Assembly: GCA_040389285.1 (NCBI GenBank)
Contig: JAZKAF010000086.1
Location: forward strand, 1-26,670
DNA length: 26,670 nt
DNA from: a candidate division FCPU426 bacterium
GTDB taxonomy: Bacteria; Oederibacteriota; JAJYGY01; DAIDJD01
Reading direction: 5' to 3'
Part shown: positions 1 through 26,670 of the stretch, piece by piece
Layout: every line of letters begins with the position of its first letter
Numbering within the stretch: position 1 is the stretch's first letter
Position numbers and translations under genes: made by a program
Notes under the pieces: model-generated
What the model was told of the DNA's origin: nothing
What the model saw: the letters and a program-made list of their open reading frames with translations, nothing else
Databases searched by the model: none

Positions 1-74
1 AAACGCCAGGGCAGACGGCCTTGCTTGCCGATCACCCAGTCGTCGGTCATCGCCGCCAGAATGGCGAGCTTCAT
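1..74 (-). CDS. folA: dihydrofolate reductase, N-terminal fragment (gene continues beyond the window's left edge)
   Basis: Reverse complement of 1-74 translates [24 protein letters not shown], the typical DHFR N-terminus (IGxxxxLPW). Its ATG overlaps the thyA stop in an ATGA arrangement, the classic thyA-folA linkage. Not in the ORF track because it is truncated by the window edge. Confidence 0.7.
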
Positions 75-865
75 ACCGCGATCGGCGCGGAGATGCCCGG
101 ATGGGGGTCGTAGCCGGTGAGCGTGAAATCCTCGAATTTGAAGTCGAAGATATTCTTCACGTCCGGGTTCAGGATCATGGTCGGCAGCGCACGCGGCTCG
201 CGGGTCAGCTGCAGCCTGGCCTGGTCCAGATGATTCAAATACAAGTGCAGATCCCCGAAGCTATGCACAAAGTCGCCGGGCTTCAGCCCGCAGACCTGGG
301 CCATCATCATGGTCAGCAGGGCGTAGCTGGCGATGTTGAAGGGCACGCCCAAAAATAAGTCGGCGCTGCGCTGGTACATGTGGCAGGAGAGGCGGCCGTC
401 GGTGTGGACATAGAACTGGAACAGCAAATGACAGGGCGGCAGGGCCATCTCGTCCACCTGGGAGGGATTCCAGGCGCTGACGATCAGGCGCCGCGAGCGG
501 GGCTTGGTCTTGATCTGCTCGATGACCTTGGCGATCTGGTCAATGGGTCCCGAGGATGAGGGCCAGCTGCGCCATTGGCGGCCGTAGACCGGCCCCAGTT
601 CGCCGTTCGCATCAGCCCATTCGTCCCAGATGCTGACCTTATTCTCGCGCAGGTAGCGGATGTTAGTGTCGCCGCTTAAGAACCAGAGTAGCTCGTGGAT
701 GATCGAGCGGAGATGGGTTTTCTTAGTGGTCACGAGCGGAAAGCCCTGGCGCAGATCAAAGCGCGCCTGCGCGCCAAAGACGCTGAGCGTGCCGACTCCC
801 GTGCGGTCTTCGCGGCGCTCGCCCGTTTCCAGGACCCGGGTCAGCATATCGAGGTATTGTTTCAT
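71..865 (-). CDS. thyA: thymidylate synthase
   Basis: 264-aa ORF with ThyA hallmarks over the full length ([38 protein letters not shown]). An AGGA Shine-Dalgarno lies about 9 nt upstream of the ATG. Confidence 0.95.
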
Positions 866-918
866 GGCAATTATCCTAAACGGAAAAAGTCGGGAAAAAA
901 AGCCGGGATGCGACCACC

Positions 919-1701
919 CTAATCCGCGTAGATCATCTTCACGGTCATGCCGCCGTCCAGCACCAGTCGCTGGCCGGTCATGAATCCGGAACGTTCACTA
1001 TCCAACAGAAAAGCGCAAGCTTGGGCGACATCCTCAGGCCGGCCCACCCGTCCTGCGGGATGCTGGGCGTGGTCGAGCCTGCTCAGCTTGGCGCGCCGCA
1101 GGGCCTTGCCCTGAAGGCCGGTCACGTCGATCCAGCCCGGCAGCACGGCGTTGACCCGTATTTTTTGCGGGGCCAGGCTGAGGGCCATGGCATGGGTCAG
1201 GGCCAGCAAGCCGCCCTTGGAAGCGCCATAAGCCTCGCCCCCGGGTTCGGACATCAGCGCCCGGGTCGAGGCGATGTTCACCACCGAAGCGCCGGCTTTG
1301 AAATGGGGTAATAAGCTCTGCACGCAAAGAAAGGCCGCGCGCAGGTTCACGTTCAGCACCCGGTCCCAGTCCTCAACCGTCAGCTTCGCCAAAGGCATGA
1401 AGGCGCCGATCCCGGCGTTGTTGACCAGCCCGTCCAGCTTTCCGAATTTTTTTAAGTCATGCGCCGCCGCGCGGATCTGCTGAGGGTCGGCAAGATCGCA
1501 AGCCTGGAACAGCGACCCTTTGCCTAGGCGTTTCAGGGTGGCGCGACCTTGGATCTGGTCTTTGTCCAGGATCGCGACCTGGGCGCTCTGATTCTTCACC
1601 AGGCTTTCGGCAATAGCGCGCCCGATCCCCCGGGCGCCACCGGTCACCACATAGCGTCGTGGCTTTTGGCTCACATCAGCCTCCTTGGACGATCGGCTCA
1701 T
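919..1701 (-). CDS. SDR-family oxidoreductase (short-chain dehydrogenase/reductase)
   Basis: N-terminal Rossmann motif [12 protein letters not shown], the NNAG motif and an S...Y...K catalytic region ([18 protein letters not shown]). Start set at the ATG at 1701; the track's first M at 1704 is a GTG one codon upstream. GGTGA lies upstream. Only 4 nt separate it from the upstream zinc-ribbon gene. Confidence 0.85.
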
Positions 1702-1705
1702 CACT

Positions 1706-2206
1706 TCACCGTTTCTTTTTGTTCACCATCCGCCATTTGTAAGGCCCGACCATTTCGTCAAACGACTTGAGCCGGGGGCCTTCCAGCCAAAGGCTGTCGC
1801 AGGCTTCGCAAAGGTCTGTAGCAACCGGCCCCAGCTTGGCCTCATTCATGCGTTTCGAGCAAAAGGGGCAGATCAAAAAGGGCGGACGCTTTCTGGGCTC
1901 GAAAAACTGGGGGCGTTTGTAGCTGCGCTCCTCAGCGCTCAGCTCGATCTCCTTGGCGCCGTAGGGCTGCAGCTTCATCATGGAGTCGCGCTCCATCCCC
2001 ACACCCTTGCATTCGGCGCAGTGCAGCATGGGATTGCCTGAAATATTGGCGTTGTAGAGGGGCAATTTGCAGATCGGGCAATTTTTAGGTTTCGTAGCCA
2101 CGCTGGCCAGGGCCGGGCCTGCGGCCACGGGCCGGCCGCACTGCGGGCAGGCTTTTTCCGTGCCAGCCAGGGGCGCGTCACAGCGGGGACAGGTCGCGGG
2201 TTTCAT
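1706..2206 (-). CDS. triple zinc-ribbon protein (three TFIIB-type CxxC...CxxC zinc-ribbon modules)
   Basis: Three modules: CPRCDAPL...CPQCG, CPICKLPL...CAECKG and CPFCSKRM...CEACDSLWL. Start chosen at the internal ATG (MKPATCPRC) at 2206. The track ORF extends to a TTG at 2272, which is less likely. Lys/Arg-rich C-terminus. Confidence 0.6.
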   Translation of the reverse strand: MKPATCPRCDAPLAGTEKACPQCGRPVAAGPALASVATKPKNCPICKLPLYNANISGNPMLHCAECKGVGMERDSMMKLQPYGAKEIELSAEERSYKRPQFFEPRKRPPFLICPFCSKRMNEAKLGPVATDLCEACDSLWLEGPRLKSFDEMVGPYKWRMVNKKKR

Positions 2207-2322
2207 GCGTGGCCTTTGATCGGAGGAGAAGATAGGGCTGGCGGATATTCTAACAGAGCCGGGACGCGGCAACAGTCTCAGTTCGGGCGGGAAATCACGG
2301 GTGTTTTGGGGTAAACTGCCTC

Positions 2323-3828
2323 ATGGATTTTCGACATCAGGATGGGGATTTCGGCTGTCTGGCCGTGGATCTGGGCGCGGAAAGCGGCCGCGTGGCCTGG
2401 GTAGGTCTAGACTCAAACAACAGCCTGAGCCTAAAAACCCTGCACCGTTTCAGCCATAGCCCACTTTCCCAGGCCGATGGCCTGCGCTGGGACATCCCAA
2501 CGATCTGGAACGGGATCCTGGAAGGGATGCGGCAAGCTGGGTCCCTGGGCCTGCCCGTGGCCTCGATCGGCGTGGATGCCTGGGCCGTGGATTACGCGCT
2601 GCTGGAAGCCCAAGGCGGCCTGGTCACTCAGCCCTTTTGCTACCGGGATCCGCGCGGCGAACGGGGACGCCAGGCCCTCGCTTCTTTTATGGATCCCTCG
2701 GAGCGCTACGCCCGCCGCGGTTTGCAGGACCAGCCCTTTAACACGGTCAATCAACTGAAGGCTCACGCCCTCGAAGCAGGCAAGGACCTTCAAAAAGCTT
2801 CGCAGCTGCTTTTGCTGCCCGACTTCTGGCACTTTAAGTTAAGCGGCGTGGCCCGTACAGAATGGACTAACGCCTCGACCACGGGCCTGCTGGATCTTGG
2901 CAACCGGAACTGGGATCCCGGGATCTGCGCCGAAGTCGGTCTCCGTCCAGAGCTTCTGCCCGCGATCGAAGCTCCCGGCACTTGCTTGGGAGCGCTCTTG
3001 CCCGAGTGGTCCGCGGCTACGGGGTTGAAGAACGTGCAGGTGGTGCTCCCTCCCACCCATGACACAGCCTCGGCGGTGGTGGCCGTGCCGGTGGCAACGG
3101 CCGGCGAGGACTGGGCCTATCTGAGTTCTGGAACTTGGTCCCTGATGGGCCTTGAACTAGCGTCCCCGCTTTTAAGCGATGCGGCCAGACAAGCGGGCTT
3201 TAGCAACGAAGGCGGAGTGGATCAGAGCACCCGCTTTCTTAAAAACATCATGGGCCTCTGGCTGATCCAGCGCCTGAAAGCCGAGCTGGCCCCGGACCTT
3301 GATTACGCCGGACTCATGGAAGAGGCGGCTCAGGCCGAACCCCTGCGCTGTGTGTTCAACGCCGCGGATCCGCGCCTTTTTAACCCAGCCTCGATGGCTG
3401 CCACCGTCGCCGAACTCTGCGTTGAGGCCGATTCGCCTCGGCCCGACACCCTCGCGCGGGCCGCGCGGGCCTGCATGGAATCGCTGGCCCTAGAATACCG
3501 GCGCACAAAAGAACAGCTGGAAACCCTTTGCAAACGCACCCTGAAGCGCCTTTATATCGTGGGCGGCGGTTCGCAGAACGCCCTGCTCTGTCAGATGACG
3601 GCAAACGCCTGCGGCTTGGAAGTTCACGCTGGGCCGGCGGAGGGTGCTTGCCTGGGCAACGCCCTGATCCAGGCCCGGGGATTGGGCAGGCTGCAAAGCC
3701 TTCAGCAAGCCCGCAGCATCGTCGCGAAAAGTTTTCCGCCGCTGATGTACAGCCCGCGTTCCAGCCAGGACTGGGACCGGCTTCACGAGCAACAGCTGAC
3801 CCTTCAAAAACGGAGTGCGCATGCCTGA
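2323..3828 (+). CDS. rhaB: rhamnulokinase (FGGY carbohydrate kinase family)
   Basis: RhaB-like motifs over the full length: [57 protein letters not shown]. Immediately followed by rhaA, which it overlaps. Confidence 0.9.
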
Positions 3829-5086
3829 GACCACACCCGCCTACAAAGAAGCCAAAGCGCGTTACGCCGCCTTAGGGGTAGACGCGGACGCGGCCCTTGC
3901 CCGCCTGGCTACCTTACCCGTCAGCTTGCAATGCTGGCAGGGCGATGATGTTGCTGGTTTTGAGTCCAAGGATTCCAAACTGCAAGGCGGCGGGTTGCTG
4001 GCCACTGGCGACTATCCGGGCGCGGCGCGCAGCGCCCAGCAGTTACGCCAGGACCTGGAGACCGCCCTTAGCCTGATCCCGGGCAAGCATCGCGTGAACC
4101 TGCACGCCATCTATGGCGAATTCGGCGGCGCCGTTGACCGCGACCAGATCGAGCTGAAGCATTTTCAGGGCTGGATCGACTGGGCCAAGGCGCGCGGTTT
4201 AGGTCTCGATTTCAACCCCACTTATTTCTCGCATCCCAAAGCCGCTTCAGGATGGACCCTGTCCCACGCCGACGCGGAGATCCGCGCCTTTTGGGTCGAG
4301 CACGGCAAGCGCTGCCGCCGCATCGCCGCGGCCATGGGCCGGCAACTGGGCACGCCCTCGGTCTGCAACGTGTGGATCCCGGACGGATCCAAAGACCAGC
4401 CCGCCGACCGGCAGGCCCCGCGCCAGCGCCTGCGCGCCAGCCTGGACGCCCTCTTTGCCGAGTCCTTCCCGCGCACCGAGCTGATCGACACCTGTGAGGC
4501 CAAGCTCTTCGGCCTGGGCTCAGAGAGCTACGTGACCGGGTCCCACGAATTCTACTTAGGCTACGCGGTCAGCCATGGCATGAGCCTCTGCCTGGACTCG
4601 GGGCATTTCCATCCCACCGAACTGATCAGCGACAAGATCTCCAGCGTCGCGGAATTCGTGCCCAGCATCCTGCTGCAAGTCAGCCGCGGCGTGCGCTGGG
4701 ACAGCGACCATGTGGTGATCCTGGACGACGAGCTGCAATCCATCGCCCGCGAACTGGTGCGCGGTGGCCTGCTGGACCGCAGCCATTTGGGACTGGACTA
4801 TTTTGACGCCACCCTGAACCGCGTGGCCGCCTGGGTGATCGGCACCCGCTCCCTGCAAAAGGCCCTTTTAATGGCCCTTTTGGAGCCCAGCGCCCGCTTA
4901 AAAGCCTTTGAAAACGCTGGATCTTTCCACGAGCGCCTGGGCTGGATGGAAGATCTGAAAGCCCTGCCTTGGGGCGCGGTCTGGGAAGAATTTTGCCGTG
5001 TCCAGGGCGCGCCCGGCGACTTTGAATGGCTCGAGAAGGTCCGCGCCTATGAATCCACTGTGCAATCCAAACGTTCGAGGGACTGA
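3821..5086 (+). CDS. rhaA: L-rhamnose isomerase
   Basis: Full-length collinear match to RhaA ([57 protein letters not shown]). The ATG at 3821 is preceded by GGAG and overlaps the rhaB stop by 8 nt. The track's start at 3815 is a GTG two codons upstream. Confidence 0.92.
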
Positions 5087-7272
5087 TGCCTGACAAGAAC
5101 TCTTACAAGCATGTCGACTATAGTTGGGATGACGCCTTAGCGGCCAAGATGTCGCCGCTCGAGCGCCTGATCTATCGTTCCAACATCTTGGGCGCGGACC
5201 AGCGCATCACCAACACAGCGGGAGGCAACACTTCCGGGATCTGGAAGGAACGCCATCCTCTGAGCGGGGATGAGCGCGAGGTCTTCTGGGTCAAGGGCAG
5301 CGGCGGCGATCTGCGCACGGCCAAGGCCGCGAACTTCGCCTCCCTGTTCCAAGACGAACTGCTGGCCTTGCAGCCCCGCTACCTGAAGTTGGACCCGCGC
5401 GGGCCCAAGACGCCGGCCGAGGATTCGATGGTGGCCCAGTATCCCCACACCACCTTCAACTTGAATCCGCGCGCGCCCAGCATCGACACGCCCCTGCTCA
5501 GTTTTGTGCCGCACGCGCACGTCGACCACCTGCACCCCAACGCCATCATCGCGCTGGCCGCGAGCAAGGACGGCGAGGCCCTTTGCAAAGAGGTCTTTGG
5601 CGAAGAAGTGGCCTGGATCCCCTGGCAGCGGCCCGGCTTTGAGCTAGGCCTTCGCCTGCAAGAGGCCTGCAAACGCTATCCCAAAGCCCGCGGATTCATC
5701 CTGGCTCAACACGGCAACGTCAGCTGGGCGGACGATGACAAGGCCTGTTATATCTGGACCCTGGATATGATCGAAAAGGCCGCGAAATTCCTGGCGGCGC
5801 GCGACAAGGGCGAGCAAGCTTTTGGCGGACGCAAATACGCCGACCTGGATGCGGACAAGCGCGAGGCAGGCCTGGCCGAATTGCTTCCCTGGCTTCGCGG
5901 CAGGCTCTCACGCAATAAGCGCGTGGTCGCCACCGTGGACAGCCATCCGGCCCTGATGCAGTTCATCCAGTCGCAGGACGCCCCGCGCCTGAGCGAATTG
6001 GGGACCTCCTGCCCGGACCATTTTTTGCGGACCAAGATCAAGCCCCTCTACGTGGCCTGGGATCACAGCGAGGGCATGGACGCGCTGAAGTCGAAGCTGG
6101 AAAAGGGTTTGGAAGCCTACCGCAAGGACTATGCCGCCTATTACCAGGCCTGCAAGCGCCCGGATTCGCCGGCCATGCGCGACCCCAATCCCACCGTGAT
6201 CCTGATCCCCGGGCTGGGTATGATCGCCTGGGGCAAGAACAAGTCCGAGTCGCGGGTCACCGCTGAATTTTACGGATGCGCGGTGCAGGTGATGCGCGGG
6301 GCCGAGGCGGTGAGCCAGTACCAGGCCCTTCCAGCGCAAGAGGCCTTTGACGTGGAATACTGGCTTTTGGAGGAGGCCAAGCTGAAGCGCATGCCCCCGG
6401 AACACCCCCCGGCCCGCGAGATCGCTGTGGTCATCGGGGCCGGTAGCGGCATTGGCAGGGCTCTGGCCCTGCGTTTCGCCAAGGAAGGCGCGCAAGTGGC
6501 CTGCGTGGACATACGCCAGGAAGCCGCGGCGACCACGGCGGCGGAGTTGGCCGCGATGCAAGGTGAGGGATTGGGCGTGGCAGGGACTGGGATATCGGCT
6601 TGCGGAGGAAGTGTCGCGCTGGCCTGCGACATCACCGACCGGCTTAGCGTGCGCGCCATGCTACGGCAGGTGCTGCTCGCCTACGGCGGGGTGGACCAGA
6701 TCGCCATCACGGCCGGCATCTTCCCCAGCCCGGACGCGAATGGCGTGGTGGCGGATCCGATGTGGGACAAGTCCTTTGCCGTGAACGTCAAAGGCGCTTA
6801 TCTGGTGGCGGACGAGGCCCGGGCCTTATTCCTGGCCCAGGACCTTCGCGCCAGCATGTTATTAACCACTTCGGTCAACGCCGTGGCCAGCAAAAAAGGT
6901 TCGCTGGCCTACGACACCTCGAAGGCGGCGGCCAACCATCTGGTGCGCGAACTGGCCGTGGAGCTGGCGCCGCTGGTCCGGGTGAACGGCCTGGCGCCGG
7001 CCACCGTGATCCAGGACAGCACCATGTTCCCGCGCGACCGAGTGATCGCCTCGCTGAAAAAGTACGACCTAGCGGCGGAAGAATCCTCCAGCACCGAAGA
7101 GCTGCGTAATCGGCTGGCGGATTTCTACGCCAAGCGCACCCTGACCCGCTCGGCCATCACGCCCCAGGACCAGGCCGAAGCCGCCTATTTCCTGCTGAGC
7201 TCGGCGTCTTCCAAGACCACCGGCCAGATCTTGAACGTGGATGGCGGCTTGCCCGAGGCGTTCTTGAGATAA
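5086..7272 (+). CDS. rhaEW: bifunctional L-rhamnulose-1-phosphate aldolase / L-lactaldehyde dehydrogenase (class II aldolase/adducin N-domain fused to SDR C-domain; RhaEW/YuxG type)
   Basis: 728 aa. The N-terminal ~430 aa resemble a class II aldolase. The C-terminal ~260 aa form an SDR with GAGSGIGRALA and the YDTSKAA (YxxxK) catalytic motif. Its ATG overlaps the rhaA TGA by 1 nt, and GAGGGA lies just upstream. Confidence 0.85.
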   Translation: MPDKNSYKHVDYSWDDALAAKMSPLERLIYRSNILGADQRITNTAGGNTSGIWKERHPLSGDEREVFWVKGSGGDLRTAKAANFASLFQDELLALQPRYLKLDPRGPKTPAEDSMVAQYPHTTFNLNPRAPSIDTPLLSFVPHAHVDHLHPNAIIALAASKDGEALCKEVFGEEVAWIPWQRPGFELGLRLQEACKRYPKARGFILAQHGNVSWADDDKACYIWTLDMIEKAAKFLAARDKGEQAFGGRKYADLDADKREAGLAELLPWLRGRLSRNKRVVATVDSHPALMQFIQSQDAPRLSELGTSCPDHFLRTKIKPLYVAWDHSEGMDALKSKLEKGLEAYRKDYAAYYQACKRPDSPAMRDPNPTVILIPGLGMIAWGKNKSESRVTAEFYGCAVQVMRGAEAVSQYQALPAQEAFDVEYWLLEEAKLKRMPPEHPPAREIAVVIGAGSGIGRALALRFAKEGAQVACVDIRQEAAATTAAELAAMQGEGLGVAGTGISACGGSVALACDITDRLSVRAMLRQVLLAYGGVDQIAITAGIFPSPDANGVVADPMWDKSFAVNVKGAYLVADEARALFLAQDLRASMLLTTSVNAVASKKGSLAYDTSKAAANHLVRELAVELAPLVRVNGLAPATVIQDSTMFPRDRVIASLKKYDLAAEESSSTEELRNRLADFYAKRTLTRSAITPQDQAEAAYFLLSSASSKTTGQILNVDGGLPEAFLR

Positions 7273-7305
7273 AAAAAAGGGGTCGGCCGCTGGGCCGACC
7301 CCTTT
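7271..7305. terminator. bidirectional rho-independent terminator shared by the convergent rhaEW and ABC-F genes
   Basis: A8 run, then GGGGTCGGCC, loop gctg, GGCCGACCCC, then TTT. A perfect 10-bp GC stem flanked by an A-tract on one side and T-rich sequence on the other. Confidence 0.85.
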
Positions 7306-7325
7306 ACAGGTTTTGTTAGGAGTAA

Positions 7326-9149
7326 TTAGGCTTCAGCGCGCTTCTTTTCCAGCTCGTCCCAACGATGGAAGAGTGCTTCGACCTTGGCCTGGGCCAGGTC
7401 CACTTTTTCCTGCCGTTCAAGGAGCTTGGGCACGTCAGCAGCGACCTTGGGGTCTTCCAGCTTGCGCCTGGCTTCCGCCAGCTTTTCCTCCGCCTGCTTG
7501 ATCGCGCTCTCCATATTTTTTAATTCATTGGATTCATTGGTGGACAGCCCCTTTTTCGGGGCCTGCGCAGGAGCCGGAGGCGCGATCGAAGACGCCGAAG
7601 GTCCCTTTTTTTTCGATTTCTTCTCATCCGCCTTGAATTCTTCCCACTGAGCCAGATCCGCGAAAAACTCCGCATTGCCTTTGCCGTCCAAGGCCAGGAT
7701 CTGCTTGCTGACGCTGTCCAGCAGATAGCGGTCATGGGTCACCAGCACCAGGGCGCCCGGGAACTCGGCCAAGCTGGTTTCCAACACTTCCAAGGAAGGA
7801 ATGTCCAGGTCGTTGGTCGGTTCATCCAGCAGCAAGAGATCGGCGGGACGCAGCATCAGGCGCGCGATCAGCACGCGGGACTGTTCGCCGCCGGACAAAC
7901 GATTCAAGGATACGTCGAGCTGGTCCTTGCTGAACAAAAAGCGGGTGGCCCATCCGGCCACGTGGATGGGGCTGCCCTTGTAATGCACATAGTCGCCATT
8001 CTCGCAAAGCGCTTTGCGCAGCGTCTGCTTCATGTCCAGCTGGTCGCGGTGCTGGTCAAAGGTGACGATCTTCAACTGGTCCACCCGCCGCAGGGCCCCG
8101 CTATCCGGCACCTGTTCCCCGCTCAGCATCTTCAGCAGGGTGCTCTTACCGCTGCCGTTCTCGCCTAGCAGGCCCAGCTTGTCGCCGGGCTTCAGCAGCA
8201 GGTCCAGCGGGCCGAAGAGCTTGCGGCCGCCCAGGGACTTAGAAACGCCGGTGGCCTCCACCAGGCGCCGGGTCTGACGCTCGCTGCCTGAAAAATCGAT
8301 GTCCACGGACTTGCCCTGGGCGTTGCGGTATTTCAGCTCGCCCAGTTCCTCGATCAGCTCCCCGGCCCGTTCAATGCGGGCGTTCTGCTTGGTGCCGCGC
8401 GCCTTGGGGCCTCGGCGCAGCCATTCGATCTCGCGGCGCACGATGTTGGCCACCGAATCCTCGCGCTGGGCCTGGGCGTTGAAGAGGTCCTCGCGCTTTT
8501 CCAGGAACTGGCTGTAATTGCCCTGGTTGGAGAAGAACCCTTCGGGATAACGCTTGTTCAGCTCGATCACGCGGTTGCTGACGCGCTCCAGAAACCGGCG
8601 GTCATGGGTGACCACCAGGAAGGAGAAGCTGAGGGTCTCCATGAAACGCTCGAGCCAGAGCACGGCCTCAAGGTCCAGATGGTTGGTGGGCTCGTCCAGC
8701 AGCAGCAGGTCGGGCTCGCGCAGCACCTGCGTCAGGATGGCCAGGCGCTTGCGCCAGCCGCCCGACAGCTTGGACACTTCCTGGTCCGGATCGACGAATC
8801 CCGCGTCCTCCAGCCCCGCATCCACGCGGATGTCGACCTCGTAGTCCTGCAGGCCTAAGTCGCTTAAGCCCGCCAGCAGCGCCTGGCGCACGGTGGTGCC
8901 CTTGCTCGGCTCGCCGAAGTTGTCCTGCTGGGGCAGGTACCCCACGCGCAGTCCCTTGCGCCGCGACAAGACGCCGTTGTCAGGCTTGTCCGCGCCGGCC
9001 AGGATCTTCAGCAGGGTGGATTTGCCCGCGCCATTGGGGCCGATGAGGCCGGTGCGTTCGCCCTCAAAAAGGCCGAACGAAAGCCCCTCGAAAAGGGGCC
9101 TGGAACCGTAGCTCTTGGACAGGTTTTGGCAGCTAAGTAGGATAGACAT
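7326..9149 (-). CDS. ABC-F family ATPase (Uup-like; two ABC cassettes plus C-terminal Lys/Glu-rich coiled-coil)
   Basis: Two Walker A motifs ([18 protein letters not shown]), two signature motifs ([16 protein letters not shown]) and two Walker B motifs (LLLLDEP) with no TM domain. The C-terminal ~100 aa are charged and coiled-coil-like. Confidence 0.9.
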
Positions 9150-9246
9150 AGGGCAGGACTCTAACAGACTTTGCTATGGATTTGAAGTCACGCTTGAATC
9201 GGTGTAATCTGGTCCCTGTTCAAAATGCCTTCCAGGAGCCGCCTTC

Positions 9247-10113
9247 ATGATCAACTACGTTTCAGGCCTGATCTTTTTCGTGCTTTTGGCCGTCGGCGCG
9301 GCCGTGTCCGTCAGCCTTTGGCCCCAGAGCCCGCTCATGGCCGGAAGCGTGGCCGTGGCCTGGCTGGTCTGCGACATCATCCTGGCTTCGGGCATCCAAT
9401 TAGCTGCCCAGTGGGAACGGGGTGTCGTCTTCCGGCTCGGCAAATTCTCCGACGTCAAAGGCCCGGGCCTTTTCTTCATCATCCCCCTGATCGAGCAGGT
9501 GCAGCTGATCGACACCCGTATCCGCGCCATGGACATCCCGGCCCAGCAGATGATCACCAAGGACAACGTGCCCGTGAAGATCAACGGCGTCATCTTCTTC
9601 CGCGTTGAGCACGTGGCCGACGCCCTCATCAAAGTGCAGGACTACCGCTACGCCATCGGCCAGTACGCCCAGACCGCCCTGCGCGATGTGATCGGCCAGA
9701 TGACCCTGGACCAGTTGCTGAGCGAGCGCGAGCAGATCGCCAAGATGATCGAGACCGCCGTGGAAAAAGACACCAAAGGCTGGGGCCTCGAAGTCACGGG
9801 CATCAACATCCAGGACGTTGAAATGCCCGAAGACCTGAAGAAGATGATGTCGCGCCAGGCCTCGGCCGAACGCGAAAAGCGCGCCACCATCACCAAAGCC
9901 GAAGGCGACAAGGAAGCCGCGTTCAACCTGGCCGCCGCGGCCATGACCATGGCCGCCAGCCCGGGCGCCATGCAGTTGCGCACCTTGCAGACCGTGGACG
10001 GCCTGGGCCCCACCGCCTCCAACACCGTGGTCATCGCCGTTCCCATCGACTTGATGGACGCGGTCAGGGCCATCGCGGGCAAAGCACAGGCCAAGGCTAA
10101 GACCAAAGGCTAG
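9247..10113 (+). CDS. SPFH/band-7 (stomatin-like, slipin-type) membrane protein
   Basis: N-terminal TM segments followed by an SPFH core (GVVFRLGKF, IDTRIR, KDNVPVKINGVIFFRV, DVIGQMTLDQLLSEREQIA) and an Ala/Lys-rich tail. AGGAG lies ~10 nt upstream of the ATG. Confidence 0.85.
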   Translation: MINYVSGLIFFVLLAVGAAVSVSLWPQSPLMAGSVAVAWLVCDIILASGIQLAAQWERGVVFRLGKFSDVKGPGLFFIIPLIEQVQLIDTRIRAMDIPAQQMITKDNVPVKINGVIFFRVEHVADALIKVQDYRYAIGQYAQTALRDVIGQMTLDQLLSEREQIAKMIETAVEKDTKGWGLEVTGINIQDVEMPEDLKKMMSRQASAEREKRATITKAEGDKEAAFNLAAAAMTMAASPGAMQLRTLQTVDGLGPTASNTVVIAVPIDLMDAVRAIAGKAQAKAKTKG

Positions 10114-10150
10114 CTCCCCGGTTCCACCGATCCATCCCCGAGGTTCAGCG

Positions 10151-12082
10151 TTGCGCCTTTGGTTGAAACTATGGTTTGCCTTGTGCTTGCCGTGCCAAGC
10201 CTATGCGGTCTGCACCGTGACCAGCGGCACCCTGTTGCTGGCCGCGGATGACACCGCCACCGTCTATTTGAACGGGGTCAGCATCACCAGCTGCAGTTAT
10301 TGCTGGAAAGGTCCTTCGCCCGCCCAATACCTGACCTACACCCTGAAAGCCGCGGACATCGCCTCGCTGAACGCCTCGGGCACGGGCGACAACATCATCG
10401 CCTTCTACAACACGGATCTGGGCGGGGTCTCTTCCGGGTCTTCCTGGGTCATGACCCTCAATTTTTCCGGCTGCGCCACCCAGTACGTGCAGTCGAACGG
10501 TTTTTGCACCACCACGAAGTACGCGGGCAACGCGGACAGCGGCTCCCCGCCCGTCACTTATCCAGCTGGCTGGGCGACTTATGCCTACAACGACAGCGCC
10601 TGGTCCGGGGTCTATAGCGCCGCCAATCCAGGCCTCTACAGCTGGATGACCTTCACCACGCCCTCCAACGTCAACTGGCTCTGGGGGACTTCCAGTTTCG
10701 CGGTCGTGACCAAGGGGGACGGATACCTTTTTCGCCAGAAATTCCGATTGGGCGATCCCTCGTATTGCCCGTTCACGCCACTGCCGACCCCCACCGCGGT
10801 GGGGCCGGCTCCTTCGCCAACCAGGACCTTCACGGCTTCGGCCGCGACCGCCACGCCGAGTAGGACGCGAAGTCCCACCGCGACGCCCAATTCCAGCCCC
10901 ACGAACACCCCCACACGCAGCCCGACGCCCAGCTGGACACCCACTTTGAGCGCCACCCAAACCTTTAGCCCCACGCCCAGCACGTCGCCGACGCGCTCGA
11001 TCACACCTTCCGCCAGCCCTACGCAGAGCTTCAGCAATTCGCCCACGCCCTCGTTCACGCCAACGCAGAGCTTCACCTTCACGGCCTCGCCCACGCCCAG
11101 CTCCACCGCCACGCCAACGCCGACTTACACCATGTCCCCGACCTTTTCGAACTCGCCGACGCCTACAGGGACTCAGACAGCCACGCCGACCTATACCCCG
11201 AGCCCAACGAACACGCCTTCCCCGACCTTTTCCGACTCGCCAACGCAAAGCTTCACCTTCACCGGCACGAAGACCTTCAGCGGCACCACGACCTTCAGCA
11301 ATTCGCCGACCGTGACACCCAGCAATACGCCGACGGCCACCTATTCCGGGACCGTGACCTTCACAAATTCCCCGACCGTGACGCCCAGCAACACGCCCAC
11401 GACCACTTATTCTGGGACCGCGACCTTCAGCCATTCGCCAACCCGCAGCCTGACCAACACGGAAAGCGCTAGCTACACGCCAACCCAAAGCTTCACCGAG
11501 ACGCCGACGGTGCCGGGTACGGCCACGGACTCGCCCACGCCGACCGAATCGGATACCTATACCGGCACCAAGACCTTCACGGACGCGCCGACGCTTACCG
11601 ACAGTCCCACAGATTCGCCCAGCTTCACGGAATCCGCCACGGCCACAGACTCTCCCACGGAAACCTTGACCAAGACGCCCAGTCCCACCAGGACCGCGAC
11701 GAAGGCCCCGACCGCCACCAGGACCATTACCCTGACCCGGACCGTGACTCGGACCTTCAGCGTGAGTCCCACCATGACGGACAAGACGCTGGTCTTCGAC
11801 ATCAAGGCCTTTTATCCCAACCCCTTTGACGATCATGGGGTCCTTTACTACACCCTAGGGCATGCCGCGGAGGTGGAATTGACCATCTACAATGTGGCTG
11901 GGGAACCCATCTGGCGTTACCGGGAGACCGGGCGCCAGGGTAATAACACTATTTTATGGAAGGGCTTGAATGAATGGGCAGGACGGGTGGCGAGTGGTAT
12001 CTATGTCATTCGGCTACAGGCCGTGGCTAGCGTTGGGGACCCGGGCCTGACCAAGTGGACCACGGTCTGCGTGGCGCGCTGA
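10151..12082 (+). CDS. secreted multidomain protein: signal peptide, ~190-aa N-terminal domain (possibly PA14/lectin-like), ~320-aa Pro/Thr/Ser-rich tandem-repeat linker, T9SS-type C-terminal sorting domain
   Basis: TTG start preceded by GAGG. The signal peptide is MRLWLKLWFALCLPCQAYA. The C-terminus (FYPNPFDD...VELTIYNVAGEPIW...ILWKGLNEWAGRVASGIYVIRLQA) fits the Por_Secre_tail / FlgD-Ig-like CTD pattern. The central region is low-complexity SPTPT/TFT repeats. Confidence 0.8.
   Translation: MRLWLKLWFALCLPCQAYAVCTVTSGTLLLAADDTATVYLNGVSITSCSYCWKGPSPAQYLTYTLKAADIASLNASGTGDNIIAFYNTDLGGVSSGSSWVMTLNFSGCATQYVQSNGFCTTTKYAGNADSGSPPVTYPAGWATYAYNDSAWSGVYSAANPGLYSWMTFTTPSNVNWLWGTSSFAVVTKGDGYLFRQKFRLGDPSYCPFTPLPTPTAVGPAPSPTRTFTASAATATPSRTRSPTATPNSSPTNTPTRSPTPSWTPTLSATQTFSPTPSTSPTRSITPSASPTQSFSNSPTPSFTPTQSFTFTASPTPSSTATPTPTYTMSPTFSNSPTPTGTQTATPTYTPSPTNTPSPTFSDSPTQSFTFTGTKTFSGTTTFSNSPTVTPSNTPTATYSGTVTFTNSPTVTPSNTPTTTYSGTATFSHSPTRSLTNTESASYTPTQSFTETPTVPGTATDSPTPTESDTYTGTKTFTDAPTLTDSPTDSPSFTESATATDSPTETLTKTPSPTRTATKAPTATRTITLTRTVTRTFSVSPTMTDKTLVFDIKAFYPNPFDDHGVLYYTLGHAAEVELTIYNVAGEPIWRYRETGRQGNNTILWKGLNEWAGRVASGIYVIRLQAVASVGDPGLTKWTTVCVAR
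11291..11440 (+). repeat. in-frame tandem repeat (~63 nt / 21 aa unit, ~2.4 copies) inside the PT-rich linker; part of a larger low-complexity region spanning ~10790-11790
   Basis: TFSNSPTVTPSNTPTATYSGT, then TFTNSPTVTPSNTPTTTYSGT, then TFSHSPT. Near-identical at the DNA level. Confidence 0.8.
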
Positions 12083-12089
12083 CCTAGGG

Positions 12090-13037
12090 TCAGAAACGCG
12101 CCTGAAGCAGGGTGAGGCGCGAGCTATCCTGGCTGATCATGGGCAAGGGCAGCCCGGCAGATAACTTTCCGTCTTCTAAATTCAAAAGCGATACCATCGG
12201 CTTGGGGCCGGGGTCCATGGCTAGGGCGATGATCGCGCCGACGCCGCCAAGGACAAAGAAGGTGATCCCCGCGGCCATCATGCCTTGTCCATCCGTATGC
12301 TGGCCGTAGCTGGCTTCGGACCAATAGGATCCCTCGCTGTATTTATTGTAATTCACGCCATCCCTGACGCCAGCGCTGGAATAGCTCTTAGCCCCATCCT
12401 CGATCAGCAGGCCGCTCACACTGAATATCAGGCCCAGTCCAAGGATCACTCCGCTGGTGATACCCACCACAGCTTGGCCGTCCCTACGTCCCTGCCACGA
12501 TTTCAAAGCGTCTTCGGAATTGGCGCGTTGCACGGCGCCGGCCGTGACCGCGGCCTTGGCCCGCTGTTCTTGCTGGGCTTCCAAGGCTCCTAAGCGGGCC
12601 AGGACCTTGTTGCGGTCCTCGGCCTCGGGATTGGAGGATAGGTAAAGGTTGAAGCTGTCCATGGCGCCCTTCGGATCCCCGGCCTTTTCCTGCACTAACC
12701 CTAAGTTGTAGTAAAGTTCCGGGATCCAGGGAGCGAGTAAGCTGGCCTTTTGATAGGCATCCACCGCGGGCAGGTATCCGGCAGGGCTGTCCGCGTTCTT
12801 GATCATGTAGGCGGCCTTGCCTTGGAGGATGGCGACCTGCTCAGGGGTCTCGGGCAAGGACTTCAAGCTTCCGGCCAGCTGAAGGATCTTCTTACGAAGT
12901 CCCATGTTCCCGGGATCTGACTGAAGGTCGCTGACGGCCTTTTCAAAATCCTCTTTTGTGCCGGCCTGGAGGGAGGGCCTGGCCGGGGCCAGCATGACAA
13001 GGCAAGCCAGGATCATTCGAAGGATTTTCGATTTCAT
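12090..13037 (-). CDS. exported/membrane protein with TPR-like helical region and C-terminal TM segments (hypothetical)
   Basis: Signal peptide MKSKILRMILACLVMLAPA. TPR-like motifs (YYNLGLVQEKAGDPKGAMDSFNLYL). Hydrophobic C-terminal stretches. AAGGA lies 6 nt upstream of the ATG. Confidence 0.6.
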   Translation of the reverse strand: MKSKILRMILACLVMLAPARPSLQAGTKEDFEKAVSDLQSDPGNMGLRKKILQLAGSLKSLPETPEQVAILQGKAAYMIKNADSPAGYLPAVDAYQKASLLAPWIPELYYNLGLVQEKAGDPKGAMDSFNLYLSSNPEAEDRNKVLARLGALEAQQEQRAKAAVTAGAVQRANSEDALKSWQGRRDGQAVVGITSGVILGLGLIFSVSGLLIEDGAKSYSSAGVRDGVNYNKYSEGSYWSEASYGQHTDGQGMMAAGITFFVLGGVGAIIALAMDPGPKPMVSLLNLEDGKLSAGLPLPMISQDSSRLTLLQARF

Positions 13038-13059
13038 AAAGGTCCTTTAAAAGAAGAGG

Positions 13060-13911
13060 TCAGTCTTCTGGCTTCATAGTGAGGAGCTTGCTGTCGCAGG
13101 GGATGCGATAGTCGTTGAAAGCCGCGGCGCTGAAACAGAGGTTGCCGCAAACAAAAGGAAAACCCGCAGGACAGCAAACGATCCTGCCGGTGGACTCTTT
13201 GCCAAAGGTGCCATGGGTGGCTTTGGCGTGGGCTTTGGCTTTTTCCCAGTCCTCAAAGGTCTTGGCCGCCTGGGAATCCCCGGGAAGCGGATCCTTGTAC
13301 AAGGGATTGACCACAGGCTTCAGCTTCGGTGGATGGAAGGGCTTGCGGGTCGGCAGCTTCTTCAGCTCCATGGGTCCGTCCGCGACTGCGTCTTTGAGGT
13401 CCGGTTTCCCCTCCATTTCGGCCAGCATGTCAGACTTCTCCGCTTCGAATTTTTTCTTACGCTCCGCTTCCTGAGCCTTCGCCTGTCTCTCGCCTTCCTG
13501 CTGCTGGCGGATCTGCTCGGCCTGTCGGGCCGGATCGGTCTTGCTGCCTTGGAGCACGCCGGCGACACCGACACCCATCAGTCCCAGGCCGATGGACTCG
13601 CCGCTTCCATGGACCAAGCCGAAGCTTATAGCGTCACCGCTGGACTTGAGTATCTCCGAAGTTCCCGACCCAAGGCCGGAATCAGCCCCAAGGGTCGAGC
13701 TTCCATCTTCATAACAGTCGATGTATTCACGGCGGATGCCGCGGTAGTACTCGACCTGCTTCCGGCAGTCCTCTACTTTTTCGTAGGGGCCGATCAGGGA
13801 GTTCCCGCCCAGCTTCTGCTCGCAATCCGGGCACTTGGAATACCAACCCGCGGACAGCGTCGAGGCTGTGAGGAGCAAAACCAAGGAGTAAAAAACTTTC
13901 TTCGGCGTCAT
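13060..13911 (-). CDS. secreted Cys-rich / Gly-rich / coiled-coil hypothetical protein
   Basis: Start chosen at MTPKK (13911), which gives a clean signal peptide (VFYSLVLLLTASTLSAG). The track ORF extends to a TTG at 13953. Cys clusters at both ends, a central Gly-rich segment and a charged helical segment. Only 22 nt upstream of the TPR gene, so probably one operon. Confidence 0.55.
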   Translation of the reverse strand: MTPKKVFYSLVLLLTASTLSAGWYSKCPDCEQKLGGNSLIGPYEKVEDCRKQVEYYRGIRREYIDCYEDGSSTLGADSGLGSGTSEILKSSGDAISFGLVHGSGESIGLGLMGVGVAGVLQGSKTDPARQAEQIRQQQEGERQAKAQEAERKKKFEAEKSDMLAEMEGKPDLKDAVADGPMELKKLPTRKPFHPPKLKPVVNPLYKDPLPGDSQAAKTFEDWEKAKAHAKATHGTFGKESTGRIVCCPAGFPFVCGNLCFSAAAFNDYRIPCDSKLLTMKPED

Positions 13912-14008
13912 GATATTTAGATTATATCGGTTTGATATAGGGGTGCGCTGCAAAAAAAATCGGGGTTCTTTCTATGAATTATTTAGCCTTATGACGATCC
14001 CATGGTCG

Positions 14009-15169
14009 TCAATGCCGGGGTAGCGGTTTTTCCGGCCTGATTCCCATAAGGAAGTGCTGGACGTCAAAGCAAGGCACCCCTTCGATCTTGTTAGGTAATG
14101 GGCCTGGAGCAAGCAACGCGACTTGGGCTTCGGGATAATCCCGCTGGAATGCCTTCAGGCCCGCCATATCCGCCGACTGAACTTTCCCTTTAGACTTTAC
14201 CTCGAATGCGTAAAGCCCAGCCTCACCAAATACCACAAAATCCACTTCCAGCCCGGCCCGAGTCCTCCAATAAAACAGCTCGTTTTTTCCCGGGGCAAAA
14301 GAAAGCCAAGCCCTTAGATGCTGTCCGACCAATCCCTCCAAGGCTCCCCCGCCAATTTCACGCCCGGAATCGAGAGGATTCCGTGGCCGGATGGCCTGGA
14401 AAACGCCGGCGTCAAAAAAGTAGAACTTCGGATGGGAGGCCAGAAGTCGTTTGGCCCTTTTCTCGAAAACATTGAGACGGTAGGCCAACATCATGTCTTC
14501 CAGCACATCCAAATAGCCCTCAACGCTCTTACGCGTTACGGAGCACTCGCGGGATAGATCGGTGAGGTTCAAATGGCCACCATGGCTCAATGACACCGCA
14601 TCCAGGAACCGGGAAAACGCCCCCAGGTCCCGGACGGACGCCTCCTCCCGAACCTCCTGTTGGATATAAAGGGACGCGTAGGAACGCAGGGTCTTCTCAG
14701 GCGACTTGGAAGCCAAGGCAAGCGGCAGCATGCCAGTGAGCACCGCAGTGGCCAGGTCAAAACGGGGGCCCAGTTCAGCCGCGAGATAGGGATGAAACTG
14801 CCGCCAGAGCAGGCGGCCGCCCAGCAAATTCACCCCCGCCCTTCTCAGTTTCCGCGCGCTGGATCCGGTAAGGATAAACTGCTTCCCTCGGCCCGACCCC
14901 TCCACAGACTGGTGCACCACATCCAAAAGCACCGGCGCCTTCTGGACTTCATCGATGATTATCGGCTGACCCACAGGCGCTTTGGCGATCTCATCCTTCA
15001 GGCGTTCCGGCCTGGAACTCAATTCCCTGAACAGTACAGGGTCCAGCAGATCCAGATACAGGGCCTTCGGGTAGGCGTGCCGAAGCCAGGTCGATTTCCC
15101 CGACCCTCGAGGGCCGAATAGGAAGTGGCTTTGATCCAGCTTTGGGATGAGACGTGTGAGGTAATTCAT
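14009..15169 (-). CDS. AAA+ ATPase, AAA_14 + DUF4143 architecture (COG1373-type)
   Basis: Walker A (GPRGSGKST) and Walker B (IIIDEV) motifs. The C-terminal region (WRTRAGLEVDFVV...AFEVKS) is typical of DUF4143. Confidence 0.85.
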   Translation of the reverse strand: MNYLTRLIPKLDQSHFLFGPRGSGKSTWLRHAYPKALYLDLLDPVLFRELSSRPERLKDEIAKAPVGQPIIIDEVQKAPVLLDVVHQSVEGSGRGKQFILTGSSARKLRRAGVNLLGGRLLWRQFHPYLAAELGPRFDLATAVLTGMLPLALASKSPEKTLRSYASLYIQQEVREEASVRDLGAFSRFLDAVSLSHGGHLNLTDLSRECSVTRKSVEGYLDVLEDMMLAYRLNVFEKRAKRLLASHPKFYFFDAGVFQAIRPRNPLDSGREIGGGALEGLVGQHLRAWLSFAPGKNELFYWRTRAGLEVDFVVFGEAGLYAFEVKSKGKVQSADMAGLKAFQRDYPEAQVALLAPGPLPNKIEGVPCFDVQHFLMGIRPEKPLPRH

Positions 15170-15173
15170 GGTG

Positions 15174-15206
15174 TTGCAATTTTAACCTAATAGGTTAAAT
15201 CTGCAA
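15174..15206. promoter_or_regulatory. promoter/operator of the AAA-DUF4143 gene: TTGCAG-N16-TAAAAT with a perfect 19-bp palindrome TTTAACCTA-a-TAGGTTAAA (15181-15199) in the spacer, flanked by TTGCA/TGCAA
   Basis: Read directly from the sequence. The palindrome ends 11 nt upstream of the ATG at 15169. The -10-like TAAAAT lies in the right arm. Confidence 0.5.
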
Positions 15207-15272
15207 CAACGAAGTGCCAGTAACGGTTGGAATTGGATGCATAGCCAAAATCCTATCAATGCCTATGCTTTG

Positions 15273-15743
15273 CTACCAAAGATCCCGACCCGCTGCTGGG
15301 TCATAGCCTGGGAAAGCGGTTTTAGCGCGTCGGAGGGTCCATGCCTTGACCAAAAAGATGGCCCCGGATCCTATAAGATATACCAGCCCCAATCCCGCCA
15401 GTTGGGTCGCAGCGCCTGCCTGACGACCTTGAAGAACTCGGACGGTCAGACCCATCCCCCCGAAAACCGCCGCATAACCGCCATAGATCACAAAGCGGTG
15501 AACCCAGCGCATGAGCTTGAAAGCCAGGATGCCCCATGCGGCCAGGGAAAGGGCTGCGGAAGCGGCCAAAAAGAACGATGGCCAAAAGGGAGCTTGGGAC
15601 GAAGGCAACAACGCCGCGGCCACCGCTGACGCCATCCCGGCCGCCACGCTCATCACCAGGGCCCACCGAAGGGACCAAGTGAAGCCTAGGCAAGCAGCGC
15701 ACTGAAGCAAGCAACCCAACACCGCAAGCAGTATTACGTACAT
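15273..15743 (-). CDS. hypothetical integral membrane protein (about 4 TM helices)
   Basis: Hydrophobic helices throughout. ATG at 15743 with GAGGAA 6 nt upstream. The overlapping alternative-frame ORF 15322..15795 is Arg/Gly-rich and judged spurious. Confidence 0.55.
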   Translation of the reverse strand: MYVILLAVLGCLLQCAACLGFTWSLRWALVMSVAAGMASAVAAALLPSSQAPFWPSFFLAASAALSLAAWGILAFKLMRWVHRFVIYGGYAAVFGGMGLTVRVLQGRQAGAATQLAGLGLVYLIGSGAIFLVKAWTLRRAKTAFPGYDPAAGRDLW

Positions 15744-15885
15744 CACGAGTTCCTCGAAATAATGACCTTAGACACTCTGTAAAAAGATGGGCCATTTTAA
15801 ATCGGGTTTCTTATGGAAAAGCTTCCATATATTCCTAACCCCAGCCTAACTATCACGTTGGTCCAATTGCCAAGGGCTGTTCGGC

Positions 15886-16128
15886 TCAATGAATAATGTG
15901 ACTTTCCCCACCAAAAGCAATCGCAATCAAAATAAACACGGGAACAAATACAAAAATCGCCGCTCCCATATAACCAATTATGCCAACAGCTGTCAGACCT
16001 GTCACAAGAAGATAAAAAGCCATCAATGCGAAAATCACCAACGGCTTCCTTACCATCTTTAGAAATAAGGCCGTCCCACGTTTTCGTTTTTCCACATAGT
16101 GTTTCTGCCCGTTCGGAACAATTTTCAC
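15886..16128 (-). CDS. small 2-TM membrane protein (80 aa, hypothetical)
   Basis: GTG start with GGAGA 5 nt upstream, 14 nt after the stop of the upstream gene. Strongly hydrophobic (VIFALMAFYLLVTGLTAVGIIGYMGAAIFVFVPVFILIAIAF). Preferred over the overlapping 122-aa ORF 15797..16165. Confidence 0.5.
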   Translation of the reverse strand: MKIVPNGQKHYVEKRKRGTALFLKMVRKPLVIFALMAFYLLVTGLTAVGIIGYMGAAIFVFVPVFILIAIAFGGESHIIH

Positions 16129-16142
16129 TCATGTCTCCAGGG

Positions 16143-16514
16143 TCAAAGAGCCGATATTCTTTCAAATTCTGAATCCTTCGTTACATCAACGCCGATCAGC
16201 TTATTTCCGCTAACGATGTATTCGAAGCAATTCACACAGCCGAAGTAAATGTTTCCATCTCTTCCACATTCGTATTTGTCGGAATGTGAATAAGAAACAG
16301 TACGGCCATCTGCTTTCAGGTAGCTCGTGATCAACTGGCCATTCGCAAATTTGATAGTGGCTGGATCGCCTTTATAGCGACCCTTCCAATGGGGCCCATC
16401 CATGCAATGATGAAGCATAAATTCCGCTTGTTTTTGGTGATGTGACAACCAGAACAAGGTTCCCGCAAGAAATAGGAGTCCCGCAACCGATAGAGTAATT
16501 AATAAGGCCTTCAT
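16143..16514 (-). CDS. small exported/membrane-anchored hypothetical protein (123 aa)
   Basis: N-terminal signal/anchor MKALLITLSVAGLLFLAGTLFWL, then a ~95-aa Cys-containing soluble domain. AT-rich codon usage. No clear Shine-Dalgarno. Confidence 0.5.
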   Translation of the reverse strand: MKALLITLSVAGLLFLAGTLFWLSHHQKQAEFMLHHCMDGPHWKGRYKGDPATIKFANGQLITSYLKADGRTVSYSHSDKYECGRDGNIYFGCVNCFEYIVSGNKLIGVDVTKDSEFERISAL

Positions 16515-16543
16515 GAAAAATACTTCAAATTCGTGTTCATAAT

Positions 16544-16966
16544 TTATTTTGACTCATTGGCGATTGGGAAAATGGCCCTTCGAAAACCATCCTCATAAAT
16601 TTCAATCGTTCCCTGTTCCCTACATTCGATGACGACGAGCTTCATATTTTTTTCAGACCGAAAATATATATCCATTTTGGCGGCACTTAGTTTTCCATCT
16701 TGAAAATAGCTAACATCGAATGTCGCTCCCTCTCCCATTGGCTTTAACTTTTTCTTTTCGACGCCACCGTTGGATATATTGCCGAAACTTTCTAAGCCAT
16801 CCTCAAGGACCAAACTTACTTTTGTAATATCTTTTCCCGATTTATTTCTAACTTCAACGGTCACTCCGGATCCCCAATTTAAGATTTCCCAGAGGGAAAA
16901 TAGCATCAGGATGCAAATTCCAATGGTTATGAAAAATGTTTTAATTACTCTTACTGCTACGTTCAC
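16544..16966 (-). CDS. small membrane-anchored hypothetical protein (140 aa)
   Basis: GTG start with GGAGG 5 nt upstream. N-terminal TM (FFITIGICILMLFSLW), then a ~110-aa soluble domain. Confidence 0.55.
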   Translation of the reverse strand: MNVAVRVIKTFFITIGICILMLFSLWEILNWGSGVTVEVRNKSGKDITKVSLVLEDGLESFGNISNGGVEKKKLKPMGEGATFDVSYFQDGKLSAAKMDIYFRSEKNMKLVVIECREQGTIEIYEDGFRRAIFPIANESK

Positions 16967-17185
16967 GTCACCTCCGCTTTCGGCCCGACCGACTTCGCGA
17001 CATCAATCAGATCTCCTCCAGGGCCGTAATTTGATTTCTCTAGATGATAAATGAAATTGAAAAATATGTCGCTGAAGGCCCTTGTGGCGCAGTGCTATTT
17101 CTTAAATTGTTTCAACCTGCGATATTTATGAGGCAGTGTTATAAGGAGGAAGAGAAATAACGGGGGACTTTTTAGGGCATCCAAA

Positions 17186-17221
17186 GCATCGTGGTGAGGA
17201 CGGATGGGGTCGGGGTGGGTG
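17186..17221. repeat. G-rich intergenic repeat, copy 1 (GCATCGTGGTGAGGACGGATGGGGTCGGGGTGGGTG), starting right after the stop of the 113-aa gene
   Basis: About 84% identical to the copy at 17591-17622. A GC-rich block inside an AT-rich island. Four G-tracts. Confidence 0.6.
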
Positions 17222-17233
17222 TTTTATCTTTTC

Positions 17234-17575
17234 CTAGTTGGGCGCAAAAAATCCAGATGGCAAAAAATAGATCATGACTATTGTTGCCAATGTTAAATAA
17301 AAAAAGATAAATCCAATTACATCTGACTTTACATCCTTGCGATAAAAATATGTTGAGATCTGAAAACATTGGACTAAAAAAAGAATTGAACCTAGAGGCA
17401 GACTGACCAGCCACATAAACAAGTAGTTGTAGCCCCAAAACATCGTTTGTGAGTCGCTATGTGAGCCAAATACCGCATACATCATTAAATACAGTGGTAG
17501 AGCAAAAATGAATGTAATTATGCTAAGAGTTCTGTTGGGGATAAATTCAGGGAATATCATTTTTTTTAAGGTCAT
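17234..17575 (-). CDS. small polytopic membrane protein (113 aa, 3-4 TM, hypothetical)
   Basis: ATG with AGGGAG 6 nt upstream. Hydrophobic helices. Aromatic-rich. Confidence 0.6.
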   Translation of the reverse strand: MTLKKMIFPEFIPNRTLSIITFIFALPLYLMMYAVFGSHSDSQTMFWGYNYLFMWLVSLPLGSILFLVQCFQISTYFYRKDVKSDVIGFIFFYLTLATIVMIYFLPSGFFAPN

Positions 17576-17590
17576 TTGATCTCCCTAACG

Positions 17591-17622
17591 GCATCGTGGC
17601 GCGAATGGGTGGGGTCTGGGTG
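17591..17622. repeat. G-rich intergenic repeat, copy 2 (GCATCGTGGCGCGAATGGGTGGGGTCTGGGTG), 13 nt after the stop of the 379-aa gene and just before the Shine-Dalgarno of the 113-aa gene
   Basis: Aligns with copy 1. Identical 9-nt head GCATCGTGG and identical GGGGTC...GGGTG tail. Confidence 0.6.
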
Positions 17623-17638
17623 TAAGCAAAGACTGTTA

Positions 17639-18778
17639 TTATTTCAGCGGAGCAATAACCTTTTCCCAAAGCTCCTTCTTCTTTCCACCCTCTTTTCTCA
17701 TAAAATCATCGACTTTCTGCTTTAGTTTGGGATCTTCTATTTCAAGGTAGCTCTTTTTAATTAATTCAGGATATTCGTCTGTGACATCGATCATAGAATT
17801 GCCGTTCCACCTGAAGATATTGGGCCAATATAGTTTCTTATAAATATAGGGTTCAAAACTTTGAATTTCAGTTATCGTGTGGTCATAAGAAGCTCGAATT
17901 TCCGAAACACGACCCATCGACTTGACCCGAAATTCACCATTCACAGTTCTCACAAAGTAAGTTTCAGAAAACCCTGCGCCTTGTCCACCAGCGGCCCTAA
18001 ATATAGCCACTTTCTTTTTCGTTCCATCAATAGGAAGTATCTTTGCGATCTCCATACACCCATTCTCTATCCAGTCCCCGCCAATAAGGAACGATTTTAG
18101 ATTTCCATTAATATTCCCAACAATCAAATTAGCCCAACAGTACCCGTTACCCATGAGGAATACATAATCCATTTCTCCATCGCCATTTAGGTCCGTAACT
18201 TCACGATGTTCATTCAAATATGGATCGTTCAGAAAAACTTCGACGGGCGAATCGGGGGAGTCCCGTTGGATCTTCGCTAGCAATACCATCGCATACTGAG
18301 ATCTTGCTTCGCGGTCATTGTCCAATGACGCACGTATTAGCGTTATCATCTCCCGATACGAAACAATTTTTTCGTCATTGTTTTTGGAAGAATCAATCCT
18401 ATCCCAGAGCACTTCTACCGCTTTTCCCATTGCTTCACCCATTTTCCGACTGATTTCAACGTCGCCAAAAATTGTAATGTCATAAGAATTTTCAGTCTTA
18501 CAAGCCTCTAAATATAGATGGGCCTTTTTCAAAATATCTTTCTCAGCGTCACCTTTAGTGAGATATTCTTGGCGTTTAATTTTAGAAATAGATTCTTCGT
18601 TTTGATTAATTTTATCTGACGAATCATTGGATAAAGAATCCGGCCAAAGATTCACACCTTGCGCCAGGCTAACGCCAATCATTAATACAAATAATACCGA
18701 ATGGATTTTCTTTACCAATTTTCCTCCATGTCCGGCATCATCCATCGCATCAATCGCATAATAGTTATTCGGTTTCAT
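17639..18778 (-). CDS. exported hypothetical protein (379 aa) with FG-GAP/EF-hand-like DxNGDGxxD motif
   Basis: Signal/anchor KKIHSVLFVLMIGVSLAQG. Motif TDLNGDGEMDYVFLMGNGY. Lys-rich C-terminus. Its ATG overlaps the stop of the upstream gene in an ATGA arrangement (translational coupling). Confidence 0.6.
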   Translation of the reverse strand: MKPNNYYAIDAMDDAGHGGKLVKKIHSVLFVLMIGVSLAQGVNLWPDSLSNDSSDKINQNEESISKIKRQEYLTKGDAEKDILKKAHLYLEACKTENSYDITIFGDVEISRKMGEAMGKAVEVLWDRIDSSKNNDEKIVSYREMITLIRASLDNDREARSQYAMVLLAKIQRDSPDSPVEVFLNDPYLNEHREVTDLNGDGEMDYVFLMGNGYCWANLIVGNINGNLKSFLIGGDWIENGCMEIAKILPIDGTKKKVAIFRAAGGQGAGFSETYFVRTVNGEFRVKSMGRVSEIRASYDHTITEIQSFEPYIYKKLYWPNIFRWNGNSMIDVTDEYPELIKKSYLEIEDPKLKQKVDDFMRKEGGKKKELWEKVIAPLK

Positions 18779-19362
18779 CCGCAGGCATCCATGTTGTCAA
18801 AATTTTTATCAACTTCTGCCCAACCGATTTCTCCCGTTTTTATTTGGATTTTTACCCACCACACTTCTTCGTTACGGTGGTCTTCGATCACCCGCGCCCA
18901 GCAGGCTTCGGAGGGAATAGCGCAGTTTTCATCTTGTTCATAAATATCAAGTTCATCCGAAATTATTTCCCCTCGATGCCAAACTTTATGCCAACCCTCT
19001 CCTAAATTCGTCAGAAGATAAATTATTTCTCCCACTTCATAGCTCTCGGTGCGGTCACTTTTTCTGCCGAAAACAACTCTCATTTTCGTGGGAACAACAT
19101 AAACAATACCTGTCAACGCTCTTACTTTCATTCCGTCCTTGAGGTGACCAGTTATCTTCTTTCCGTGGGGCTTATCGAACAGTGTTGTGGTTTTCGTGAC
19201 TAACCAATCGCGATAAACACAACATTCAAAGGGACACGCGCCTTCGTCCACAAAAATAGCTGGTGGCTTTTCCGAATCATAGGAATCGGCGCTTGAAGAT
19301 AGAGGTGAAATGGCGAAACAAGCCAAAATAAAACCGGCAAAGACAGCGCTTCTTATATTCAC
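18775..19362 (-). CDS. secreted protein with two SH3b-like motifs (195 aa, hypothetical)
   Basis: GTG start with GGAGGA 4 nt upstream. Signal peptide AVFAGFILACFAISPLSSSA. The G-x-GW-x-KV-x-x-G motifs (GEGWHKVWHRGEI, GEIGWAEVD) are typical of bacterial SH3. Confidence 0.55.
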   Translation of the reverse strand: MNIRSAVFAGFILACFAISPLSSSADSYDSEKPPAIFVDEGACPFECCVYRDWLVTKTTTLFDKPHGKKITGHLKDGMKVRALTGIVYVVPTKMRVVFGRKSDRTESYEVGEIIYLLTNLGEGWHKVWHRGEIISDELDIYEQDENCAIPSEACWARVIEDHRNEEVWWVKIQIKTGEIGWAEVDKNFDNMDACG

Positions 19363-19398
19363 CTATTCCTCCAGATTCCCATGGCCTTTGAAGGACTC

Positions 19399-19845
19399 CT
19401 AAACTTCCAACGCTTCAGCCTGTTTTGTCGGCCCAGAAGATGGTCGCCGCTTCTTGGTTAATTGCTCGTAAAGCCTGCCCACACCCACGGGGTCCGGCGA
19501 GAGGCAGGATTGGATAAAAAGCCGTAGATCTTTTTCCGTAGACCATTGCATTCCCGTGGCATGGACGCCGGAGCGTTCCCATTTGTGGACTGCCACATGG
19601 CTAACCCCGAACTTTTCCGCGAACGTCTGCTGGGTCAAATTGAAATGCAGGCGCACGAAGCGCACCTCCTGGCCATGCAGGGGACGCTCTAAACGACTGA
19701 GCACCCGTAACACCTTAGGCGCCAAGCGCGCATAGTCCACTTTGGGTGCCCATTCGCCCCGTACCTTCACCATCGTGACCTGGCCCAAGTGAACCGGAAA
19801 TCCAAGGCTATGGTCGATATAATCTTTCGCTTTCTTGGTTTCCAT
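19399..19845 (-). CDS. MqsA-like HTH (XRE-type) antitoxin; N-terminal domain lacks the Zn-binding cysteines
   Basis: The C-terminal segment EVRFVRLHFNLTQQTFAEKFGVSHVAVHKWERSG aligns with the MqsA HTH (VR..L.LTQ..A...G......YE.G). It lies 6 nt downstream of the toxin gene. There are no Cys pairs in the N-terminal 70 aa. Confidence 0.6.
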   Translation of the reverse strand: METKKAKDYIDHSLGFPVHLGQVTMVKVRGEWAPKVDYARLAPKVLRVLSRLERPLHGQEVRFVRLHFNLTQQTFAEKFGVSHVAVHKWERSGVHATGMQWSTEKDLRLFIQSCLSPDPVGVGRLYEQLTKKRRPSSGPTKQAEALEV

Positions 19846-19851
19846 GGCCCT

Positions 19852-20154
19852 CTAGGCTCCCAAATCAACGACGGTAATGATCAACATAGCACCTTCAAAT
19901 CCCACCGCCACCCTCAACTCCCTTCCATCCAGGGTCTTGCCGCGGATCGCATAATTCCAAGCAGAAAAACGCTCGACGTAATCGTCCTTGGCTTTTTCGT
20001 GATGCCCCAAGGTCAGGACTTGCAAGATCTCCGGCCATATGACGCCCCTCTCCAGCATGCGCTGCCGAGCGTGGTGGGTAACGACGTAGTTCCCGCCTTG
20101 CACGGCGTTAAGGACCGCTTGCGATACAGCGGGAAGTTTTGGGGAGCGTTTCAT
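19852..20154 (-). CDS. DUF4258-like type II toxin (100 aa)
   Basis: Motif THHARQRMLERGV, followed by a beta-rich C-terminus. Size and motif fit DUF4258, the family commonly paired with MqsA-like antitoxins. The promoter sits directly on the ATG, so the transcript is probably leaderless. Confidence 0.55.
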   Translation of the reverse strand: MKRSPKLPAVSQAVLNAVQGGNYVVTHHARQRMLERGVIWPEILQVLTLGHHEKAKDDYVERFSAWNYAIRGKTLDGRELRVAVGFEGAMLIITVVDLGA

Positions 20155-20158
20155 TGGA

Positions 20159-20187
20159 ATTTTAACTCAGTTAAAATCTTCATGCAA
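20159..20187. promoter_or_regulatory. TA operon promoter/operator: TTGCAT-N17-TAAAAT with a perfect 19-bp palindrome ATTTTAACT-c-AGTTAAAAT (20159-20177) across the spacer and -10
   Basis: Read directly from the sequence. The palindrome ends 5 nt from the toxin ATG. No Shine-Dalgarno lies between it and the ATG. Confidence 0.5.
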
Positions 20188-20196
20188 GTCCAAGAC

Positions 20197-20235
20197 AAAA
20201 AAATAGCGGACCCAATCAAAAGATCGGATCCGCTA
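20197..20235 (-). terminator. rho-independent terminator of the tRNA-Val gene
   Basis: On the minus strand: UAGCGGAUCC, a 12-nt loop, GGGUCCGCUA, then U7. A 10-bp stem including one G-U pair, 9 nt after the tRNA CCA end. Confidence 0.7.
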
Positions 20236-20244
20236 TTTAGGGAA

Positions 20245-20321
20245 TGGTGGGCTTGGAGGGATTCGAACCCCCGACTTCCTCCCTGTGAAGAAGGCACTCT
20301 AACCAGCTGAGTTACAAGCCC
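20245..20321 (-). tRNA. tRNA-Val (anticodon CAC), CCA encoded
   Basis: The reverse complement folds as a cloverleaf. Acceptor stem GGGCTTG/CAAGCCC, D-stem ACTC/GAGT, anticodon stem CCTTC/GGAGG with loop TTCACAG, T-arm GGGGG-TTCGAAT-CCCTC, discriminator A and CCA. 77 nt in total. Confidence 0.9.
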
Positions 20322-20335
20322 CTGAAAGAGAACAG

Positions 20336-20364
20336 ATTATGCCCTTTTGACCCCCTGATTTCAA
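20336..20364 (-). promoter_or_regulatory. sigma70-type promoter of tRNA-Val (TTGAAA-N17-CATAAT), ~15 nt upstream of the mature 5' end
   Basis: Read on the minus strand: TTGAAA, a 17-nt spacer (tcagggggtcaaaaggg), then CATAAT. Located between the 5'-nucleotidase stop and the tRNA. Confidence 0.55.
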
Positions 20365-20379
20365 GGAGCCAAAATCCAC

Positions 20380-21831
20380 CTATTCTGCGGCGGGACCGAT
20401 GCGGGGGGCCAGGTCGAGAAGGGGGTCTAGCGGCTTTTTTTCGCTGCTGGGATGTTTTTTAAGCCAAGCCAGGATGGGGTCGCGCCAATCGTTGGCCACC
20501 AGCACGGGCGAAGGATCGGCCGCTTTTAATAGTTCGCTGGTGGCGATCATATAGTCATTCACCAGCACCAGGTACGTGGCCTTGGGATCTATTTTGCGGC
20601 CGGTTTTTTTGAGCGTAAAGTGGCGGCCTTTTTTGGATAAACCGGCCATGCCCATCAACTGATCGGCTTTTTTGGGAAGATATTTGGAAAGCTGGCGTCC
20701 GGTCATCTTAACGCGCAGCAGCTTGTCGTCAAAGGGCAGCAAGCTGACCAGCGTTCCCCGGTTAAGGGGCCCAGGGGGCAGGTCCTGGCGCAGGGCGTGC
20801 TGGTTCACGAGCACCACGTCGGAAGTCGGATCCATCTCGGCCCAAGCGTCGCAGACAAAGTTCAGCACGCCCCAGGGACGGGTCAGCGGCGCCGCAAGAT
20901 AGGCTAACGGGCGCGAATAGTCTGGATCGCCTTCCAAACGGGCCCGCCAGCGCGACACTACCGCCTGGACCGCAGGGTCGGCTCTGGGGTGCTCCTGTCT
21001 TAGCCAAACCTGTTTCGACGCGAGCACCTTGGTCCTGCCGCTTGCGGCTTCGTAGTCCAGGTCGATACGGCTGTAGGCCTTCCACCATTCGCCGGAATTG
21101 ACGATCCAGGTGCCGCTGTTCATCTCGCGCAGCTGCCCCAGCTCGTGCGAATGGCCGCCCATCATCAGCGGGATATTCAGGTCGGCCATGTCGCGGGCCA
21201 TGTCGCGCAGCTCGTTCAAGGGCACATGGGCCAGCACGAGCAGCACCTGGGCCCCGGCCGCGCGGGCCTTGGGCGCCCAGGTACGGATGCTTTCGGCGTA
21301 ATTGGTGGCTTGAAGCGAGTCGTAGGGCGGCAGTTCACTGGTGATGAGGCCGATGATGCCGATCTTGATCCCGTTTTTTTCAAGGATGCAAAAAGGTTCA
21401 GCTGCGGGCGACCAGGGCGTAGGACCCGAAGCCTGAAGATTGGCGGCCAGGAAGGGAAAGACGGCCAGCTTGCGCAAAGCTTTCAGCCCATCCACGCCAA
21501 AGTCGAATTCATGGTTCCCTAAAGCCGAGGCGTCGTAGCCCATGGCGTTCATGACCTCGACCGCGGGCAAGCCCTTGTAAAGCGTGCTCAAGGCCGGACC
21601 CGTGGCGACGTCGCCCGCGCTCAAGACCAAGAAATCCTCGGGTTTATAGCCTTCGTGGTCTTTCCACGCAGCGGCCATCTCGGCGGCTCCGCCTAAGGTG
21701 GAGCCGTCCACGGTGAGGGGCTGCAACCAGCCGTGCATGTCGCCGGTGACCAGGATGTGGATGGGTTTGGCATGGGCTTGAACGCCAAGCAGGAGGACTA
21801 AAGCTAAGATCGGGAGCAGGATTTTTTTCAC
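20380..21831 (-). CDS. periplasmic bifunctional metallophosphatase / 5'-nucleotidase (UshA family)
   Basis: GTG start with GAGGGGA upstream. Signal peptide. N-terminal calcineurin-like motifs (GDMHG, GDVATG, GNHEFD, GGHSH) followed by a 5'-nucleotidase C-domain. Confidence 0.85.
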   Translation of the reverse strand: MKKILLPILALVLLLGVQAHAKPIHILVTGDMHGWLQPLTVDGSTLGGAAEMAAAWKDHEGYKPEDFLVLSAGDVATGPALSTLYKGLPAVEVMNAMGYDASALGNHEFDFGVDGLKALRKLAVFPFLAANLQASGPTPWSPAAEPFCILEKNGIKIGIIGLITSELPPYDSLQATNYAESIRTWAPKARAAGAQVLLVLAHVPLNELRDMARDMADLNIPLMMGGHSHELGQLREMNSGTWIVNSGEWWKAYSRIDLDYEAASGRTKVLASKQVWLRQEHPRADPAVQAVVSRWRARLEGDPDYSRPLAYLAAPLTRPWGVLNFVCDAWAEMDPTSDVVLVNQHALRQDLPPGPLNRGTLVSLLPFDDKLLRVKMTGRQLSKYLPKKADQLMGMAGLSKKGRHFTLKKTGRKIDPKATYLVLVNDYMIATSELLKAADPSPVLVANDWRDPILAWLKKHPSSEKKPLDPLLDLAPRIGPAAE

Positions 21832-21846
21832 GTATCCCCTCTGGAA

Positions 21847-22920
21847 CTAAAAGATCTCGCCAAACTGGATCTGGAAGGTGCTCTGGTCATATCCGTAGCC
21901 CAATTCCACGCGCGCTTTTTGGCCCCAGCCGGGCGGCAAGCCGACGCGCAAGCCGGCTTGGCCAGTCAGCTTCAACTGCCTGAAGCTGTCATCGGCGATG
22001 TCGCCGAAGTCGGCGGACACGTTGACGGACACGTATTTATTGAGATACCAGCGCAGTTCTTCCTGAAGCACGAAGAATGTTTTGCCGCGGAAACGGTTGT
22101 CCTTGTAGCCGCGCAGGGCGTCCAGCCCGCCAAGGCGGTAGCGGAAAAGGTAGCCAGGCTCGCCCTGGGTCAGGGCGCCTAGAAAATGCTGAGCTAGCAC
22201 CAGGCGGCGGCGGATGGTTCTGAAGCGGCGCAGGTCCACTTGCAGCTGCACAAAGGTCTCGGCGCCCGGCAGGGTGCTCCAGGCCTCAGGACAGGCCAGC
22301 AAGCTCATTTGAAAATAGTCGCCCTTGCGCGGGTTCAAGATCCTGTCGCGGTTGTCCCATTCCACTTTCAGGCCCCAGGCGTTGCTGCTCTCGTCCGGAA
22401 AAAGCCGGGTCGGATCCCCAGGGACAGGGCTGCCGATGCGCTCGACGCCGGTTTCAACGCGCGAACGGTAGTCGTTGAATACGCCGGCCCGAAAATGCGG
22501 GAACACTTTGTAGAGAATAGTGGGCTTGAATTCAACGTGGTAGATCGAAGTGCGCCGGGGATTGTCTGGCGCGGTGAGGTCGCCTTCGCCGTAATAGTTA
22601 TCAAAGGCCCTCTCGGCCAGGCCGTGAAAGCCGTAGAACCAACGGCCAGCGGTGCGTTGTTCGTAGTTAAGGGTGGCGCTGTGAAAATCGTTGAGGTTGC
22701 TGACGCCGAAAAGGCCGGCGTTGATGCCGGGCTCGGTCTCTTTGTAAAGGAAGCCCGCGCCGCCGAACTGCCATCCGGTTTTATCGTCATAGCCAGCGAA
22801 AGGAATGGCGGAATAAGTCAGCTCATTAAGGTCCACGTCGTAAAAATCAAGGTCTTCCGCCGGCCTGGCGGCCTTGGCACCGAACAACAATAATAATAGA
22901 AAGGCCGCGCGAAGTGGCAA
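21847..22920 (-). CDS. Omp85/BamA-family outer-membrane beta-barrel (surface antigen D15 domain) without POTRA repeats
   Basis: Signal peptide. The YRLGGLDALRGY motif (GG...RGY), then VNVSADFGDI, GLRVGLPPGWG, and a terminal aromatic residue (FQIQFGEIF). At 357 aa it is too short for POTRA domains. Confidence 0.65.
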   Translation of the reverse strand: MPLRAAFLLLLLFGAKAARPAEDLDFYDVDLNELTYSAIPFAGYDDKTGWQFGGAGFLYKETEPGINAGLFGVSNLNDFHSATLNYEQRTAGRWFYGFHGLAERAFDNYYGEGDLTAPDNPRRTSIYHVEFKPTILYKVFPHFRAGVFNDYRSRVETGVERIGSPVPGDPTRLFPDESSNAWGLKVEWDNRDRILNPRKGDYFQMSLLACPEAWSTLPGAETFVQLQVDLRRFRTIRRRLVLAQHFLGALTQGEPGYLFRYRLGGLDALRGYKDNRFRGKTFFVLQEELRWYLNKYVSVNVSADFGDIADDSFRQLKLTGQAGLRVGLPPGWGQKARVELGYGYDQSTFQIQFGEIF

Positions 22921-22929
22921 GGGAACCCT

Positions 22930-23520
22930 TTAAGACGTGGAAGGCTTATTGAACCGGGCGGCGACGCTGAACAGGATGCCAAAGGCAGCGGCGCTGAGGC
23001 CCGCCACTGCGGCCAGCATGCCATAGCTAAAGGGGATGACCGCGGGATGACCGGCGGCCAAGATCATCAGGAAGAGGGTGGCCAGCGAAAGGAAGGCGTT
23101 GGCTAGGCTGGCGATGCGCACCCGCTTCGCCACTTTGGGAAGCTCGATCGTAGCGCGGGCCAGGGCGTTGGAGCCGGGCAGGATGACGATCATCCCCACG
23201 AACCACATGAGCAAGGAGGACACGATCCCGGCCGAAAGCCAGGCGCCCCTGCCACCCGCCATGCCGATTCCCTGCTCGCCCGTGTAGATCTGGCTGAACA
23301 TCATGGCTCCGGTGACCACGCTGAGCGTGGCCCCCAAAATGCCAAGCATTGCCAGGGTGGCACCCAGGCTGGCGCCCACTTTTTTGCGGGTTTCCGGATC
23401 AAAACCTGCCAGGGCCGGGGCTAGGATAAAGAGGGTGAAATAGATCTGGCCGATCCAGATGCCGCTGAAGATGTAATGGGCCCAGCGCAGGCAAAGCGCG
23501 CTCCAATCGATGTTTTCCAA
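22930..23520 (-). CDS. polytopic membrane protein with DUF989/PuuD-like N-terminal motif (family tentative)
   Basis: TTG start at 23520 with GGGGGA 6 nt upstream. The track ORF runs on to 23640, but that extension overlaps the msrAB promoter/leader and is not hydrophobic. The motif [20 protein letters not shown] resembles LRWxHxxxGIxWIG of DUF989. 5-6 TM segments. Confidence 0.45.
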
Positions 23521-23658
23521 GCGTCCCCCGTGGTGAAAAAACAGGCCCTGACACCCTTTGTTATAGGAAAATATCGGGTAAGACGCAAGAGAGCAGAACC
23601 TGGAGGGGGTACAATACGTAATCTCTCCAGGCGATATCACGATTCAAGGAGGCATTTC

Positions 23659-24720
23659 ATGGCTGAACTTCCCACATTATGGTTATTAGGCTTGGCGGCT
23701 TTCGGCTTTTCCAAGGACCTGGGCGCGGCGGCACCTAAAGCGAAGCAGTCCGTGGCGACCTTCGCGGGTGGATGCTTCTGGTGCATGCAGCCACCTTTTG
23801 AGAACCTGCCCGGGGTCAGCGAAGTGCGTTCGGGCTACACCGGTGGCACAGGCAAGAACCCCAGTTATGAAGACTACGGGGATAAAGGCCACACCGAGGG
23901 CGTGCAAGTGACCTACGACTCTTCCAAGATCAGCTATGACCAGCTCTTGGACGTGTTTTGGCGTAATATCAACCCTACGGATCCAGACGGCCAGTTCGTG
24001 GACCGCGGGCCGCATTACAGGGCGGCCATCTTCTACCATGACGAGGCCCAGAAAAAGACCGCAGAGGCCTCGCGCGAAGCGCTGAACAAATCCGGGCGCT
24101 ATGACAAGCCCGTGGTGATCAAGATATTGAAGGCGGGGGAGTTTTGGGAGGCCGAGGAATACCACCAGGACTTCCACAAGAAGAACCCCCAGCACTACAA
24201 GCGTTACCGCTCCAACGCAGGCCGCGACGAGTATTTGGACAAGGTCTGGGGACCTGAACGCACTCCCTCATTCATGAAAAAGGCGAAACCCATGCCCGAT
24301 AAATCGGAATTGAAAAAGAAGCTGAGCCCGCTGCAGTATGACGTGACGCAAGAAGAAGGCACTGAGCCGCCCTTCAAGAACGAATTCTGGGACAATCACA
24401 AGGACGGCATCTACGTGGACATCGTCTCGGGCGAGGCGCTGTTCAGTTCGACTGACAAGTACGATTCCGGCACGGGCTGGCCCAGCTTTAGCAAGCCGCT
24501 TGAAAAAGCGCATGTGCAGGAGAAGACCGACAGCAACTGGGGCAGCGTGCGCACCGAAGTGCACAGCAGCGACGCCAAGTCGCATTTGGGCCATGTGTTT
24601 CCGGACGGCCCGGCGCCGACGGGCCTGCGCTATTGCATCAATTCGGCCTCGTTGAGGTTCATCCCCAAAGAGGATCTCGAAAAAGAAGGCTACGGCCAGT
24701 ACAAGAAGCTGTTCAAATAA
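23659..24720 (+). CDS. msrAB: fused peptide-methionine sulfoxide reductase MsrA-MsrB with signal peptide (periplasmic)
   Basis: ATG at 23659 preceded by AAGGAGG. Signal peptide [18 protein letters not shown]. MsrA motif GGCFWC and the MsrB active site RYCINSASL. The track's start at 23476 is an unsupported upstream extension. Confidence 0.85.
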
Positions 24721-24748
24721 TTTGAAGGCGCCTGTCCTGCCGACATCG

Positions 24749-25444
24749 ATGACCGTCCAGGGATTGCTGGGCCGTGCCCTGCGCCGGAGCGACTGCCTGC
24801 TCGCGGCTGCGGCTGGCACCCTGCCCTTGGTCGCGTTGCAGGCCTGGAAGAATTGGGACCCGCTTTCGCCCGAATCCGTGCTTGCGCAATTGCTGTGGAT
24901 TCCTGTGGGCATCTATTGCCAACTGCGGGTCCTGGACTCCTTGGCCAAGGCTGAGACGGATCCAAACTTGAAGGCTCCGGGTGCCGACGCTGCCGCGGCC
25001 TTGCCCAGCGCCATTGGCGCGGAACTGCTGTTTTCCCTTCGTTTTTGCGTGCTGGCGGAGCTCTGTTTTTTGCCGGCCTTGCTGGCGCTAAGCGTGCTCG
25101 GAGTAGAAAAACCATTAAAAATAGGCATTATTCTGGTTCTTGCCCTGCTGGGCGCCCTTCCTTTGGCAGGCTGGGCCTTTAAACGCCTATTCGCCTTGGC
25201 CGTGGTTTTATGGCAGGGATTGAACGCTGGGCAGGCTTTGGCTGAAAGTGCCCGTTTAGCTCCCTGGAAAAAGCTAAAAACCTTTATTCTGCCGCTTCTT
25301 TTGTGGTTTGGACTCGCTTTTTTGCTCCAAAGTGCGATCGAAATGGCCGAGGGCCCGGCTTGGCTAGATTTTTTATTGCAGCCCCTGGCTTTCTTAATAG
25401 CCCAAGCGGCCCTGCTCTGGGGATATCTTAAGTTGACCTTGTAA
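24749..25444 (+). CDS. hypothetical integral membrane protein
   Basis: GC3-rich coding frame with several long hydrophobic helices. The start is uncertain (ATG at 24749 or TTG at 24722) and no Shine-Dalgarno is evident. Confidence 0.45.
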   Translation: MTVQGLLGRALRRSDCLLAAAAGTLPLVALQAWKNWDPLSPESVLAQLLWIPVGIYCQLRVLDSLAKAETDPNLKAPGADAAAALPSAIGAELLFSLRFCVLAELCFLPALLALSVLGVEKPLKIGIILVLALLGALPLAGWAFKRLFALAVVLWQGLNAGQALAESARLAPWKKLKTFILPLLLWFGLAFLLQSAIEMAEGPAWLDFLLQPLAFLIAQAALLWGYLKLTL

Positions 25445-25504
25445 ATGCCAGGTCCCTGCCTCATACTACGTCTTTGACTGGGAAAGGGCAGACGCGTTCG
25501 CTTT

Positions 25505-26670
25505 ATGACATTTAAGGAATTTGAGCTCCACGAAAGCCTCCTCAGGGTTCTCCCCGAAATCGGCTTCGAAAATCCAACCCCGATCCAAGAACAGGCCATG
25601 GGGCCCGTGATGCAAGGCCATGACGTTTTGGGCAGCGCCCAGACCGGCACCGGCAAGACCGCGGCCTTCATGTTACCGATCCTGCATCTTTTGCTGAGCG
25701 AATCCTCGCCCAAAAAAGGCATGCGGGTCCTGGTTTTGGAACCTACCCGGGAATTGGCCCTACAAGTGGAAGAGCAGGCCAAGCTCTTCAGCGCCCACAC
25801 CAAACTGCGCAGTGTCTGCGTCTATGGTGGGGTGTCCATGTTGCCGCAGGAAAAAGCCTTTCAGGAGGGCGTCGAGATCATCGCCGCCACCCCGGGACGC
25901 CTGCTGGACCACATGCGCCAGGGGAACGTGGACGCTTCGAACCTCAAGATCCTTGTCCTGGACGAAGTGGACAGGATGCTGGACATGGGCTTTTTGCCCG
26001 ACGTCCGCGCCATCCTGTCGCGGCTGCCAAAGGAGCGCCAAACGCTCTTTTTCTCGGCCACGGTGCCGTTCGAGATCCAGCATCTCTGCGACTCCATGCT
26101 GAAAGACCCCGTGCGTATCGCCATCACGCCGGAACGCAAGACCGCCGAGGGCATCACCCAAAAGGTGTATCCCGTGGTGGACCATTTAAAACCCCTCCTG
26201 CTGCACCGTCTGTTGACGGACGAGCGGGTCAATTCCGCGCTGGTCTTCACCAAGACCAAACAGGGCGCGGACAAAGTCTGCTCCGTGGTGGAGCGGCATG
26301 GTTTTTCCGTGGAACGGATCCACGGCGACCGTAGCCAGAAGGAGCGCCTCGAGGCGCTGACAGCTTTCAAGGAAGGGCGGGCCAAGTTTTTGGTGGCCAC
26401 GGACATCGCCGCGCGCGGCCTGGACGTGGAGGGTATCTCCCATGTCATCAACTACGACCTGCCGGATTCGCCGGACGATTACGTGCACCGCATCGGGCGA
26501 ACCGCCCGCGCTGGCGCCACCGGACACGCCTATTCCCTGATGGCCCCCCGCGAACGAGGGCTCCTTTCCTCCATAGAGCAGCACATCCAAATGAAACTGG
26601 AGATCTGCATGCTCGACGACTTTAAGTACCAAGAAGAACTGGGCCCCCAGCACGAAGTGCGCCAGGGCCA
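25505..26670 (+). CDS. DEAD-box ATP-dependent RNA helicase (RhlE-like), N-terminal ~388 aa; continues past the window's right edge
   Basis: Open frame from the ATG at 25505 to the window end, absent from the ORF track because it has no stop. Q-motif (GFENPTPIQ), motif I (AQTGTGKT), PTRELA, TPGRL, a DEVD variant of motif II, SAT, FLVATDIAARGLD and HRIGRTARAG. Confidence 0.85.
   Translation, partial: MTFKEFELHESLLRVLPEIGFENPTPIQEQAMGPVMQGHDVLGSAQTGTGKTAAFMLPILHLLLSESSPKKGMRVLVLEPTRELALQVEEQAKLFSAHTKLRSVCVYGGVSMLPQEKAFQEGVEIIAATPGRLLDHMRQGNVDASNLKILVLDEVDRMLDMGFLPDVRAILSRLPKERQTLFFSATVPFEIQHLCDSMLKDPVRIAITPERKTAEGITQKVYPVVDHLKPLLLHRLLTDERVNSALVFTKTKQGADKVCSVVERHGFSVERIHGDRSQKERLEALTAFKEGRAKFLVATDIAARGLDVEGISHVINYDLPDSPDDYVHRIGRTARAGATGHAYSLMAPRERGLLSSIEQHIQMKLEICMLDDFKYQEELGPQHEVRQG

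Follow-up and report, generated by a model that had tools for sequence, protein, structure and literature searches.

An AT-rich, compositionally foreign islet of six predicted envelope-protein genes near tRNA-Val in a candidate-division FCPU426 bacterium

Gene content and organization of the AT-rich block

The window analyzed here is a 26,670-nt stretch of DNA (contig JAZKAF010000086.1, assembly GCA_040389285.1), in which an AT-rich block lies downstream of a tRNA-Val gene (Table 1). The block contains six ORFs, named here by the length of their products. Two claims that the preliminary description of this DNA makes about them were confirmed: the ORF listing placed all six in the same orientation on the minus strand, and hydropathy assigned a signal peptide or a transmembrane (TM) segment to each product. 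With targeting signals in six of six products, the envelope association proposed earlier is likewise supported. The p195 and p379 genes overlap at an ATGA, with the p379 start lying over the p195 stop, and the remaining tight gaps measure 14 and 29 nt, exactly as had been described.

Two or three transcription units are probable, namely p195-p379, p113, and p140-p123-p80, and the first of these may be read through from the toxin-antitoxin (TA) operon. A promoter-like match was located at 17072-17044 within the long non-coding gap; such matches are no more frequent in this region than chance would give. The p113 ORF is bracketed by two C-rich repeats, the only copies in the window, which are direct repeats instead of imperfect palindromes and do not fold stably (z of -0.03 and +1.2). 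This putative membrane ORF is the least certain of the six genes and is absent from the NCBI annotation, in which locus tags V4498_05345 and V4498_05350 are consecutive. For p140, an alternative gene caller set the start 20 codons later.

Table 1. Positions of the block, its genes and the flanking features in window coordinates.
Feature	Position	Strand	Remarks
tRNA-Val(cac)	20245..20321	-	own terminator at 20238-20201
TA-like pair	19399..20154	-	outside the block; DUF4258 toxin-like 19852-20154, HTH/MqsA-like antitoxin-like 19399-19845
AT-rich foreign islet, whole	15790..19400	-	delimited by GC, GC3 and tetranucleotide signature
p195, 195 aa	18775..19362	-	Sec signal peptide; GTG start with GGAGG Shine-Dalgarno sequence
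p379, 379 aa	17639..18778	-	one N-terminal TM anchor (hydropathy)
C-rich imperfect direct repeat, 32 nt	17591..17622	-	copy upstream of p113; 81% identical to 17186-17217
p113, 113 aa	17234..17575	-	putative; 3 TM (hydropathy); AGGGAG Shine-Dalgarno sequence upstream
C-rich imperfect direct repeat, 32 nt	17186..17217	-	copy downstream of p113; 81% identical to 17591-17622
Non-coding gap, 267 nt	16967..17233	-	no ORF of at least 50 aa inside; probable transcription-unit break
p140, 140 aa	16544..16966	-	N-terminal TM anchor and beta-rich soluble part; GTG start, GGAGGTG Shine-Dalgarno sequence
p123, 123 aa	16143..16514	-	N-terminal TM anchor and 4-Cys soluble part
p80, 80 aa	15886..16128	-	basic 2-TM protein
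157-aa 4-TM ORF	15273..15746	-	native GC; between block and ATPase gene
AAA_14+DUF4143 ATPase	14009..15169	-	PADLOC candidate PDC-S01

Composition of the block and integrity of its junctions

The block had been described as far lower in GC than its flanks, and the computed values of 0.413 for the block and 0.602 for the remaining window (z = -5.3) bear this out. In a scan with windows of 500 nt, all 32 windows within the block were found at 0.374-0.44 and all 217 outside it at 0.504-0.674. A uniform composition was also rejected at the level of codon usage, as the six block ORFs showed a GC3 of 0.39-0.44 versus 0.71-0.88 in ten housekeeping genes, and a CAI of 0.27-0.40 when these housekeeping genes (0.57-0.77 themselves) served as the reference. 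The GC shift is hence synonymous and does not stem from amino-acid content. Tetranucleotide usage of the block correlated with that of native sequence at only 0.59, compared with 0.83-0.91 for nine equal-sized control chunks, while the immediate flanks (TA pair and ATPase) carry a native-like signature (r 0.875). The edges of the block are sharp, at about 15,700-15,790 and about 19,400, and each lies in intergenic DNA. By three independent measures (GC, GC3/CAI, and tetranucleotides), the block DNA is compositionally foreign; horizontal acquisition is therefore the natural reading, and transfer would account for the composition.

As the sequence comes from a metagenome-derived MAG contig and its composition changes abruptly at either block end, an assembly chimera, in which AT-rich DNA of another organism was misjoined into the contig, has to be considered. 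However, an independent second assembler yielded the identical sequence: the Logan assembly of run SRR26324622 matches the window at 100% identity across 15702-22173 and thus covers the two GC junctions, with a margin of only ~90 nt at the left one. A chimera would furthermore take two misjoins, the second leading back into sequence of the same native signature. The junctions are without repeats and cleanly intergenic, with the adjoining ORFs and Shine-Dalgarno sequences intact, and we regard a misassembly as highly improbable.

The six products and their relatives

None of the six proteins matched Pfam, NCBIfam, PADLOC or PHROGs, nor phage and plasmid records. The PADLOC-DB v2 search gave zero of six matches even at E ≤ 1, and only the neighboring ATPase was recovered (PDC-S01). 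The earlier statement that nothing at the locus matches a described system thus holds for these four libraries. The broader statement that no product has a recognizable family stands for the curated libraries but not beyond them, as p195 and p379 do have relatives.

About 24 secreted, Cys-rich proteins make up the unnamed family of p195, which is itself Cys-rich with predicted Sec secretion and contains no catalytic domain. An N-terminal GACPFECC motif and a C-terminal DACG end are invariant in the family. Its structural model is an SH3-like beta-barrel that superposes on bacterial SH3b domains, and on the strength of this model we count the SH3b fold as established. On Pfam SH3_3 (PF08239), p195 scores 10.6 bits, below the gathering cut-off of 27, and two of its 23 homologues carry a precomputed PF08239 hit. 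Compared with the SH3b (SH3_3/SH3_5-type) cell-wall-binding domains of NlpC/P60 peptidases, autolysins, and endolysins, p195 differs in lacking an enzyme domain, in its own invariant motif and end, and in its sub-cut-off SH3_3 score. The protein would be exported by Sec, with disulfides between the invariant Cys residues probably stabilizing the fold, and would act as a non-catalytic SH3b-type binding module whose ligand is most likely peptidoglycan or another envelope glycan.

The p379 family is very rare, with 11 relatives among 1.84 billion representatives. The protein comprises a TM anchor (residues 21-38), a helical region (52-183), a beta domain (191-331), and C-terminal helices. The Ca-binding-like motif DLNGDGEMD noted earlier lies in an FG-GAP-like DxNGDG loop of the beta domain, and its FG-GAP type is indicated by borderline Pfam and weak PDB hits: p379 itself does not match Pfam FG-GAP/FG-GAP_3, one relative (P0004) scores 26.9 bits at a cut-off of 26.9 with the other relatives below, and the weak PDB matches are the FG-GAP propellers YesW, YesX, and CRTAC1. 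What p379 has in common with the Ca-binding beta-propeller repeats of the FG-GAP/VCBS type is the DxDGDG..E loop. Elsewhere, the domain occurs in fusions with TPR or with propellers of the NHL or PQQ type and therefore behaves like an autonomous extracytoplasmic module. We infer that the single N-terminal helix anchors p379 in the inner membrane, so that the helical domain and the FG-GAP-like, probably Ca-binding beta domain would face the periplasm, and that its translation is coupled to that of p195.

For p113, p140, p123, and p80 no relatives were detected; the lone broad protein search was saturated and missed even the queries, so their orphan status is provisional. Three of them (p140, p123, and p80) form singleton clusters, and the search of p140 against PDB was negative as well.

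Flanks, alternative explanations and origin of the block

The preliminary description had placed the block between a TA module next to tRNA-Val and an AAA+DUF4143 ATPase. These flanks are indeed present, but the 157-aa ORF intervenes before the ATPase. The TA pair scored 34.6 bits on PF14076 (cut-off 25), 22.8 bits on HTH_3 (cut-off 23), and an E value of 2e-8 on TIGR03830, which is below the cut-off; its GC3 of 0.63-0.66 is intermediate, and its tetranucleotide signature is native-like. Behind this pair, the block begins ~0.9 kb (about 850 nt) downstream of tRNA-Val. A scan of ~30 ORFs of the 26.7-kb contig revealed neither a Phage_integrase nor a transposase domain, no second copy of the last 22 nt of tRNA-Val occurs near the block at up to 5 mismatches, and no boundary repeat of the block is longer than 9 nt. 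The "classic" island layout claimed before is consequently not supported, with the TA pair separating the block from the tRNA and with neither integrase nor att repeat. The block resembles tRNA-proximal genomic islets in its dropped GC, GC3 and oligonucleotide signature, its cargo of hypothetical genes, and its location less than 1 kb from a tRNA gene and beside TA and defence-like genes, but differs from them in lacking an integrase, att direct repeats and contiguity with the tRNA 3' end. A flanking 5'-nucleotidase has its best relative at 39% identity in GTDB representatives and at 44% in JGI metagenomes, and none of its relatives in either set is accompanied by tRNA-Val or syntenic neighbors. 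In integron gene-cassette arrays, too, small ORFs lie in one orientation, their functions are unknown, many of the products are exported and the composition is foreign. However, IntI is missing, the gaps of -4, 14, and 29 nt are too short for attC, no attC-like site occurs on the contig, and the repeats flanking p113 differ from attC in being direct and non-folding.

Genomic contexts were compared for five homologues each of p195 and p379, ten in all with ±4 kb and several on short contigs. Across these ten contexts, the two families never co-occurred, no neighboring gene recurred, and none resembled p80, p123, p140 or p113; instead, the homologues were surrounded by housekeeping or unrelated genes. 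They also match the GC of their own hosts (e.g., 0.615 vs 0.607 and 0.666 vs 0.696). The terms "cassette" and "accessory system" used previously are therefore not upheld, as p195 and p379 occur singly elsewhere. However, non-conservation is weak evidence here because four genes are without detected relatives and the contexts number only ten.

The low GC of the small genes recalls the orphan immunity arrays known as rAID (2019, as described in PMC12247911), for which an upstream tyrosine recombinase, conserved intergenic motifs, and two or more short genes in the same orientation with a GC below 41% are the criteria (PMC12247911). In an acquired interbacterial-defence cluster of this kind, each small protein would neutralize an incoming toxin acting on periplasm or membrane (T6SS, Rhs or CDI effector, or bacteriocin). 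The likeness extends to co-oriented short low-GC genes of unknown function, with three of the six below 41% (p113, p140, and p379 at 0.345-0.397; p195, p123, and p80 at 0.41-0.44), and to a repeated intergenic motif, although around p113 only; the host is not one of the Bacteroidales, and the comparison is an analogy only. Upstream of the block lie a TA pair and tRNA-Val in place of a tyrosine recombinase, which was not found in the ~30 ORFs scanned either. No motif is common to all intergenic regions, with most gaps at -4 to 29 nt, and no immunity family was matched in Pfam even at E ≤ 1, or in NCBIfam. The contig contains no toxin, Rhs, CdiA or T6SS gene, the phylum is a different one, and the ten contexts of homologues are neither arrays nor toxin-immunity loci. 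We hence consider an orphan immunity array quite unlikely. A prophage remnant, i.e., a decayed lysis or superinfection-exclusion cassette with holin-like and spanin-like proteins and an SH3b cell-wall-binding module, is very improbable. There was no significant PHROG match (0/6), tblastn against 50,697 phage records returned nothing at E ≤ 1, IMG/VR contained no relatives of the five queries used (p195, p379, p113, p140, and p123), and for p379 a BFVD search at E ≤ 0.001 found no similar fold, all of which largely refutes a phage-derived cassette. Phage structural, integrase, and repressor genes are absent from the contig, and the non-catalytic p195 has homologues that are chromosomal stand-alone genes.

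Several observations run counter to reading the block as a patchwork. On the assumption that roughly one protein in three is exported or membrane-bound, envelope targeting of six of six products has a chance probability of ~0.1%, which may point to a shared theme or shared selection. The tight spacing with its one translational coupling and the GC3 uniform over the six genes would fit one co-transferred, possibly co-functional unit, and the flanking TA pair and PDC-S01 candidate-defence ATPase resemble a defence hotspot. All of this would suit a single co-functional, undescribed envelope module for surface remodeling, phage exclusion, or membrane abortive infection that was acquired whole into such a hotspot. 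However, neither the whole unit nor any gene pair is conserved in the searched data, none of the six matches PADLOC, and the block is interrupted by the 267-nt gap and by the repeat-bracketed, possibly separately inserted p113; such a module is thus unlikely. The same applies to its more specific form, in which a recombinase-less orphan-immunity array or phage-exclusion set, with p195 and p379 acting at the cell wall as a coupled pair, would have been co-transferred and captured in the TA/PDC-S01 hotspot, and which we regard as doubtful.

With no sign of the six genes working together, the block is therefore best interpreted as an islet of the ordinary kind, gained by horizontal transfer. We find it reasonably probable that its envelope-protein genes are a patchwork of cargo, acquired horizontally into a variable stretch close to tRNA-Val, and not a conserved multi-gene machine. 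The genes would then be independent cargo, passed from a donor with roughly 40% GC to a candidate-division FCPU426 bacterium with roughly 60% GC.

Composition, genes and internal structure of the AT-rich block

The six-gene block has a GC content of 41.3%, compared with 60.2% in the rest of the window. All 500-nt windows inside it range from 0.374 to 0.44 GC and all those outside from 0.504 to 0.674 (z = -5.3), and at each end the composition switches within about 100 nt of intergenic sequence. The GC shift is synonymous: the six block ORFs have GC3 values of 0.39-0.44 and CAI values of 0.27-0.40, while ten housekeeping genes (including ThyA, RhaA, RhaB, ABC-F, SPFH and MsrAB) reach 0.71-0.88 and 0.57-0.77, respectively. 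The tetranucleotide correlation with native sequence is r = 0.59 for the block and 0.83-0.91 for nine native chunks of equal size. The preliminary description of a sharply bounded low-GC block was therefore borne out by three measures (GC, GC3/CAI and tetranucleotide signature), and the uniform composition that would have spoken against an island was computed and rejected. By composition, the DNA of the block is foreign.

Features of the contig discussed in the text (window coordinates)
Feature	Position	Strand	Remark
643-aa secreted protein	10151-12082	plus	P/T/S-rich linker
66-nt tandem repeat	11281-11450		
Outer stretch, ATPase side	12751-15789		
AAA_14+DUF4143 ATPase	14009-15169		
Palindrome copy	15181-15199		12 nt upstream of ATPase start codon
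Two overlapping 157-aa ORFs	15273-15795	minus	different frames
157-aa ORF, 4-TM frame	15273-15746	minus	native GC
AT-rich block	15790-19400		six ORFs
p80	15886-16128	minus	80 aa, 2 TM
p123	16143-16514	minus	123 aa, one N-terminal anchor
p140	16544-16966	minus	140 aa, one N-terminal anchor
32-nt repeat copy	17186-17217		
p113	17234-17575	minus	113 aa, 3 TM
32-nt repeat copy	17591-17622		
p379	17639-18778	minus	379 aa, one N-terminal anchor
p195	18775-19362	minus	195 aa, signal peptide
TA pair	19399-20154		DUF4258 and HTH/MqsA-like genes
Outer stretch, tRNA side	19401-20244		
Palindrome copy	20161-20175		6 nt upstream of DUF4258 start codon
tRNA-Val(cac)	20245-20321		own terminator

The gene arrangement, with six minus-strand ORFs, one ATGA overlap and gaps of 14 and 29 nt, matches what had been described before, and a hydropathy scan confirmed a signal or TM segment in all six products. 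The p113 ORF is absent from the NCBI annotation. For p140, a rival start lies 20 codons downstream; the GTG start with a GGAGGTG Shine-Dalgarno sequence leaves the TM helix whole. As a correction to the earlier account, the ATPase gene is separated from the block by a 157-aa ORF with four TM segments and native GC. This ORF is the more plausible of two overlapping frames. Its exact sequence is missing from the protein collection, which means that annotations differ in where they start it or in whether they call it at all.

None of the six proteins gave a significant hit in Pfam, NCBIfam, PADLOC or PHROGs (E<=1), and for these curated libraries the statement that no described system or recognisable family is present holds. 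Searches of PDB sequences with the two family alignments (A2, A3), p123 and p140 returned only noise, and Rfam found only the tRNA. The four small proteins p80, p123, p140 and p113 are singletons at 90% clustering and lack matches in plasmid and phage records; p123, p140 and p113 also lack them in IMG/VR, and p123 and p140 in the PDB. Their orphan status is therefore likely.

The p195 and p379 genes are translationally coupled. No terminator separates them from the antitoxin gene 36 nt upstream, and transcription from the TA promoter may thus continue into them. A gap of 63 nt leads to p113 and one of 267 nt to p140, p123 and p80, which are spaced by 29 and 14 nt. The p113 ORF is flanked by a C-rich imperfect direct repeat of 32 nt (81% identity, two copies only), which may mark a separate insertion; an attC or terminator function was rejected, since the repeats do not fold. 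Promoter and terminator predictions did not exceed chance, with the exception of the terminator of the tRNA.

Flanks and integrity of the locus

The window is the entire 26,670-bp contig of an NCBI MAG listed as 'candidate division FCPU426 bacterium', in which the genes across the block carry locus tags V4498_05335 to 05360. Only one other record contains them, a 6,472-bp Logan assembly of run SRR26324622, whose sequence matches window positions 15702-22173 at 100% identity and includes both junctions. An assembly chimera, in which the block would have been joined to the contig artificially, is very unlikely, because a second, independent assembly arrived at the same sequence over both junctions.

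On one side, the block is bordered by the TA pair and the tRNA-Val gene, and on the other, beyond the 157-aa ORF, by the ATPase, which matches the PADLOC candidate PDC-S01. The layout had been called that of a classic island. This applies only in part. The foreign composition fits the picture, but the block lies apart from the tRNA, with the TA pair in between. The approximately 30 contig ORFs that were scanned yielded no integrase or transposase domain, and there is neither a second copy of the tRNA 3' end nor a sequence of more than 9 nt common to both boundaries. In the search for an empty site, relatives of the adjacent 5'-nucleotidase reached at best 39% identity among 185,579 GTDB species genomes and 44% in JGI metagenomes, and tRNA-Val and synteny were absent there.

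GC3 is intermediate (0.63-0.66) in the TA pair and on the ATPase side, and their tetranucleotide signature is native-like (r 0.875). The two outer stretches as a whole, which carry a TPR protein, a 297-aa Cys-rich protein, the DUF4143 ATPase, the 157-aa membrane ORF and the TA pair, have a GC content of 0.51-0.60 and a GC3 of 0.63-0.73, below the rest of the contig, but share this native-like signature. They may represent an older, ameliorated variable region that was later entered by the AT-rich block. Exactly two copies of the palindrome TTTAAC-N(3-7)-GTTAAA are present in the 26.7-kb window (0 expected from 100 shuffles). They lie upstream of the DUF4258 and ATPase genes and may serve the HTH antitoxin as a common operator. 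Between them, they enclose the block together with the 157-aa membrane ORF, as if an insertion had split a co-regulated pair.

Further away, a 643-aa secreted protein contains a low-complexity linker of about 330 aa, which accounts for a GC skew of -0.3 to -0.4 at 10750-11750 and for the 66-nt tandem repeat. The protein has no Pfam match; by eye, its C-terminal 'FYPNPF...' beta domain resembles a T9SS/FlgD-Ig-type sorting domain. The 555-aa ORF running antisense to it is likely to be spurious.

Relatives of p195 and p379

Five genomic contexts were compared for the p195 family (L003, L005, L006, L172, L173) and five for the p379 family (L002, L089, L090, L091, L174). The two families co-occur in none of the ten, no neighbour family recurs within either set (all-against-all ORFs, +/-4 kb), and relatives of p80, p123, p140 and p113 were not found there by phmmer at maximum sensitivity. 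The sole neighbour matches between loci were an epimerase pair, common to one locus of the p379 family and one of the p195 family, and a single short match of antisense ORFs. The surrounding genes include IspDF, DnaB, Mla and Tat genes as well as genes for polysaccharide synthesis. The homologues follow the GC content of their own hosts (0.615 vs 0.607, 0.666 vs 0.696 and 0.373 vs 0.406) and are therefore resident genes in those hosts. Against these ten contexts, the six-gene arrangement is unique to this contig, and conservation lends a multi-gene system no support; the contexts are few and short and four of the genes lack relatives altogether, which limits this argument.

In two of the five p195 contexts, the family member (L172, 6001-6594; L173, 4798-5391) lies among runs of small genes without a Pfam match, and a tyrosine integrase is located 3 kb away in L172. 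Elsewhere, too, the p195 family may therefore be carried within variable regions; the two loci share no neighbours. In other organisms, the p379-type domain is fused C-terminally to an NHL propeller or N-terminally to a PQQ propeller, or follows TPR repeats (P0002, P0003, P0006), and behaves as a mobile extracytoplasmic module. The P0002 gene (L002, 1036-3102) is adjoined by a BrnT/CopG-type TA pair.

The two unnamed families are modest by-products of some value and candidates for registration as new domain families. The p195 family is conserved and comprises secreted SH3b-like proteins that carry an invariant GACPFECC motif and terminate in DACG, and the p379 family is a very rare extracytoplasmic domain family with the motifs GGNGAG and YWPxI(Y/F)xWxG.

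Origin and significance of the block

The best supported explanation, and probably the correct one, is a horizontally acquired AT-rich islet. Its envelope-protein cargo genes would be independent of one another, and it would sit near tRNA-Val in a variable region with a defence flavour. That the six genes form one undescribed envelope module is unlikely. Envelope targeting of all six products points most strongly to a shared theme and keeps both this and an immunity reading alive, but the absence of joint p195 and p379 contexts and of any recurring neighbour leaves the proposed accessory system unsupported. Marginally less probable again is an array of orphan immunity genes. The block resembles the arrays defined as rAID (PMC12247911) in the size of its genes, their co-orientation and their low GC; it lacks the recombinase, the shared intergenic motifs and any immunity family. 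If it were a recombinase-less immunity or exclusion array, acquired interbacterial-defence clusters would extend beyond Bacteroidales. A phage remnant is considered very improbable; neither tblastn with the six ORFs against plasmid and phage records nor scans of IMG/VR, for which the family alignments of p195 and p379 and the proteins p123, p140 and p113 served as queries, gave a match.

The feature is real and was correctly described, yet it is biologically ordinary, an islet of hypothetical genes that is foreign by composition. On present evidence it exemplifies ordinary horizontal acquisition of hypothetical envelope-protein genes in the barely sampled candidate phylum FCPU426.
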